Source of the DNA: Coleofasciculus chthonoplastes F2-STO-03 | Lineage (GTDB): Bacteria; Cyanobacteriota; Cyanobacteriia; Cyanobacteriales; Coleofasciculaceae | DNA length: 64,000 nucleotides | Reading direction: 5' to 3' | Assembly: GCA_040222015.1 (NCBI GenBank) | Contig: JAVJWO010000178.1 | Coordinates: 64,001 to 128,000 of the forward strand | Shown here: in pieces, positions 1-64,000 of the stretch | Layout of the letters: each line of letters begins with the position of its first letter | Position numbering within the stretch: position 1 is the stretch's first letter | The notes under the pieces: generated by a model | The model's database searches: none | Told to the model about the DNA's origin: nothing | The model's input: only the letters and a program-made list of their open reading frames with translations | Position numbers and translations under genes: made by a program

Positions 1-600
1 CAAGACTGGGTTAGAAAGAATTACTATAGTTCCGACACCACAGGAGCAACAGTAAATCCTTATGGCGTTCTCTTGCTGTCTAAGCTTCCTATATATCGGT
101 TATTTTTCTGTGAACTTATCAGTCAAATGAGCCGCAAATTCCTCTGTGCTGAATTGCAGCTTAATGGGCAAAATTTTAATATTGCTACGGTTCATTTAGA
201 AAGCAAAAAGAAATTTGCATCCATCCGCGCCATACAGCTTGCTGATATCTTTCCCCTATTGGAACAGTCCGATCATGCTGTACTCATGGGAGACTTTAAT
301 TTTTGTTCATCTTGGGAAGATGAAAACCGTAATATCGACTGTCGCTATCAAGATATGTGGGCAGTTCTCAGAGGTGATGAACCGGGCTATACTGAAGATA
401 CGGATATTAATGTAATGAGATTGCAGCAAAAACAGAAACATAAAAAAGTCCGCTTTGACCGCATCTTACTCCGTTCTGCTTCCCAAAGTTGGCAGCTAGA
501 ATCCATTGAACGCCTGGGATTAGAACCTATTTCCCGGAATAGTCCTAATGTTTTCCCATCTGACCATTTTGGTTTAGTGGGTCATTTAATAAGTAGGTAG
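1..600 (+). CDS. Endonuclease/exonuclease/phosphatase (EEP, TDP2-like) family protein, 5'-partial
   Basis: Frame is open from base 1 (QDWVRKNYY...GVLLLSK). Carries EEP motifs ATVHLES, MGDFN, RFDRI and PSDHFG. Confidence 0.85.
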   Translation, partial: QDWVRKNYYSSDTTGATVNPYGVLLLSKLPIYRLFFCELISQMSRKFLCAELQLNGQNFNIATVHLESKKKFASIRAIQLADIFPLLEQSDHAVLMGDFNFCSSWEDENRNIDCRYQDMWAVLRGDEPGYTEDTDINVMRLQQKQKHKKVRFDRILLRSASQSWQLESIERLGLEPISRNSPNVFPSDHFGLVGHLISR

Positions 601-612
601 GCACAATAAAAG

Positions 613-672
613 TTTGTCATTTGTCATTTGTCATTTGTCATTTGTCATTTGTCATTCGTCATTTGTCATTTG
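613..672. repeat. STRR heptamer tandem repeat (TTTGTCA)n
   Basis: About 8 tandem TTTGTCA/TTCGTCA units. Related arrays at ~8945-8980, 15890-15910, 21068-21115, 30575-30608 and 42597-42618. Confidence 0.9.
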
Positions 673-732
673 CTCCCTTATCTTCCCCATCTCCCAGACG
701 TTCCACGGTTATGTCGGTACAATTCCTGCTTT

Positions 733-1602
733 CTATTTACTGCCACGACAGCGATCAAACATTTGTTGGTACGTTTTATGAAGCTCTGGATTGTCCACCA
801 CTAGCTCTACACGCACGTTAACACAGCCGTGATTATCTTGCAGCGCGATCGCGGCTAAAAGATCACTGGCTGCTTTAGGCGAGACAAATTCACCGTTGAC
901 AGTAGTCGTTGTCGGTGGACTCGTCTCTACACTATCGGGAACACCTGTAACTTTCCCCTTCCCCAAATCAATTTCTGCCAATTGTTTCGGTTCTTCACCA
1001 ACTTGTTCAACAATTAATTTTTCCCGCCGTACAGGAACTTCTACCACACGGGTTTCAATTTCTTTGCGAACGACAACTTCACCGACTTTCTGTTTACTGC
1101 GGTTAACGACTAACTTTTCTTCTAGCAAGCGAATCATGTCTTCTTCGACTATTTCTGATGTCTGATCAGACGGTTCTAGATCACTATTCACTCTCTCTTC
1201 AGCATCCATAGCTTTTTCTGAATTAACAACACTTGTAGAGGTTACTGACGAGTGAGATAAGTCCTCGGAAGGCTTTGCTGTTGGGGTTTCCCTTTTTTGA
1301 TATACAGGCAAGTATTCAAGTTCTGCTGGTGATAGGTCAACAATTACAATTCTATTGTCTGGGTCAATTGTCTGAATGTGCTGGCGACTGAGGAGAAACC
1401 AGGGAGATTCAGCGTTTGTCCATTGGGCAGACATCACCATATAAAGCCGATGATTTTTTTCGACACAGAAATCCTCAACCCGTCCTAGGACTTTACCTTT
1501 TTGATTCACGATAGTAAAGAACGTGAATTTTTCTCTAAATTGATCTAATAGTTGTTTTATTTTACCCTTTGTATAACTGCTTTTAGGTTCTTCTTGGATC
1601 AT
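733..1602 (-). CDS. PRC-barrel + DUF2382 (YsnF/AvaK-like) protein
   Basis: N-terminal PRC-like GKVLGRVEDF; C-terminal LLEEKLVVNRSKQKVGEVVVRKEIET...VPVRREKL. Confidence 0.8.
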   Translation of the reverse strand: MIQEEPKSSYTKGKIKQLLDQFREKFTFFTIVNQKGKVLGRVEDFCVEKNHRLYMVMSAQWTNAESPWFLLSRQHIQTIDPDNRIVIVDLSPAELEYLPVYQKRETPTAKPSEDLSHSSVTSTSVVNSEKAMDAEERVNSDLEPSDQTSEIVEEDMIRLLEEKLVVNRSKQKVGEVVVRKEIETRVVEVPVRREKLIVEQVGEEPKQLAEIDLGKGKVTGVPDSVETSPPTTTTVNGEFVSPKAASDLLAAIALQDNHGCVNVRVELVVDNPELHKTYQQMFDRCRGSK

Positions 1603-1704
1603 AGCTTACTTCTCCAACTTACTAAACGTAGGGTGGGCAATGCCCACCCCCGTATCCACCAATTTATTTAGTTCAATCGGTGAAATTCAATCGCTTTCAG
1701 AATT

Positions 1705-2556
1705 CTACCGACGACCCTTGACAAGAGGATTGCCATCTACATCGACTTCTAATTCTTCGCGGCGAACCGTTTCTTTGGCATCTACGGTGTCACGCTCAAC
1801 TTCTTTCTTGACACCAACTTCTTCCCGGACAAAGGCTTTCTTATCGATATTCGCTGTTTCTTCATGAACTTCCACACGAGCAACTTCACCGTCGTGGAAA
1901 TCAGCAGTACCTGGTTGAACTTCGCGGGCTTCAGAGGGACTATTCCGCTCAATTACAACCCGTTCTTTTTCTACAGGAACTGATACCTGAGCTGTTTCAG
2001 ATTCCACATGCTTACCCAGAGTAACTTCGCCACTCTTGTAACGGTCTTTGTTGGCAATTAGTTTCTCTTCATACAGCTTGAGATTTTTATGATCCTGCTC
2101 AGTAGTGGCGTAGAGTTCAGGCTCATGATCATAGCTGTAGGTGTCGCGGTTATAGGTTTTCGCCTGAGCCGATGTTGCTCCTGCCGAGCGATTAGCCGCC
2201 ATTGGTCGGTAGACGTTCCGGACTCGTTCTTCGTAGTCGTAGTCAATGGTCATGTTGTCATGGTATTCCGGTAAGCTTTCGGCTTGCGCTTTGGTCATAC
2301 CGATCACATAAACCCGATGACGATCATAGTCCATCCGAGCATAACCTACAGGTAACAAGACATTTTTACCAAAGATCCAGAAGCCTGTATCAATGACTAG
2401 ATACCGGAAACGACCATTTTCATCCAGAAGAGCATCATGAACTTCACCGATTTTCTCTTCTCGATCAGAGTAGACACTATATCCTTTAATGTCATCGCCA
2501 CCGAAAATCTGTTCTTTATAGTTGGGGTAAAACTTGTCTATTTTGATGAGATTCAT
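1705..2556 (-). CDS. PRC-barrel + DUF2382 (YsnF/AvaK-like) stress protein
   Basis: GRFRYLVIDTGFWIFGKNVLLPVG (PRC barrel) and LYEEKLIANKDR...VRREELEVD. RBS AGGAG upstream. Confidence 0.88.
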   Translation of the reverse strand: MNLIKIDKFYPNYKEQIFGGDDIKGYSVYSDREEKIGEVHDALLDENGRFRYLVIDTGFWIFGKNVLLPVGYARMDYDRHRVYVIGMTKAQAESLPEYHDNMTIDYDYEERVRNVYRPMAANRSAGATSAQAKTYNRDTYSYDHEPELYATTEQDHKNLKLYEEKLIANKDRYKSGEVTLGKHVESETAQVSVPVEKERVVIERNSPSEAREVQPGTADFHDGEVARVEVHEETANIDKKAFVREEVGVKKEVERDTVDAKETVRREELEVDVDGNPLVKGRR

Positions 2557-2915
2557 AGAATAGTCTCCTTGTTTCTTTATCTTTATCTTTGAGAGTTCAA
2601 CTCTCGCAATCTACTTTTAGATTACAAAAAAAAAGCTTTGGGTGAATCCATCAAAAGACATAAACGAAACTAGGTTGGTGATTTTTTTACACTGATACTG
2701 TGATTTGCTTGGATTTAGAATATTTATACTGATTGACTGATTGACCGATTTTCTTCTACGCAAATTCCTTAACTTTAATAATATCCCCTTAGGTTACAGG
2801 ATTTAATCAAATAAAACCAAATATATAAATGACAGTAAATTAACACGATGATTTTTTTATCCTCCTATAGGAATAGATTAAATTAGATATAGTAAATAAA
2901 GATAACTCATAAGGA

Positions 2916-3350
2916 GTGCGATTAACCCCTTTGATGCAATATCACGTTATTTACGACGGCAACTGCAATCTTTGTGTCACGTTAGTGCAGCTTCTGGAAA
3001 ATCTGGATCAAGGACAGCAGTTTGATTACATTCCCATGCAGGATGAAGCCACCTGTGAAAACTTTGGCATTACCCCCCAAGACTGCGAAATGGGGATGAT
3101 TCTCATTGATGGGGCGTCCCCGGAATGTCGGTGGCAAGGGAGTGAGGCGGCTGAGGAAATTGGGCGTCTGTTGCCTATGGGCGAGGTGTTCGTCTCAGCA
3201 TATCGGGCAATGCCTGGAATGAAATGGCTAGGCGATCGCACATATCAACAGGTTCGTGATAATCGGTATAGTTGGTTTGGCAAGCGATCGAGTACCTACA
3301 ATTCAGCTTATCCTCTGGGATGTCAGGATAACCAAAATTGCCAGACGTAA
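2916..3350 (+). CDS. Thiol-disulfide oxidoreductase DCC family (DUF393)
   Basis: YDGNCNLC (DxxCxxC) motif and YQQVRDNRY near the C-terminus. True start may be the ATG at ~2934. Confidence 0.85.
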   Translation: MRLTPLMQYHVIYDGNCNLCVTLVQLLENLDQGQQFDYIPMQDEATCENFGITPQDCEMGMILIDGASPECRWQGSEAAEEIGRLLPMGEVFVSAYRAMPGMKWLGDRTYQQVRDNRYSWFGKRSSTYNSAYPLGCQDNQNCQT

Positions 3351-3432
3351 TTGGAATGTGGCTGATATAATCTCGGTTCGTAGTAGGCACGAAGCGTGCC
3401 AGAAGTGAAGACAGCGCTTACTACAAGCGGCT

Positions 3433-3620
3433 AAATCCAGATAACCGTTATCACCAGTAGTATGCACTTTCCAGCCTGTTTTACTCGGATACGTCCAGCC
3501 AGAATAATGTTTGATTGACTTGTATTTAGGACGCTTGGCTAACCCTTTAAACCACCGATTAAATGCGTAATCAACGCGCTTTAAGGTAGCTTGTAAAGTG
3601 ATGCAGTTACACTCTTTGTC
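3433..3620 (-). pseudogene. tnpB: tnpB internal fragment
   Basis: LQATLKRVDYAFNRWFKGLAKRPKYKSIKHYSGWTYP...GWKV aligns by eye to the TnpB at 11271 (LQATVKRVDLAYKAFFQGLRKSPKLKSIRNYSGWMYP...GWKV). No start and no RuvC domain. Confidence 0.85.
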
Positions 3621-3629
3621 TTTGTATAA

Positions 3630-4022
3630 GGTTCTCATTCTGTATTCTCTGTTCAACTGCATATAGTGTTCGTGACTAAATACAGGCGCAAGATTATTAC
3701 ATCGGGAATGTTAGAGCGATTACATGAGGTGCTTGCAAATGTCTGTATTAAGACAAAGTGCCGCCTTGTCGAGTTTTCAGGAGAAGCTGATCACGTTCAT
3801 TTACTGGTAGACTTTCATCCAGACAACAACCTATCATCTTTGATTGGTAGCATGAAGTCTGCCTCTAGTTGAATTATCAGAAAAGACTTTGCCGTGGAAC
3901 TGTCAAAAACTTATACTAAGTCGGCATTTTGGTCAGGCTCTTATTATGTTGCTTCTACTGGTGGCGCTCCCATTGAGAGAGTTAAGGCTTATATTAAATC
4001 CCAAGAAACACCTCAAGATTAA
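3630..4022 (+). pseudogene. tnpA: IS200/IS605 Y1 transposase pseudogene
   Basis: GSHSVFSVQLHIVFVTKYRR..., HUH motif DHVHLL, in-frame TGA at 3870-3872, then the frame continues FWSGSYYVASTGG...KAYIKSQ. Start codon is missing. Confidence 0.9.
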
Positions 4023-4220
4023 CCCTGAGCCAAGTCGAAGGGTTGATTGCCTCCGTTCCTCCGGCAATCCGCTATCCCTCCCCACCCTCCTGAGCCTGCG
4101 AAGGATCTGCTGAGGGTGGGGACTCCCGCGAACACGTTGAAGCTAAGAGGCAACTTATACCCTATAAGTAGCGTCTATTGTTTGAGTACCTGAACTGTAG
4201 CTATTTTAATTTTATGTACC

Positions 4221-5072
4221 ATGGTTAATCCTTTCTCCTTCTGGTCTCATCGTCACCGTCGTCGTTTATTATATCCTTATGTGTCAGCGATCTTAGCGTT
4301 TAGCCTGATCGTGGGTACACCTCAGGTGAGTCAAGCAATTCCCTGGCTGGATCTGATTTTCCGAGGCGTCCAGATTATCCAACTTTCCAATATTTCTGAT
4401 CGCCAGGAAGTCGAGATCGGAGAGCAGATCAATCAGAAGTTGGTGAGAAACCAGATCCAACTCTATCGCAATTCCAGTGTCAACCGCTACATTGATCAGA
4501 TTGGTCAGCGATTGGCAAAAGAAACTCAACGCTCTAATATTCCCTATACGTTTCAGGTGGTTAAGGATGATAGCATTAATGCCTTCGCGACTACGGGGGG
4601 TTTTATTTATCTCAACACGGGTTTGATTGAAGCGGCGGACAATGAGGCTCAATTGGCTAGTGTGATTGCTCATGAAATCGGGCATATCGAAGAGGAACAC
4701 ATGATTCAACAAATGCGCCAAACCGCCATCGCTAGGGGAGTAGCCGTTGCCGCAGGTCTAGATCGCAATACCTTAGTCAATATTGGCGTGGACTTGGCGC
4801 TGCGGTTACCCAATAGTCGTGAAGATGAATTTGAGGCGGATCAAGTTGGGTTAGACATCCTCAAAAAAGCAGGCTACGCACCGTCAGCCATGGTAAATTT
4901 CATGGAAAAACTCCAGCAGAAAAGCGGTTCCGTCCCCTCTTTCCTCAGCACTCATCCAGGTGTTGACGATCGCATTAATGCCTTGAAGCAGGCGATCGAT
5001 CCGGCTGAAGCTACTGTCGGTGATGGTTTGGATGAAAATGCCTACAAAGCCAAAATTCGCCCCCTGCAATAG
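4221..5072 (+). CDS. M48 family zinc metalloprotease (secreted)
   Basis: Signal-peptide-like N-terminus, INAFATTGG, HEIGH, SREDEFEAD, FLSTHP. Confidence 0.92.
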   Translation: MVNPFSFWSHRHRRRLLYPYVSAILAFSLIVGTPQVSQAIPWLDLIFRGVQIIQLSNISDRQEVEIGEQINQKLVRNQIQLYRNSSVNRYIDQIGQRLAKETQRSNIPYTFQVVKDDSINAFATTGGFIYLNTGLIEAADNEAQLASVIAHEIGHIEEEHMIQQMRQTAIARGVAVAAGLDRNTLVNIGVDLALRLPNSREDEFEADQVGLDILKKAGYAPSAMVNFMEKLQQKSGSVPSFLSTHPGVDDRINALKQAIDPAEATVGDGLDENAYKAKIRPLQ

Positions 5073-5178
5073 GATTATCTCGGGTAGCAACATCCATCCC
5101 TCGTTCTTTGGGTTCCCAACTCCCCCAGACGTAGCATGCTACGTCTCTACATTGCTTCCCCAGCTCCCTCATACTGCA

Positions 5179-5928
5179 CTAGGAACGGAGTACAGAACGA
5201 CGTGGTAAGAGTTGTGAAGGCTCTACCCTTGTCACCGCCTCCCCAAGTGGCATTTGGCGAACCCGTTGTCGAAAAACATTGGCTTGATAAACCCGTGAGT
5301 TGGTCAGGTCTAATCCTGTGAGCCAACCACTTTTAGGATGATAAGCGCCTGTATCAATATCCAACCATCCTCGACCTTGGGCAATTCGTCCCGGTTGTAC
5401 TCCTGGCAAGGTAAAGGTAATCGTATGACCAATGATAATTAACTTATCTGTAAAATAAGGCTCTTGAATGCTATGAAATTCATCCCTAATCCAACAAAAT
5501 TGTTCTGACGTTTGTTTTTCCAGGGGTAAACGGGGATGAACTCCAGCATGGACTAACCATGTATCTCCTAAATCGATATGGGTGGGTAAGGTACGCATCC
5601 ACTCAATATGGTCTTGGCGGACACCATTCTCACCATAACTATTGATGGTACTGTGACCACCACTATAGAGCCATGCTTGCAGGGCTGGACCATAGATTTC
5701 TCCCTGACCCAGGATTTCTAAGAGCATTTGCTCATGATTGCCTAGCAAGCAAGGATAAGGGCTTTGCTTGACAAATTCAACAACTTGAGAGCTTTGGGAA
5801 CCCCTATCAATTAAGTCTCCCAAAAAATAGACCTGATCGTCTTTACCAGGAGCGATCGCATCCAATAAGGTCATTAGGGTATCGTAGTGCCCATGCACGT
5901 CACCGATAACAATCCGACGGTGAGTCAT
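5179..5928 (-). CDS. Ser/Thr protein phosphatase (calcineurin-like metallophosphoesterase)
   Basis: GDVHG, GDLIDRG, GNHE, HAG, GHT and IDTG motifs. Confidence 0.92.
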   Translation of the reverse strand: MTHRRIVIGDVHGHYDTLMTLLDAIAPGKDDQVYFLGDLIDRGSQSSQVVEFVKQSPYPCLLGNHEQMLLEILGQGEIYGPALQAWLYSGGHSTINSYGENGVRQDHIEWMRTLPTHIDLGDTWLVHAGVHPRLPLEKQTSEQFCWIRDEFHSIQEPYFTDKLIIIGHTITFTLPGVQPGRIAQGRGWLDIDTGAYHPKSGWLTGLDLTNSRVYQANVFRQRVRQMPLGEAVTRVEPSQLLPRRSVLRS

Positions 5929-6135
5929 TGTTTATTGATCCAAATCCGTGTCGTCAAATAATAAGTAGCACCCATAAACGTTTACTTGCACCAGTTTGGT
6001 TACCAAAAGCTGGATTATTGTGTGCCGAGGTATGTTTACCAGGGGTAGGCAAGATTCTCAGGCTTAGGATACTCTATTATCTATTAGTTAAAACAAGTGC
6101 TAACATCTATCTTCCGGGTTTCAGAGGAAATTCAT

Positions 6136-6550
6136 CTGTCTTCTCGGAGGTCTCCACCATAGCTGTACTCAGCTTGGTGGTGGGAGGAAACGGGGGGCAG
6201 ATCTCGACTCCCCTCGATACAAGTGGTCTAGGCAATATATCCATAACTGGTTGGTTTTTCAACTGAAATACAGTGCAGGTTTTTTGATGGGAAACCTACA
6301 AAACCCACTCGGATTACTCCGGTAATGTTAGCTTAGACAATGTTAGTGGTCGGTACTTTCTCAAAAGCACTGCCTCCCAGATGGCTGTTTAACTTTTGAG
6401 TTTTAGAGCTACAGACTAGCTACGCATCCGTAGGTAAGAACTTAAACACTTGCCACTAACGTAGGCATTCCTGCCTGAGTCGGGTCAACTCGGGCTATCT
6501 TAGAAGCCCCCGTTATAATCGGTACTCCGATTTAACGGTGGGTTGTTGAC
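6136..6550 (-). mobile_element. Non-autonomous IscB-type OMEGA mini-element (omegaRNA plus both ends, ORF deleted)
   Basis: Minus strand begins GTCAACAACCCACC and ends TTCCTCCCACCA...TGGTGGAGACCTCCGAGAAGACAG|ATGAA. Only a C-terminal-like ORF remnant remains (SHQKTCTVFQ / SYGY). Confidence 0.8.
6310..6550 (-). ncRNA. HEARO / IscB-type omegaRNA scaffold (the guide would be the ~20 nt at 6551-6570, minus strand)
   Basis: Reverse complement shows HEARO hallmarks in order: GTCAACAACCC, GGGGCTT...AGCCCGAGTTGACC, CTACGTT, CCTACGGATGC...CTAGTCTGTAGCTCTA, GTTAAACAG, CAGTGCT, ACATTGTC...GCTAACATTACC. Confidence 0.8.
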
Positions 6551-6667
6551 TGAATTTCACACCTTTTCCGCTTAGCATCCAGCACGCCATGGATAAATAC
6601 CAGTTTCCTCGAATCCCAGTCTCTATCCTAATCATCTTCCCCCTATTGTGATTCACCAGACAGTTCG

Positions 6668-7282
6668 ATGTCACCAAAACCTGTGTTAGATTCTCCCTGG
6701 GTAATGATTCATGCCCTCCAACAACCCACGAGCTGGACTTGGGTTGAACAAGCCCTAGCTCACCTTGATCTCATTCTACTCGACCATTCCCAATGCGAAC
6801 GCAAAGCGGCAGGTGTCGCCCTGAATTTAATCTTTCGCTATCCATCGAGTACCCAACTGGTTCGTCAGCTTACCGCGATCGCGCGTGAGGAACTGGATCA
6901 CTTTGAACAAGTCAATCAATGGCTGGAACGACGGGGTATTCCCCTAGCTTCCCTCTCTCCATCGCCTTATGGTGCTAAACTGAAAGCCCAGATTCGTCGT
7001 TATGAACCGGATCGGTTATTAGATTCTTTACTGGTGGCTGCTCTCATTGAGGCTCGCTCTCACGAACGGTTGGGCTTACTGGCAACTCATTGCCCTGACC
7101 CGGAACTCGCCGCGTTTTATCAAGAGTTGATGACATCTGAAGCGCGTCACTATGGTGTGTATTGGGTGCTAGCGGATACCTATTTTGAGCGGGAGGTTGT
7201 CAACCAGAGGCTAGCAGAACTGGCTGCAATCGAAAGTCAGTTACTGAGTACGCTTTACCCAGAACCTCGAATTCACAGTTAG
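6668..7282 (+). CDS. miaE: tRNA-(ms2io6A37) hydroxylase MiaE
   Basis: LLDHSQCERKAA, EELDHF, IEARSHER, SEARHY and terminal PRIHS (di-iron MiaE signature). Confidence 0.92.
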   Translation: MSPKPVLDSPWVMIHALQQPTSWTWVEQALAHLDLILLDHSQCERKAAGVALNLIFRYPSSTQLVRQLTAIAREELDHFEQVNQWLERRGIPLASLSPSPYGAKLKAQIRRYEPDRLLDSLLVAALIEARSHERLGLLATHCPDPELAAFYQELMTSEARHYGVYWVLADTYFEREVVNQRLAELAAIESQLLSTLYPEPRIHS

Positions 7283-7564
7283 AGTCAAGGTTAGGGGATT
7301 TAGCCCATTGATTCTGTTAACTATTATTTTTAATAATGTAGAAATAATAAGTTTTTTAGAGTAATTTATTTTAAAGAATTGATAAGTTTAACCCACAAAT
7401 TGAACTTATTAACTTACATGAGAGTATAGTCAAAGTGCTCAGTAAACAGTCACTCATGATTCGTCCATCTGTTTAATTGTGTTAGCACTTGGATTCATAC
7501 AATCCGTAACGCGATTCAAGTGAGCGAATGATGAGTGATTCAAGTTCACCTAGGAGGCGTAACG

Positions 7565-8179
7565 ATGAATCTAGCAAAGACTTCAACAGTCCTTGGCTTA
7601 GTGGCTGGCAGTGCCTTGGCTTTATCGGCGATGCCAGCAGACGCTGCCTCATTTAACAATGGGGGTATTTTGTTTGATACCGATACTAAAGTTGATTTTG
7701 AGTTCCTGGAATCTCACGGAGCGTTCAAATCGACCTTGTCTATCGTAGAAGCAGATGCGAAAGATACACCTGTATATACCCTGTTTACCGAGAACGAGGC
7801 ATTCATATCGGGAAGAGACGATTACAAAGGACTTTGTCCCGAAACAGTTACCGTACCCGGTACCGATTCTTGCACGAACTGGTTCGAGTTTCAAGCTGGT
7901 GTAGAGTATAGCTTGCTGCTTGACTCTGGTAACAATGGTAAGGTTTGGTCAACAGATGCCTTGAATATGCCTGTCGAGACACTGGCAGAGTTTAGCTTTG
8001 TACAAAATGATGCTGGCAAGTACACGATTGACTTTGAAGATAAGGGATTTGCTCCTTATGACTTCAACGACTTTACGATCACGGCAGAAATGACCGATAT
8101 CCCTGAGCCCGCTACATTGGCTGGTTTAGGATTAATTGGTGGAGCATTGGCTCTAACCCGTCGTCGTAAAGCTAAGTAA
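7565..8179 (+). CDS. PEP-CTERM sorting domain surface protein
   Basis: RBS AGGAGG before the ATG, signal peptide, DFNDF motif, C-terminal IPEPATLAGLGLIGGALALTRRRKAK. Confidence 0.9.
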   Translation: MNLAKTSTVLGLVAGSALALSAMPADAASFNNGGILFDTDTKVDFEFLESHGAFKSTLSIVEADAKDTPVYTLFTENEAFISGRDDYKGLCPETVTVPGTDSCTNWFEFQAGVEYSLLLDSGNNGKVWSTDALNMPVETLAEFSFVQNDAGKYTIDFEDKGFAPYDFNDFTITAEMTDIPEPATLAGLGLIGGALALTRRRKAK

Positions 8180-8249
8180 AGCTCTGAAGCGATCGCGCTT
8201 TTAATGCCTCTTAGCTTCAAGCTAGCTGAATCATGCTTCTATTCAATTT

Positions 8250-8283
8250 CCCACACTAAGCTGACATTATAGTGTGGGTTTTT
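8250..8283 (+). terminator. Rho-independent terminator
   Basis: CCCACACTA-loop-TAGTGTGGG followed by TTTTT, between convergent genes. Confidence 0.7.
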
Positions 8284-8298
8284 GCTTGTTTATCAGGC

Positions 8299-8958
8299 TC
8301 ACTTAGGTTCAACCGGATGCTGTCCGTAAAACGGTAACGCCTGAGACCAGTGAGGACGTTTTCCTTGCTGCCAATCTAAATAAGCCAAGTCTAATACACT
8401 GGTGACACAAGTTCCTAAATCAACGGATACCTCAATGAGTTGATAGGGGAGGTTTTGATGATCTAGGACGTGTTGCCAGATATCGGGTGTGATCACTGCA
8501 TCTGGTACAAGCGGTGTCAAGCTGGAACCCTCCGAGGATGGCTGATAGATTGCAGTATACAACTGCCCCCGTCGAGCAGGCATTTGTAGCGCGATCGCTC
8601 TTTTGTGTGAGGTTTCTAGGTGTTCTTTCCCTTGAAGCATGACTGACCAAGCAACGGCTGCCAAGGTGGAAATGGCAAATAAAGGAATATCCAGTTGCTG
8701 TGCCAAAGTTCGGGCTGTTACCACACCAATACGAGTGCCTGTAAAACTGCCCGGACCTTTGGCGACGGTAATAAATGCCACATCTGACCAAGCGTTTGGG
8801 AGCAAAAACTCACTCAAGTGTTGATGGAAGTGAGTCGATAAATCTCGTCCCAAATCCCAGGTAGCCGCACGATTATCGTTCTGAAAATTACTGATAGCTA
8901 ATCCGAGTTGAGGACTGGTGGTATGTAGGGCTAAACCGTATTGGTTGTCATTGGTCAT
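8299..8958 (-). CDS. tsaB: tRNA threonylcarbamoyladenosine biosynthesis protein TsaB
   Basis: LALHTT, VAKGPGSFTGTRIG, MPARRG, ALPFYGQHP. Confidence 0.92.
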   Translation of the reverse strand: MTNDNQYGLALHTTSPQLGLAISNFQNDNRAATWDLGRDLSTHFHQHLSEFLLPNAWSDVAFITVAKGPGSFTGTRIGVVTARTLAQQLDIPLFAISTLAAVAWSVMLQGKEHLETSHKRAIALQMPARRGQLYTAIYQPSSEGSSLTPLVPDAVITPDIWQHVLDHQNLPYQLIEVSVDLGTCVTSVLDLAYLDWQQGKRPHWSQALPFYGQHPVEPK

Positions 8959-9419
8959 TAGTCATTTGTCATTTGTCATACTCGAATGTCATACTCGAAG
9001 AGCGCGAGAAGCAAGCTACGTTATTTGTCATTCGTGACATACTCCAGACAGCGATACAAGTATACGCTGCTGGCTTCTCCCACCTACTACATCTATAATG
9101 AGCTCTATTTCTAGAGCGTAGGATTCGAGCTTTTTATAGTGAGTAAGATGCCCAGACCCACTTTTTAATACTTTTCTCAAAAGGTGTGAGAACTTGTTTT
9201 TAAGCTTTCGTTTTTTGCTTTTCCAGAAAACGTATTCCAGCTATGGGTGTCTACTCTGTGCATTGCCCGAAAGAAAGGCGTAGAACGGCCCATCTATTTA
9301 TTTTACGTTTGCCACGTTTTTAGTATATATTCGACGCATGAAATTTGACAACTCCGCTTCGCTTCATTGTCAGGCTATCCTTCCCGACGCTCCCCTTCGG
9401 GAGAGCTATAGGCGACAGC

Positions 9420-10961
9420 CTATAGCTCATTCTCCTCAGTAGTTTCGGGTTTCTTGGGTAGGGGGGCTTCTGGGGGAGCAGGTGCTTTTTTCATGTTTTC
9501 TAGGGGTTCGCCAATCGACTCAGACGGGGGTTCGCTGACCGATTCAGATGACTCAGCAGACTTGGGAGTCACTGGAGAGGGTGACGCTTGCGCCGGTTGA
9601 GATTGATTTTGGGATGCTGGGGACGAGTTCGGTGGAGGTTTAGAGGTTGAAGTTGGCGAGTTTTTCTCATCAGAGGAGGGTGATTCTCCAGAAGCGGATG
9701 AGGGGTTTTCAGGAGTGGGCGAGGGAGAGGGTTCAACTGAATCACTTGATTTTTTAGGGAATCCCGGAAAAGAGCGGCGAGTGGGTTTCTGTTCCTGGTT
9801 GGAGGAAGGGTCATCTTTGCCCTGGTTGGGTTCAGTGGTTTCCTCACTATCATTAAGCTCAGTATCAGGATTTAGGGGTTCCTCTGGGGATGAGGGTTCA
9901 GCCGCTGGTGGGGTTGACAGATTTTGAGACTGATACCAAATTGTTCCCAATCCGACTAAACCTGTAGCAATAACAGCGCTCATTCCTAGTAACACGGGAG
10001 AAACACCTAAGCGTCGATGCCAAGGCGTATATTGAGTAGGTTGGGACTCTCGCTGACGGGAACTGGCTTCCTGTGGCGGTGTTAAAGCAATTGTGGCGCC
10101 ATTGGTGGTCGATACAGGATGGGAGACGAATTCCTGGTTGGGTTCAAAGGATACATCCGGCAACAGGGACAGCCATTCGGCTACCGATGGGGGTCGATGA
10201 CGCGCCTCAATTGCCATCCCGCGCATGACCGCTTGATTTACGGCAGCACTGAGTTGGGGTTGGAGCTCACGGGGAGCCGGCATGGGTTGGCGCTCCCGGA
10301 TAACGGCAGGTGTGGGGATTTGGGCAGTTAACAGGGTATAGAGAGTGGCGGCTAAACCGTAAACATCCGAGGCTGGGGTGCGTTTTTCTTTGATTAAATA
10401 CTGTTCTAAGGGGGCATAGCCCTCAGACAGCATGTTAGTGTGGGTTTGAGTTGTATTCAGGCTAAATTCTCGTGCAATGCCAAAGTCGATGAGTACAACT
10501 TGGTGTGTTCCTTCTCGCCGGATGATATTGGCAGGTTTAATATCTCGGTGGAGTAAACCTTTTTGATGGACTACGGTTAAGGCGTCACCAATTTGGTGGA
10601 TGTAATGAATGGCGGTGGCTTCACTGAGGGGTTTTCCGGGATGTAAAATCTCTTGTAAGGTCTGACCGTCTACATAGTCCATTACCATGTAGGGCCACCC
10701 TGCTTCTACAAAGAAGTCACTGACTCGGACAATATTGGGGTGGGTACACAAGGCTAGCCGTCGTGCTTCATCCTGGAATAGGCGCTGAAACCGAGAGCAG
10801 TCCGGGTTACGATGCATGGACTCGTCTAGGGTTTTAATCACCACCACCTGACCTAAATAGTGATGGGTGGCTTTATAGGTGATGCCAAAACCCCCTTGTC
10901 CTAGTTCTTGCTCTAGAGTGTATTTGCCACCCTGTAGGGTTTTACCAACTAACGAGTTCAT
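9420..10961 (-). CDS. Membrane-anchored Ser/Thr protein kinase
   Basis: [36 protein letters not shown]. One TM helix followed by a Pro/Ser-rich tail. Confidence 0.95.
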
Positions 10962-11040
10962 ACACTGACCTGATGATTGGGAAAAATTGTCAGTTCAAAA
11001 TTCACTTTAACAGATCTCGCGGAATTCCCCACCCTCTTAA

Positions 11041-11155
11041 AGGATACTGCTGGCGAATTTAACATTCTGCCCTAGAATGACCGAAATACGTTAGAGTAGC
11101 TACTAACGATTTTATTGGATTTGACGCTATGCCAGTAACATTCGCCAGCAAAGTC
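11041..11155. mobile_element. ~115-bp MITE-like insertion in the IS left-end hairpin loop
   Basis: Inverted repeats TGCTGGCGAAT / ATTCGCCAGCA, flanked by TTAA on both sides (11037-11040 and 11156-11159). Confidence 0.65.
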
Positions 11156-11270
11156 TTAAAGGGTGGGATGGATAGCGAGTAAGCTGGCGTCACTCGATCC
11201 GATTTATTGCTTTGTTTGCCTATAAATTGTAGGCTAATTATGAGCCAAAAAGTAACGAGGTAAGTCAAAT

Positions 11271-12644
11271 TTGGTAGTAAGGCGGCACACATTTCGATTG
11301 TATCCAAGCAAACAGCAGTCTAAAAAGCTGTTTACAGCACGTCGTCTTCATGCCGACCTGTACAACGCTTGTATCACTCACCGTCGTTATGAATGGAAAG
11401 CGAACCATCGCTCAGTTACCTATTTTGAGCAGCAGAATTGCCTACCGGAGTTCAAGAAATTCTGGGCAGACTATGCTTCTCTCAACTCCTTAAGTCTTCA
11501 GGCAACAGTCAAACGGGTTGACTTAGCCTATAAAGCCTTTTTTCAGGGGTTAAGGAAGTCCCCAAAATTAAAGTCTATTCGCAATTACTCCGGTTGGATG
11601 TATCCATCTTCACCTAAGAAATCAGGCTGGAAGGTGGAGAGCAATGGGGAACATGGGCGCGTCACTCTCAAAGACCTGGGAATCACCTTACGGATACGGG
11701 GGAAAGCCAAGCAGTGGGGAAAGCCGACAACACTTACCATTGTCTATAAGCCGAGATTGAATCAGTGGTTTGCCTCAATTACGGTTGAGGTAGAAGACGC
11801 GCCACCAAAATTCGGATCGCAATCTGACTTAAGTTACGAGTCAGTGGTAGCCTTCGATTTGGGAACCGAGACAGCAATCACCACCTATAACGGCTCCGAA
11901 TTTGAGGAGATAATCAACCCTCGGTTTACCCAAGTCCTGGAACCCAAGATCAAGAAAGCTTCCAAGAAGTTAAGGAGAAAACGCGCTCCCAATCGGCAAA
12001 AGCGGGTTAAGGCATCTAACCGATGGAAAAAGTATCGCCGGAAAGTATCAAAGCTTCAACGGAAAGCTGCCAATCAACGGAAAGACTGGCAGCATAAGGT
12101 AACGTCAGATTTAGCAAGTCGTTATGACATCGGCGTAACTGAAAAGTTGAACACCAAGGCGATGACAAAGAAGGCGAAAAAAGGGGGTAAGGGGAAGAAG
12201 CAAAAAGCCGGACTAAACAAATCCATTTTATCAGTAGGTTTTGGCAATCTGAACAAATTGCTGACCTATAAGATAGAAGGAAAGGGAGGCTTGATGTTAA
12301 CCCTAGACACCCGAAAGCTGAAGCCATCACAGCGCTGTCCTCAATGCCATACAGTCCATAAAGAGTGGGCGGACTTATCAAACCGGTACCATGTTTGTGA
12401 CAAGTGTGGATTTGAGATTGAAAGGGATAAAGGCAGCGTATTGCTAATGTATAATGTTGCGACAAATAAGCAACCGGAGTTAGGAACTAGCTCCGTTAGT
12501 CTTGGATGTTCTAGCTCTACTTCTGACCCGAAAATTCGTAAGAATTGTGGAGGGATGAAGCAACTAGGGCAGATGAAAAGACGAAGAGCCCAAGTTGAGA
12601 GGAAGGGGAAATTGAAACCCCAATCTCCTACGAGTTGGGGTTAG
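11271..12644 (+). CDS. tnpB: RNA-guided endonuclease TnpB
   Basis: TFRLYP N-terminus, RuvC-I AFDLGT, RuvC-II VTEKL, Zn finger CPQC...CDKC, RuvC-III ERD. Confidence 0.93.
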   Translation: MVVRRHTFRLYPSKQQSKKLFTARRLHADLYNACITHRRYEWKANHRSVTYFEQQNCLPEFKKFWADYASLNSLSLQATVKRVDLAYKAFFQGLRKSPKLKSIRNYSGWMYPSSPKKSGWKVESNGEHGRVTLKDLGITLRIRGKAKQWGKPTTLTIVYKPRLNQWFASITVEVEDAPPKFGSQSDLSYESVVAFDLGTETAITTYNGSEFEEIINPRFTQVLEPKIKKASKKLRRKRAPNRQKRVKASNRWKKYRRKVSKLQRKAANQRKDWQHKVTSDLASRYDIGVTEKLNTKAMTKKAKKGGKGKKQKAGLNKSILSVGFGNLNKLLTYKIEGKGGLMLTLDTRKLKPSQRCPQCHTVHKEWADLSNRYHVCDKCGFEIERDKGSVLLMYNVATNKQPELGTSSVSLGCSSSTSDPKIRKNCGGMKQLGQMKRRRAQVERKGKLKPQSPTSWG

Positions 12645-12883
12645 TTCATCTCAGAATTTCTGGATTTAGGGATAAGGTGTCAGGGAATGGGAACGATGGG
12701 GGAGATGGGGAGAAACGTCTGAACGATTAGGGAATTCTGAGTTAACCCGTAACTTGGGTAGGGATGGGTTGAGTAAGATGAGGTCAAAAAATTTTTCCTC
12801 ATCTCTATTATGGAGCTAGCACTTCGGATCAAGCCATTGTCGATGAGAAGTTTTAACATATCCCCCCTGAGAACGCGACACCA

Positions 12884-13573
12884 GTGAAGCAACAGAGTTT
12901 ACGACAATGGTTTCGATGGCTGACTCGGTGGATTCGCCGCATCTTTCAGAAACCAGAAACTTTCCAACCAACGTTTCTGGTTCTTGAGCGCACTTATTCG
13001 GCTGATGAATCCATCGTTCTTTTATCCGTCGAACGAGACGCACCCGGTGCTGTAGGAACCTGGTATCTACTGAATCAACACAATCCCCGTCACAATCTGT
13101 TGATTACCCTTGACAACTTGGCAGCGATTCGATTAGCTCTGGATGCTAATTCATTTTCCGATCAGGATACATCTATCTTGGAGCTATCGTTAGCCCAGGA
13201 AGACCAGATTTTTCGGACTCATCGGTTTAGCGTGCAGTGGATTATTAAGTTGAAGAGTTCTCGCAAGGTTTTTCACTTGATTGGAACCTGGGATCTTGAC
13301 CTGCAAGGCGATACCTGGGACCCTAATACCAGTGCATTTACGATTGGTCGTTTCGTGGTGCGAGAGGCGTTGAATTTACCGCCGCTTCCGGGAGTGTCGT
13401 GGCGTTTCCGGATGACTGAGTTTCCTTGGATTGAGAGTTTACAGAGCTATAGCAAGATGGTATTGGGGGATAACCATAATTGTTATACCAAGAAGTTGAA
13501 TCTGAAAGAACTCAAGGAACTTAGAGATGAAATTGAGCGGGGGCGAGGTTATAGAAAACGTCATCAATCCTAA
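12884..13573 (+). CDS. Hypothetical protein
   Basis: 229-aa ORF with plausible composition. No recognised motif. Confidence 0.6.
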   Translation: MKQQSLRQWFRWLTRWIRRIFQKPETFQPTFLVLERTYSADESIVLLSVERDAPGAVGTWYLLNQHNPRHNLLITLDNLAAIRLALDANSFSDQDTSILELSLAQEDQIFRTHRFSVQWIIKLKSSRKVFHLIGTWDLDLQGDTWDPNTSAFTIGRFVVREALNLPPLPGVSWRFRMTEFPWIESLQSYSKMVLGDNHNCYTKKLNLKELKELRDEIERGRGYRKRHQS

Positions 13574-13726
13574 GTAGGAGTAGCTGAATACTGATTAACG
13601 GAATTTCTATGATAAATTCTGTGCTTTGTCGGCTCGCAGACATACAACTGAGTTGACCTTTATGCTTTTCGATAATATAGCGTTGGTTTCAAACGACTGT
13701 TGCTGGATGAGTAAGATCCCTGGCTA

Positions 13727-13759
13727 AGATCGCCGACTTCTTCAAGAAGTCGGCGATCT
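13727..13759. repeat. Perfect palindrome (16-bp arms), REP-like or bidirectional terminator
   Basis: AGATCGCCGACTTCTT-C-AAGAAGTCGGCGATCT between convergent genes. Confidence 0.75.
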
Positions 13760-13780
13760 GAAAGATCTCAAAAGCAGGAA

Positions 13781-14380
13781 CTAATCTGGGAAGGCGAATC
13801 CGGTTCTGGGATCGCGGATAAATAACCCAAGCACTAATGAGTCCATCACCGTGTCCCAGACGGGGTTCAGACGCTCTGCATCATCTACCCAGTAGTCAAA
13901 CGTAATCAAACATTGAACGCCAGAACCTAACCCAATACAGATGCGGGAATAGGCGTCGCGGTTTTCGTTCGGGTCAATAAATTTGAATTGAGTCCAGACG
14001 ATGCGGGCGGTTTGGCGCTTGAGTTCAACAATTTCCCCTTGCTCAGTTATATTTCGCTCATCATCTCGAACGACTCGCTTTAATAAAGAAACTAAGGGAA
14101 ATTCAGCCCAGTCGCCTGGAGGGAGTAGATTATAGGAGGCTTCTAAGCGACAATCATCGTTGGGTGGCTTGTTGTCCAGAAACCGAAACGATTTGGTATC
14201 CGGTTCAAAATGCCAATCTTCGGGAACATCAAAGCGCAATGCTCCTCGCCCTGCTACGAAGATCCGATGTCCTGGCTTGGATGTCCAGTTGTGGTCTTCT
14301 TGTAGCTCTAGGGTTTCCTTGATCCATTGGAGATTGTGCTTTTTGCGTTTAGCCATAGCTGCTCCAGAGATGAAAACCAC
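13781..14380 (-). CDS. Conserved hypothetical protein (start possibly MAKRKK at 14356)
   Basis: Long ORF with FDVPEDW and CLITFDYW; possibly a PsbP/DcrB-like fold. Confidence 0.7.
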   Translation of the reverse strand: MVFISGAAMAKRKKHNLQWIKETLELQEDHNWTSKPGHRIFVAGRGALRFDVPEDWHFEPDTKSFRFLDNKPPNDDCRLEASYNLLPPGDWAEFPLVSLLKRVVRDDERNITEQGEIVELKRQTARIVWTQFKFIDPNENRDAYSRICIGLGSGVQCLITFDYWVDDAERLNPVWDTVMDSLVLGLFIRDPRTGFAFPD

Positions 14381-14508
14381 ATTAAATTTAATTATGACAG
14401 ATGGTATAGCAAACTGATACGGTTAAGCACTAGCCGAAAGACTGCGAAATCCTTATTCTGGATTAATGGCAGTGAGTGCGAATGATCAGTGCTGAGGACA
14501 AGTAACTA

Positions 14509-15864
14509 ATGGGACGAATCTTTATTTCTGCCGGACACGGAGGAATTGAACAAGGGGGGCGCGATCTAGGGGCGATCGCAGGCGGTACAACGGAAGCTCA
14601 ACAGATGATTCTGCTGCGGGATCAGATTGTCCCAGAGTTGCGATCGCGTGGCTTTGAGGTTCTCTCTGTTCCGGATGACTTGAGTTCAGCTGAATCGATC
14701 CAATGGATTAATGCGCGTTCTCGCCCTGGCGATGTAGCGCTGGAAATTCATCTGGGTTCTTCCCCGAATCCCAGTGTCCGAGGGACGGCGGTTTACTATA
14801 TCGCCAATAACACTGAACGCAAAAATCATGCGGAACTGATCCTCCTCGCCTTGCTGCGCCGTCTTCCTCAATTGCCAAATCGAGGCGCGAAGCAGGATAC
14901 GGCGACAGGGATGGGTTTTCTGTCATTTACCCGCGATACGATTCTTCCTTCGCTGCTGATGGAGGTTGGCTATCTCACCAATCCAGAGGATCGGTTTATT
15001 ATTCAAAATCGCCGCCGCGAGATGGCGTTAGGAATTGCGGATGGATTAGCGGCGTGGAGTCGGGCGGTTTCGGGAACGGAACCAACCAATGGAACGGATG
15101 TTACTTATCCTGCTATTAATATCAAGATTAATAATCAAACGTATGGAGAGCAAGGCATTATTGTCAATAACAATGCCTATATTCCCATTGACTTAGCCGA
15201 TCGCTTGGGTGTCGATTTAACCACGATTCCCGGTATTCGCCGCCTTCAGTATCGGGGAGTGGTTTATGTGAAAGCCATTGAATTGCGAGATTATAATATT
15301 TCAGTGGGTTGGGATGCGGCGACGCGCACGGTAATTTTGCGCTCCATTTTACAAATTTGTCCGGGTCAAATTGACCGAATTATGGCACATGGGAATACCT
15401 CAGAAGTGCAGTTAATGATGTTCCTCAAAGCTAATAATGAAGACGCCCTGGCTCAGTTTCCTGACTTACCCAAGCTTTACCGTGAAGAAGCCGCCATTGA
15501 AGGGGTGAATTATGATATTGCCTTTTCTCAAGCCATGGTGGAAACGAACTTTCTCCGTTTTGGGGGCGACTTGAAACCCAGTCAAAATAATTTTGGTGGC
15601 TTAGGATCAGTTGGGGGTGATCCGGAGGGGGCGACATTCCCCAGCGCCCGATTAGGGGTTCGCGCTCATATTCAACAATTAAAAGCCTACGCCAGTTTAG
15701 AACCTTTGGTACAAGAAGTGGTTAGTCCCCGGTTTCGCTTTGTCACTCGTGGGATTGCACCCCTCATCCAGCAGTTGAGCGGACGGTGGTCCGCTGACTT
15801 GAATTATGGCGATCGCATTATGGCTGTTCTTCGGCGTCTCTATGAATCAGCCGGGTTTTTCTAA
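14509..15864 (+). CDS. tftA: N-acetylmuramoyl-L-alanine amidase plus glucosaminidase-like domain (TftA-like hormogonium morphoprotein)
   Basis: IFISAGHGG...TTEA, LEIH, LMEVGYLTN. C-terminal AFSQAMVET...QNNFGGLG...GVRAHIQQLKAYA...GRW. Confidence 0.78.
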   Translation: MGRIFISAGHGGIEQGGRDLGAIAGGTTEAQQMILLRDQIVPELRSRGFEVLSVPDDLSSAESIQWINARSRPGDVALEIHLGSSPNPSVRGTAVYYIANNTERKNHAELILLALLRRLPQLPNRGAKQDTATGMGFLSFTRDTILPSLLMEVGYLTNPEDRFIIQNRRREMALGIADGLAAWSRAVSGTEPTNGTDVTYPAINIKINNQTYGEQGIIVNNNAYIPIDLADRLGVDLTTIPGIRRLQYRGVVYVKAIELRDYNISVGWDAATRTVILRSILQICPGQIDRIMAHGNTSEVQLMMFLKANNEDALAQFPDLPKLYREEAAIEGVNYDIAFSQAMVETNFLRFGGDLKPSQNNFGGLGSVGGDPEGATFPSARLGVRAHIQQLKAYASLEPLVQEVVSPRFRFVTRGIAPLIQQLSGRWSADLNYGDRIMAVLRRLYESAGFF

Positions 15865-15946
15865 GGGTGAGTAGTCCTCAAACCTTTACGAATGACAAAT
15901 GACAAATGACGATCTCTACCGTTAATTTTTGTTGTGTCCACATACT

Positions 15947-16052
15947 TATAGCAATAGACACATCGATTAGGACGTTCGGCACCATTGTAGAGACCGTCCA
16001 TGTTTGGTCTCTACATAAATGATGTGTCCTAACAGCCATGGCGGTTGCTATA
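15947..16052. repeat. TATAGCA...TGCTATA MITE-like composite repeat, copy 1
   Basis: Terminal IR, inner TTAGGAC/GTCCTAA and central GTAGAGAC...GTCTCTAC. Homologous copy at 35622-35725. Confidence 0.8.
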
Positions 16053-16054
16053 CA

Positions 16055-16432
16055 TTATGACCAGTCCAAAACTTTAGTGACCTCCTTAGTTAGCGTCATT
16101 GGGTCAAAGGGTTTAGCAATAACTCCAGCAATACCTAACTGATCAAATTGAGTGATGTTGTTGTTAAACACTTTTGCCGTGAGTAAAATCACGGGAATTT
16201 CTTGAGTGCTGGGAGACTTTTGCAACTCTTTCAATAGGGTTAACCCATCCATATCCGGCATCATCACATCCAAGAGAATCGCATCAGGTTGTTCAGTTTG
16301 GGCTAACTGTAGTCCTTTCTTGCCGGATTCAGCCGTGATTACTTGCCACTTGCCAATCGTTTCCAGGCAAGCTTGGATCACTAAACAAAGATTGGGTTCA
16401 TCGTCAATGACTAGGATACATTTGGTAGACAT
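16055..16432 (-). CDS. Single-domain response regulator (CheY-like)
   Basis: ILVIDD, LLDVMMP, LLTA and KPF motifs. Confidence 0.93.
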   Translation of the reverse strand: MSTKCILVIDDEPNLCLVIQACLETIGKWQVITAESGKKGLQLAQTEQPDAILLDVMMPDMDGLTLLKELQKSPSTQEIPVILLTAKVFNNNITQFDQLGIAGVIAKPFDPMTLTKEVTKVLDWS

Positions 16433-16505
16433 AAAGGGAACAGGAAATGGGAAACTGCTTAACAGGGAATAATCAATTTAAATGCACATCAGCTTACTTG
16501 TAAAA

Positions 16506-16731
16506 GAGGGCGGGTTTTGTTGTTCATTTAGGGGAGGGCGGGTTTTGTTGTTCATTTAGGGGAGGGCGGGTTTTGTTGTTCATTTATCAGTGAATAGCTG
16601 ACTTTAGTCCCTAAACCCGCCCCTACAGATTTCCTAAACCCGCCCCTACAGATTTCCTAAACCCGCCCCTACAGATTTCCTAAACCCGCCCCTACAGATT
16701 TCCTAAACCCGCCCCTACAGATTTCCTAAAC
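16506..16731. repeat. Tandemly amplified REP-like arms: 3 x 28-bp and 5 x 23-bp units
   Basis: (GAGGGCGGGTTTTGTTGTTCATTTAGGG)x3 followed by (CCTAAACCCGCCCCTACAGATTT)x5. Confidence 0.9.
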
Positions 16732-16775
16732 TCACCCTGATCACTGACTGTTCACGCTCTTCGAGGGCAGATTTC

Positions 16776-18008
16776 TTACGGATTACTTGTTTCCTCCTGA
16801 TTAACTTTCTCGATTTGACGGGCAAAATGGGTTTCTCGATACTGCAGTGATCGCGCTAATTCTAGACCTTTTTGAAAAGCGTCTAAGGCTTGATCATAGT
16901 TGTTTTGGGTGAGATAAATCTGACCCATTTGATCGTAAGCCTGCATCAACCCATAATAATTGTAGGACTGTTGTTCAACAATAATCAATATTTCGTAAAC
17001 CTGGAGAGCGTAGTCGGGTTGGTCATAAGATAAATAGAGTTGGGCTAATTTTTCGAGTGCATCACTGGCATAAGCCAACTGTTGTGATGACCAAGCGAGT
17101 GCATAAGCTTCCTGGTAGCTTTGAGAGGCTTGATCGGGTTGATTTAGGGCTTCGTAGTCGGCACCAATCCCAATTTTTAGGGCGGGGATTTGAGTATAAT
17201 TGTCTTGGTTGAGATAACTGTCCACTAACCGTTCCTTGATCCGCAGGGCGTTTTCGGGTTCCTGGGATTGCTTATAAATGTTGAGCAATTCTTGTAGATA
17301 GTTAACCTCCGCCACGCGATCGCGCTTTGCTTGAGCTATTGCTAGTAATTCTTCATAAATGGCGGCGGCTTGGGGATAATCAAACCAAGCTAAGTGGAGT
17401 TGGGCGATTGTCTCTAAGGTTTCGGCTTGAGTTTGCCGATCACCTTGTTGACGGGCATCGGCTAAAATTTGCTCATAGATAGCTAAGGCTTTTCTGGGAA
17501 CTCGTATCTGTTGATAAGCTTGACCTAATGCACCTAAAAGTTCGGGATCTAAATCTCCTTCTTCCTCAGCGTTTTGCTGAATCGTTTCTAAGCGTTTAGT
17601 AATTAACTGTACCTGGGATTTCGCATTCCTACTCCAAGCAATTTCACCCACGCGCCCTAGGGTTTTAACTTCTTCTAATCGTCCACCCAGAACTCGCCGT
17701 AAGCGAATTTCTCGATACCAGATATCAAACGCCTCTTCTGGATTTCCCGCCCTCAGTTCGGCGGCGGCTTGATTATTCAATTGATCCAGGGCTTCACCCA
17801 GTCGGCGGCGTTCTAAGGGGCTTAAGGGGCGTTCTACCGGGGGATTGGGAAGCAGGGGATCACCAGTGGTATCCAGTTCTAGGGGATTGGGTGGATTTGT
17901 TTCAGCGGGTTGGGCTAATGTTCCACCACTTAACCCTAACCAGAGCGTCGCTATGCAAAAGAGTAGTTGAACTTTTCTCATTAATTTAAGCTGTATAAGA
18001 TGCAACAC
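16776..18008 (-). CDS. Exported tetratricopeptide repeat protein
   Basis: Signal peptide followed by multiple TPR-like helices (LGQAYQQI, ALDAFQKGLELA). Confidence 0.85.
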   Translation of the reverse strand: MLHLIQLKLMRKVQLLFCIATLWLGLSGGTLAQPAETNPPNPLELDTTGDPLLPNPPVERPLSPLERRRLGEALDQLNNQAAAELRAGNPEEAFDIWYREIRLRRVLGGRLEEVKTLGRVGEIAWSRNAKSQVQLITKRLETIQQNAEEEGDLDPELLGALGQAYQQIRVPRKALAIYEQILADARQQGDRQTQAETLETIAQLHLAWFDYPQAAAIYEELLAIAQAKRDRVAEVNYLQELLNIYKQSQEPENALRIKERLVDSYLNQDNYTQIPALKIGIGADYEALNQPDQASQSYQEAYALAWSSQQLAYASDALEKLAQLYLSYDQPDYALQVYEILIIVEQQSYNYYGLMQAYDQMGQIYLTQNNYDQALDAFQKGLELARSLQYRETHFARQIEKVNQEETSNP

Positions 18009-18088
18009 TGTTTTAAGGAGAATGGCACTGATTCGTATAGCCGGGAAATAAATTTCTGATCTTTAAGCTAAAGTAAGCTAAAGCTTAC

Positions 18089-18219
18089 TAAGTAGGTTGG
18101 TGGAAATAAACTTAACTAGATTAAGTTATGTAAACAAGTCTCAAACCCTTACTGTTCCCTGTTCCCTGTTAAGAGTTCCCTAATCTCCACCGCTAACTTT
18201 AATTGTGTCCACCTACTTA
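18089..18219. mobile_element. TAAGTAGGT...ACCTACTTA MITE-like element carrying a TGTTCCC STRR
   Basis: 9-bp terminal IR. Internal blocks TTAAGTTATGTAAA, CTCAAACC and CCGxTAACTTTAA are shared with 42425-42656. Confidence 0.75.
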
Positions 18220-18340
18220 CATTAAAGGCTTTTAACCCGTTTTAATGGGGTTTAGCTTTTCGCTCAAACTTTAGTTCAGGGCTTAAGTTTCGATTTCATC
18301 AACTGATTAACTATCATCTTATCTGCCAACGTAATGACCA

Positions 18341-19636
18341 TTGACGCTTAAAATCAACTTAGAGTTTCTCAAGGAAACCCCTACCCTAAGACTTTTGACA
18401 TTTCTTATGATTCAGCCATTAACACAAAAGCTATTAAAAGTCAATAGATTTCGCCCCCTATTATCTCGACTCTTAGTCGTGGCGATCGCGCTGTTGACTC
18501 TGTTGACGACAAGCTGTAGTCCCTCAACCGCCAGAACCGCCGAACAGCGCACGTTTCTGGATTTATCCTTGGACTTTTTGGCGGAGTATCAACTACCCAA
18601 ACCGATGAGGTTTGAGGATACTCCCGTTGGCGGCTTATCAGCTCTCTCCTATGATCGCGATCGCGATCGTTTTCTTGCACTATCCGATGATCGATCAAAT
18701 CTCGCACCCGCCCGATTTTACACCCTGGCGCTGACGATTAACCGCAACTCGGCAGGAGAAATTGGGATTGAATCCGTCACCGTGGAGGATGTAACCATTC
18801 TCAAAGACGAAAACGGCAAACCCTATCCGGCGGGAACCATTGACCCCGAAGGCATCGCCCTATCCGGTAAAGGTGGCGTATTTATTTCCACTGAAGGGGT
18901 TCCTAGTCAGGGAATTGAACCCTTTATTCAAGAATTTGACCGCCAAACGGGACAACCGTTGCAACGCTTGCGAATTCCTGACCGTTTTCTCCCGAATAAT
19001 ACGACAGAAGAGGAACAAGTTCCCCGTGGCGTACAAGAAAACCTAGGCTTTGAAGCATTAACCTTAGAACCAATTACGTTAGCGGCGGCTAGTGGCGATC
19101 CTTTTCGCCTATTTACAGCAACGGAATCTGCGTTAATTCAAGATAGTTTACCCCCAGATTCAGACGAGGTTCCCCGAATTCGGCTGCTGCATTATTTAAT
19201 CAGCGACATTGCGCCACCCATGCTAGTAGCGGAACATTTGTATCCACTGGCTCCCGCCCCCAAAGGGACAATTGATTATGGCTTATCGGAATTAGTGGCA
19301 TTAGATACAGAAGGTCACTTTCTTGGTTTAGAACGTAGTTATGGGTTGTTTGGACTCAGCGCCCAAATTTATCAACTAACCCTGGGTGGGGCGACGGATA
19401 CATCTAATATTGCTACTCTCAAGGGGAATATTTCTCGCCTTGAGCCGGTGAAGAAAAAATTGCTCCTTGATTTGAGTACTTTGGGAATTTATTTAGATAA
19501 TTTGGAAGGGATGACCCTAGGTTCACGGTTGCCAGATGGGAGTCAGAGTTTGGTATTAGTCAGTGATGATAATTTTAATCAAGCACAGATTACGCAGTTT
19601 CTTTTGTTTCGGTTAAACCTGAATAAGTCGAATTGA
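18341..19636 (+). CDS. Esterase-like activity of phytase family lipoprotein (start likely 18407)
   Basis: Lipobox-like LTTSC, GGLSAL, LSDDR, DPEGI, NLGFEAL, DNLEG, VSDDNF. Confidence 0.9.
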   Translation: MTLKINLEFLKETPTLRLLTFLMIQPLTQKLLKVNRFRPLLSRLLVVAIALLTLLTTSCSPSTARTAEQRTFLDLSLDFLAEYQLPKPMRFEDTPVGGLSALSYDRDRDRFLALSDDRSNLAPARFYTLALTINRNSAGEIGIESVTVEDVTILKDENGKPYPAGTIDPEGIALSGKGGVFISTEGVPSQGIEPFIQEFDRQTGQPLQRLRIPDRFLPNNTTEEEQVPRGVQENLGFEALTLEPITLAAASGDPFRLFTATESALIQDSLPPDSDEVPRIRLLHYLISDIAPPMLVAEHLYPLAPAPKGTIDYGLSELVALDTEGHFLGLERSYGLFGLSAQIYQLTLGGATDTSNIATLKGNISRLEPVKKKLLLDLSTLGIYLDNLEGMTLGSRLPDGSQSLVLVSDDNFNQAQITQFLLFRLNLNKSN

Positions 19637-19851
19637 GCTAAATTGTAGTGGTGTGACACAGCTAATTGGCTCTATTCCTCTCTCCCCTTCTTCTTGTCAA
19701 CCTCAATTATAAAATTAAAGCCATAGCAGGTTGACAATTTAAAATAAATGTGTATTTTACCCAATCCTCCCCCACTGCCGACAAACCTCTTAAAATGAAA
19801 AGACAGCTAATTGTTTAGATTTGTATAGCCAACTCAGGTATAGAACGATAT

Positions 19852-20874
19852 ATGGCTGCTGCCGTTTTAATCGAGAACCTAAAAAAATACTACGGGGATG
19901 TCGAAGCCGTGAAGGACATCTCCCTGAACGTCGAACCGGGTGAGATTTTTGGCTTACTTGGTCCGAATGGGGCGGGGAAAACCACAACGATTCGCTGTCT
20001 GTGTACCTTAAGTAAACCAGACGCGGGTAAGATTGAGGTATCGGGAATTTCTGCGATCGCGAATCCTAGAGCCGTCCGCCGTCGCATCGGTTATGTCGCC
20101 CAGGAAGTGGCATTAGACAAAGTGTTGACAGGGCGCGAGTTACTGCAACTACAAGCGGATTTATATCACCTACCCAGCAACGTTGGCAAAGAGCGGGTCA
20201 ATACCATGATAGAGGTGTTGGGCTTGCAGGACTATGCCGATAAAAAGACGGGAACCTACTCCGGCGGAATCCGCAAGCGCCTGGATTTAGCCTCCGGCTT
20301 ACTCCACAAACCCGATGTTTTAGTTCTGGATGAACCCACCGTGGGACTTGATATCGAGAGTCGGGTGGTAGTGTGGAATTTCCTGCGTCAATTGCAAAAC
20401 GCTGGCACGACCATATTTATTACCAGCCACTATTTGGAAGAAGTAGATATTCTAGCCGATCGCGTGGCAATTATCGACAAAGGCGTGGTCATTGCCGAAG
20501 GTACGCCCTCTCAGTTAAAGGATAACGTGGGTGGCGATCGCATAACTCTCCGCATCCGGGAATTCTCGCCCATGGAAGAAGCCCAAAATGCTAAGGAAAA
20601 GCTGGAGGTGTTACCCTTTGTCCAAGAAGTGATTATTAATACGGCGCAAGGAAATTCCCTCAACTTGGTTGTCAAACCCCAAAGTGACGCATTAACCAAC
20701 ATTCAGCAATCCTTAAAAGACGCCGGATTACCCATCTTTGGCATTGCCCAATCTCGACCTAGTTTAGATGATGTCTACTTAGCCGCCACCGGTCAAACCT
20801 TAATGGATGCTGAACTCGCGGCGGCGGGAACACGAGATGTGAAAGCGGAGAAAAAGCAACGGATGAAGGAATGA
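19852..20874 (+). CDS. ABC exporter ATP-binding protein (DrrA-like)
   Basis: GPNGAGKT, YSGG, LDEPT, TSH. Confidence 0.95.
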   Translation: MAAAVLIENLKKYYGDVEAVKDISLNVEPGEIFGLLGPNGAGKTTTIRCLCTLSKPDAGKIEVSGISAIANPRAVRRRIGYVAQEVALDKVLTGRELLQLQADLYHLPSNVGKERVNTMIEVLGLQDYADKKTGTYSGGIRKRLDLASGLLHKPDVLVLDEPTVGLDIESRVVVWNFLRQLQNAGTTIFITSHYLEEVDILADRVAIIDKGVVIAEGTPSQLKDNVGGDRITLRIREFSPMEEAQNAKEKLEVLPFVQEVIINTAQGNSLNLVVKPQSDALTNIQQSLKDAGLPIFGIAQSRPSLDDVYLAATGQTLMDAELAAAGTRDVKAEKKQRMKE

Positions 20875-20879
20875 TGAGA

Positions 20880-21115
20880 GAGCAGGGGGAGCTGGGGGAG
20901 CTGGGGGAGCTGGGGAACACCTCGACTTACCTCGACTTCGCTCGGTAACACGCTCGGTGTGTCAGATAGGGGAGATTATGTAGGGGCGGGTTTCACTACT
21001 ATCGTTTGAAATGGTGCGTTACGCTACGCTAACGCACCCTACACCCGCCCCGACTGTACATAAGGCGAATGACCAATGACCAATGACCAATGACAAATGA
21101 CCAATAACAAATAAC
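20880..21115. repeat. Composite repeat cluster (9-mer GGGGGAGCT tandem, SDR-like units, GTAG-REP, STRR)
   Basis: GCTGGGGGA x3, CTCGACTTCGCTCG, GTAGGGGCGGGTTT...ACCCGCCCC with a nested GGTGCGTTA...TAACGCACC, then (AATGACC)n. Confidence 0.8.
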
Positions 21116-21118
21116 ATT

Positions 21119-22012
21119 ATGAGTGGAACTGTAACACCATCAAAACCGGAAATTAATTGGCAACCTGACGTAGTAAGTCAAGTCCCCATCAGCGATAAAG
21201 CGGGTGTGGGTGAATTTGTCCAAGAAACATTGGCACTTACTAAGCGCCTGTTTATCCAACTAAAACGACGCCCATCTACCTTAATTGCTGGCGTGATTCA
21301 GCCGTTGATGTGGCTGATTCTGTTTGGGGCGTTATTTCAAAATGCGCCAAAAGGACTCTTCGGTGAAAGCTTATCATACGCCCAATTCTTGAGTGCTGGC
21401 GTAATTGTATTTACCGCCTTCGCTGGTGCGCTCAATGCTGGCTTACCGGTGATGTTTGACCGGGAATTTGGCTTTCTGAATCGTTTACTTGTTGCACCTT
21501 TGGCGTCTCGCTTCTCCATTGTTGCTGCATCCGCTATCTATATCGTCGCCCTCAGCTTTATCCAAGCCGTGGTGATTGTCGCCGCCAGTGCAGTGATGGG
21601 TGCGGGTGTTCCCAATATAGCTGGACTGGGTGCGATCGCGCTGATTGTTTTCTTGCTGGTAATCGGGATGACAGCATTAAGTTTAGGACTCGCTTTTGTG
21701 CTTCCGGGTCATATTGAACTAATTGCTGTCATTTTTGTCACCAACTTACCGCTACTATTTGCCAGCACTGCCCTAGCGCCGCTATCCTTTATGCCAAAAT
21801 GGTTACAGCTTGTCGCCAGTCTCAATCCCTTGAGTTATGCGATTGAACCAATTCGCTATCTCTACCTCCATGGAGATTGGTCTTTAGGTAGTGTTGTCAT
21901 GGAAGCACCTTGGGCTTCAATTACATTTGGTGGGGCTATTTTAGTCCTGTTTGCCTTTGCCGCCGCCGCGTTAGTTCTGATTAGTCCATTGCTACGGCGT
22001 CGATTTGCCTAA
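21119..22012 (+). CDS. ABC-2 type transporter permease
   Basis: About 6 TM segments, DREFG, NPLSYAIE. Follows the ATPase gene. Confidence 0.93.
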   Translation: MSGTVTPSKPEINWQPDVVSQVPISDKAGVGEFVQETLALTKRLFIQLKRRPSTLIAGVIQPLMWLILFGALFQNAPKGLFGESLSYAQFLSAGVIVFTAFAGALNAGLPVMFDREFGFLNRLLVAPLASRFSIVAASAIYIVALSFIQAVVIVAASAVMGAGVPNIAGLGAIALIVFLLVIGMTALSLGLAFVLPGHIELIAVIFVTNLPLLFASTALAPLSFMPKWLQLVASLNPLSYAIEPIRYLYLHGDWSLGSVVMEAPWASITFGGAILVLFAFAAAALVLISPLLRRRFA

Positions 22013-22026
22013 TGGCATTAAAACTT

Positions 22027-22150
22027 GTAGGGTGGGCATTGCCCACCCACTTTAATAGGACTTACGCAAAGGCTCGATATGTAGGGTGCGTTAGCGAAGC
22101 GTAACGCACCGCAAGCCACCATCTGTGGTGTAGCTGCGTAAGTCCTGTTT
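22027..22150. repeat. REP-like GTAG hairpin cluster
   Basis: GTAGGGTGGGCATTGCCCACCC (also at 1628) and GTAGGGTGCGTTAGCGAAGCGTAACGCACC inside an AGGACTTACGCA...TGCGTAAGTCCT inverted repeat. Confidence 0.8.
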
Positions 22151-22195
22151 AATTGAAATGTTAAACATACGTTTTCTAGAGGAATTAGCAGCATC

Positions 22196-25100
22196 GTGGA
22201 ACTTTGGACAGCGCTAGGCGTTTCTATCCTCAACGACTTACTTTTAAAAGACATCCTCCTGAAACTGGGGAAAGAAGCATTAGAAGACTATGTAAAAGAT
22301 TTTTTCAAAGACTGCATTAAAACCGGGGTACAATCTGCCCAACCCGATATCCTGAAAAAAGCCCTCGGTGAGGCTTTACAGCAATTTCTCAAACTCATCG
22401 AATATGAATTACTCTTCTATGTAACCGAAGCCGAAGTTCGAGACAACTATCAAATAGTAATTGAACGGTTTATCAAAGACGATGACGTTAAACCCCTGTT
22501 AGGAAAAGCCTTTGAAAAAGATTGTCGCGCCATCGACGCCAATCAATTAAGTACAATTTGGGTGCAGCGCTATTCACCTGATATGCCAACTGGGTTTAAC
22601 TGGGAGGAGATTACCAAACCCTATCTCAAAGAAGTTAAAAGCATTGTCCGCAATTCGCCAGAGTTAAAAGAACTGTTAAAATTAGAGATTCTGGAATCCA
22701 TTGAACAACAGGTTCGAGACAATGCCAAAATTAATCCTGATTTTAATATCACTAAATATCAAGAAGGCTTACGGGAACGCTACAGCAACTTAAACCTATC
22801 CAGTTTAGATACAACAGGCTGCGCCTATAACCAACTGAAACTCTGGCGACTCTTCATCCCGCAAAATGTGCGACAAGTTCATCAGGGATTACCCCAAGTC
22901 TATGAACTCCCCAAAGAACATCAACGGCGACTGCGAGAGAGTCATCTACTTGACGCGGATGTGTCTCTGGAAGAGTTAACCGAATATAAACAGGTTTATT
23001 CTCAACAGCCAATCCGCCCCATCAATGAAATTATTAACGATAAAGATAACTATCCCTATCTGGTGATTCTCGGTGATCCGGGTTCTGGCAAGTCTACCTT
23101 GTTGCAATATTTGGCATTAGATTGGGCAAATTCTACACCGAATGATGCCAATTTTCATCCGATTCCCCTGCTGATTGAATTACGCACCTATATGCGAAAT
23201 CGCGACGCGGGACAATGTAAGAATTTCCTGGAATTTTTCCATGATAGCAGTGGAATTGTCTGTCATCTGAATCAGCATCAACTGGTGGAACAGTTACAAG
23301 CCGGAAATGCTTTAGTCATGTTTGATGGCTTGGATGAGGTATTTGATCCGGGAAAACGGGAGGATGTGATTACCGATATTCATTGCTTCACTAATGACTA
23401 TCCTGATGTGCGGGTAATTGTCACCTCTCGCGTGATTGGCTATAAACCGCAGCGGTTACGAGATGCCCAATTTTATCATTTTATGCTGCAAGATTTAGAG
23501 GCAGATCAGATTCAGGAGTTTATTACCCGTTGGCATGATTTAACCTTTACCGATAAAGTAGATAAACAGAGGAAGTGGGAACGACTCCAACGGGCAATTG
23601 ATACCTCAAAAGCGATTCGCGAACTGGCTGGAAATCCGCTGCTATTGACAATGATGGCAATATTAAATCGCAATCAGGAATTACCCAGAGATAGACCCGA
23701 ATTATACAACCAAGCGTCGCGGGTATTGCTGCATCAATGGGATGTGGAACGGGCGTTAGTCGAACATCAGCAGTTAGAGATTCAAACGATTGATTATAAA
23801 GATAAGCAGGCGATGTTGCGTCAGGTGGCTTATCAGATGCAAGCAGCAGAGAAAGGTTTAGCGGGTAATCTGATTGCGGCGGATGAGTTAGAAAGAATTT
23901 TGACGGATTATCTGAAAACGCTAGATATCACTAATTCCAGGGCGGTGGCTAGGGTGATGATTAAGCAACTGCGGGAACGGAATTTTATCTTATGTTTCAT
24001 GGGGGCAGATTATTATGCCTTTGTGCATCGGACATTTTTGGAGTATTTTTGTGCTTGGGAATATGTTTGGCAGTTTGAGAAGGAACGAACAATTTCTCTG
24101 GAGGGGTTGAAAAGCGAGGTTTTTGGCAAGCATTGGCAGGATGAGTCTTGGCATGAAGTGTTACGGCTGATTGTGGGGATGATTGAGCCAAAGCTGGCTG
24201 GGGAGATTATAGATTATTTGATGAATCAGTCGGGGGAAGCGGAAAAGTTTATTAATGTGTTTCTAGCGGCGGATTGCCTGTCTGAGGCGAGGAATCGTTC
24301 GGTTATCATATCGACAGCGAATCAATTACTGAACCAGATTAAGGGGTTAATTCAGTATGACTTACCTTACCATTATGAATTTTATGAAGAGGAAGCAACG
24401 TTAGTTCGGGAAATTCGCACTCAAGCGGTTGCGGCAATTGCGACAACCTGGCATGATTCTCCAGACACCTTACCTTGGCTGAAACAAAAAGCTCAATTTG
24501 ATAACGATTCTGCTGTGCGACAAGCAGCGATGCAAGAATTAGCCAGAGGATGGAAAGATGACCCCGACACCTTACCTATCCTCAAACAAAAAGCCCAATC
24601 TGATGACCATCCGGCTGTGCGAAGTGCAGCGGTGGAAGAAATAGCCAAAGGCTGGAAAGATGACCCAGATACCTTACCTTGGCTGAAACAAAAAGCCCAA
24701 TCTGATGACAATAGGTTTGTGCGACGTGCAGCGGTACAAGAATTAGCCAAAGGCTGGAAAGATGACCCAGACACCTTACCTTGGTTGAAACAAAAAGCTC
24801 AATTTGATGACGATGAGGATGTGCGATATGCAGCGGTGGAAGAAATAGCCAAAGGCTGGAAAGATGACCCAGATACCTTACCTATACTCAAACAAAAAGC
24901 CCAATCTGATGACAATTGGGCTGTGCGAAGTGCAGCGGTGGAAGAATTAGCCAAAGGCTGGAAAGATGACCCAGATACCTTACCTTGGCTGAAACAAAAA
25001 GCCCAATCTGATGACCATTGGGATGTGCGACGTGCAGCGGTGCAAGAATTAGCCAAAGGCTGGAAGGATGAGCCATGGCTATTTGAATTATTACGCGATC

Positions 25101-25300
25101 GCGCTCTCAATGATCCCTTTGTGCGCGAGGAAGACTGGCAAGACAATCCTCGGCAATTAGCTATTGAAATCATTATCAAACAATATCCTGATCATCCCCA
25201 GACTCTACCCTTACTGCGCGACAGAGACGAAAATGATCCTGATGAAAAAGTTAGAGAGTTTGCCCAGAAAAAATTGGCACAATTAAAGTTAAGTCTGTAG
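22196..25300 (+). CDS. NACHT NTPase with C-terminal HEAT (PBS-lyase-like) repeats
   Basis: Walker A GDPGSGKST, Walker B FDGLDEV, VTSR, GNPLLL, FVHRTFLEYF, and six 34-aa WKDDPDTLP repeats. Confidence 0.93.
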   Translation: MELWTALGVSILNDLLLKDILLKLGKEALEDYVKDFFKDCIKTGVQSAQPDILKKALGEALQQFLKLIEYELLFYVTEAEVRDNYQIVIERFIKDDDVKPLLGKAFEKDCRAIDANQLSTIWVQRYSPDMPTGFNWEEITKPYLKEVKSIVRNSPELKELLKLEILESIEQQVRDNAKINPDFNITKYQEGLRERYSNLNLSSLDTTGCAYNQLKLWRLFIPQNVRQVHQGLPQVYELPKEHQRRLRESHLLDADVSLEELTEYKQVYSQQPIRPINEIINDKDNYPYLVILGDPGSGKSTLLQYLALDWANSTPNDANFHPIPLLIELRTYMRNRDAGQCKNFLEFFHDSSGIVCHLNQHQLVEQLQAGNALVMFDGLDEVFDPGKREDVITDIHCFTNDYPDVRVIVTSRVIGYKPQRLRDAQFYHFMLQDLEADQIQEFITRWHDLTFTDKVDKQRKWERLQRAIDTSKAIRELAGNPLLLTMMAILNRNQELPRDRPELYNQASRVLLHQWDVERALVEHQQLEIQTIDYKDKQAMLRQVAYQMQAAEKGLAGNLIAADELERILTDYLKTLDITNSRAVARVMIKQLRERNFILCFMGADYYAFVHRTFLEYFCAWEYVWQFEKERTISLEGLKSEVFGKHWQDESWHEVLRLIVGMIEPKLAGEIIDYLMNQSGEAEKFINVFLAADCLSEARNRSVIISTANQLLNQIKGLIQYDLPYHYEFYEEEATLVREIRTQAVAAIATTWHDSPDTLPWLKQKAQFDNDSAVRQAAMQELARGWKDDPDTLPILKQKAQSDDHPAVRSAAVEEIAKGWKDDPDTLPWLKQKAQSDDNRFVRRAAVQELAKGWKDDPDTLPWLKQKAQFDDDEDVRYAAVEEIAKGWKDDPDTLPILKQKAQSDDNWAVRSAAVEELAKGWKDDPDTLPWLKQKAQSDDHWDVRRAAVQELAKGWKDEPWLFELLRDRALNDPFVREEDWQDNPRQLAIEIIIKQYPDHPQTLPLLRDRDENDPDEKVREFAQKKLAQLKLSL
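24449..25060 (+). repeat. Six tandem 102-bp coding repeats (HEAT)
   Basis: Near-identical units of TGGAAAGATGACCCAGATACCTTACCT.... Confidence 0.92.
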
Positions 25301-25377
25301 GGGCGGGTTTCACGACTATGTTTTGGGTTGCAAAGGTGCGTTAGCGAAGCGTAACGCACCCTACACCCGCCCCGACT
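25297..25377. repeat. Composite REP (near-copy of 20980-21055)
   Basis: GTAGGGGCGGGTTTCAC...GGTGCGTTA...TAACGCACCCTACACCCGCCCCGACT. Its GTAG supplies the NACHT stop codon. Confidence 0.8.
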
Positions 25378-25661
25378 CAGGTGTCTAGACTTCCTGTTAA
25401 AAGAAAGGGCGATCCGATAAAATTAAATTGACACAGTTGTCAATTTGTGCAAGCGGGTCGCCCCTACCGGGAATTAAAAGGGCGATCGCTCTCGAAACGT
25501 GTTAAGAAAGATGGGTAATGATAGCGATCGGGAAAAAATCCCAGATAAAAATAATTAGAGACGCTATAGTAGGGTCACGGCACTGCCGTGACCTTATCGG
25601 TAGAACTACCGTATCCTGATGGAAATCTAATTATAATTTCTAAATAAACAGGTTAATTGCC

Positions 25662-25870
25662 TTCAACAACCCCACGCTACTGACGTGGAGCATGGGGATT
25701 GCAAGACAAATTGCATTTTAAACCGTTGAATACCGCGTAGAGTCTCAGTTTGGTACAGACATCCGGATACTTCCCTAGTCCGGATTACCTCTAAAACCTT
25801 TTGTCGGGTTGTTGTTAAGTCAAGACATCTTAACTGAGATGGCGGGAAGGGACTACACACTCTTACTCGG
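25662..25870 (+). ncRNA. IsrB omegaRNA scaffold (the guide would be the upstream flank, ~25642-25661)
   Basis: Structured non-coding region directly upstream of a PLMP gene: TCAAC...CCCCA/TGGGG, TCCGGA...CCCTAGTCCGGA, TCTCAGTT/AACTGAGA, and GGGAAGGG pairing with CTTCCC. Confidence 0.8.
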
Positions 25871-27104
25871 AGGTTTATCACCATGTTGCGAGTACCAGTT
25901 TTATCGAAATCAGGTAAGCCATTAATGCCCACAAAACCTAGCCGTGCTAGACGTTGGCTTAAAGAAGGTAAAGCTAAAGTATTGTATAACTACTTAGAAT
26001 GTTTTGCTATTCAGCTAACATTTGAAACGGAAGAAAATACTCAGTCTGTAGCCGTGGGGATAGACCCTGGCAAGCGATATTCCGGGATTGGGGTTCAATC
26101 AAGTTTAGTTACCCTTTGGATGGGACACTTAGTTCTACCGTTCAAAACAGTCAAGGAACGGATGGAATTACGGCGAGTGATGCGTCGAGCAAGGCGGGGT
26201 AGACGAATTAACCGGAAGTTACCTTATTCTGAACGTTGCCATCGTCAAGCTCGGTTTGATAATCGCAAACAAGGTAAACTGCCGCCGTCAATTCGAGCTA
26301 ATAAACAGCTTGAGTTACGGGTAGTCAAAGAGTTGTTCAAGCTATTCCCAATTAGTGCCATCCATTATGAATTAGTTATGGCGGATGTAGACAAGACGTG
26401 CGGACGTAAATCGGCTCGGTCTGGCGTTGGCTTTTCTCCAGTCATGGTAGGTCAGAGACAAATGCTAACTTGGTTATCTGAGTTAGCCCCTATTATCACC
26501 CATAAAGGATGGCACAGGGATGGTAACGGAACCAGTCAACTTAGGCAATGGTTAGGATTAGCCAAAGACAAAAAGAACAAGGCTAATCAGACGCCTGCAA
26601 CTCATGCCGTTGACGGTGTAACCTTAGCCGCGTTCGAGTTCATCCAATGGCGTGAATGGCATTCCGATCATGCTAAACATGGTAGCTGGGTAGGTAATGT
26701 TCAAGTTACCCCCGCGCCGTTTGCGGTAATCCGTAGACCACCCGTTAGTCGTAGACAATTGCATCTATGTATTCCCTCTAAAGGTGGACTACGGCGTAAG
26801 TATGGCGGCACAGTCACCCGTCATGGGTTTAGAAAAGGTGACAAAGTTATAGCCGAAAAAGCTGGAAAAACTTACATCGGTTGGTGTTCTGGAGACACCG
26901 ATAAACTGGTTTCGGTTAGTGATATTAACTGGAAACGTTTAGGACAATTTAGTGTCAAAAAAGTCCAGTTGTTGCAGCGAAGCACGGGGTTAATTGTCGT
27001 GCCTGCAACTGGACCCTTCAAACCTCACCGCATCGAGCGGCGCGGTTTGACCTCTATCCCTCTCCACCCTGCTTCGCTGAGGGTGGAGTCTCACGAGAAA
27101 TACG
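25662..27104 (+). mobile_element. IS200/IS605-superfamily IsrB element (omegaRNA + isrB, no tnpA)
   Basis: Starts TTCAACAACCCCAC and ends with hairpin CTCCACCCT...AGGGTGGAG then ...GAGAAATACG|ATGAA. Confidence 0.85.
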
Positions 27105-27181
27105 ATGAAGATCAGCACCCTATTGACTCCGGCACTCACCTCAACCCTGTTCGCTTCCCTAGGGTTAGGAGTGGTTGTTAG
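25883..27181 (+). CDS. isrB: IsrB (RRXRR/PLMP RuvC nickase lacking HNH)
   Basis: GKPLMPTKPSRAR (PLMP), RuvC-I GIDPG, Arg-rich bridge helix RRVMRRARRGRR, RuvC-II HYELV, RuvC-III THAVDG. No HNH or CxxC domain. RBS GGAGG. Confidence 0.88.
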   Translation: MLRVPVLSKSGKPLMPTKPSRARRWLKEGKAKVLYNYLECFAIQLTFETEENTQSVAVGIDPGKRYSGIGVQSSLVTLWMGHLVLPFKTVKERMELRRVMRRARRGRRINRKLPYSERCHRQARFDNRKQGKLPPSIRANKQLELRVVKELFKLFPISAIHYELVMADVDKTCGRKSARSGVGFSPVMVGQRQMLTWLSELAPIITHKGWHRDGNGTSQLRQWLGLAKDKKNKANQTPATHAVDGVTLAAFEFIQWREWHSDHAKHGSWVGNVQVTPAPFAVIRRPPVSRRQLHLCIPSKGGLRRKYGGTVTRHGFRKGDKVIAEKAGKTYIGWCSGDTDKLVSVSDINWKRLGQFSVKKVQLLQRSTGLIVVPATGPFKPHRIERRGLTSIPLHPASLRVESHEKYDEDQHPIDSGTHLNPVRFPRVRSGC

Positions 27182-27494
27182 CATATCAGCCATTATCCCT
27201 GAATCCGCGATCGCACAAACCACTGAACGGGTGAATCCCCTAGAAGATCTCGATAGTCGCCAAAATGAGCGAGATTCACTCACGGGAACCCCGGGTAACG
27301 GTGGCTGGAATGTCTTTGATTTTATCCATCGCTCCCGTTTAGGAGTTGATTCGGAAGCATTTAACAGCGAACTCGATCAAAAGCTAGACAATGCGACAGA
27401 GGAGTTCCGGCGGCTACAACGGGAACGGTTAAGAAATCAACAGCAAGTTCAACCGAATTCCCCCTCTACTCCGGCTGGGGGAGGCATTAGATAA
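27105..27494 (+). CDS. Secreted hypothetical protein
   Basis: Signal peptide ending SAIAQ and a cyanobacterial-type FDFIHRSRLG motif. Confidence 0.75.
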   Translation: MKISTLLTPALTSTLFASLGLGVVVSISAIIPESAIAQTTERVNPLEDLDSRQNERDSLTGTPGNGGWNVFDFIHRSRLGVDSEAFNSELDQKLDNATEEFRRLQRERLRNQQQVQPNSPSTPAGGGIR

Positions 27495-27503
27495 GTGAAA
27501 CCA

Positions 27504-27524
27504 TTCCCAGGCAAAGCCTGGGAA
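27504..27524. terminator. Hairpin between convergent genes
   Basis: TTCCCAGGC-AAA-GCCTGGGAA. Confidence 0.55.
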
Positions 27525-27532
27525 CAAGGCGG

Positions 27533-27967
27533 CTAGCTCATGCTAGCTAGGATATCCTTAGCATGGGAATCGGTTTTCACCTTCTCATCAACATAGGTGA
27601 TCGTACCTTCACCATTAATCACATACGTGACGCGCTTGGAGTAACCGCCGCCTTCAACATCATAAGCTTTGGTAAGCGTGCCATCCGGATCAGCGAGCAA
27701 TTGGAAAGGCAACCCATACTTCTCCTTAAATTGCTTATGGGATGTCTCATCATCCATGCTCACACCGAGAACAACCATATCTTTGCCTTGATATTCAGCA
27801 TAGTTGTCCCGGAAGCTTTGGGCTTCCTTGGTGCAACCTGGAGTATCATCTTTGGGATAAAAATAGAGAACTACTGTTTTTCCCGCCAAGTCGGACAGGG
27901 AAACGGTATTCCCTGCATCATCTTTAGCAGTAAATGCCGGAGCTTTATCGCCAACGCTTAAAGCCAT
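27533..27967 (-). CDS. Peroxiredoxin (BCP/PrxQ family)
   Basis: VLYFYPKDDTPGCTKEA, GVSMD, RVTYVI. Confidence 0.93.
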   Translation of the reverse strand: MALSVGDKAPAFTAKDDAGNTVSLSDLAGKTVVLYFYPKDDTPGCTKEAQSFRDNYAEYQGKDMVVLGVSMDDETSHKQFKEKYGLPFQLLADPDGTLTKAYDVEGGGYSKRVTYVINGEGTITYVDEKVKTDSHAKDILASMS

Positions 27968-28340
27968 AAGTCTTTTTCCCTGTGTGTACTACTTAACTAT
28001 TCTTCATCCTACTACGGATAATCGGTGGATTCGATTGAAAAAGTTGGTGTGTAAGGGAAGGGAAGTTTGATGAGAAATTCCTTCAGGACTTACACACAAA
28101 CGCCATTTATGGTAGGGGCACGGCATTGCCGTGCCCCTACAGGTAGCGCATGTGCTCAGGTCGCCCTCTCCTTTGAGGTTAAGATAAAAAGAAGCGTGAC
28201 AGACATTTTATCAATTCACTGGCGAAGAATCCCAGCGCCAGATCAATGGTGTGGGGCTTCTCACGGATTAAGCTAATCCAGTTGCAGTCAACTACCCCAC
28301 CCATACACAACATGGAGGAGGTATCCAGCAGCGAATCACG

Positions 28341-28751
28341 ATGACATCCATTTCCTCTGAAAAAGCCCAAACGGTTCACTATCCAGAGCGCACCATTAAA
28401 CGCGCAGAACTTGCGTTGCGCTGTTTGCCCTTCCAGTTAACCTTGTATAAGAAGATGCGTTCAACCAGCGTTTCCCTACTCGCGATCGCGACGCAAAAAG
28501 GGATAGAACAGGGCTATACTAAAAGTCCCTTATCCGAGTTAGCCGCCCAACGTGATTTAATGTGGTTGATTCAAGTCGGTGTTTTGCGACGAGAAGTTGA
28601 TGGTCAAGGCATTACCGACAGTTTTCGTCTTACCCCCTTGGGTCGTCAACTGGTGGAAAAATGGGCAAGCCGAGGCGAGTCATTGCCCCCGCCATCCCTT
28701 TGGGATCGCATCGCTCACGCTTGGAACCGTTGGTTACGATTACCAATCTAA
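28341..28751 (+). CDS. Conserved cyanobacterial protein (Npun_F0494-like)
   Basis: LMWLIQVGVLRREVDGQGITDSFRLTPLGRQ, located upstream of cobQ. Confidence 0.8.
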   Translation: MTSISSEKAQTVHYPERTIKRAELALRCLPFQLTLYKKMRSTSVSLLAIATQKGIEQGYTKSPLSELAAQRDLMWLIQVGVLRREVDGQGITDSFRLTPLGRQLVEKWASRGESLPPPSLWDRIAHAWNRWLRLPI

Positions 28752-28812
28752 ATTCATAGTCTGAGGGTTGCTTCTATTCGTTCTGATTACCCGATAACTC
28801 TTAACCCGCTTT

Positions 28813-30309
28813 ATGAAATCGCTGATGGTGGTGGGAACAACCTCCCACGCAGGAAAATCGTTTATTGTTACCGCCTTGTGCCGTATTCTTTCCCGGCGCG
28901 GTTGGCGCGTGGCTCCCTTTAAGGGACAAAATATGGCGCTCAACGCCTATGTCACCCCCAATGGCGGCGAAATTGGACATGCTCAAGCTGTGCAAGCTTG
29001 GGCAGCTAATGTGAAGCCCTGTGTCGAAATGAACCCGATTTTACTTAAACCCCAGGGGGATATGACGTCTCAAGTCATTCTCATGGGTCAAGTGGCGGGT
29101 AAAGTCGGCGCGGCGGATTATTATGAACAGTACTTTGATCGGGGTTGGCAAGCGATTCAAGAGTCGCTGCGGCGTTTGAGTCATGAGTTTGATTTTGTCG
29201 TGTGTGAGGGTGCAGGGAGTCCAGCAGAAATTAATTTGAAGCACCGTGACTTAACCAATATGCGGGTAGCGAAGCATTTAAATGCACCAACGTTACTCGT
29301 AGTAGATATTGATCGCGGTGGCGCATTTGCTCATATTATCGGGACTCTAGAACTCTTGGAACCGGATGAGCGAGCTTTAATTAAGGGTGTGGTGATTAAT
29401 AAATTTAGAGGACAGCGATCACTGTTGGAATCGGGAATTACTTGGCTCGAAGAACGCACCGGAATTCCTGTTATTGGGGTGATTCCCTGGATTAATGAGA
29501 TCTTTCCTGCCGAAGACTCTTTGGCATTACTAGATCGCTACAATAAGAGAAAAAGGGATAGTGAATTAACGGTGGCGGTAATTCGTTTTCCCCGCATCTC
29601 TAACTTTACCGACTTTGACGCTCTAGAAGCTGAATCGACGGTCAGTGTCAAATATTTAACACCGAATCAATCCCTCGGCTATCCCGACGCCCTGATTTTG
29701 CCGGGGACAAAAACCACCATTAGCGACTTACTCATTTTGCACAAAACAGGCATGCTCGAAGAGATTAAAAACTATGCCGCTGCTGGGGGTACCGTTTTAG
29801 GGATTTGTGGTGGGTTTCAAATGCTGGGTCAAACCCTGCTTGATCCTGATGGTATTGAAGATGAACCGGGACAATATCAAGGATTAGGATTATTACCGAT
29901 CAAAACCATAATTACCGCCAGAAAAGTGGCACGTCAGCGCCTAGTCACCTCCAACTATCCTCAAGTCGGTTTACCTGTCGCTGGTTACGAAATCCATCAA
30001 GGGCGTTCTCGGCTGATTGACTCAGAAACTACGGATAATAAGTCTGCCTATCAACCCCTATTTGATGACCCCGGTTTAGGGTTAGTCGATATCACTCAAT
30101 CGATTTGGGGAACCTATCTCCATGGTTTATTTGATAATGGTCCCTGGCGACGGGCGTGGTTGAATCAACTGCGACATCAACGTGGACTTGCGTCTTTGCC
30201 AACGGGTATTCCGGACTATCGAGAGCAGCTCGAAGTGGTTTTGAATTCCTTAGCCGATAGCGTCGAGGCTCATTTAGATTTAAGCACTATTATTCCTAAG
30301 TTGGGGTGA
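28813..30309 (+). CDS. cobQ: Cobyric acid synthase
   Basis: GTTSHAGKS, PFKGQNM, EGAGSPAEINL, ISNFTD, GICGG, GTYLHG. Confidence 0.97.
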   Translation: MKSLMVVGTTSHAGKSFIVTALCRILSRRGWRVAPFKGQNMALNAYVTPNGGEIGHAQAVQAWAANVKPCVEMNPILLKPQGDMTSQVILMGQVAGKVGAADYYEQYFDRGWQAIQESLRRLSHEFDFVVCEGAGSPAEINLKHRDLTNMRVAKHLNAPTLLVVDIDRGGAFAHIIGTLELLEPDERALIKGVVINKFRGQRSLLESGITWLEERTGIPVIGVIPWINEIFPAEDSLALLDRYNKRKRDSELTVAVIRFPRISNFTDFDALEAESTVSVKYLTPNQSLGYPDALILPGTKTTISDLLILHKTGMLEEIKNYAAAGGTVLGICGGFQMLGQTLLDPDGIEDEPGQYQGLGLLPIKTIITARKVARQRLVTSNYPQVGLPVAGYEIHQGRSRLIDSETTDNKSAYQPLFDDPGLGLVDITQSIWGTYLHGLFDNGPWRRAWLNQLRHQRGLASLPTGIPDYREQLEVVLNSLADSVEAHLDLSTIIPKLG

Positions 30310-30330
30310 GTTAATCACTAAAACCTGTTC

Positions 30331-30570
30331 ATGAGTGTTACCATTCGATTTTTACCCGATGATGTCACCATTAATGCAGAAGTAGGAGAACCTCTACTGC
30401 AAGTGGCTCAACGCGCTGGCGTTTTCATTCCCACAGGATGCCTCATGGGTTCCTGTCACGCTTGCGAGGTTGAAATTAACGACGGAGAAACGATTTGTGC
30501 CTGTATCTCGGCTGTCCCACCGGGTCAGGAACAGCTTACGATTAATCTCTATAGTGATCCATTTTGGTAA
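30331..30570 (+). CDS. 2Fe-2S ferredoxin-like protein
   Basis: GCLMGSCHAC...CAC. Confidence 0.9.
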   Translation: MSVTIRFLPDDVTINAEVGEPLLQVAQRAGVFIPTGCLMGSCHACEVEINDGETICACISAVPPGQEQLTINLYSDPFW

Positions 30571-30662
30571 GTTTTTGTCATTGGTCATTTGTCATTGGTC
30601 ATTTGTCATACTCAAGGTGTCATACTCAAGGTAACGAGAACTAATCTACGTCATTTGTTGGA

Positions 30663-33600
30663 TTAAGGACAAGCTGTTAGAGTTGTCAGATTGTCTAAAG
30701 AAAAAGAAGAAGATGACAACATAACCGAATTATTTGGGGTATTGTTGATATTAAGGTTTGCCAAATCGACAACCAAAAATGTCCCACCGGAATTATTTAA
30801 CTGGTACTTCGTACTGGATAAATCCTCTAAACTTGTATTATCCTGCAAGTTCAAGCAGAATGTGCTAGGAGGCGTTACAGTTACCTCTAAATCAATCGGG
30901 TTGCTGTTGGCTAGGGTGTTTCGTTGGATATCAGCGATTGTCCGGCTATCGTCAACAGCCAAGATGTAAATTCCTCGATCACCGCTATTTTCAATCGTAT
31001 TTTCAATTACCGTCAACTCAGAGTTGTTGTTATCATCCGCTGTCAGAAACAAGACTCCCTCTAAACCACTGTCTTTGATAATGTTCTGACTGAGGGTAAT
31101 CTGTTGAGTGCTACCGACAGCCGCTAAGATGTTAATCCCTTGCTGACCACTATTCGTAATCCTATTCTGTGTAACGGTTAACTGTTGCGTGCCACCATTG
31201 GCTGTCGCTAGATTAATACCCATTTGATTATTATCGTCGATCAGGTTGTTGCTAATCGTCCCATTTTCCAGTCGGGCATTGTTCTCCCCAAAGAAGCCAA
31301 TACGCAGGTCAATTCCTTCATCGCCATTCCCCCGGATAGTATTCTCTGAAATGAGCAGAGTATCAACAATTGCAGTATTATCCAAAGCCATAGCAATGCC
31401 ATCCCCTCGAACGGGTGAAACACCGCCATTATTTTCCAAGGTATTTCCGGTAATTGTCACAGTGTTAGCTACGGCATCTCCACTAAAGCTTAAGAGAATA
31501 GCATCGTTAAAATTATCGCTAATTTGATTATTATTAGAAATGCTTAGATCAACTTGTCCGGTTGTGTTGACAACCGCAATACCTTGTCCAGTTGGTACAA
31601 GATCACCATTGGGTAATTCAATGTCCCGATCTGAACCCGTATTGGTAATTGTATTATTTGCGATCGCGACGGTTCCAGTCACATTATTTAAGGCTATGCC
31701 TTGATTGGTTGCTTGACGAATTGTATTTCCCTGAAACGTCAAACCACCCAGATTTTGCCCAAAAATACCACTGTCTTGGGCATCGATAATCGTGAATCCG
31801 GAAATTGTGAATTGTCCGCTGGGTGAATCTGTCAGTTCAATGCCAAAATTTGGAGTAGTAATTTCACTGCCTTGATTCGCGGCAATTGTCACCGTCCCTG
31901 TGACATCATTTATTGAGATACCATGGGTATCATTAACGGGATCAAGAATTGTAATAGTGCTATCGGTTATCTCCACTGTACCCGTTACAGTGTCCAGAGA
32001 AATGCCTCCTGTCGTCGAATTAGAACTGATCAGCGTACTATTCGCGATCGCAACATTATTTACCTGATTTCCCTGGAACGCAGAACCCCCAGCGCTGCTA
32101 ACTTCCAGTCCCGAAAGCATTACAGTATCTGTCGCATTTTCTAACAAAATTCCGGCGACGCCATTAGTAGCCGTAGTAATCAGACTCCCTTCATTAGCGT
32201 TAATATTGAGCTTGCCACTAATATCTGTGGCTGAAATACCATTTTGAGTCGGATTCGTCACTGTAATCGTGCTATCGCTAATATTGACCAGTCCACTCAC
32301 TTCATTGAAACTAAGTCCATGCTGGTTAGAATCAATACTGGTTAAAGTACTATCCACAATCTCTAGATTATTAATCCGATTCCCTTGAATCACTGCTCCT
32401 ACGGTACTACTAATCGTGAATCCAGACAGTCGTACTGAACCCATCGTATCCTCAACTAACACACCTGAAGTTCCTGCTGAAATCGTCGTGATTTCACTCC
32501 CTTGATTAGCGGCAATCGTCAGCTCACCTGTTACATTTCTCAGTGCAATCCCTTGTTCAATAGGATTCACCACGGTAATTGGACTATCACTAATATTAAC
32601 CACGCCGCTGACTCCATCAAATGTAATGCCACTGGTGTCAGAATTACGGCTCGTTATACTACTATCCATTACCTCGATCCTGTTAACAGTCGTACCCTGA
32701 ATAGCGGCTGAACCTGTACTACTCATATCAAGCCTAGCCAGCGTCACAGAACCGGGAATATCCTCTAGAAAAACTCCGGCGTTTCTCGTCGAAGCTGTGG
32801 TAATTTCACTCCCCTCATTCGCCATAATAGTGAGACTGCCATTAACGTTAGTTGCAGCAATACCATGTTGACTAGGATTGGTCACCGTAATGGTACTATC
32901 GCTAATATTAACGACACCATTGACTCCATCGAATTTAATTCCATCAGTGTCGGACTCTCGGCTAATTAAGCTTCCATCTGTGACTGTAATATTATTAACG
33001 TTTGTGCCAATAATAGACGCTACTCTATCCCCGGTAATCACACTATTGGTTAGAGTAATTGTCCCGGTTATATTTTCTAACCAGACACCCGCTTGTGTCG
33101 AACTTGTAATCTGAGTATCTCGAATCTCAGCATTACTAATATTGGTTGCTTCAATACCGGAACCCTGAGCATTAGTAATGGCAAACCCGGATAACACCGT
33201 ATCATTACCCATCGTTACCGTACCCCCAATCTGGGGAACTGTTCCACTCCCTGACTGAGGTAACGGAATGCGACCAAATGTTACCGTTTCAATCTCTTGT
33301 ACTGGCGCTGTAGACAAAACCGACACACCATCAGGAATCGTAAATCCAGGAATTTCAGGCGGCGTTGTTCCTTGCACATATACAATCTGATTCGCCTGGG
33401 CTGCATTCAGCGCTTCTGCGAGGGTACCAAAAGGATTTTCAGCCGTTCCATTCCCCCCAGTTGCTTGTAAGTTTACCTGTTGGAAAAAATAAGGTTCACC
33501 TGTTAATGGGTTCGTCGCCTGAATCGTCGTGGAGTCCTCGAACGGTTCCCCAATTTCAGTTTGTCCATCGACGGTAATACTTGCAGTACGCATCACCGAT

Positions 33601-34490
33601 TCCCCCATTCGCGCCCAAACTGCATTTCCTTCCAGTTTCCCAGCCGCCGGAGTTCCGCCCCAACTTGCTCCCAGATTAAACAGAACATTTGTACCAAATA
33701 ACTCATCTTCTTGAAATGCCACACCCAAATTCAGATAATTGGTGGGACGAATATCCAGGCGAAGTCGCCACCCCAAACTCCCCTCTGTACCCGCAGCATC
33801 ATAATAATAAAGTCCTGCATATCCTCGTAACTCACCCGTTGTCCCCCATTGCGCCAATCTCGCCCCAGCTTCCAGATCAACCCCAGTCATCGCCGCTTCT
33901 AAATGACGCACTTCCTGACGTTCTCGTCGGGCTTGTTGGACTAAAAAGTGATCCTGGAAGAAAATATCTGTCAGTTGTAATCCTGTATCAACAATTCGTT
34001 CTTCAACAACTTGGCGAGTATCTCCAATTGGCAGATAACCATTCACCCGAACATCCCAAATTGAGCCTAACGTTTCCAATCCGATGCCCAATTGATGAAA
34101 AGTAGTGTTACCTGTATGACGATTATCATACGCCAGATACCCACCAAAAATACGGTTAGCTTCTGGGGTGTAAAAACGATGTCCCAAGAGAATATTACCG
34201 CCCCAGTTTGCCGTATTATCGAGCAGCAACTGTCCTTGAATAAACGTCAGTGTCCGACCCGGAGTTTGTAGCAAGGGAACAAAGCCCTCAAAGCGGGTAA
34301 AGCCGTCGTAGCCAGCACCTGAGGTGTTATAACCAACGCCTAGGCGGGGGGTAATTCTCAAATCAGACGCAGAGCCTAGTGGGGTGTCCGAATCACTGTT
34401 TAATTCTTGGGCTTGGGTCGTTGTTGATGTAATACTTAAAGTGAGGAATAATGTATACCATAAAAAATACAGTTTGCCTAGTTTATTCAT
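30663..34490 (-). CDS. Outer-membrane protein: inverse-autotransporter-like beta-barrel plus right-handed beta-helix passenger
   Basis: Signal peptide, barrel-type segments (GGYLAYDNR, QLGIGLE, NGYLPIG), GNGTAENPF, and Asn/Thr/Ile-rich beta-helix repeats. Confidence 0.8.
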   Translation of the reverse strand: MNKLGKLYFLWYTLFLTLSITSTTTQAQELNSDSDTPLGSASDLRITPRLGVGYNTSGAGYDGFTRFEGFVPLLQTPGRTLTFIQGQLLLDNTANWGGNILLGHRFYTPEANRIFGGYLAYDNRHTGNTTFHQLGIGLETLGSIWDVRVNGYLPIGDTRQVVEERIVDTGLQLTDIFFQDHFLVQQARRERQEVRHLEAAMTGVDLEAGARLAQWGTTGELRGYAGLYYYDAAGTEGSLGWRLRLDIRPTNYLNLGVAFQEDELFGTNVLFNLGASWGGTPAAGKLEGNAVWARMGESVMRTASITVDGQTEIGEPFEDSTTIQATNPLTGEPYFFQQVNLQATGGNGTAENPFGTLAEALNAAQANQIVYVQGTTPPEIPGFTIPDGVSVLSTAPVQEIETVTFGRIPLPQSGSGTVPQIGGTVTMGNDTVLSGFAITNAQGSGIEATNISNAEIRDTQITSSTQAGVWLENITGTITLTNSVITGDRVASIIGTNVNNITVTDGSLISRESDTDGIKFDGVNGVVNISDSTITVTNPSQHGIAATNVNGSLTIMANEGSEITTASTRNAGVFLEDIPGSVTLARLDMSSTGSAAIQGTTVNRIEVMDSSITSRNSDTSGITFDGVSGVVNISDSPITVVNPIEQGIALRNVTGELTIAANQGSEITTISAGTSGVLVEDTMGSVRLSGFTISSTVGAVIQGNRINNLEIVDSTLTSIDSNQHGLSFNEVSGLVNISDSTITVTNPTQNGISATDISGKLNINANEGSLITTATNGVAGILLENATDTVMLSGLEVSSAGGSAFQGNQVNNVAIANSTLISSNSTTGGISLDTVTGTVEITDSTITILDPVNDTHGISINDVTGTVTIAANQGSEITTPNFGIELTDSPSGQFTISGFTIIDAQDSGIFGQNLGGLTFQGNTIRQATNQGIALNNVTGTVAIANNTITNTGSDRDIELPNGDLVPTGQGIAVVNTTGQVDLSISNNNQISDNFNDAILLSFSGDAVANTVTITGNTLENNGGVSPVRGDGIAMALDNTAIVDTLLISENTIRGNGDEGIDLRIGFFGENNARLENGTISNNLIDDNNQMGINLATANGGTQQLTVTQNRITNSGQQGINILAAVGSTQQITLSQNIIKDSGLEGVLFLTADDNNNSELTVIENTIENSGDRGIYILAVDDSRTIADIQRNTLANSNPIDLEVTVTPPSTFCLNLQDNTSLEDLSSTKYQLNNSGGTFLVVDLANLNINNTPNNSVMLSSSSFSLDNLTTLTACP

Positions 34491-34774
34491 CAGTGGTGAC
34501 TCTCAACGCCTGATATTAAATCGACCCCTTTCTTAGCACAAATTTGCTTAAGTTAGGGTGATCGATATCTGGCATGACGAGGCTTGGGGATTAAATGTAG
34601 TAATAAAGGTGCGTGGGTGCATGTCAACGCAAGTAGGTTAGACCCTTGGAACGAAACCAAACGAGAGCGGGTGAGCGCTTCCAGGTGCGTTACGCTTTGC
34701 TCTCCGCACGATGGCGGCGTGACCCAGCTAAAATGATGGAATAGATTTTACAGTAATCAATACCTCACATCATC

Positions 34775-35626
34775 ATGATTCGTCTGCCCACCCAATCCAA
34801 TCCCCCCGATTCTCCCCGGCAAACCTTGCCGACTATGTATGATTTACCTAGTGATAATCCGGAGGACCCTGGATTGCCCGATGAGTTTCACTTTTTTCAA
34901 CCCCTTTTACTGCTTTTAACTTTTCAACCAACGAATTGGAATTGGGAGCAGGTGTTTTCTGCCTGCGATTTGAATCTTTATTACGATGTTAATCACACTC
35001 ACTGGTACAAGCGTCCCGATTGGTTTGGCGTTGTGGGGATTCCTCGCTTGTATGAACAGCGAGATTTGCGCTTAAGTTATGTGATTTGGCAAGAAGAAAT
35101 TAGTCCTTTTGTGGTGGTGGAGTTATTATCTCCGGGGACGGAGGATGAGGATTTTGGACGGACAATACCCCAAGCCGGAAGTCCACCGACAAAATGGCAG
35201 GTGTATGAACAGATTTTGCGGGTACCCTACTATGTGATTTTTAGCCGCTATACCTTGGAATTGCAAATCTTCCATTTAGTGGAGGGGAATTATCAACGGG
35301 TGAATTTAACAGATAATCGGTTGGTCATACCCGAATTAGGGTTAAGCTTGGGATTATGGTCAGGACGGTTTCGTGAGATTAACGGACGTTGGTTGCGATG
35401 GATGACGCCTTCCGGCGAGTTGATTCCCACGGATAATGAGCAGGCTGTATTTGCTGAACAACGGGCTATCGCCGCCGAAGAACGCGCCCAACAGGAAGCT
35501 GAACTCGCTCGATTAGCTGAAGAACGCGCCCAACAGGAAGCCCAACGCGCACAATTAGCTGAAGAACGCGCCCAGCAATTGGCGCAACGGTTGCGAGAAT
35601 TAGGTATTGATCCAGATAATGTATAG
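34775..35626 (+). CDS. Uma2 family endonuclease-fold protein (DUF820)
   Basis: LPTMYDLPS, RPDWF, VELLSPGT, coiled-coil tail ending LRELGIDP. Confidence 0.92.
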   Translation: MIRLPTQSNPPDSPRQTLPTMYDLPSDNPEDPGLPDEFHFFQPLLLLLTFQPTNWNWEQVFSACDLNLYYDVNHTHWYKRPDWFGVVGIPRLYEQRDLRLSYVIWQEEISPFVVVELLSPGTEDEDFGRTIPQAGSPPTKWQVYEQILRVPYYVIFSRYTLELQIFHLVEGNYQRVNLTDNRLVIPELGLSLGLWSGRFREINGRWLRWMTPSGELIPTDNEQAVFAEQRAIAAEERAQQEAELARLAEERAQQEAQRAQLAEERAQQLAQRLRELGIDPDNV

Positions 35627-35725
35627 CAGTAGACACATCGATTAGGACAAACGAACTGTTGTAGAGACGTTGCATGCAACGTCTCTACTAAATGATGCGT
35701 CCTAACCGCTATGGCGATTGCTATA
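35622..35725. repeat. TATAGCA...TGCTATA MITE-like composite repeat, copy 2
   Basis: Homologous to 15947-16052, with central GTAGAGACGTTGCATGCAACGTCTCTAC. Overlaps the Uma2 stop codon. Confidence 0.8.
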
Positions 35726-35980
35726 TAGGGCAAGATTAGCTGTCGTGCATTTAAATTGGGTATGAGTAGCGAGCAAGATGCAAAGCCTGCGGCATGGCTT
35801 CGCTTAACGCACACCAATGATTTCGCCATTGATGAATGTTATGCTCCTCGTATTCTGGTGGGCAATGCCCACCCTACGGGATATCAATGGTGTCATTGCT
35901 GCTAAAAGGCTTCATGAAAATCCATGTTCTTGGTGAACACTGGTAAGTTAGTTATTATCGTTTGCTTTCGTTACTGCACT

Positions 35981-36631
35981 ATGTCATCGACTGTATCCTC
36001 TACTCCTAGCCCCGTGATTCCGGTTGAGAAAATCCGTTATAACGATCAGGGGCTTGTCCCCGCCATTGTCCAGGATTATCTGGATGGTACGGTATTGATG
36101 ATGGCGTGGATGAATCGGGAATCATTGCAGCAAACCCTGGAAACCGGGGAAACCTGGTTCTGGAGTCGATCGCGTCAGGAATTATGGCACAAAGGCGCAA
36201 CATCGGGTCATTTGCAACATGTGCGATCGCTCCGTTATGACTGTGATAGTGATACGCTGCTGATTGGTGTGGAACAGGTGGGGGATATTGCCTGTCATAC
36301 GGGGGAACGCAGTTGTTTTCATCAGGTGGATGGGATAAAGGCTGCACCGCCTGCGGATACCTTGTCTCAGGTGTTTGAGGTGATTTGCGATCGCAGAGAT
36401 AATCCTACTGCTGAATCCTATACCTGTAAGCTATTTAATGGTGGGGATAATAAGATTCTTAAAAAGATTGGCGAAGAAGCCGCCGAGGTGGTAATGGCGT
36501 GTAAGGATGATGAGAAAGATGCGATCGCGTCAGAAGCGGCTGATTTGTTTTATCACACGTTGGTGGCGTTAGCGCATCACCAGGTTGATGTGCGAGATGT
36601 TTATCGCAAGTTACAAGATAGACGGCGATAG
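35981..36631 (+). CDS. hisIE: Bifunctional phosphoribosyl-AMP cyclohydrolase / phosphoribosyl-ATP diphosphatase
   Basis: [48 protein letters not shown]. Confidence 0.96.
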
Positions 36632-36970
36632 CATCTGCCCGGAGTTCAAACTCCGGGCTAAGAACTCAAGTCCATTAAAATGGACTAACATCTCTTGGGT
36701 TTCACGACTCATTTAAAATAGCTACAGAATCTGGGTTTTCTGAATATTTAATGTACCCAAGGTTTGGGAATTGCAACAGGAACCGACGCAATCGAACGCA
36801 TCGGTACAGATGTCAGGCGTCAGAAACCCAGATAGGGTGTTAGGTAACGCTTACGCTCTACCCAACCTACAAGAACATTTTGTGTTCTGACATGCTCCCG
36901 TCGTAATCGTGCGATCGCGCCAATCCTAAACCACAGCATAACCTGTATAGGGTCTGATATCGATGACTGC

Positions 36971-37128
36971 TATCGGTTACGCTACCAAAAGAGCTAGATG
37001 AAGCTTAGGGATGGGATTGAGGAGTGCGATCGCGCTTTTGGCGGCTGAGTCTCCTTGCGGGTATCAGCTATGCTATGTAAAGAGCGAGATGAAGTTTAGG
37101 GTGGGATTGAGGAGTGCGATCGCGCTTT
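36971..37128 (+). repeat. Two degenerate ~68-bp direct repeats (period ~91) ending in HIP1
   Basis: AAAGAGCxAGATGAAGxTTAGGG(A)TGGGATTGAGGAGTGCGATCGCGCTTT occurs twice. Confidence 0.85.
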
Positions 37129-37198
37129 AACACCAGCGAGTCATTAGTTAGGCTTGCTGCCATCAGTCGCAGTAATAACTTTAGTATTATAAGGAAAA

Positions 37199-39298
37199 AT
37201 GGCAGATGTTACTGTAAACCCGGAATGCCCCTTTTCAGAAGAAACCTTTAACCTTCTTGCACAACTGGATCAAGATTTTTATATAGCGCATGAAGCAGAA
37301 TTTAAAAAGTATGTCGAACAGCCATTTCAAAAGCTTTGTCGTCAAGTAGCGGCTCAACTACCAAATGAGATTATCAAGCGTCTAGAACTGAAACTTGATA
37401 CATCCCCTACTTTAGTACATAAATACTATGAAAGCAATTTTTATAAGAAAGGAACAATTTTTGATACAAAAACTGCTAACACTAGCTTGTTTGTCCATGT
37501 TGTTCCGACGACACTCTGCTTCGGATTGTTCATTATTGATGAAACCAATGATAAAGAGCGATTCATTGAAAATGTAAAAACAAATTTTAACAAAGAAATT
37601 ATTTTTCAGAATACTTTTCTACCTGATAACTGTGAGTTACACTTTTCATCTTCTGGTAAAAGTCTTGATGCCATTAATCCTTTGGGGGATTGGTTAAAGC
37701 TTCTGGCTCGACAGAACAGTCGTACAAAGAATATTCAAGCTAGTGTGCATCTCGAACCCAATGAAGTTTTACTTTATTCTAGTGAACAATTAACGACTCA
37801 GATTAAGAAGACTTTTGAATCTCTTTTTGTTCTATTTTTAATGGCAACTTTTGATTCTCCTATTCAAGAGATAAGACAATACTTAAATCCCTTTCAAAAA
37901 CCAAGACATTTAAACCTAGGAATCAGAAATTATCAAAAAGGCAAATACCAAATATCAATTGAAGAACTTAATAAGGCTTTAGAAGAAGCTCCCAATTTAG
38001 CTGATGCTTATAGCTACCGGGGACAAGCTAAAGCTGAACTGGGAGACATTGAGGGAGCTATATCAGACTATAACCAATTACTACTCATTCAGCCTAAAAA
38101 TTCTGAAGCTTACTATAACCGAGGCAATGCCTACCATAAGCTCAAAGATTATGATACAGCTATTCAGGATTACAATCAAGCTCTGAATATTAATCCTAAC
38201 TTTGCTTTAGCTCATTACCAGAGAGGGCTTACCTACTTAGCACTGGAGAATCACGAGAGAGCAATTGAGGATTTATGCCGAGCTGTAGAACTCTTTGAGC
38301 AGGAAAAAGACATGGATAAATCCGAAGAAGCGCAGAGTATTCTTAAAACAATTCAGCTAGACTACTCTGAACCTTCATTTACGGAGATTTGCCAGAAGGT
38401 TCACTCTAGAGGTTTACGTATCTCCGATAGTACTCTGCGCCGCTATCACTTAGCTCTTAAAAGCCGCAAATTTGTAATTCTCTCTGGAATTAGCGGCACG
38501 GGTAAGACTTGGCTTACCAAAGCTTATGCTAATGCAGTAGAGGCTGAATATCTTTTAGTTCCAGTCGCTCCTAATTGGATGACTAATGAAGATTTGCTAG
38601 GTTATCTCAGTCCAATTGACAACAAATACCACGACACTGACTTTAGCACATTTCTAGAGAAGGCGGAAGAGGAGTATCAGCAAGCCCAAGTTGAAAAACG
38701 TACTCCTCAACCCTATCATCTAGTCTTAGACGAGATGAACTTAGCACGGGTAGAGTATTATTTCGCGAAATTCCTATCTGTAATGGAAGTGCGGATGCGC
38801 GAAGGAGTAGCTCAAATTCAGCTTGCGCCAGATAAACAAGTCTTACTTACCCCAAATCTCTACTTCATTGGTACAGTCAATGTAGATGAAACAACTCATA
38901 GCTTTGCTGACAAGGTTTATGATCGAGCGCAACTCATTGAGCTTGAAGCCCATCGTCAGGCTTTATACGAGCATTTGGGTGATGTTCCCTATCGTGAAAT
39001 CCTGATGAAAATTTGGGATGAAGTACACACTGTTGCTCCCTTTGCTTTCCGGGTTATAGATGAAATCAAGACTTATGTAGAAGAGGCTGAAGCGTTGAAT
39101 GTATCTTGGCAAAATGCTTTAGATGAACAACTTTTGCAGAAGATTCTCCCAAAAGTTAAAGGTACAGATGATCGAGTGGGAGTAGCTCTCCAAGCGTTTG
39201 TAGATATTGCTAATGATAAGGGTTTTACCTTAAGCCATAAAAAAGCGACTAAGATGCTGGAAACATTCAATCAACATGGATTTACCTCCTACTTCTAA
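37199..39298 (+). CDS. McrB-like AAA+ NTPase with DUF2461-like N-terminus and internal TPR repeats
   Basis: GISGTGKT, LVLDEMNLARVEYYF, GTVNVDE, DRA. TPRs AYSYRGQAK, AYYNRGNAY, AHYQRGLTY. Confidence 0.85.
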   Translation: MADVTVNPECPFSEETFNLLAQLDQDFYIAHEAEFKKYVEQPFQKLCRQVAAQLPNEIIKRLELKLDTSPTLVHKYYESNFYKKGTIFDTKTANTSLFVHVVPTTLCFGLFIIDETNDKERFIENVKTNFNKEIIFQNTFLPDNCELHFSSSGKSLDAINPLGDWLKLLARQNSRTKNIQASVHLEPNEVLLYSSEQLTTQIKKTFESLFVLFLMATFDSPIQEIRQYLNPFQKPRHLNLGIRNYQKGKYQISIEELNKALEEAPNLADAYSYRGQAKAELGDIEGAISDYNQLLLIQPKNSEAYYNRGNAYHKLKDYDTAIQDYNQALNINPNFALAHYQRGLTYLALENHERAIEDLCRAVELFEQEKDMDKSEEAQSILKTIQLDYSEPSFTEICQKVHSRGLRISDSTLRRYHLALKSRKFVILSGISGTGKTWLTKAYANAVEAEYLLVPVAPNWMTNEDLLGYLSPIDNKYHDTDFSTFLEKAEEEYQQAQVEKRTPQPYHLVLDEMNLARVEYYFAKFLSVMEVRMREGVAQIQLAPDKQVLLTPNLYFIGTVNVDETTHSFADKVYDRAQLIELEAHRQALYEHLGDVPYREILMKIWDEVHTVAPFAFRVIDEIKTYVEEAEALNVSWQNALDEQLLQKILPKVKGTDDRVGVALQAFVDIANDKGFTLSHKKATKMLETFNQHGFTSYF

Positions 39299-40859
39299 GC
39301 TTAGATTTCTTAACCCTAAAGGTGAAGCATTGCAGGCTCCGTTAGAGTGGCAGCCCGGTTTTATAGAAATTCAAGTCCCTAAAAATAAATGGGAAGAGGT
39401 GCGGCTTTGGCGGCAGGGTGAAGAACTCTCAATCTCCCTAAAACGTTTGGCTAACAAGGCTCGAATCCTGGCTGATTGGCATCGCTCAAATACGGGTTAC
39501 TATCGTCTGCGACTTGAATATCAGGGTGAAATTGAGGAGCAGATTATCACAGTTTGGTCTCAAAAGATTAGCCGCACAGCTTTTGCTCAGATGCTAGAGG
39601 ATTTGGATGCTAGTCTCCCAACCGCAGTAGCCATAGGATTACAACGGATTGGTGCTTTAGCTAGTCTCAAATTGCCACAACCAGGTGAGACGACTTTAGC
39701 ACAGGAAATAGTTCGCCTGCGTCGAGCTATCAATGGCACAGAAAACCGACCCGGGCTTATTAATATTCTGCGTCAAATTGCTGATAACCCTTACCAAATT
39801 CTCAACACTAATGAGATTTGGGTTAGGCAAGAGCAAGTTCGCCGACCTTCTATTAGTGGGCTAGTTCAGGCTTTTAGTCGAGGACATAACCTAGATGCTA
39901 ATGGGCGACCTATTCGCGTACCTGATACACGAGTAGAACATACTATTGATGTTTATGAAAATCAGGTAGTTAAGTTGTTTTTTGAGCTAGTCAATCAAAG
40001 ACTGCGACGAGTTCGATATGTCTTTGACGCTGACCCAAGAGGTAAGCCTCTGGATGAATTAAATTCTCTGTTTGCACAACTGAAAAAGGCTCGACAGCAA
40101 GCTGCTTTTCTCGACCAGGTAAGTCAGCTTAAACGGCAACCCAATCAAATCACGATGGTTCTCTTAAAGCGCCCACCTTACCATGCCGCTTTAGAAGGGT
40201 ATCTAGAATTTATCAGAAGTCTGACAGTGCGATTGGAAGAATCACACCTCGATGCCCCTTTAAAGAATCTTCCTCATCTCTATCAGGTTTGGGGGACGCT
40301 TTGGGTAATAGAAACACTGCTGAAAGTCGCTCACCAAGAAGGATACCAGGTAGAAAAACAGTGCTTGGTGGGTCGGGATAAAAGCGGCATCTATGTACGG
40401 GTTCTACCTAATAATCAGCCAGCATTAGTTTTAATTCACCCTCAGCACCAAAGGAGAGTAAAGTTAATTCCAGAACGAACCTATGGACAAGATGGTGAAC
40501 TACGCAGCGCCAGTGTTAAACTTCGTCCTGATATAGCAGTAGAAATCGAGCGACTTGATGGTTCTCAACAGGTTTACCTTTTTGACCCTAAGTATAAACT
40601 CGATAGTGAAACACAGGACAATCTAGGTAATCAAGGAAAGCCGAAGACAGCAGATATCCAAAAAATGCATACCTATCATGACGCCATCCACGATAGAACG
40701 GGTAATCAAGTTGTGCAATATGCGGCGATTCTTTACCCGGGTTCCTATAAGTCATATTCCGGAGGAGAAATTGAGGCGCTTCCAGCCTATCCTGGAAATG
40801 AGGCTAAACTACAGCAGCACCTGTATCCTGTGTTAGAGAACGCCCTCACGGTTGTGTAA
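39276..40859 (+). CDS. McrC-like DUF2357 + PD-(D/E)XK nuclease
   Basis: TIDVYENQVVK, LYQVW, RPDI...FDPKYK, DIQKMHTYHDAI, ILYP. Overlaps the NTPase gene by 23 bp. Confidence 0.85.
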   Translation: MDLPPTSKLRFLNPKGEALQAPLEWQPGFIEIQVPKNKWEEVRLWRQGEELSISLKRLANKARILADWHRSNTGYYRLRLEYQGEIEEQIITVWSQKISRTAFAQMLEDLDASLPTAVAIGLQRIGALASLKLPQPGETTLAQEIVRLRRAINGTENRPGLINILRQIADNPYQILNTNEIWVRQEQVRRPSISGLVQAFSRGHNLDANGRPIRVPDTRVEHTIDVYENQVVKLFFELVNQRLRRVRYVFDADPRGKPLDELNSLFAQLKKARQQAAFLDQVSQLKRQPNQITMVLLKRPPYHAALEGYLEFIRSLTVRLEESHLDAPLKNLPHLYQVWGTLWVIETLLKVAHQEGYQVEKQCLVGRDKSGIYVRVLPNNQPALVLIHPQHQRRVKLIPERTYGQDGELRSASVKLRPDIAVEIERLDGSQQVYLFDPKYKLDSETQDNLGNQGKPKTADIQKMHTYHDAIHDRTGNQVVQYAAILYPGSYKSYSGGEIEALPAYPGNEAKLQQHLYPVLENALTVV

Positions 40860-40871
40860 TCGCGTGAATTC

Positions 40872-42392
40872 ATGAGTCTGGATGTAATTGTTATCGGTAG
40901 CGGAATTGGTGGATTGACGGCGGGTGCTTTACTCGCCCGTTATGGCAAACGGGTGCTAGTTTGTGAAAGCCATGGGATTCCCGGCGGTGCGGCGCATAGT
41001 TTCCACAGACGGGGGTTTGAGTTTGATTCGGGTCCTTCGTTTTATTGTGGATTAAGTCAGCAACGCCCCAGTCTTAACCCCTTACGGCAAGTTTTGGATG
41101 TGCTGGGTGAGTCGTTACAAACGGTTGGTTATGACCCCCTCGGACATTACCATTTTCCGGAAGCAACATTACCTGTGTACAGTGATACTCAAAGGTATCG
41201 AGAAGCGGTAGCCGAGATTACACCTCAAGGTGCGAAAGAATTAGCAGAGTTTGAAAAACGCCTGCTGTCTCTCTATGAAGGGTTGCGAGAGATTCCGACA
41301 ATTGCATTGCGATCGGATTGGCAGGTGATTCCTGTTTTAGTCGGACGGTATTTACCCTCCCTATTAAAATTACTGCCCCATCTGGGACTTGTCCAGAATT
41401 CTGTGGGCAAAGTCATGGATGAAACCGTGGGTGATCCCTGGGTGCGGCGGCTGATTGATGTGGAATGTTTTCTGTTATCGGGATTAAAGGCACAGGGAAC
41501 GATCGCGCCTGAGGTAGCTTTTATGTTAGGGGAACGTTCTCGTGCGGGTGTGGAGTATCCTGTTGGGGGAAGTCGGGCGATTGTGGATGCGTTGGTGCGG
41601 GGGTTAGAACGCTGGGGCGGTGAGTTACGCCTAAATGCCCATGTTGACCAAATTGTAGTCCAAGCAGGGAAAGCCGTTGGGGTACAGTTGCAACGGGGAG
41701 AGGTGGTAAACGCCCCGGTGGTGATTTCTAATGCCACAATTTGGGATACCTACAGTCAGTTATTGCGCCCAGAGGATTTACCTGCGGCGTACCGGAAACA
41801 GTCCCTAGAAACCCCAGCCGTCGAGAGTTTCATGCACCTACATTTAGGGATTCGGGCGGAGGGGTTAGACGGGTTGACGGGACATCATGTGGTGGTTCAC
41901 GATGCCAATCGGGATATTAGCGAACCGGGTAATACTTGCATGATTTCCATTCCTTCGGTATGGGATGCTAATCTCGCCCCCATCGGTCATCATGTTATTC
42001 ATGCCTATACCTTAGAACCATACCAGGGTTGGCAGCGCGATGATCAATATAAGGAGAAGAAAAAAGCGCGATCGCAATCTTTATTCCGGGCGTTAGAACG
42101 GGTGATTCCCGATATTCGAGAACGGATTACCTTAGAACTGATTGGTACGCCGTTAACTCATTCCTATTATTTACGTCGCTATCAAGGCACCTATGGTCCT
42201 GGGATTCCGGCTGGTAAAGCTATGTTTCCCAGTTGTCACACGCCGATTCCGGGATTGTATCGGGTGGGGGATAGTACAATGCCTGGAATTGGGGTTCCAG
42301 CCGTGGCGGGTTCGGGTATTCTTTGCGCGAATACCTTGGTGACACCCTCACAAACCGCTGAGTTATTGGCAGATCTGGGTAAGCAGGGGTAA
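40872..42392 (+). CDS. FAD-dependent oxidoreductase, phytoene desaturase / carotenoid isomerase-like
   Basis: VIGSGIGG, FDSGPS, GTPLTH, VGDSTMPGIGVPAVA. Confidence 0.9.
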   Translation: MSLDVIVIGSGIGGLTAGALLARYGKRVLVCESHGIPGGAAHSFHRRGFEFDSGPSFYCGLSQQRPSLNPLRQVLDVLGESLQTVGYDPLGHYHFPEATLPVYSDTQRYREAVAEITPQGAKELAEFEKRLLSLYEGLREIPTIALRSDWQVIPVLVGRYLPSLLKLLPHLGLVQNSVGKVMDETVGDPWVRRLIDVECFLLSGLKAQGTIAPEVAFMLGERSRAGVEYPVGGSRAIVDALVRGLERWGGELRLNAHVDQIVVQAGKAVGVQLQRGEVVNAPVVISNATIWDTYSQLLRPEDLPAAYRKQSLETPAVESFMHLHLGIRAEGLDGLTGHHVVVHDANRDISEPGNTCMISIPSVWDANLAPIGHHVIHAYTLEPYQGWQRDDQYKEKKKARSQSLFRALERVIPDIRERITLELIGTPLTHSYYLRRYQGTYGPGIPAGKAMFPSCHTPIPGLYRVGDSTMPGIGVPAVAGSGILCANTLVTPSQTAELLADLGKQG

Positions 42393-42424
42393 TCGTGCGA
42401 TCGCCCAATTGACTAACAGTATTC

Positions 42425-42656
42425 TAAGTAGGTTGGTGTCAATAAAGCTATCTATAGTAAGTTTAATGGCACTGACTTAAGCTGGGTTCGTAGTAGGCAC
42501 TTTAGTGCCAGAAGCGCTAAAGCGCTTACTACAAACTCTAAAGTCAGTGGCATTCATATTAAGTTATGTAAATAAACCTCAAACCGTTACAAAGGACGAA
42601 TGACAAATGACGAATGACGATCTCGACCGTTAACTTTAACTATCCCTACCTACTTA
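42425..42656. mobile_element. TAAGTAGGT...ACCTACTTA MITE-like element with nested insertions
   Basis: Same termini as 18089-18219. Contains an AATGGCACTGACTT...AAGTCAGTGGCATT element enclosing a GTAG-REP, plus an STRR. Confidence 0.75.
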
Positions 42657-43928
42657 TACTAAATGACCAGATGAGATAAAAAACCCAAGCAGAAATCCTA
42701 AAATTGTCGAAAAAACAACAGAACTGCCTCCCAGTTCATAAGCTTCCGGCATCATTGTACTCGCAACCATGGCTAAGATTGCGCCGCCAGAAATAGCCTG
42801 TGCGATCGCGACAACGACCTCAGATGTATTATTTTGTAAAAAATAACCCCCAATGGCACATAAACCACTGAGAATCACCACACCTATCCATAATCCTAAA
42901 ATCTGACTCGTTTTCGTTCCCGCTTGTTTCATTCCTGTGGCGCTGGATAAGGCTTCGGGAAAATTAGAAATAAATACCGCCAATAAAAAAGACCAGCCCA
43001 AATCGCTATTGCCGGAATTCATGCCAATCACCGCCGCTTCTGGGATATTATCAATTAATGTACCCACCAGAATAGCAAACGATGTAGACTGTTTCACTAA
43101 ATTTTCTAGGGTCATTTGATCGTCCCGGAGTAACAGATCCAGTTCAACTTGATCCATAAGCTGCTGTCGCCACCGATCTAAACGATGTTCCACAACCATG
43201 CGTGACTCTGTTGCCACTTGGAGTCGTCGGGCTAAGGCGCGACTCAGTGACCAAGCCAGATGAGGCGACCAGGTTAGCATGGTGTTGAAATGTTCCTGGT
43301 GTAACTGATACAATTCCATTTGGGTGCGAGCAACCACGGTGGCAGATCGCGGTTCTCCAGTCAGGAGTGCCATCTCACCAAATACTTCTCCAGGTCCCAT
43401 CGTACTGAGAACTTTTCTACCCTTGCGGACTTCGGCTTCACCGTCAACAATCATATAGAAATAGTCACCAGGGGTTCCGTCTTCACAGAGTACGTCTCCA
43501 GGGTTGGCGTGAATGGGATTCAGAAACAGGGCAACTCTCTGCCGTTCCTTGGGAGGTAAGTTTTGCATCACCTCAATATGGGCGATGCGATTGAGGGTAT
43601 CCGTCACCTGATCAGCACCATGTTCAACCAGGTAGCGGCGACTGGATGCTGGTTTACGCAAGAATCCGCCATGTTGGTCAATATAGGATGTCAGTCCGGT
43701 AAATAACATCCCTCCTGCCATAAACCCAATTAACAGGGGGACAAAGCCACTGTGACGATAGACCGGAATCGTAATTTCAAACGCGATCGCAGACAGTAGT
43801 GTACCACTGCCAAATGCCATAATCGTCGCGGATAAGTGGCGACTCGGTTGCCAAAAGACTCCCACTGACGCGCCCAAGGCTAAACTAGACGCGCCCAGAA
43901 TTCCTTGAAAAAAGGCTGCCGTTGGCAT
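42654..43928 (-). CDS. ZIP-family metal transporter with inserted cyclic-nucleotide-binding domain
   Basis: ZIP motifs MAFGSG, DNIPEA, SNFPEA, MMPEA. cNMP domain YMIVDGEAEV...FGEMALL...RSATV. Confidence 0.88.
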   Translation of the reverse strand: MPTAAFFQGILGASSLALGASVGVFWQPSRHLSATIMAFGSGTLLSAIAFEITIPVYRHSGFVPLLIGFMAGGMLFTGLTSYIDQHGGFLRKPASSRRYLVEHGADQVTDTLNRIAHIEVMQNLPPKERQRVALFLNPIHANPGDVLCEDGTPGDYFYMIVDGEAEVRKGRKVLSTMGPGEVFGEMALLTGEPRSATVVARTQMELYQLHQEHFNTMLTWSPHLAWSLSRALARRLQVATESRMVVEHRLDRWRQQLMDQVELDLLLRDDQMTLENLVKQSTSFAILVGTLIDNIPEAAVIGMNSGNSDLGWSFLLAVFISNFPEALSSATGMKQAGTKTSQILGLWIGVVILSGLCAIGGYFLQNNTSEVVVAIAQAISGGAILAMVASTMMPEAYELGGSSVVFSTILGFLLGFFISSGHLV

Positions 43929-44116
43929 AGGTGGCTTACGTTTTTAGGTCAGTTTTCATCCTATCGGAGAAAGGGCATCAAAGGATGTGGGATTGTCTAC
44001 AAACGTTAAACTGAGGACAGGGGTTCTGAACTGTTGCTTCTTAAATTGTAGAAAATTGTAGATATATAGTAAAATATTCAAAGGCTTCTTGGGATATTGT
44101 CGGGGGCGGCATCGTC

Positions 44117-45316
44117 ATGAAATTGGTAGAAAGACACGTCATCAACCGAAATCATGCCTACTGGCAGGAAGCCGATGAATTGGCGTTTAAGTCAAAGAAT
44201 CTGTACAATCGGGCTAACTATTTGTGCCGTCAACACTTCTTTGAAACGGGGAATCGGTATACGCTACCAACGCTCTACCATTTAGTCAAAGACAGTGAGT
44301 CTTATCGAGCAATGCCGACCAAAGTCTCGAAACAAATTATTAAAAAACTGGTGGAGAGTTGGAAATCTTATCTGGCGGCTCACCAAGACTGGTTAAAGCA
44401 CCGAGACAAATACAAGAGTGAACCCCGCATTCCTAGATACAAGGACAAAGTGAAAGGACGAAACATCGTCATTTACCATCACGAGTCCATATACAAGGCA
44501 GACCTAAAACAGGGACGCTGCCACTTATCAATGAGTAACATCAGCGTCCCCACCCAGATTCCTAACATTGCCGAGGCACGGATTGTTCCCAGTTGTAACT
44601 GCTATATTTTGGAGATTGTTTATGAGTCACCCGAAGTTTCTTTAATTAAGTCGGAGTGGGTAGCAGGGATTGATTTAGGTGTCGATAATCTGGTGGCTTT
44701 AACGTCAAACCAACCCGGTTTTCAGCCAATGTTGGTTAATGGAAGACCACTAAAGAGTCGAAACCAATACTACAACAAGCTCAAATCCCAACTCCAAAGC
44801 TATCTGAGGGGTGAAAGACGAACCAGCCAACGGATACAGGCTCTCACCTATCACCGCAATCGATTTGTGGAAAACTATCTGCACAATACTAGCCGACTAA
44901 TTGTCAACCGACTTAAACAGCAAGGTATTGGCACTCTAGTGATTGGCAAGAATGAAGGATGGAAGCAGAAGGTGAACTTAGGCAAAAGGAATAATCAAAC
45001 CTTTGTCAATATCCCTCATGCTCTTTTAATCGACCAGCTTACCTACAAGTGTGAACTGGCAGGTATCAAAGTAGTTATAATAGAGGAAAGTTACACATCC
45101 ATTACATCAGCTATTGACTTAGAGTTCCCTTGCAAGCAATCAAAATATACTGGCAGACGTGTCAAGAGAGGATTATTTAAGTCAAGTAATGGACGTGTAA
45201 TTAATGCAGACATCAATGGCAGCATCCAAATTATCCGCAAGTATCTTCCAGAGGCGTTCACCGTCGAGGGAGTAGTGAGCTGCGCCGTGGAGCCGATACT
45301 GGTCAATCCAGTGTGA
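44117..45316 (+). CDS. tnpB: TnpB-family RNA-guided nuclease (rearranged RuvC-II type)
   Basis: MKLVERH...SKNLYN, GIDLGVDN, VIGKN, EESYTS, RRVKRGLF, NADING. Confidence 0.9.
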   Translation: MKLVERHVINRNHAYWQEADELAFKSKNLYNRANYLCRQHFFETGNRYTLPTLYHLVKDSESYRAMPTKVSKQIIKKLVESWKSYLAAHQDWLKHRDKYKSEPRIPRYKDKVKGRNIVIYHHESIYKADLKQGRCHLSMSNISVPTQIPNIAEARIVPSCNCYILEIVYESPEVSLIKSEWVAGIDLGVDNLVALTSNQPGFQPMLVNGRPLKSRNQYYNKLKSQLQSYLRGERRTSQRIQALTYHRNRFVENYLHNTSRLIVNRLKQQGIGTLVIGKNEGWKQKVNLGKRNNQTFVNIPHALLIDQLTYKCELAGIKVVIIEESYTSITSAIDLEFPCKQSKYTGRRVKRGLFKSSNGRVINADINGSIQIIRKYLPEAFTVEGVVSCAVEPILVNPV

Positions 45317-45395
45317 AAGACTGAACCCATAAGTTTCTATAAGTTTAGTCTACACGGTATAACCAATTGATTTCTCTTTCAGGCATCAGATAACA

Positions 45396-45971
45396 ATGAT
45401 TGAACTCCTAGCCGTACTTTCGGTAGCAGCAGCAGTAGGAATGAGGATTGCTTTGCCTTTATTGGTGATTGGCTTGTTGCAAAGCGATAACCTCTGGAAT
45501 GAAATTCCCCTGCTGTCTCGCATTCATCCTTCGGTTTTAGTCGGTATTTTGACCACCTTCTCGTTATTTGAATTATTTGCCTCAAAGAAGTTGCTGGGAC
45601 AGCGAATCTTGCAAATCGTCCAACTCTTGTTCAGTCCTGGGGTTGGGGCGATTCTGGGTATTGCTGTCGCCCAGTTTGTTAACGCCCCTGTGGAAATTAT
45701 TTGGATTGCTGGGATAGTTAGTGGGTTATTGGCTTTTGTCCTGCAATTGGTACAAGTTGGCTGGTTTTTTCGATTGCGAGGTTTACCGTTATGGTTGGTT
45801 TTTAGCCAAGATGTTTTATGTGTGGCGTTGGTTATTTTTGCCTTTGATGCGCCTCAACAAGGGGGATTAATTGCGCTGATTCTGTTGTGGTTAGCGATTC
45901 GCAGTTCTCAACAATGGTATCGTTTATATGGGAGAAAAAATCGTTCACGGCGATATCGGCAAGTTTTGTAG
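45396..45971 (+). CDS. DUF4126 family membrane protein
   Basis: AAAVGMRIALPLL plus multiple TM segments. Confidence 0.8.
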   Translation: MIELLAVLSVAAAVGMRIALPLLVIGLLQSDNLWNEIPLLSRIHPSVLVGILTTFSLFELFASKKLLGQRILQIVQLLFSPGVGAILGIAVAQFVNAPVEIIWIAGIVSGLLAFVLQLVQVGWFFRLRGLPLWLVFSQDVLCVALVIFAFDAPQQGGLIALILLWLAIRSSQQWYRLYGRKNRSRRYRQVL

Positions 45972-46108
45972 TTTGATTTGGGGTTATATTATATCTTTTG
46001 GTATCGGAGTTATTTTTTTAACGCAGAGGTACGCAGAGGTTAACGCAGAGGGCGCAGAGGGATTAGCAGGATTTGGATGACACTGATTGGGGTTTGAGGA
46101 TGGGTTGT

Positions 46109-47551
46109 TCATGGCGGAGTTTGCGATCGCAGATGATCAGGCTTGACTCTATCCAGAATTATAGAGACTGTTTTAGCTTCAGGAGATTGCAGGCGCTGCA
46201 AGATATCTAGGGCTTGCTGTAAGTAGTTGAGGGCGATTTCAATTTCTCCTTTTTTATCCGCGAATAACTGTCCTAGCATTGCCAAGGTGACGGCTTGATT
46301 TTGAACATCACCAATGCGTTGAGTTAAGTCTTTAGACTGCTGATAAAGGGTGATCGCTTCTTCGATTTCCCCCTGTTGGACGTGAATCAATGCCAGATTG
46401 TGTAATATCGCTGCTTCTCCTTGCATATGCCCTGTGCGCCGTGCGATGTTTAAGGATTGTTGATAAAGAGTGATCGCTTCTTCCATTTCCCCCTGTTTAG
46501 CGTAGATATCTGCTAATTGGTTTAATGTTGCTGCTTCTCCTTGCATATGCCCTATACGGCGTGCAATGTTTAAGGATTGTTGATAAAGAGCGATCGCTTG
46601 TTCGATTTTCCCCTGTTTGACGTAGATAGTGGCTAAAGCATGCAACGTTGCCGCTTCTGCTTGCACGTCGCCTAAGTGCTTGGCTATGTTTAAGGATTCT
46701 TGAAAAAGAGCGATCCCTTCCTGAAATATTCCCTGGTTAAGTTGAATTATTCCTAATTCATATAATGCTGTTGCGTGAAGGGATGCTAAATTCTCATTAT
46801 CGTTGGCTAATTCTAAGGCTTGTTCCAAATGTTCCCTAGCTTTGGCAACCTCTCCCTGACTAGAATAGGCTTGTCCTAACTGAATCAAAATATTAATGCG
46901 TGTCTTAAGATGCGCCCCTGTGTCTGAATAACCCGAAGGACAATATTCCATTAACAAACGCTGGAGTAAATCAATCCGTTCTTGCTTTTCCGATAATTCC
47001 AAACTTCCCAGCATTCTATCTGAACCGATAGTTTGCTGAATCGCTTCCTCTCTGGTTAATTGTCCCGTTTCAAAATGAAACACTTTTCTACCCCACGCCC
47101 AAAAATCCGGGGCATATTTCGCCAGTCGAGTTATCGCATAATCGGGTAAAACGAACAAAATAGGATGAGGTACACTAGCTGTAAAGGCATCACGCACAAA
47201 ATTCAGGTCTTGCAGTACGTGCGGATAGTCCCCCGACATACCAATTGATTTCTCTAGACCAATAATAATTAGAACTAATTTTTTATCTTTATCTTTGGGA
47301 ATTTTATTTAATTCCTCAACAATTGCATCCCGCACAAACCGCAAATTGGGATCAGATAATTTCACTACCTCAAACTGAATTTCCTGACATTGAGGATGAG
47401 TCTTGATAATCTCAATTAAATTATCTCTATCTTTAGCAAAGTTCACCTCAACAAAGCCAATAGTTAATTTATAATCCGCAAAATCCATAAACATCACCAG
47501 TTCAGCCAATGACTGCTGATTCCGGGCAATAAAGACCTCTCGTTCTGACAT
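46109..47551 (-). CDS. TPR protein with N-terminal inactive STAND-like domain
   Basis: LQDLNFVRD...LAKYAPDFWAW N-terminal domain, followed by 40-aa TPR repeats (EAATLHALA, AIALYQQSL). Confidence 0.85.
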   Translation of the reverse strand: MSEREVFIARNQQSLAELVMFMDFADYKLTIGFVEVNFAKDRDNLIEIIKTHPQCQEIQFEVVKLSDPNLRFVRDAIVEELNKIPKDKDKKLVLIIIGLEKSIGMSGDYPHVLQDLNFVRDAFTASVPHPILFVLPDYAITRLAKYAPDFWAWGRKVFHFETGQLTREEAIQQTIGSDRMLGSLELSEKQERIDLLQRLLMEYCPSGYSDTGAHLKTRINILIQLGQAYSSQGEVAKAREHLEQALELANDNENLASLHATALYELGIIQLNQGIFQEGIALFQESLNIAKHLGDVQAEAATLHALATIYVKQGKIEQAIALYQQSLNIARRIGHMQGEAATLNQLADIYAKQGEMEEAITLYQQSLNIARRTGHMQGEAAILHNLALIHVQQGEIEEAITLYQQSKDLTQRIGDVQNQAVTLAMLGQLFADKKGEIEIALNYLQQALDILQRLQSPEAKTVSIILDRVKPDHLRSQTPP

Positions 47552-47555
47552 CTCT

Positions 47556-47883
47556 TTAGGGAGTGCTAGACGTTCGTTGGGCGAGTTGAAGGGCGTCTTG
47601 GAATGGATTGCTGTGTTTCAATACAGGATTAATATAATTCCAGCGATTCGTACCGTTATATTCCAATACTGAGGTATTGAATAACATTAACTGTCCCGTT
47701 TCATCTTTCTCAATATCCTTGGTTAAACAAACTTGCGCTAACTCCTTCAATCGCTTCCGTATTCCGTACTGCTGACAAATCCACATAATATCGTTCCACA
47801 TCTGGACCCAGCAGGGGACCCACATCACAAGCCCGAAAAGCTGTTTTCAGGGTGGTAGCGCGGTTGGGAGGGAGTGAAGTCAT
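47556..47883 (-). pseudogene. Internally deleted gene, probably a P-loop ATPase (N- and C-termini fused out of frame)
   Basis: N-terminus MTSLPPNRATTLKTAFRACDVGPL...YYVDLSAVR joined at GTTAGC to a different-frame C-terminus LMLFNTSVLEYNG...NPV. Confidence 0.72.
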
Positions 47884-48125
47884 TGGGTGAATTGAATGGC
47901 GATGCCGATTAGGGAAAATAGCGACACCTACATTTTACTCACATCTTGCACCAGGGGTAAGACTGTAAATCCCAAGTTACCTTATGGTGGACAAGAATAA
48001 CAAACGATACTATTAGAGTATTTTAGTTTATCCTTCTTACCACCCTACATAACTACGGATGTGAAAACCCGCGCAGGCGGGTTTCGTTTGTGTAGCTGCG
48101 GTTTCAACCGCTTAATAAATTCTCC

Positions 48126-49682
48126 CTAAAACCTAGCAACCGCACCACCCCGACGGTTGTCGCCAGCGCCGACAATTAAGCCATCAGCAGTTTTTATCAC
48201 CGTATGAACTCCGCCAAAAAACAAATTCTTTTCGCGCCAACGCACAACCTGTTGGTTTGTCAATAATGGATTAAGTATTTCCGCTTCAGTTAAACCTGGT
48301 TCGATATGAAACCGACCATTTTCTCCATGGGTTCTCGGACTATTCACGGCTTGCTCAACCGTCATGTTAAAATCTAAAATATTAGAAATAACTTGTAAAA
48401 TAGCCGTCCTAATTCGATTAGAACCTCCTGACCCTAAAACAACTTCTGCCTGATTAGGCTGCAAAACAATCGAGGGAGACATCATCGACGAAATCCGCAC
48501 ATTTTCTTGCCACTGATGAAAGCCTTGGGGATTTAAGTCTTCCTCTCCTAACATATTATTCACCATAATCCCTGTCCCGGGAATCACATAACCTGACCCT
48601 TCCCCGTTAGATGTGGTAACACTAGCGGCATTTCCAGCCTCGTCGATGACACTAATATGGGTGGTACTGCCCCATTTATTTACCGTTTCGGCTAAGTCTT
48701 GTTGATACTGGGCAATAGAATCGTCAGCTAAAAATTGTTCAACAATATTCTGTTGATACAAATAATTATTTAACCCCGTCTGTCTGGCTGCATTTGTCAA
48801 TTGCATAACCTGTGCCAAAATTTCTAAATGACGCGCACTGCCAAAGCTCAGATTCGCTAAATCAACGGTAGATAATAATTTTAATGCCCAAGCTATCAAT
48901 ATTCCACCGGAACTGGGAGGCGGGTTGGTGAATAAGGTATTGCCTCGATAATTAATCGTTAAAGGTTGCCGTTCGATGACCTGATAATGCTTTAAATCTT
49001 CTAAGGTTAAATATCCCCCGAATTCCTGACAATCGTTGACTAATTGATGAGCAATATCTCCTTGATAAAATTCCCGAACTCCATTTTTCGCCAAATACGC
49101 TAATGTATCGGCAAAATCTGGCATGATTATTGTTCCATTGGGTTCGATGGGTTCACCTGTGAGAATAAACACATTTTTTTCGTTTTGATGCGCTATAAGG
49201 ATTGGTGCCAAAATTGAAGTTAAACAATAATATTGAAATCGATTTAATTGAACCCCATGTTTGGCATAGTGAATCGCGGGTTCGGCTATAACGTGGAAGG
49301 GTAAACTACCCAATCGTTGGTGAACGTGAAACACGCCAGCTATATTTCCGGGAACCGCCATAGAACCTAGTCCGATATGAAACTCTTGGATAGCACCACC
49401 AAAATTAACATCAACGGGATAAAAATTAATTTCATTCTCAGGACGTTTTTGACGTGGAGTTTGGCTAAAAAAATCAAAGAGAATATTTTGATTCGTTTGG
49501 GTATGGGCTAAGAGGAAACCGCCTCCCGCCCCTGAGGTGAGTCCCGGTTCCGTAACAAAGGAGGCGAGAATCGCTGCAACCGCCGCATCAAAGGCATTAC
49601 CACCAAGGCGAAACATTTCCCTGCCCGCCTCAGCCGTTTTGTCATGTCCAGCCGCGATCGCGCCGCGTGTTTTTTGTGTCAT
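48126..49682 (-). CDS. ggt: Gamma-glutamyltransferase
   Basis: GGNAFDAAVA, GGGFLL, STTHISV, SSMMSP, GSGG, DNRR. Confidence 0.93.
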   Translation of the reverse strand: MTQKTRGAIAAGHDKTAEAGREMFRLGGNAFDAAVAAILASFVTEPGLTSGAGGGFLLAHTQTNQNILFDFFSQTPRQKRPENEINFYPVDVNFGGAIQEFHIGLGSMAVPGNIAGVFHVHQRLGSLPFHVIAEPAIHYAKHGVQLNRFQYYCLTSILAPILIAHQNEKNVFILTGEPIEPNGTIIMPDFADTLAYLAKNGVREFYQGDIAHQLVNDCQEFGGYLTLEDLKHYQVIERQPLTINYRGNTLFTNPPPSSGGILIAWALKLLSTVDLANLSFGSARHLEILAQVMQLTNAARQTGLNNYLYQQNIVEQFLADDSIAQYQQDLAETVNKWGSTTHISVIDEAGNAASVTTSNGEGSGYVIPGTGIMVNNMLGEEDLNPQGFHQWQENVRISSMMSPSIVLQPNQAEVVLGSGGSNRIRTAILQVISNILDFNMTVEQAVNSPRTHGENGRFHIEPGLTEAEILNPLLTNQQVVRWREKNLFFGGVHTVIKTADGLIVGAGDNRRGGAVARF

Positions 49683-50017
49683 AACAGTTAATGTCTAGTC
49701 CGAATAACCACCAGAAGCTTTTGAGTTATAGCAGTTATTCACATGATCATAACTAGCATCAGGATCAGCATGCGGTTGTGACAGTTACCAAATTGTCTCG
49801 TTGTTTAGCCATCAGAGTGAGGGTTCGCGGCGCGATGTATAGGACACTGTTATCCTTTAACTACTTATCCCACAATGATTTAGACAGTCTATCTCAGATA
49901 AGGAATTGATGCAGTAACTTTTGACAATTAATAAAAGTGGCACATCTCTTGTTCGGTGAATTCCATTCAAACCTTTAGCGTTGAATACAACATAAACTTA
50001 GCGCCACAAATGGTCAA

Positions 50018-50710
50018 ATGCTAACTACTCATCCCCGTAAAAAAGCACTTTTGGCGTTGCTACTGCTTGTATCTGCTGCCAGCTTCGGAGTAACCATGGC
50101 ATTATATATTGCGCCAGGTTCTCTAGGACAGAGGATATTTTCCCTGTGCAAAGTCTGGTTATTGGCACTCCCCCTAGTCTGGTTTGTTTGGGTGGATCAT
50201 GGCAAATTTAGACTATGCCTACCGAAAAAACATGAATTGTTAGCAGGTACAATATTAGGAATGTTAATGTTTGCTATAATTCTCAGTGCCTATTGGCTGT
50301 TGGGTCAGCAGTGGATTGATGTGATGGATGTCCGGACTAAGGCAAAGCAAGCAGGTATTACTAGCCCAAAGATTTATCTGGGTGGCGCATTATATTTTAC
50401 CTTTATTAATGCGCTAATTGAAGAGTATATCTGGCGTTGGTTTGTGTATAAAAAATGTGAGGTATTGGTATCTGGGACAAAAGCCGTATTCTTGGCGGCG
50501 ATGCTATTCACTCTCCATCACATTATTGCCTTAGCCGCTTATACTGCTGATTGGGGCGTCGTCCTATTAGGTTCCGTGGGCGTATTCATCGCTGGAGCAG
50601 TATGGTCATGGTGTTATCTCACCTATCGTACCTTATGGTCAAGTTACATCAGCCACATTCTCGCCGATTTAGCGATCGCAATTGTGGGTTGGCATCTGCT
50701 ATTTGGGTAG
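50018..50710 (+). CDS. CPBP (CAAX/Abi) intramembrane metalloprotease
   Basis: EEYIWR, FTLHH, SHILAD and multiple TM helices. Confidence 0.9.
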   Translation: MLTTHPRKKALLALLLLVSAASFGVTMALYIAPGSLGQRIFSLCKVWLLALPLVWFVWVDHGKFRLCLPKKHELLAGTILGMLMFAIILSAYWLLGQQWIDVMDVRTKAKQAGITSPKIYLGGALYFTFINALIEEYIWRWFVYKKCEVLVSGTKAVFLAAMLFTLHHIIALAAYTADWGVVLLGSVGVFIAGAVWSWCYLTYRTLWSSYISHILADLAIAIVGWHLLFG

Positions 50711-50879
50711 CTAAGATGATAATCATGAAATTTCTAAGTGTAAATTATGCCTAGTTTCATCTCTTTATGCCATTGAAATTGTAGGAGATTAACGGAGTCA
50801 GGCAAATGCGGCATAAAATACTGTTCGATTCATTCTAATTTTTAGACGAGAAGCAAAGGAGTTACGATGAGGAGTTACG

Positions 50880-50981
50880 ATGAATAGATATCTGGATCAA
50901 ATCTTGAAGCGGCGTCGCTGGTTACTGCTGAGTCTGTTTGTTGCTCTAGCTATTCTCACCTATTTTAGTCAACCCGTTTAA
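50880..50981 (+). CDS. 33-aa small membrane peptide or truncated exported-protein remnant
   Basis: GAGGAG RBS, MNRYLDQILKRRRWLLLSLFVALAILTYFSQPV. Confidence 0.4.
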   Translation: MNRYLDQILKRRRWLLLSLFVALAILTYFSQPV

Positions 50982-51074
50982 CAGAACTATTTTCCTTGTC
51001 TCTTCTCAGAACGACTTGGGCAAGTAAGGGATGCACCCATTCCTTATTTTATTGCCTATTGCCGTAACCACTAC

Positions 51075-51839
51075 TTATCGAGTTTGGCGCTTGAGGATAG
51101 AAGTCGTACCCAAAACAGCCGTTATCAGTAGACCTAACACCGAAGTAGGTTCAGGAACAGATTCCGACCTCGTGTCGTCCGACCTCGTGTCGGTCAAAAG
51201 AGGCATTGGTTCACCTCTATTATTCTCTGTCTCTGAGTCAGTTAGTGACTCTGGGAAACTTACAGCATCTCTATCAGCCAGGTTGCTGGCAAAGCTGAAA
51301 TTATCCATTTGAAACGCTTCATTTGCCGCCGAGACAGCCAGTGGAGGTGACTGCATCGCAAACGATAGGGAATTAAATGCTGTATCCGCAACGATTCCCA
51401 GGAAACCAGTACCTTGTCTCTGAAGATACTCCGAGAAGACCACCGTATCTACACCTGGTATTTCATCGAACAAACCCGAAACCGTTAATCCTCCATTACT
51501 GGTTGTTGAGCTAAAGTCAGCGCCGAATCCGAGTATTTGAGACGGAAACTCAAACTCGACACTCTCAGAACGACTCGGTGTAGAGGTATCAAATTGACCC
51601 GAACTCCAGACTGATGACATCCCTGTAACCTGAATGCCACTCTCCAGGAGTAAGTTTTCACTTTGGTTTTGAGGTGTCGAGAAGGTTTCAGTCGTAATGT
51701 TAGAAACTGTTTCCTCCCAAGCCGTCCGGTCAGTAAACACAGTCACTGCTTCAGCCGGAGTCACACCTGTTCCCAAAGCCATCAAAGTCGCGCTAGCTGC
51801 TGTCATTGATAAGGTTTTCATGGCAGTTGATGTAAACAT
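51075..51839 (-). CDS. PEP-CTERM sorting domain protein
   Basis: Signal peptide ending AEA, and C-terminal VPEPTSVLGLL...LKR. Confidence 0.9.
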   Translation of the reverse strand: MFTSTAMKTLSMTAASATLMALGTGVTPAEAVTVFTDRTAWEETVSNITTETFSTPQNQSENLLLESGIQVTGMSSVWSSGQFDTSTPSRSESVEFEFPSQILGFGADFSSTTSNGGLTVSGLFDEIPGVDTVVFSEYLQRQGTGFLGIVADTAFNSLSFAMQSPPLAVSAANEAFQMDNFSFASNLADRDAVSFPESLTDSETENNRGEPMPLLTDTRSDDTRSESVPEPTSVLGLLITAVLGTTSILKRQTR

Positions 51840-52417
51840 GGTTGCTTGAAAGTAAAGGTTTACGAGGACTCTTCTTTGAAGAAAAAATCGGGACGATGTA
51901 ATTTGACGGAATCTGGATGGTTTACATTACATGTTTTTGGCGTTGTTTCTGAGCGGTGATTGAATTTGCTTGATTAATTAAATCCTGTCATATACGTATT
52001 TTCACTGTCCAGCAAAACCACTCAACTTTACAAAAACTTTGATGTTTGTAAATTACATTAAGTCAGGTTTACATCTCTGTGGTCTTTTAATGGTAAGGGT
52101 TTAGGTGATTTACGTCAGATACCAAATGTAAAAACTTTACAAAGTAAATAGTGTAGAAAATAAAAATATTGATTTATGAAAAATTTATGGAATTTGTAAA
52201 GGCTTTATGAGGTCTTCACAAAAGACCAGGATAAAAAAGACATCCGTAAAATTCCGGAATACTGAAGTGGGGATAGATGAGGTTCTTGATCAAAACTTGG
52301 TAAATTGCAACTATTTTTTATCCGAAGAAAATTTAAGTGAAGTTAAGCGTTCTATTTTTGGCGCAACGCAGCAGGTCTTGTAGCTGATTTAATGGAAACA
52401 GCGAACATATTTCACCC

Positions 52418-53206
52418 ATGACCCGCTCCTCTATGTATCACCTTGGCTTTGGGCAAGATGACCTCGGTTCACCGCCGCCTACCCTGGCGCTGTTATCTGG
52501 TGATCCGCAACGCGCTTCTCAGATTGCTCAAGACTATTTGCAGGAGGGACGTCTGCTCTTGGAAAATCGGGGATTAAACAGTTATCTGGGCAAATTGTCC
52601 AATAATTGCCCGATTTTATCAGCAACGAGTGGGATGGGCGCACCGTCTCTGAGTATCGTGGTGAATGAGTTGGTGCAATTGGGGATTGAGACAATTATTC
52701 GGGTGGGGACTTGTGGGTCAATTCAAGAGTATGTCCCGGTGGGTAGTATTGTGATTACTCGTGCGGCATTATGTCGCCAAGGTGCAGCTAATGATATTGC
52801 TCCAATTGAATATCCGGCGGCGGCTGATCCGTTTCTCACGGTGAGATTAGTGGAGGCGGCGCGGGAGTTAGGGATTGAGCATTATCTGGGGATTACGGCG
52901 TCGGTGGATACATTTTATGAAGGGCAAGAACGCACCGATTCGGCGAATCCTTATTTAATCCGTCGGCTTCAAGGGATTACTCAAGAATATCGTCGTTTGA
53001 ATATTCTTAATTATGAGATGGAATGTGGCACATTATTGAAAATGGCAGGGGTGTATGGATTTGCCGCCGCTTGTGTTTGTGGTGTTATTGCCCAGCGAAC
53101 GGCTGGAGAGGGGGTTATTGTCGGGGAGAAAGAGGTAGCTGTGCAGCGTGCGATCGCAGTGGCAGTACGTGCAGCAGAAAATGTTGACATAGGGCTTGCT
53201 GAATAA
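52418..53206 (+). CDS. Nucleoside (uridine) phosphorylase family
   Basis: GDPQRA, GMGAPS, RVGTCG, FYEGQER, YEME. Confidence 0.92.
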   Translation: MTRSSMYHLGFGQDDLGSPPPTLALLSGDPQRASQIAQDYLQEGRLLLENRGLNSYLGKLSNNCPILSATSGMGAPSLSIVVNELVQLGIETIIRVGTCGSIQEYVPVGSIVITRAALCRQGAANDIAPIEYPAAADPFLTVRLVEAARELGIEHYLGITASVDTFYEGQERTDSANPYLIRRLQGITQEYRRLNILNYEMECGTLLKMAGVYGFAAACVCGVIAQRTAGEGVIVGEKEVAVQRAIAVAVRAAENVDIGLAE

Positions 53207-53438
53207 GTGTGGGTAGGGAACCGGGAATGGGCAACACAGAACAGTTGTAGTGGGAGCGTATCGCTCGCTACAATAAACCAGCCGACTGATAAAGTCGTCT
53301 CGATCGCACGTTGGAATTACTCCAGCATACCGCCGTTTGAACAGTTGAGGGCGTCGTCTGAGGCAATTTAGCATAACAGGTACGGAAGAACCGTTAGGGT
53401 TTGCTGCAGGGAGTTTCCCGTTTGTGCAGCAAGCCCCA

Positions 53439-54266
53439 CTAGCCGAGCATTTCCGGGTCAATTCCTAAGGTTTGAAGTTGTTCCGGAGTGAGGGATTTAA
53501 GCTGCTGTGCTAACTGCTGTCTTTTCTGTCGCTCTTGTTCTAACTGCTGCAGCGCTTGTTGCTTCTCTAGTCGCTCCTGTTGGGCTTGTTCTTGTCCGGT
53601 TAACCATAAGTTCCCCTGTTCATCCCACCAACGTAGCCAGCATTGTTCTGGCTGATTCAAAATAACTCCTCGCCATACCCCTAACTCAACCTCCATTGGC
53701 TTAATCGGATAATGTCCCCGTTGATTCGGAGTCATCGGCTCATAATCCGTACCGACAAGGTGATACATCTCCAACCTATCGTTGCTGATTTGATAGATGC
53801 CATAATAGGGAACTCTCATCACCCGTTCATAGACCCAAAATTTACCCGGTTTGGTGACGACTCCGGTTTCAGTACGAGATAAGGGAGTATCATCACGTTC
53901 CTCACTCCCATCTCCAGAGGCAAACTCTAAGACGATGGTGGGTGTAATATATTCCCGCCACAACACATAAGAGCGACGGATGACTCCATCTAATCGAGGC
54001 GGTACATTTGGCACATAAAACCAGTCTGGCGCTTCTGCTCCCTTCTCCGGTGGGTCAGTTTCGCGCCAGTAAATCCCACAATCTTGTCCAATACAATATT
54101 GCCCGTCTGGATGCAGTCGCCGCAAGGTTGAATCAAGGGAATCAGTGAGAATTAGGCTTTGGGGATGCTCCTGGAAATTTTTCACGAATGTACCATCTGA
54201 TTCAGGTAACTGGGTATGGTCAGGAAATTGAGGCGGTAGATTAATCTCTGTTAGTATTTCAGGCAT
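53439..54266 (-). CDS. Uma2 family endonuclease-fold protein
   Basis: PDHTQLPESDG, APDWFYV, LEFAS, tail ending LGIDP. Confidence 0.92.
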   Translation of the reverse strand: MPEILTEINLPPQFPDHTQLPESDGTFVKNFQEHPQSLILTDSLDSTLRRLHPDGQYCIGQDCGIYWRETDPPEKGAEAPDWFYVPNVPPRLDGVIRRSYVLWREYITPTIVLEFASGDGSEERDDTPLSRTETGVVTKPGKFWVYERVMRVPYYGIYQISNDRLEMYHLVGTDYEPMTPNQRGHYPIKPMEVELGVWRGVILNQPEQCWLRWWDEQGNLWLTGQEQAQQERLEKQQALQQLEQERQKRQQLAQQLKSLTPEQLQTLGIDPEMLG

Positions 54267-54289
54267 AGTCGAATGAGTGTGGCAACAAA

Positions 54290-54553
54290 TATAGCGCTAC
54301 GCGCCGGGCAATGGGCAATAGGCAATGGGCAATGGGCAATAGGCAATAGGCAATAGGCAATAGGCAATAGTGAAGAAAAACACTTACTCATCAAGGGATT
54401 GAGAAATTTGAATTTTTCTTCCTTTGTCCTAATTAAGCTGTTCGGCATTTAAACCTTAATGTCAATAATGGCGAAAGGATGGTAGTGCGAGCATCTTGCT
54501 CGCTACTAATACCCAATTTAAATGCATGACAGCTTAGAGTGCGTAGTGCTATA
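54290..54553. repeat. TATAGC...GCTATA MITE-like element carrying a GGCAAT(A/G) STRR
   Basis: Terminal IR TATAGCGCTACGC / GCGTAGTGCTATA. An inner segment is the reverse complement of ~35736-35780. Confidence 0.7.
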
Positions 54554-54715
54554 ACTGCTCCTATTGTCCCGCATCGATGAGGTTAACTGAACAGTATTGA
54601 TCCGGCTTCCTCCTCCCTCATCGGAATTTTAGTAGAAAATGTTACTCAACTCGTTTCCGCTACTTTCTCCATTAGACGAAAATAGAGATATTAAGAGAAG
54701 AACGGGAACTCTTGA

Positions 54716-57700
54716 ATGTACATCTATCGCACCTCTGGGTTTAATGAGAAAGCAGAACGCTATGGAATTGGCGATCGCATCGATGATCTGTGTACTCAAC
54801 TGCAAACTCAACGACTCGATGAAGTGCAATCCCGGTTTGAGCGGGTTTATCCCTACCTAAAGCGCCGCATCCTCAACCAACGCCTGATTGGTCGTATCCT
54901 GCATCTGGATCATCAGCAACTCTTGTGCTTCATTGATATCTTTAAACGGGGTGATCACGACTATGAACAGTTTCTGGAATCCCCCCTTGATTATGGTTGC
55001 ACCCATCTGGAACCCCAACTCGATCGGCAACAGATTCGCGATTGCTTAACCCAAGCTCAATCTCAGCAACAGGCGGTTGCACCCTTACCTGAACTCCCGG
55101 AACGCTTGCGCCCTTGGCTTGATCCGCCGGGATGGGAACGAGATATTGTCCCAGACGATTGGGTGATCTATGAAAGTGAAGAATGGGTGAGACAGTTGAC
55201 CACGGTTAAACTGCAAGAGGCGTGGAAAACTTACTATCAGATTATTTCCCAGATTAATACCCATACCGCCCCATCTACGGGAAATGGTAATGGTAATCGT
55301 GCAGCCATCCCCACCGATAGCTTCGCCGAAACTCTGATTATTTCCCGTGAACCCCAGCTTCCCGAAAATGTCAACCTCTGGAGTGAAAACAATTGTTACG
55401 TTCTCTACAGCCAGATTGAAACCACGGATACGAGTGTTCGCGGAGTCTTGTTTCTCTTAGCCGCCTTTGATCATCCCCCCTCCAGCGCCGAGATTACGGA
55501 AGTGGGACACCGCACTACCCTATTTAATGGTGCAAACACCCCCAACCGCTTATCCCAACCCCTAACCATCCACGAATTAACGCCCTTCGCCCGTCGTTCC
55601 TATCCCGCTTACCTCTTAGCCGATGCCGAAAGTTGGCTGGCGATTGAACGGGGGAGAGAGGCAAATCTCGCCCTTTCCCCGGAAGAAGAGGAGATTCTGC
55701 AATCGGTATCTTGTCCTACCCCCCAAACCGATTCACTCCCCCTATTTATTAATGGACGGGCGGGTAGTGGCAAGTCCACGATGCTGATTTATCTGTTTGC
55801 CGACTACTGCTACCGTAAATATTACACCCCCCAAGGACATCGCCGTCCCGAACCGCTTCCGGGTAAACCCCTGTTTCTCACCTACAATGAACGGTTATTA
55901 GACATTGCCCGAGATGGAGTGAATCGACTCCTGCGTTCCCACCATCGCTTTGTCGCTGAACGCAGTCCCGGTGATCACATTCCTAATTGCGATCGCTATT
56001 TTCAACCCTTCGGTAAATTTCTGTTAAGCTTACTTCCCCCCCAGGAACGACAACGGTTTAATCCAGACCACTATATTTCCTTCCATCGGTTCAAACAATT
56101 GTATCAGGGAACCCGTCCCGAACCCGCCCTTGCCAAACTGATCCTGCATCTTCCCCAATCCCGCCGCTATTCTCCAGAAATTTGTTGGCACATTATTCGC
56201 AGTTTTATTAAAGGCTATGGTCAATCGGACGACATGACGCCGGAAGATTATCAAGAGGAAGTTCCTCGCAAAGAACGCACGATTGATGTAGATAAATTTC
56301 AGGGAATCTATGACACGATTTGGCAACACTGGTATAAACATCTAACCACGGAACTGGATTACTGGGATGACCAAGATTTAATTGCCAGAGTCTTGGAATT
56401 GAAGTGTTATCATCCCCACTATACCGCTATCTTTTGCGATGAAGCCCAAGACTTTACCCGCCTAGAGTTACAGCTTATTATGCGGTTGTCGCTGTTTTCC
56501 CAATACCATTTGGGATACCAACCGATTCCTAGTTTACCCTTTGCCTTTGCTGGTGATCCCTTTCAAACCTTAAACCCCACCGGATTCCATTGGTCTAGCA
56601 CCCAATCGGCTTTTGATGCGGAAGTGATTACCGCCCTTGATCCGGCGGATCAGTTAAAGTTGACGGTTAATTTTCAGGAACTATCCTATAACTATCGGTC
56701 TAGTCTATCTATTGTTCAATTCACCAATTTAATTCAGCTTTGGCGTCACGTCCTCTTTGACATTCCCGAACTCCAACCCCAAACCGCATGGCATCCAGGT
56801 GATTTTCCTGAACCGCAAATGTTTATTCTAAATCAGACGATTAGTGCGGAGGAATTAATCACCTATATCAAAGACACGATTATCATTGTTCCCTGTGAAG
56901 AAGGAGAGGAACTGGCGTATGCCCAAACGGATCAAGTATTATCTCAAATCTTTGGGCAGTTGAATCCGAGGGAACTCTTAACAGGGAACAGGAAACAGGG
57001 AACAGAGGAGATGAGGGAATTAACTCAACACTCCACACTATCACCAGAACCCTTAAAAAATGTTTTAAGCGCCATTTCTGCCAAAGGATTGGAATTTAAA
57101 CGGGTGATTCTGTATAAATTTGGTGAAGAGTGTAGCGATAATGTCTGGAACCTACAAGGCGTTGACCAAAAAGTTAAGGTTGAATACTTTTTCAATAAAC
57201 TCTATGTCGCCGCTAGTCGAGCAACAGATTATTTATTTATTGTCGATTCAGACACAGGAAACCGTCAACTGTGGAACTATGCCAGTGATGAAGCCTTGTT
57301 ACAGGCAATGTTAGGATATGCTAAACACAAAAGCCGTTGGCAAGATAATGTGAAAACCCTAGCACCGGGTATGCCAAATATGGTAGAGACAATGCGTGAA
57401 GATGACCCGGGTGCGATCGCGCAAGAATTTCAGCTTAAAGGTTTACATGCAGAGAATCCCAGTTTACTACGCCGAGCCAAACAATTCTATCGGGATTTAG
57501 GAGATATCACTCAAGCCAACTATTGTCAGGCTTGGGCGCTAAAATTTGAACGGCAGTATCGAGACGCGGGTCACTGTTTCCTGGATTTGGGGGAATCGGA
57601 TCAGGCGTGGGATTGCTTCTGGCAGGGGCTGTGCTGGTCAGAATTAGTCGCTTGGGATGATTCGCACCCCCACCATCAATCAGCGCCTGAGGGCATCCTG

Positions 57701-59305
57701 GCGCGGTTTATGGTGACACCTGCTGATGATGTAGCCGCGCTGGATAATTTTACTCGGTATATTATCAGTCATGAATCCGTGGTTATTCAGGGAAATCAAC
57801 AGGTTAATCAGCAAAAACAATGGCAGCAAGGAATTAAGGATTATGCCCGTCGAATTGAAACCATTTCCCATGATTCCTTAATAGACTCATCACAATGGCG
57901 GCAGTTTGGCGAAATTCTAGCTATCTTAGCCTCAGCAGGTTATCCCGAACTAAACCTGCAAGCTGGGACGTGTTTTTATCGCGCCCAAAATTATGCTCAA
58001 GCGATACAGTATTGGGACGAAAGTAATGCAACTCAACTCCCAGACTATCATCGGGCAAAAGCCTTTACTGTGGGTATGCCAGAAGGATTAGCGTATTTGG
58101 CACAAGCAGGCGAAGCTGATCAGATTATCCACCAATGGCGGCAAGCTGGCAAACCGCGCGATCGCAGATGGCTGCGTTATGTCGCCCAGGCGTTGGAAAT
58201 GAAGCAGGAATACCAGCAAGCCTGCGTGGTTTATGTGGGGTTAGATGACTTGGCTAAAGTCAAAGACTGTTTTCAACTGGCGACGCGGGATGGGATCAGA
58301 ATCAAGCTACTACGACTACTGTTCCGTTATTGCTTCCGCCAGAAATACTGGCAAGATGCCCTCGAATTGCTAGACACCGATTTGCCGAATGTCATCGGTT
58401 CAACTGAGGAAAAAAACGCGCTGAATTTCGACATTGTTTATGAACTGGCAGGGTCAGAATTCAATCCCAAAGACTTGAGCAAAGACCAACGCCAGGACTA
58501 TGCACAATTTATAAAAGAGCAGGTTTTATCCAATTGTGACTGGCAAGATTACCTGTTGATGCCACAGATAGGAATTGCCTTGGAAAAAATTGGAACACTG
58601 GTCGAAACGCTAGCATTTTACGAGCAATTTGTCAACGATACGAACCTGCAACAGCGTCAATTTGCCCGGGAACGTTGGATAGGAACGAAGAAAAAACAAG
58701 TGGATTATGTGACAAATCAGGGGAAGCTGAGGAAAGCGGCAAAATTGCAGTCTAATTTGATTAAAAAAGCGCAGCAGTGGGCAATAAATCCCGATAGTAT
58801 CTCGGTGATTCCTCCATTAGCGCCAAGAGAACGTCCTTTGAGAGATAAGGGAGTTAACTCAAAACTTAGTCAGGGCAGGTTTGGCACAAACGTTATTATC
58901 GATAGCGAAAAGCAAGTTCCTCAACCCGCCCCTACACACTCAAAACTTCCCCAATCCCCTGAAACTGAGCAACTGACGATTACTGGATTACCCTCGGACG
59001 TAATAATAGAGGAATTTGAGAATGGGGTGATAGGATTCACGGTGCGTCACTTAGCAATTAAGGTAATGAAATCAATCCATCACGTCTTAATTACCGATAT
59101 TCTTAGTAATCGAGAGGTACGTGTGGATTGGGCAAAATGTCAGGTGAATCTAGGAGACGCGACGGTGGAAGCTGGGGAGAGTCAACAGTTATCTTTTACG
59201 CTGGTTTCTAGTGGTTATCGGGGTGTTCTATGCTGTAATCAGCCAGAACTGCGACTGGAATTGGAGATTCAGGGGTGTGAGAATCGGATTGCTATTTGTT
59301 CGTAG
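54716..59305 (+). CDS. Large SF1 (UvrD-like) helicase-domain protein with TPR-like C-terminal half and a possible RelE-like N-terminus
   Basis: GRAGSGKST, FLTYN, CDEAQD, AGDPFQT, NYRS, SAKGLEF, LYVAASRA, followed by helical repeats. Confidence 0.85.
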   Translation: MYIYRTSGFNEKAERYGIGDRIDDLCTQLQTQRLDEVQSRFERVYPYLKRRILNQRLIGRILHLDHQQLLCFIDIFKRGDHDYEQFLESPLDYGCTHLEPQLDRQQIRDCLTQAQSQQQAVAPLPELPERLRPWLDPPGWERDIVPDDWVIYESEEWVRQLTTVKLQEAWKTYYQIISQINTHTAPSTGNGNGNRAAIPTDSFAETLIISREPQLPENVNLWSENNCYVLYSQIETTDTSVRGVLFLLAAFDHPPSSAEITEVGHRTTLFNGANTPNRLSQPLTIHELTPFARRSYPAYLLADAESWLAIERGREANLALSPEEEEILQSVSCPTPQTDSLPLFINGRAGSGKSTMLIYLFADYCYRKYYTPQGHRRPEPLPGKPLFLTYNERLLDIARDGVNRLLRSHHRFVAERSPGDHIPNCDRYFQPFGKFLLSLLPPQERQRFNPDHYISFHRFKQLYQGTRPEPALAKLILHLPQSRRYSPEICWHIIRSFIKGYGQSDDMTPEDYQEEVPRKERTIDVDKFQGIYDTIWQHWYKHLTTELDYWDDQDLIARVLELKCYHPHYTAIFCDEAQDFTRLELQLIMRLSLFSQYHLGYQPIPSLPFAFAGDPFQTLNPTGFHWSSTQSAFDAEVITALDPADQLKLTVNFQELSYNYRSSLSIVQFTNLIQLWRHVLFDIPELQPQTAWHPGDFPEPQMFILNQTISAEELITYIKDTIIIVPCEEGEELAYAQTDQVLSQIFGQLNPRELLTGNRKQGTEEMRELTQHSTLSPEPLKNVLSAISAKGLEFKRVILYKFGEECSDNVWNLQGVDQKVKVEYFFNKLYVAASRATDYLFIVDSDTGNRQLWNYASDEALLQAMLGYAKHKSRWQDNVKTLAPGMPNMVETMREDDPGAIAQEFQLKGLHAENPSLLRRAKQFYRDLGDITQANYCQAWALKFERQYRDAGHCFLDLGESDQAWDCFWQGLCWSELVAWDDSHPHHQSAPEGILARFMVTPADDVAALDNFTRYIISHESVVIQGNQQVNQQKQWQQGIKDYARRIETISHDSLIDSSQWRQFGEILAILASAGYPELNLQAGTCFYRAQNYAQAIQYWDESNATQLPDYHRAKAFTVGMPEGLAYLAQAGEADQIIHQWRQAGKPRDRRWLRYVAQALEMKQEYQQACVVYVGLDDLAKVKDCFQLATRDGIRIKLLRLLFRYCFRQKYWQDALELLDTDLPNVIGSTEEKNALNFDIVYELAGSEFNPKDLSKDQRQDYAQFIKEQVLSNCDWQDYLLMPQIGIALEKIGTLVETLAFYEQFVNDTNLQQRQFARERWIGTKKKQVDYVTNQGKLRKAAKLQSNLIKKAQQWAINPDSISVIPPLAPRERPLRDKGVNSKLSQGRFGTNVIIDSEKQVPQPAPTHSKLPQSPETEQLTITGLPSDVIIEEFENGVIGFTVRHLAIKVMKSIHHVLITDILSNREVRVDWAKCQVNLGDATVEAGESQQLSFTLVSSGYRGVLCCNQPELRLELEIQGCENRIAICS

Positions 59306-59406
59306 TCAGCACTTTAGTGCTGGAAAATAGAGCATCTGAAGCCACTAAAGTGGTTACTACAAACGGACTGGGTTATAACGGGGGTAGCAAATTAGCGGCA
59401 GTTTTT

Positions 59407-59976
59407 TTAAAATCGCAACCCTACGCCACCCTGCACCGAAACCGCTGTTCCGCCTCCTTTACGATAGGCATCAAAGGCAATAATTGCATTCCCAAAAAGC
59501 ACTGTAGTACCCCCAGGAACAACATAATCAATCCCCGGTTGCAAAGCGAAGCTAGTTTTATCTCCCACCGGTGAGGGCGTATCACCACTCGCAAACGCCG
59601 CACCCGCCCCCAGATACACATCCGTTTGCCAGTTCAGGGGAAAATCATAAGAAATAGTTGGCACCACCGCCGTACCTGCACCAATCAGGGCTTGCGCTCG
59701 CAGAGAGACAGGAAGTTCTAAGAGTTTGTATCGTACCGCCAAAACTCCCCCAAATTGCCGCCCTTCACCGCGATCATCTTCTTCAATACCGAATGTACCA
59801 CCCACTCCCACATAACTGCCGTAAGCGGCTTGAGCTGATGCTGATGTGGGGGTAAACGCCAGACTCGCGAGTACCCCTGTGGCAAGGGTTACGCTGATGC
59901 CAATAAAATGTCGCATATTCGGACTCCTCAGTACTGATGTCGCTGATTTTAGCTTGTGATCTACCTGACTTTCCAT
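59407..59976 (-). CDS. Small outer-membrane beta-barrel protein (start probably MRHF)
   Basis: Signal peptide, SYVGVGG, and terminal GGVGLRF. Confidence 0.8.
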   Translation of the reverse strand: MESQVDHKLKSATSVLRSPNMRHFIGISVTLATGVLASLAFTPTSASAQAAYGSYVGVGGTFGIEEDDRGEGRQFGGVLAVRYKLLELPVSLRAQALIGAGTAVVPTISYDFPLNWQTDVYLGAGAAFASGDTPSPVGDKTSFALQPGIDYVVPGGTTVLFGNAIIAFDAYRKGGGTAVSVQGGVGLRF

Positions 59977-60172
59977 GGGGCGTCTTGAAACGCGAGCAGA
60001 TCAAGGAGATTAAGGAATCTGATTCAAGCGTTTGAATCAATCAAAACCCCACTAGGAGCATATCAGAGAAAGTCGGGGCGGCTTTAATTCATTGGGGTGA
60101 GAGAAACAACGAGAGTCGTAAAACCCGCTTCTATATCAGGTATATGGGAGAATGAAAAAATCCGAGAAGAGA

Positions 60173-61384
60173 TTATTTTGCAGAGGATGAGTTAACATCA
60201 ATGGTTATCCAAAACTTTGACTTTTTGAACTTAAGTAGGAACGGAGACCATAAACTCCCGCCACGCCTAAAAGCTCGCCTGTTGTGTGCCGCGTTGTGGT
60301 CAGCATGGGCAAGGTAGCCACAATGAACACACCTAAACCTGTCACCTTTTCGGTTTCGTCTATCCCATCTGTTGCAGTTCGAGCAGAACTGCGAGGTCTT
60401 GAAGGGGCCTTTCACCACAAGCTGAATCCCCTCCTCCTCACACAACATTTCCAAAAACTGCACCAAAGTACGATAAAGCCAATGAGACAGCCGCCTGTTA
60501 AACAGGCGAGAGAACGTCCCTCGTTTTCCCTGTTTAACCTTCTTCAAATCCTCAATACTGAGAATCTTTATAGAAGACCAATCAACTTTCTTCAGAACCT
60601 GACCCAACATCGATTTAATTTCGGCGTGGGTATGCTTTTGACGCTTTTGAAACCCCTGAATTCGTTGATAAATATCTTCTCCAACTACCTGGGAGTCACT
60701 GAATACGACGCCGTTTTTGTAGTTAGAATCCATCCCAACTACCTGACCTGATGTTCTCAAGGGAGGTCTAACTTTCTCAAAGATCAAATCAACACCTCGG
60801 CTTATCTCGACTCCGCTCGATACAAGTCGCTCGGTGTTGACCCTGAGCGAAGTCGAAGGGTCAATCCACAATCGCCCTTTCTTCAATCCCATGCGGATCG
60901 TTTTAGAGAGTTGCCATCCCTGAGCTAACCGTTGATTGATTACTGAGGTGGACTTGAGCGGGATAACTAACTTGGGCGCCCCCGATCCAATCAGTTTGAC
61001 GCACCAATCAAAGCCCTTTTTTTCAAAGGGTTCGATGGTGGCGAAGTGATAGAACAATGTAACTGTGTGCCATTTTAGCTGGGGTTTCCGTTTTCTATCT
61101 TTCTTGTGTTGAGAAAAAACACACTCACTCGCTTGTTTTGCAAGTGCTTGCCCTAAACGGGTTGTGATCCCAAACTTTTTCTTGGCTCGGTGCACTGTTG
61201 GCAGGTCAGCCAGTTTCCCCGAAAAATCTTGACGTTGCCAAAACAAGTCAACAAAATACTGCATAACATCGTGGCATTGACCCAAAAATTCGCGCACAAT
61301 TTTCGACTTACCCACATTCAAATCATTCAGGTAAACCCTAGCTGTACGCCTCATCAAATTTTTGTTTCTTAGAAATGCCATCAT
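60173..61384 (-). CDS. tnpB: TnpB/Cas12f-like nuclease with in-frame repeat insertion and probable C-terminal frameshift
   Basis: VGMDSN, SIEDL, TSQFCSNC...FRCVHCG, HADHNAA, plus a 24-aa PSTSLRV... insertion. Confidence 0.85.
   Translation of the reverse strand: MMAFLRNKNLMRRTARVYLNDLNVGKSKIVREFLGQCHDVMQYFVDLFWQRQDFSGKLADLPTVHRAKKKFGITTRLGQALAKQASECVFSQHKKDRKRKPQLKWHTVTLFYHFATIEPFEKKGFDWCVKLIGSGAPKLVIPLKSTSVINQRLAQGWQLSKTIRMGLKKGRLWIDPSTSLRVNTERLVSSGVEISRGVDLIFEKVRPPLRTSGQVVGMDSNYKNGVVFSDSQVVGEDIYQRIQGFQKRQKHTHAEIKSMLGQVLKKVDWSSIKILSIEDLKKVKQGKRGTFSRLFNRRLSHWLYRTLVQFLEMLCEEEGIQLVVKGPFKTSQFCSNCNRWDRRNRKGDRFRCVHCGYLAHADHNAAHNRRAFRRGGSLWSPFLLKFKKSKFWITIDVNSSSAK
60789..60860. repeat. 72-bp nested small-dispersed-repeat (SDR-like) insertion
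   Basis: Flanked by duplicated TCAA. Cores CTCGACTCCGCTCG and TGAGCGAAGTCGAAG; related units at ~6200-6225 and 20918-20960. Confidence 0.8.
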
Positions 61385-61543
61385 GCCGTTGTCATGTATG
61401 GGTAAGGGTCTTTGTACACCTGAGGGAGAGATTGTTCAAGGGTTCACCCCCCCAAGAGCCGCTTCGGTTATTTTATGTCATCTTAGCTCGACCCAATATA
61501 AAATAATAGCAAATAAAGTCAAAATATTGGAGAATTATTTACA

Positions 61544-61945
61544 ATGCCTGATATTGTCGATATTGCCGTTAGTGCGGATTCATTCCAAACCCTGGTAGCT
61601 GCTGTACAAGCGGCTGGTTTAGTGGACACTCTTAAAAGTCCTGGTCCTTTTACAGTTTTTGCACCCAATGATGCTGCTTTTGCCAAGTTGCCACCAGGAA
61701 CCATACAAACGTTGCTCCAGAATATTCCCCAGCTTACGCGAATTCTGACGTATCATGTCGTTTCCGGGAAATTGACTCAAGCTGATTTAGCCAAGGTCGA
61801 TTCGGTAACTTCTGTTGAGGGTTCGTCTATCCGAATTGACTGTTCTGATGGTTTTGAAGTCAAAAATGCCACAGTTGTTGCCCCTGACATCGAAGCAGAT
61901 AATGGTATTATCCATGTTATTGACACGGTAATTCTCATGGGGTAA
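61544..61945 (+). CDS. Fasciclin (FAS1) domain protein
   Basis: [22 protein letters not shown]. Confidence 0.95.
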
Positions 61946-62448
61946 AGTCACCATCAAAAGGAGGATCAGACCCCATTGAGTAAAGGGCGACCCGACCCGA
62001 TTGAGTGGGCGGGTGTGGTTAATTGATGTAAACGGGTCGCCCCTACAGGTTGTTAATTGATGTCCTATCGAATCAGGTTGATTGCACACAGCGGTAATCA
62101 CCTCATAATGAGCGTTCCAGCCATGTTTCGTGAGGTTGTTTAACCCGATTTGATGTCAGATTTAAATTTCAGGTGGGCAGTATTCAATTGACTATGTTAA
62201 CCTGTTGGTTTTGATGCTAGTTTAGAGTCTAGTTTAGAGTATTGAGCGCCTGTAAATCCGGCAACGTCAGAAGATATTGAGAAAAATTCTATTTTGGCAG
62301 CAGCCTGTTGAATTATACCAGAATTTTGTGGACTAGACGACCCCCACGTTTCATTGGCGAAATGAAAATAAAAGTTAACGGTCATCCGGATTGTGCCGTT
62401 TCCCTAATGAAGACAAAAGGAAAGCCAACTTGTAAGGTTGAAGCAGTC

Positions 62449-62772
62449 ATGACAATGAAGAACGGTCAATGCCACTCCTGTGGATCTTATCAGATCAGAA
62501 GTAACAAAAACCGAAAATTTCCCGCACTGAATACGATGACGCTAGGACTAGGAAACTCCAGCGCTCGTTATGCTTCACTGGATACGTATGTTTGTGTCAA
62601 TTGTGGCTATGTTGAAAGCTATGTGGCATCAGCCGATGATCTAAACTACATTCAAGAGAACTGGGCAAAAGTTGAAGCGCCCTGTGAGAATGGAAAGCGA
62701 TCGCCCAAAAAAGTTGAATCGCTTCCTTCTAGAGCGCACGAGGAGTTCAAGCGCAGAGCCATGCACGGTTAA
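62449..62772 (+). CDS. Small zinc-ribbon hypothetical protein
   Basis: CHSCGS...VCVNCGYVESY. Start placed at MTMKNG rather than at the longest ORF start. Confidence 0.65.
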   Translation: MTMKNGQCHSCGSYQIRSNKNRKFPALNTMTLGLGNSSARYASLDTYVCVNCGYVESYVASADDLNYIQENWAKVEAPCENGKRSPKKVESLPSRAHEEFKRRAMHG

Positions 62773-62799
62773 TCCTGTAGATGGCATAATTTGAGCCGA

Positions 62800-63894
62800 T
62801 CATTCTTGCCAATACCCTAGATGCTTACGAGCCGCGTCTGTAGCAACCCGCCCGCGAGGGGTTCGATGTAAGTAACCAATCTGCAATAAATACGGTTCAT
62901 ACACTTCCTCAATGGTTTGAGCGTCTTCTCCGGTGGCGGCGGCTACGGCTTCTAAACCCACAGGTCCCCCTTGGAATTGTTCAATCATCACACTTAACAC
63001 CAGCCGATCCGTCCAATCCAAACCCGCCGGATCAACATTGAAGACTTCCAAGGCAACGGCGGCGACGTCTGGATTAATAACACCCATCTTTTTCACCTGA
63101 GCATAATCCCGCACTCGCCTCAGTAAACGATTGGCGATGCGGGGAGTTCCCCGCGAACGACGGGCAATTTCTATCGCTCCCTCTTCGCTCATCGGCGTTT
63201 GTAATAATTGGGCGGTGCGTTGCACAATTAGACTCAATTCCTCGGGTTCGTAGAATCGTAAGCGCTGGATCAAACCGAAGCGATCGCGTAAGGGGGAGGT
63301 GAGTGATCCTACCCTTGTCGTCGCGCCAACCAGGGTAAACTGGGGCAAAGGAATACTCCGAGTTCGCGCTGATTGCCCTTTGCCAATCGTAATATCTAAA
63401 CGGTAATCCTCCATCGCCGGATACAACAGTTCCTCACTCATACGTGTGAGGCGATGAATCTCATCGATAAATAAAATATCCCCCGGTTTCAGATTCACTA
63501 AAATCCCCACAATATCCCGGGGACGTTCCAACGCTGGCGCCGCTGTAATTTTACAATTCGTCCCCATCTCCGTCGCCAAAATTAGCGACATCGTGGTTTT
63601 CCCCAATCCTGGCGGTCCATACAAGAGCAAATGATCTAAAGCCTCATTTCGCGCCTTCGCCGCCGCGATCGCAATTTCTAAAACATCTTTGAGTTCTTTT
63701 TGCCCAATATAGTCGGCTAACCGATGGGGACGAATCCCCTCCTCTTGGTTCTCTGTTTCATCGGCTGTCGCCGTCGCCAGTAACAAGTCTGCTTCCAAGT
63801 CTTGCTGACGTTTCTTACGGCGACCCTTTTTTTTCTGGCGAGATTGGGGTTGTGGGTCGGGTTCTTGAGATTGTCTAAAGGAGGTTATAGCCAT
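62800..63894 (-). CDS. ruvB: Holliday junction branch migration helicase RuvB
   Basis: [56 protein letters not shown]. Confidence 0.98.
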
Positions 63895-64000
63895 GATTTC
63901 AGCCTATCATTTCATCGGCGACCAAGACACTCAGGCGCAAAAGGTTTAGATTAGTTAAGGAACTAAGTATTATCGCATCACACAGCGTAAGACATCTGAC

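Follow-up and report, generated by a model that had tools for sequence, protein, structure and literature searches.

A gene-less IscB-type transposon miniature with a complete omegaRNA scaffold in Coleofasciculus chthonoplastes

The element and its surroundings

The window, that is the whole stretch of DNA analysed here, comprises 64,000 nucleotides of Coleofasciculus chthonoplastes F2-STO-03 (contig JAVJWO010000178.1). Between a host metallophosphoesterase gene (5179..5928, minus strand; Pfam PF00149) and the divergent host gene miaE (6668..7282, plus strand; Pfam PF06175, 279 bits) it carries a whole non-autonomous element of 415 bp (6136..6550, minus strand), the phosphatase gene lying downstream on the element strand. 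The element starts with GTCAAC at 6550, ends in ...GAAGACAG at 6136 and sits between TCA and ATGAA without target duplication. A sequence-only reading of this DNA had proposed this length and these ends, with ATGAA directly beyond the distal end and a transposon end on each side. Length and ends are borne out by the sequence and by the empty alleles described below, ATGAA is present at 6135-6131, and DNA folding places a hairpin of the IS200/IS605 type at each end. One of these is located at the scaffold end (6510..6538, minus strand; DNA fold and alignment), the right end in the naming of Meers et al., and the other at the TAM-side or left end (6154..6180, plus strand; DNA fold and comparison with the ends of L084, L086, L087 and L143). 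A GAGTAC loop is common to both folds. The left end as a whole is nearly identical to that of full-length IscB elements of other cyanobacteria (L084, L086, L087, L143 and L154).

The scaffold itself (6322..6550, minus strand) matches the full Rfam model of the HEARO or IscB omegaRNA (RF02033, model positions 1-211) with 126.9 bits (E 5e-27; gathering score 83), and is the single match over threshold in the part of the window scanned with Rfam (4000-9000). The complete HEARO-like scaffold suspected from the letters alone was thus recovered by the covariance model. A candidate cobalamin riboswitch at 6512-6585 was rejected: its 24.6 bits fall short of the gathering score (36.5), and it extends across the insertion joint. 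The scaffold is followed by a small hairpin, CGGAG-TAA-TCCG (6310..6321, minus strand; folding and blastn), which recurs in the same genome ahead of two iscB frames (on C12 and C23).

The place of iscB is occupied by a non-coding tail (6225..6309, minus strand) which is unrecognisable as iscB, followed by a 24-bp short dispersed repeat (6201..6224, minus strand) that is 92-96% identical to four other sites of the genome. The element includes no protein-coding gene, and the absence of an iscB frame downstream of the scaffold sets it outside the ISC2 transposons. A scrap of the iscB 3′ end had been claimed here and found no support. Neither Pfam nor tblastn against plasmids (E 10) gave a match for the 30-codon frame at 6231-6320, and its comparison with 15 IscB/IsrB-type frames of the genome gave nothing meaningful among the matches listed. 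Set against 26 distinct IscB 3′ ends it behaved like shuffled sequence in 25 cases (p 0.095 or more); the remaining match, at p 0.005, is discounted because it fails after 26 tests. The start of the tail (55 bases, 6276-6330) is 82-84% like the tails of gene-less HEARO elements in three genomes (G030, G099 and G118). No gene-bearing parent with the same tail was present among 20 genome loci having an 18-base scaffold motif, the best full IscB element in that search being L154, with a scaffold identity of 86%. Matches in metagenomes (n=14) comprise two IscB loci, the other 12 lacking a HEARO match, and a comparison of the tail with 401 genomes of the phylum gave partial matches alone.

A consensus scan found four promoter-like sites where 1.4 are expected. 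GTGACA-18-CACAAT (6645..6674, minus strand; 9/12, a consensus match alone), some 90 bases ahead of the scaffold, is a candidate source of guide-bearing transcripts, and TTGAAA-17-TATATT in the tail (6234..6262, minus strand; 10/12, likewise a consensus match alone) points toward the downstream host gene. A terminator scan of 5900-6900 found no site. Elsewhere in the window there is a decayed IS605-type element (3303-4140), with an internal stop in its Y1 tnpA and a truncated divergent tnpB-like frame, as well as a 457-aa TnpB-like frame (11271-12644) identified by eye.

Empty alleles, a second copy and identity between species

Removal of the element had been predicted to rebuild a palindromic site, and this was checked in related genomes. 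A precise empty allele was found in seven of the eight relatives from the genus (G001, G002, G003, G005, G006, G007 and G008), in which TCA is joined to ATGAA or to a one-base variant; ATGAA, the target motif and predicted TAM (host DNA, 6131..6135, minus strand), is kept in six of the seven. Since these relatives miss exactly those bases, the boundaries and the empty site are correct, and the rebuilt site GAAATTCA-T-TGAATTTC occurs in nature as an empty allele, with an exact counterpart in G002, G003 and G006. G004 carries an element at the same site as the window copy; a further record filled at this site (L145) was not counted as another genome.

The palindrome of the empty site (8-1-8; left arm 6127..6134, plus strand, right arm 6551-6558) is unusual in its position: 8-bp arms centred likewise occur at none of the 19,569 other ATGAA sites of the genome and 7-bp arms at one, in a genome with 513 perfect 8-1-8 palindromes. 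A possible operator role had been suggested for it and finds no support. Among the seven empty alleles it is perfect in just three, reduced to 7 bp in two and internally broken in two, and by inspection it is invisible in 14 other genera. It may mark a hot spot of insertion, be due to chance or be an operator, the last of which its conservation does not favour. In the same intergenic region of G008, about 85 bases off and just before miaE, there is a different gene-less HEARO element (G008:C9:41043-41270, L027). By eye, TCA recurs in the last few host bases 5′ of the window, tig (see below), C77, L143, L116 and L111 elements, where it mirrors the TGA of the target.

The same genome contains a second copy (97.4% identity in 427 bases) at G000:C177:6432-6850 (L092), directly preceding the ATG of a trigger-factor-like gene which, from its sequence, we take to be tig. 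This site is empty (TCA|ATGAA) in seven of the eight relatives and filled in G002. Window and tig copies have an identical kind of gene-less interior, and its presence at two loci indicates that the miniature moved as a unit after gene loss. Of the features of PATE-type elements, the following are found here: no gene, hairpins at both ends, insertion at a fixed motif without duplication and mobility in the gene-less state. As in full elements, GGGGGAAG forms the end of the tig copy, five bases ahead of the start codon. Compared with the tig copy and with full elements, the window copy has lost four of the bases that separate the left hairpin from the TAM; it is without the ribosome-binding motif and precedes a mere 4-codon frame. 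With four of the tig-type end bases lost and this short frame after it, the window copy is the derived one, and the loss at its left end could have blocked excision and left the guide without work. The G002 tig copy has an inverted left-hairpin loop.

Between the genome under study (G000) and G004, divergence amounts to 6.0% in the 105.5 kb compared and to 16.6% at four-fold sites, whereas their element copies show no substitution in 409 aligned bases, five mismatches falling at two small left-end deletions. The 473-column identical run that contains the element is the only run of at least 300 bases in the 105.5 kb sample. In the local intergenic flanks, 9-11 of 316 positions differ (Fisher p 5e-4 to 1e-4). 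Barring a 10-base deletion next to the G004 end, the first difference appears 9 bases beyond the TAM-side end and 65 beyond the guide-side end, so that the tract shared beyond the element extends over at most 8 bases on one side and 64 on the other. The flank variant 6591G is found only in the two filled alleles, and G000 and G004 are non-sisters in all three local trees, although the nodes concerned are poorly supported in two of them. Other gene-less scaffolds common to three to five species are about 1% divergent, with coding flanks at 3-7% and non-coding flanks at about 2%; at 1% divergence the chance of zero differences is 0.017. The absence of substitutions means that the window element is no drifting old relic. 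The tract reflects either a recent short-tract move between species, as homing would give, or strong constraint, and neither reading proves action in trans.

The tig copy shows the same identity between G000 and G002 as the window copy does between G000 and G004. These two genomes share 13 identical runs of at least 300 bases in 143 kb without any element, and as several others lie in the region of the tig copy, it is weak evidence for homing. The idea that scaffolds are generally more conserved than non-coding flanks was not borne out, pooled scaffolds differing by 2.6% and the 100 upstream bases by 1.8% in 17 same-site comparisons of 10 elements, in which C49, C71 and C120 stand at 3-14%. 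For the latter (G000:C71:28046, C120:2862 and C49:8539), the same-site scaffold variants of relatives differ by 3-14%, suggesting repeated insertion or conversion among paralogues. Another gene-less scaffold (G000:C30:62366-62590) occupies one site in five species with two differences in 225 bases, and its 100 upstream bases are nearly invariant.

Guide, scaffold RNA and candidate partner proteins

A guide taken from the 5′ flank had been proposed and is supported: by analogy with IscB omegaRNAs, the predicted guide CGGAAAAGGTGTGAAATTCA is placed in host DNA 5′ of the scaffold (6551..6570, minus strand). In agreement with the cut-and-copy model, it matches nothing but the empty site of the element itself. 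The genome holds no other site for the 10-base seed with RTGA and none for 17 guide bases with ATGA within three mismatches; IMG/VR gave no exact match and 50,697 phage records nothing beyond chance. A target other than the donor site found no support in the genome, IMG/VR and the phage records. In the G004 copy (G004:C41, L020 near 3038), 10 host bases are missing beside the scaffold end, a loss which alters the guide and would abolish its match to the ancestral empty allele.

When the reference structure is folded exclusively from the 11 IscB-linked rows, 66 of its 67 pairs are retained in the window scaffold, with none broken against C77 and one against L154. C77 carries the closest IscB-linked scaffold of the genome, 82.5% identical to that of the window. 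The 40 differences between them include 10 two-sided and three one-sided changes in kept pairs and break none, when random change breaks 14.1 +/- 2.8 pairs and no simulation among 5000 was as low as observed. These compensatory changes may predate the loss of iscB or stem from module swaps among elements.

Public RNA runs give a weak hint that the element is transcribed. Contigs at least 99% identical to parts of the element were present in three of six distinct runs, from two studies, at a depth of 3-5; the runs were picked because they hold the element, their contigs show neither 5′ end, strand nor level, and DNA carry-over is possible. Two of these contigs cross the TAM-side joint of the window copy and most of the surrounding 19.5 kb is bare, though bare cover elsewhere in the window is by itself no evidence. 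A fourth run contains a piece of the tig type, and one low-depth contig bridges the guide junction of the tig copy. Runs X2 and X4 contain the empty allele at a depth of 180-370, flat over both divergent genes and hence uninformative on strand or promoter. Short repeats at 612-660 and 5124-5172 of the window draw many small RNA-run contigs, at a depth of up to 170.

The suggestion that an IscB encoded elsewhere could load the guide was followed by a search of the genome, which revealed an intact IscB on C77 as a plausible partner. The genome has 35 HEARO matches, 26 of them over the cut-off; among the matches listed, four of these 26 precede a whole IscB frame, four a broken one, two are truncated by contig ends and 16 have no adjacent RRXRR match. 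The C77 IscB (428 aa) scores 461.6 bits with NF040563 against a cut-off of 175, shows RuvC and HNH motifs in the alignment and carries a Cys where 12 of 13 other aligned IscBs have Gly; its nearest solved structures are other IscBs, 9K30 and 7XHT. Its element is followed by ATGAA, on a start codon, this TAM being read from the flanks alone, and at the loci listed in relatives the site is a precise empty join in four of six, a 3-base variant in one and out of register in one. IscB proteins 88-90% identical to that of C77 (L111, L113, L116 and L118) are associated with scaffolds just 56-60% identical to its own, so that this clade appears to tolerate more scaffold change than a scaffold at 82% represents. 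The window scaffold would thus be well inside the apparent tolerance of the clade and compatible with the C77 enzyme. That one cyanobacterial IscB clade takes scaffolds about 60% alike, as this suggests, is relevant to guide design. In a comparison of L111, L113, L116 and L118 with L093, helices and terminal hairpins seem to have been exchanged among elements, and L113 has the left hairpin of the window element at its right end. As to the transposase, 16 Y1 matches over the Pfam cut-off are present in the genome, several of them whole frames, but no autonomous Y1 element came to light whose two ends clearly match those of the window element.

Explanations of the element and comparison with known systems

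We favour, with a probability of roughly 0.6, a self-serving gene-less IS200/IS605 element which is moved by borrowed TnpA and kept by borrowed IscB cutting emptied sites. It would be a miniaturised IscB (ISC) transposon, which reached two or more ATGAA sites by moving in one piece and kept its omegaRNA scaffold intact. By analogy with characterised IS200/IS605 systems, excision and insertion would be carried out in trans by a Y1 TnpA; transcription would probably start in the host flank and supply the guide ...GGTGTGAAATTCA; and the omegaRNA would probably be loaded by the C77 IscB to form an RNP able to cleave guide plus ATGAA at the donor joint. The cut empty copy would then be repaired by recombination from a filled copy, so that the site is refilled and the element serves itself, not as a host regulator. 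What this reading has to accommodate is observed: boundaries, scarless insertion, two copies, an intact fold, intact IscB and Y1 frames at other loci of the genome, and no further target of the guide within it.

The same gene-less transposon might be a young passenger whose RNA is unused, moved by TnpA in trans and shared through ordinary DNA exchange between close species, the scaffold being intact because little time has elapsed. We consider this unlikely, yet worth serious attention. Patchy presence (two of nine genomes at each site) and near identity are both consistent with youth, the RNA evidence is weak, the nearest IscB-linked scaffolds found are just 82-86% identical, and G000 and G002 share their 13 other identical runs in 143 kb without any element. 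Such exchange accounts poorly for the G004 tract, which is nearly confined to the element in a 105.5 kb sample with no other 300-base run, and for the other gene-less scaffolds, which in three to five species diverge by only about 1% beside coding flanks at 3-7%. An old insertion under selection for a host role, as leader, promoter or ribosome-binding site for the phosphatase gene and tig or through interruption of an operator, and precisely lost elsewhere, would explain the very low divergence, the unusually perfect palindrome at the insertion site, the outward promoter-like site in the tail and the GGGGGAAG of the tig copy five bases 5′ of the start codon. Seven of eight relatives nevertheless manage without the element, four of seven empty alleles have a broken palindrome and 14 other genera show none, the ribosome-binding motif of the window copy is gone with a mere 4-codon frame next to it, G000 and G004 are non-sisters in all three local trees, and a whole IscB fold would be needless for such a role; we judge it improbable. 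Highly improbable is a use of the RNA in defence or in regulation in trans, with IscB directed at foreign DNA or at another chromosomal locus. What speaks for it is the general capacity of stand-alone omegaRNAs to act in trans, as given in PMC10691335, and this off-site reading is already largely refuted by a guide that is host flank, also present in relatives without the element, and by the lack of a guide target in the genome, IMG/VR or the 50,697 phage records.

Beyond retention by borrowed proteins, a gene-less guide-RNA element of this kind might home between cyanobacterial species in nature, the 473-column tract of G000 and G004 being its footprint, a proposal that we make tentatively and hold to be somewhat doubtful. 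On entry into a species with the empty allele, the RNA would be loaded by a resident IscB and the empty site cut, and the element would be copied in together with only a few dozen flanking bases. If homing is real, such elements are RNA-only gene drives parasitising a shared nuclease, and a tract produced by IscB would be evidence from nature for the spread of RNA-only elements via a borrowed nuclease, which goes beyond the sister-chromosome retention seen in the laboratory. No population evidence for homing by stand-alone omegaRNAs was found in the literature covered, which left aside most subscription papers and bioRxiv supplements. In any case the locus is a well-bounded natural test case, with element, empty allele, second copy, candidate nuclease and TAM together.

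Novelty of the arrangement finds no support. Stand-alone, mobile, trans-acting omegaRNAs have already been described (PMC10691335; bioRxiv 2023.03.14.532601), and in the present genome 16 of the 26 HEARO matches over the cut-off lack, among the matches listed, an adjacent IscB-type frame, which also counts against novelty. According to PMC10691335, mobilised stand-alone omegaRNAs occur in effector-bearing genomes and were shown to work in trans, their biological role being unknown; like the OMEGA stand-alone omegaRNAs of Altae-Tran et al. (2021), as cited there, the present element is mobile, free of nuclease and transposase genes and accompanied by effector loci in the genome. The evidence here differs in being comparative, from empty alleles, two loci and near identity between species. 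Similar cyanobacterial elements may be listed in the supplements of Altae-Tran 2021. Related gene-less elements of other cyanobacteria (L141, L150 and L075) have a scaffold interrupted by another insertion, 380-440 bases long, and one Anaerolineae genome contains at least six gene-less HEARO elements (L138, L139, L142, L144, L147 and L148), several ending on start codons.

With HEARO RNA (RF02033; Weinberg et al. 2009) the element shares a full-length match over the gathering score, here without an adjacent HNH frame. HEARO is equated with the IscB omegaRNA, and its guide placed in the flank, in PMC13565253 and PMC10734217. ISC transposons with an N|ATGA target are known from cyanobacteria, for example ISC1-1_MA of Microcystis (Kapitonov et al., PMC4810608). 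The features in common with it are a 5′-GT terminus, insertion upstream of ATGA without target duplication, subterminal hairpins and a cyanobacterial host; unlike it, the window element is without any IscB or IsrB frame. A search of the literature for a link between AwaIscB and ATGA returned nothing. Also close are the gene-less, PATE-like relatives of ISGst1 and ISGst5 in Geobacillus stearothermophilus, which often carry omegaRNAs, described by Meers et al. (bioRxiv 10.1101/2023.03.14.532601), where the TAM of GstIscB is given as TTCAT. They share with the element both ends, the lack of a gene, a retained omegaRNA with the IscB scaffold at the right end, the TAM (TTCAT/ATGAA) and the cut-and-copy model of retention; here the host is a cyanobacterium and the tail is distinct, with a short dispersed repeat, and the remark on action in trans in that work names TnpB. 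The kind of element is already known, and the near-unchanged copy of this one in a second species may be a trace of borrowed cutting in nature.

Follow-up and report, generated by a model that had tools for sequence, protein, structure and literature searches.

A UvrD-like helicase with tandem RelE-like folds in Coleofasciculus chthonoplastes, a candidate single-chain anti-phage module

Results

The locus

The window analysed here, a whole stretch of 64 kb of DNA, carries an intact ATG-to-stop reading frame of 1529 codons plus stop, which is present as one copy in its own 7.7-Mb genome. The features of the locus are as follows:

54434..54536, strand not given: 103-bp MITE-like hairpin element in the intergenic region 5' of the gene, about 180 bp before the start codon (genome copies)
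54716..59305, + strand: whole gene
54716..55030, + strand: domain 1 (residues 1-105), RelE-like fold, predicted RNase effector (predicted structure)
54860..54964, + strand: putative active-site residues K49 (54860-62), R56 (54881-83), R78 (54947-49) and Y83 (54962-64) (conservation)
55154..55525, + strand: domain 2 (residues 147-270), degenerate RelE-like fold (predicted structure)
55658..57325, + strand: divergent UvrD-like SF1 helicase core (residues 315-870) (motifs)
55754-55780, + strand: Walker A (helicase motif in translation)
56438-56452, + strand: motif II, DEAQD (helicase motif in translation)
57353..58765, + strand: helical region (residues 880-1350), at best TPR-like; predicted role in sensing or assembly (sub-threshold TPR matches)
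58842..58956, + strand: dispersed repeat copy of ~115 bp, in frame in the linker (about residues 1376-1414) (genome repeat matches)
58958..59302, + strand: C-terminal conserved domain (residues 1415-1529) (conserved block in 27-sequence alignment)

The gene is flanked by a divergent Uma2-family gene and a convergent gene for an outer-membrane beta-barrel protein, and no defence island was seen around it within the window. The first-pass annotation of this DNA had reported no adjacent antitoxin gene, and this holds for both flanks; moreover, no neighbour gene is conserved across 81 loci of the family. No McrB-like or HEPN gene adjoins it. A DUF2357+PDDEXK_7 (McrC-like) gene does lie 14 kb upstream, where its partner is a TPR protein and not a GTPase.

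Two TnpB genes and two dispersed repeat elements are found in or around the gene. The hairpin element has terminal inverted repeats, a predicted fold of -39.6 kcal/mol and at least 40 further copies in the same genome, up to 99% identical. The ~115-bp repeat has 43 further matches there (77-88% identity); its copy within the gene occupies the same site in orthologs L009, L010, L011, L013 and L025, and is missing in L012 and L036.

Two RelE-like folds at the N-terminus

It had been proposed from the letters alone that the first ~85 residues resemble RelE/ParE-fold toxins and that a second such unit starts at WVIYESEEW. All motif strings quoted in that proposal are present in the translation of the 1529-aa frame, and the strings IYRT, YLKRR, NQRLIGRI and LCFIDIFKR were likewise confirmed. 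Structure prediction, which covered the N-terminal 335 residues, together with Foldseek bears out the first unit at the level of the fold: domain 1 is predicted to adopt a RelE/ParE (BECR) fold over residues 1-105, with the RNases HigB2, RelE and Cami1 as its best structural matches. The Foldseek E-values for the RelE-like folds are weak (best 0.013), and sequence methods link neither domain 1 nor domain 2 to RelE/ParE families. Pfam searches with the whole protein and with residues 1-95 matched no RelE/ParE toxin family (such as PF05016), a profile of the N-domain against the PDB gave 7 matches, all at E>=0.34 and none of them a toxin, and hhalign of the N-domain against seven ParE-family (PF05016) ORFs from its own genome returned a probability of 0.2%.

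The candidate active site of domain 1 is strongly conserved. Among 285 unique N-domains, position 49 is lysine in 255 and arginine in 11 more, R56 is kept in 282, position 78 is arginine in 260 and lysine in 15 more, and Y83 is kept in 279; Y47 lies beside K49. The spacing of these four residues (7, 22, 5) may be compared with that of K54-R61-R81-Y87 in E. coli RelE (7, 20, 6, taken from the relE locus L099), in a register that we infer by hand alignment from secondary structure, with no superposition. In spacing, this putative set resembles that of RelE. In the parts of PMC5027501 that concern the RelE active site, K52/K54 serve as base, R81 as acid and Y87 in stacking. On this register, the putative Lys/Arg/Arg/Tyr set falls in line with that of E. 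coli RelE. From the type II RelE/ParE toxins (E. coli RelE, V. cholerae HigB2, YoeB, YafQ) the protein differs in having no detectable sequence similarity, no antitoxin gene and a tandem fold inside a long chain.

The string WVIYESEEW corresponds to residues 149-157, and structure prediction points to a second, degenerate RelE-like fold there, backed more weakly than domain 1. Domain 2 has a disordered insert at residues 191-210 and is without the K/R/R/Y set; the positions conserved in it are E153, W157, S232, D238, L247, F251 and P255.

A divergent helicase core and a variable C-terminal part

The complete set of UvrD-like motifs claimed at first reading is indeed present, with SF1 motifs I, II, III, IV, V and VI in order: GRAGSGKST (347-355), DEAQD (575-579), GDPFQ (613-617), NYRS (659-662), KGLEF (790-794) and YVAASRA (830-836). 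The motif residues are invariant both in a 27-sequence alignment with identity down to 41% and in a 22-sequence alignment with identity down to about 20%. We take these motif forms to be of the UvrD (DNA) type and not of the UPF1 type. The core is a divergent one, as the Pfam matches fall under their cut-offs (UvrD_C, E 3.4e-5 and 23.8 bits against 25.6; UvrD-helicase, 15.6 bits against 23), and a PDB search with the full-length profile found no helicase relative at E<0.05. PF13361 or PF00580 is precomputed on some homologs. PADLOC models gave only weak matches to the protein itself, such as GajB at E 3.9e-5 and 20.8 bits.

We also considered a STAND NTPase, which is ruled out: AAA_16 (18.9 bits against 32.6) and nSTAND_NTPase5 (15.7 against 34) score far under their cut-offs and match the P-loop region only, and SF1 motifs II-VI are present instead.

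The ~500 residues of TPR-like helices described in the first-pass annotation fared less well. TPR matches exist, but all are sub-threshold: TPR_1 at E 0.34 in the helical region, further weak matches to TPR_16, TPR_6, TPR_1 and TPR_14 at E 0.39-3.1, an NsdA-family TPR-like match at E 0.004 (16.7 bits against a cut-off of 75), and a designed CTPR chain at E 0.11 in the PDB profile search. For comparison, a genuine TPR protein elsewhere in the window matches a designed TPR at E 3e-123. A profile of the helical region was found in 63 of 66 large ORFs at metagenome loci.

The C-terminal part varies by clade. Cyanobacterial members have the helical region followed by the C-terminal domain, most non-cyanobacterial lineages have the helical region alone, and some members carry an AAA_15/AAA_21 ABC ATPase. 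An HMM of the C-terminal domain matches 57 of 66 genome-locus ORFs and 13 of 66 metagenome ORFs, every one of the latter from the cyanobacterial-type clade; over these two sets the domain is limited to the cyanobacterial clade. Called beta-rich in the first-pass annotation, this domain stands out as a block of conserved sequence in the 27-sequence alignment. Nothing above chance was found for it in Pfam and Atlas.

A widespread family with patchy distribution

A protein search returned 786 homologs at E<=1e-3, and among the best 120 almost every one spans the full length, so the reading frame and its pattern are not due to chance. The N-domain profile matched 450 representative clusters at E<=1e-3, and the divergent N-termini of other phyla align with the same profile (hhalign probability 92%, E 6e-7, 75 columns). 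Our full-text literature searches brought up no description of this widespread family combining a helicase with tandem RelE-like folds. On the likeness to eukaryotic TRANK1 suggested earlier, which concerns the layout of helicase plus TPR, a literature search gave nothing, and no eukaryotic sequence is among the matches that carry a source name.

Within cyanobacteria the spread is patchy: 26 of 401 sampled genomes have the gene and 375 are without a match. It is absent from the sampled genomes of families such as f5 (0/46) and f25 (0/33) and rare in genus g5 (1/19), and it occurs in every sampled genome of some other families (f1, 3/3; f7, 2/2; f16, 2/2). Early stops were found in 4 of 61 loci, and one genome (G313) retains an open frame of only 442 aa. 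Protein searches found no match in a phage collection and only two in plasmids, both distant and helicase-only.

Neighbourhoods of the relatives

The neighbourhoods of homologs gave a divided answer. Non-cyanobacterial members are found in a defence-island context: with PADLOC at E<=1e-10 and a window of +-3 ORFs, 12 of the 20 dereplicated metagenome loci from outside the cyanobacteria have a match, a raw count with no random-gene baseline. Their neighbours include type I restriction-modification (L129, L145), AbiU (L145), a Dnd cluster (L137), DndB with AbiLi/ii (L160), AbiEi/ii (L173), a CBASS cyclase with HORMA (L152) and DrmB (L175). In one genome (G040) the gene is followed immediately downstream by hsdM, a YhcG nuclease, hsdS and GmrSD, and on a viral contig one family member has a transposase and a terminase module as neighbours.

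The gene's own clade shows no association with defence. Generic PADLOC cross-matches occur at the same threshold in 7 of 25 dereplicated genome loci, a count not strictly comparable with that from metagenomes because the window here was +-2 ORFs. The neighbours at these 25 loci are mostly housekeeping genes (AspRS, FBPase, PolA, RecA, EF-G, HtrA, glycosyltransferases). Related cyanobacterial lineages share local synteny: a rhodanese gene follows downstream in 8 loci, and PolA does so in L072 and L081. This looks like stable vertical inheritance. One member of the cyanobacterial clade (L106) adjoins cas1-cas2 and an RT, and in L084, the sister of the clade containing this gene, the gene sits between hsdS and hsdR, the only restriction-modification operon case among the 25.

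Discussion

The arrangement proposed in the first-pass annotation, with sensor, motor and effector in one chain, is supported as a predicted architecture. Avs/AVAST STAND NTPases combine an N-terminal effector, a central P-loop NTPase and a C-terminal helical-repeat sensor in one gene. The protein described here would share this three-part logic in a single gene, and it differs in that its NTPase is an SF1 helicase and not a STAND ATPase.

The closest printed precedent comes from CoCoNuT, whose CnuH helicases (type II and III-A) bear a RelE-like RTL domain. By the passages on CnuH in Bell et al. 2024 (PMC11090510), this "RNase toxin-like" domain has a RelE/colicin-D fold, precedes the SF1 helicase in the chain and belongs to a defence system predicted to target RNA. 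Like the domains described here, it was found through structure alone, without sequence conservation with known toxins. Those passages give CnuH a UPF1-like helicase, a single RTL after an SmpB-like OB fold, and operons with the McrBC-like CnuB/CnuC and the HEPN protein CnuE. By that description only, our protein differs from CnuH in its UvrD-type motifs, in starting with two RelE-like folds in tandem, in its long helical region towards the C-terminus and in lacking a conserved partner gene. RelE domains joined to a sensor or motor as defence effectors are found in CnuH (RTL, in the same passages) and, judging by PDB titles, in Cami1, a CARF-RelE ancillary effector of type III CRISPR (8phj, 8phb). 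Cami1 senses cyclic oligoadenylate with its CARF domain and carries RelE at the C-terminal end; the Pfam matches of our protein at E<=1 include no CARF domain.

We propose that the protein is an autonomous, single-chain, helicase-gated RelE-type abortive-infection (anti-phage) module, a reading to which we give about an even chance. Domain 1 would be an active ribosome-dependent mRNA endonuclease like RelE that is silenced within its own chain. Domain 2 could plausibly do this as an internal pseudo-toxin or mask; such silencing would explain why there is no antitoxin gene. The helicase and the helical part would sense the invader, driven by ATP, and then free domain 1, the inhibition being lifted by nucleic-acid engagement and ATP hydrolysis at the helicase or by ligand binding at the helical region. 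The outcome may be a translation arrest that halts the spread of phage within the filament or mat.

An unlikely alternative is that the protein is not immune at all, and instead serves filamentous cyanobacteria as a domesticated factor of RNA or ribosome quality control, a one-chain analogue of a helicase-plus-endonuclease pair whose helicase tracks mRNA and whose RelE-like domain cuts the A-site mRNA of stalled ribosomes. The housekeeping surroundings and lineage-level synteny of the cyanobacterial members (rhodanese, FBPase, PolA), the single copy, and the presence in all sampled genomes of some families speak for it, as does the binding of the RelE fold to the ribosomal A site in each characterised RNase among the matches listed. 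However, a housekeeping role sits poorly with the lack of the family in most sampled cyanobacteria, with its truncated or pseudogenised copies, and with relatives of the same architecture in defence islands. The typing of the motifs as UvrD (DNA) and not UPF1, for which tool support is limited to the Pfam UvrD matches, also speaks against it.

Somewhat more improbable is that the RelE-like folds are catalytically dead adaptors binding protein, RNA or ribosomes. The work would then fall to the helicase by itself, or to partners encoded by separate genes, and the protein would be a DNA-directed motor for defence or repair, akin to GajB or other defence helicases of the UvrD kind. Domain 2 clearly is without the basic residue set, domain 1 has no sequence similarity to active toxins, and the CoCoNuT authors, in the passages on RTL (PMC11090510), are undecided on its activity. 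Some relatives also carry AAA_15/AAA_21 ABC ATPases with DUF3226, fused or adjacent (P0220, P0276, P0278, P0285, P0288; L128, L136), which recall Gabija GajA and GajB. Against this, four RelE-type positions, each kept in at least 255 of the 285 unique sequences across phyla, are hard to explain in a mere scaffold, and separately encoded partners would be at odds with the lack of a conserved partner gene.

Gabija itself (the UvrD-like helicase GajB with the ABC-ATPase/Toprim nuclease GajA) resembles the family in its helicase and in those ATPases, which match GajA, PtuA, AriA and AbiLi models. Membership was rejected nonetheless: the fit to GajB is marginal, the flanks contain no GajA-like gene, and the ATPase is found only in some distant relatives. 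GajB is not known to carry RelE-like domains.

That domain 1 poisons DNA gyrase in the manner of ParE instead of cleaving RNA, with the UvrD-like motor working on DNA, is highly improbable given that the best matches are RNases and that the conserved set resembles that of RelE. An equally remote prospect is a selfish fused toxin-antitoxin module with no defence role, in which domain 2 or the remaining chain would be a cis antitoxin stabilising the locus; fused mono-gene modules are known in the RelE/ParE superfamily (195 genes in the portion of PMC11980606 on such fusions) and the repeats and TnpB genes would suit it, but an antitoxin would need far less than the 1400 aa of helicase and helical repeats appended here, which are conserved across phyla and keep their ATPase motifs invariant, and the protein search gave almost nothing in the phage collection or on plasmids.

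Beyond the abortive-infection module that we favour, we could speculate, with considerable doubt, that the protein gives bacteria, in one chain, a counterpart of mRNA surveillance coupled to a helicase. Its SF1 motor would engage nucleic acid that is aberrant or comes from an invader, and ATP hydrolysis would then expose the tandem RelE module, which would enter the ribosomal A site and cleave the mRNA there. Most phyla would use such a machine for defence, and mat-forming filamentous cyanobacteria would have domesticated it, with a C-terminal domain gained, as a chromosomal switch for translation control or altruistic arrest. If this were true, the degenerate RelE fold would be the first toxin paralogue acting as an in-cis antitoxin.

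A divergent SF1 helicase with unannotated ends

The gene at 54716-59305 (+ strand) is an unbroken open reading frame of 1529 codons in the window and is present in one copy in its genome (7.7 Mb, 219 contigs). The first-pass annotation had listed six SF1 helicase motifs, and all of them are found in the translation in the order it gave.

SF1 motifs in the translation
GRAGSGKST, residues 347-355
DEAQD, residues 575-579
GDPFQ, residues 613-617
NYRS, residues 659-662
KGLEF, residues 790-794
YVAASRA, residues 830-836

The N-terminal sequence pattern quoted there is present too, as is WVIYESEEW (residues 149-157), the proposed start of a second unit. An 'NLALS.EEE.IL' stretch lies ahead of Walker A, and we take it to resemble the motif found at the N-terminus of UvrD-type helicases. 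Among 5.8 billion proteins, a search returned 786 homologs (E<=1e-3), the best 120 nearly all full length and the closest, labelled Coleofasciculus, 96% identical. In a 27-sequence alignment with identity down to 41%, conservation runs from residue 1 through the C-terminus and the helicase motif residues are all invariant.

For the whole protein, the Pfam models UvrD_C (E 3.4e-5; 23.8 bits, cut-off 25.6) and UvrD-helicase (15.6 bits, cut-off 23) stayed below threshold, and the other Pfam matches were P-loop-only matches and TPR_1 at E 0.34. PADLOC gave marginal GajB matches and no others, NCBIfam gave no useful match, the full-length profile had no solved relative at E<0.05 in the PDB, whether helicase or TPR protein, and ESM Atlas returned generic UvrD-like clusters. 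Of four pieces scanned separately, residues 1-95, 129-330 and 1411-1529 matched no Pfam family. Because these scans gave sub-threshold matches or none, we regard the protein, judged from its sequence, as an SF1 helicase that is very divergent and whose ends lack annotation.

Behind the helicase, the first-pass annotation had described about 500 residues of TPR-like helices. The predicted helical region, residues 880-1350, is only weakly TPR-like in the scans, in contrast to another product of the window, a genuine TPR protein, which matches designed TPR at E 3e-123. The block at residues 1415-1529, termed here the C-terminal domain, has no assignable family in Pfam or ESM Atlas, where residues 1410-1529 gave chance-level leads (0.84 or below).

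Two predicted RelE-like folds at the N-terminus

Structure models cover residues 1-335, built on an alignment of the first ~335 residues (A2) and, separately, on residues 122-335 (A4); A2 and A3 (first 100 residues) were aligned from 44 loci. AlphaFold2 on A2 gave a mean pLDDT of 84, with most 10-residue blocks of residues 1-110 at 91-98, and predicts for domain 1 (residues 1-105) the order strand, two helices and a short third, three long strands, helix. The A4 model (pLDDT 82, pTM 0.74) predicts a second, degenerate RelE-like fold, domain 2 (residues 147-270), in the order strand, helices, disordered insert (residues 191-210), three strands, helix. No sequence-level tie of the N-terminus to known families emerged: Pfam, NCBIfam and PADLOC (no matching model), the profile of A3 against the PDB (7 matches, all E>=0.34, no toxin among them) and hhalign of A3 against seven PF05016 (ParE-family) frames of the same genome (probability 0.2%) were all negative. 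The two domains themselves align at an hhalign probability of 2.7%, their common ground being only an 'R.YP.YL' mini-motif.

By secondary-structure register, K49, R56, R78 and Y83 would correspond to K54, R61, R81 and Y87 of RelE, with spacings of 7, 22 and 5 residues against 7, 20 and 6. We confirmed that E. coli relE (NC_000913.3) has K52, K54, R61, R81 and Y87 at those positions. According to PMC5027501, K52 or K54 is the general base of RelE, R81 the general acid, and Y87 stacks on the substrate. From 364 long family proteins, 325 match the A3 profile and yield 285 unique N-domain sequences. Position 49 is K in 255 of these and R in 11, position 56 is R in 282, position 78 is R in 260 and K in 15, and position 83 is Y in 279.

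Family range and architecture

The A3 profile finds 450 representative proteins with E<=1e-3 among 1.84 billion representatives, mostly of 1370-1625 residues. A distant homolog (27% identity over residues 285-1116) in G040, a genome labelled Sericytochromatia, led to relatives labelled Cyclobacteriaceae, Pseudomonadales, Rosistilla and Rhodocaloribacter, whose divergent N-termini align to A3 (hhalign probability 92%, E 6e-7, 75 columns). A metagenome scan yielded 296 relatives, of which 80 loci were kept; an open reading frame above 1100 residues was found at 66 of the 80, with domain 2, the helicase core or both in 64 of those 66.

In five proteins (P0220, P0276, P0278, P0285, P0288) the helical C-terminus is replaced by an AAA_15/AAA_21/SMC_N ABC ATPase. 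In some other non-cyanobacterial relatives (L128:8889-11413; L136:14263-14913), the stop codon of the helicase gene and the start of a DUF3226 gene are no more than 3 bases apart. At L128 the next gene after DUF3226 encodes an AAA_15/AAA_21 ATPase matching GajA, PtuA, AriA and Old models, the ATPase type that is fused to the helicase in those five proteins. DUF3226/ATPase and the RelE-bearing helicase together form a Gabija-like pairing.

The C-terminal domain is confined to one clade. In a FastTree of 51 dereplicated proteins, this clade holds 30 rows including the cyanobacterial sequences (support 99), with locus L084 as its sister and 20 other rows outside; given midpoint rooting and several long branches, the tree is read no further than this coarse division. 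The tandem RelE module and the helicase are the constant part of the family and the C-terminal part is variable, which suggests that an effector is coupled to a motor and that the sensor or assembly part can be exchanged.

Distribution and gene neighbourhood

In an even sample of the Cyanobacteriota phylum, the gene occurs in 26 of 401 genomes (26 of 394 high-quality genomes) and 20 of 152 genera. It is patchy by family (f1 3/3, f2 6/26, f3 3/6, f5 0/46, f25 0/33), one genus (g5) has it in 1 of 19 genomes, and early stops are seen at 4 of 61 loci. Clustering of all open reading frames from 81 loci revealed no conserved neighbour; the largest other clusters span 25 and 21 loci at mixed positions, and synteny exists at lineage level only, for example at 8 loci with rhodanese downstream. 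In the window, the gene is flanked by Uma2, PNP/UDP phosphorylase, OMP beta-barrel, TnpB, fasciclin, GGT and Rce1-like protease genes.

Neighbours were annotated with Pfam and PADLOC (E<=1e-10) at 25 dereplicated genome loci (two open reading frames on each side, 100 in all), and at 25 dereplicated metagenome loci (three on each side, 148 in all), 20 of which lack the C-terminal domain. At the genome loci, Pfam shows mostly housekeeping genes, and PADLOC confirmed L084, where hsdS and hsdR flank the gene, and a Uma2-like PDC-S17 in L030, its remaining matches being generic cross-matches at 7 loci. PADLOC matches were found at 12 of the 20 metagenome loci without the C-terminal domain, and were absent at the other 8 (L103, L135, L136, L141, L154, L156, L161, L170).

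Neighbours of family members (PADLOC unless stated)
Genome loci, exceptions to housekeeping (Pfam): Uma2 (L030, L083); ParDE (L056); DUF433 (L030); DDE transposase (L034)
L104: PDC-M15A/B
L118: DEDDh
L128: GajA/PtuA/AriA-like ATPase
L129: type I S and M subunits
L132: PDC-M26A, IetA; DUF2357+PDDEXK_7 (Pfam)
L137: DndA, B, C, D
L145: AbiU; type I M and S subunits
L152: CBASS cyclase, HORMA, RtcR-CARF
L158: type III methyltransferase; UvrD/RecD-like protein
L160: DndB, AbiLi/ii
L173: AbiEi/ii
L175: DrmB

The contrast of 12/20 with 1-2/25 is indicative only, because flank widths are unequal and it comes without a matched random-gene control. In G040 the gene immediately precedes hsdM, a YhcG nuclease, hsdS and GmrSD, and in the cyanobacterial clade one locus (L106) has cas1, cas2 and RT as neighbours. 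Separately, at the end of an IMG/VR viral contig (L102:184-4536), a 1450-residue member (30% identity) adjoins a DDE transposase and a TerL/TerS/methylase/ParB-like module, and may be carried as cargo by a prophage or mark the edge of one.

Other genes and repeat elements of the window

Other genes in the window
37199-39298, +: canonical TPR protein, 699 aa (the designed-TPR match)
39276-40859, +: DUF2357+PDDEXK_7 (McrC-like) nuclease
44117-45316, +: TnpB/OrfB_IS605-type, Cas12f1-like TNB domain, flanking the region
46109-47551, -: 480-aa protein with strong TPR_12/TPR_10 repeats from residue ~220 on
60173-61384, -: TnpB/OrfB_IS605-type, Cas12f1-like TNB domain, flanking the region

The TPR gene overlaps the start of the nuclease gene by 23 bases and its product takes the place where the McrB GTPase would be expected; the same nuclease type adjoins the family member at L132. 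Next to either TnpB frame, no IS200-type TnpA gene was found. The N-terminal ~200 residues of the 480-aa protein match no Pfam family, and it could be another sensor-type protein lacking an effector or NTPase.

Repeat elements
58842-58956: dispersed repeat of ~115 bp inside the gene, in frame (about residues 1376-1414), in the linker before the C-terminal domain
54434-54536: 103-bp element, 5' intergenic, with terminal inverted repeats and a near-perfect hairpin (-39.6 kcal/mol)

The ~115-bp repeat has 43 further matches in its own genome (77-88% identity), some within other long open reading frames, so the matches of residues 1376-1420 elsewhere reflect a dispersed DNA repeat and a common protein domain was rejected. 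The insertion is shared by five orthologs of 87-93% identity (L009, L010, L011, L013, L025) and missing from L012 (84%) and L036 (74%); therefore it entered within the Coleofasciculus lineage with the frame intact. The 103-bp element looks like a young MITE, as the genome has at least 40 more copies of it, with identity of up to 99%. Metatranscriptome contigs accumulate over the element (summed word depth 40,000-80,000). Contigs of four metatranscriptome runs also cover 55661-57860 at about 94-96% identity (one of 1136 nt differs from the gene at 65 positions); because they derive from a relative and RNA libraries may carry over DNA, they are no evidence of transcription. Neither Rfam (54200-59700, no match) nor a promoter and terminator scan (not above its shuffles) added a feature.

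A possible helicase-gated RNase

The first-pass annotation had proposed a sensor, a motor and an effector in one chain, and the architecture and family context support this idea. In the model we favour, domain 1 would be a RelE-like, ribosome-dependent mRNA endonuclease that is kept inactive in cis, with domain 2 as the obvious candidate mask; such silencing would explain why there is no antitoxin gene. Domain 1 would be released when the helicase engages invader nucleic acid, or when a ligand binds the helical region, and translation would then stop. A complex prediction of domain 1 with domain 2 scored 0.00, which is no answer and bears neither way on cis masking. We give this defence-type reading roughly even chances.

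The main competitor is an RNA-surveillance factor domesticated in cyanobacteria. The housekeeping neighbours at most cyanobacterial loci would suit it, and the patchy distribution and the defence genes beside non-cyanobacterial relatives would suit it less. The RelE-like domains could also be inert adaptors on a DNA-directed helicase, a role in keeping with the degeneracy of domain 2; K49, R56, R78 and Y83 are so strongly kept across phyla that this pattern of residues argues for a putative working active site. A ParE-like gyrase poison is a further, improbable candidate. Finally, a selfish fused toxin-antitoxin module, equally improbable, sits poorly with a phage collection holding no match and a plasmid search giving two distant helicase-only matches (23-24% identity, different architecture). 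A search for a stand-alone or split N-terminal module found no clear split form (27 shorter proteins, mostly labelled partial or on short contigs; 25 short N-domain matches without a meaningful Pfam family, save one chance-level PET117 match).

Relation to known systems and significance

A full-text literature search found no description of a RelE-UvrD-helicase-TPR architecture; 'RelE' matches in PMC7159879 were rejected, the word being 'release'. In 2025 Gerdes surveyed RelE/ParE toxins with one or several domains (PMC11980606), beginning from Pfam families, and Pfam does not detect the present N-terminal domain; 'helicase', 'UvrD' and 'TPR' are absent from the main text of the survey, and the first two from the available part of its supplement, where Table S2 may still list this architecture. 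The closest precedent for a RelE-like domain on an SF1 helicase is CnuH of CoCoNuT systems (PMC11090510), which combines a UPF1-like SF1 helicase with an SmpB-like OB fold and with an RTL domain that is RelE/colicin-D-like and known by structure only, and whose genes sit in McrBC-type operons predicted to target RNA. Compared with CnuH as described there, the present family differs in helicase type, tandem N-terminal RelE folds, long helical tail and stand-alone genetics. Sensor or motor modules with a fused RelE-fold effector are already known and, because of these four differences, we rate the family as a new variant of them.

Most work on RelE-type toxins deals with small toxin-antitoxin modules of two genes. 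To our knowledge, few immune sensors have a RelE fold as their output module (Cami1 and, through its RTL domain, CnuH). The family would add a large, phylum-spanning class in which an ATP-driven helicase carries a built-in tandem RelE fold, with no antitoxin, and which is invisible to sequence-based surveys since no Pfam, NCBIfam or PADLOC model matches its N-terminus. If the mechanism is true, it would offer a testable model both of a motor protein gating a ribosome-dependent nuclease and of the cis silencing of toxin folds. Filamentous cyanobacteria, with genes that seldom lie in recognisable defence islands, would also gain a candidate defence gene.
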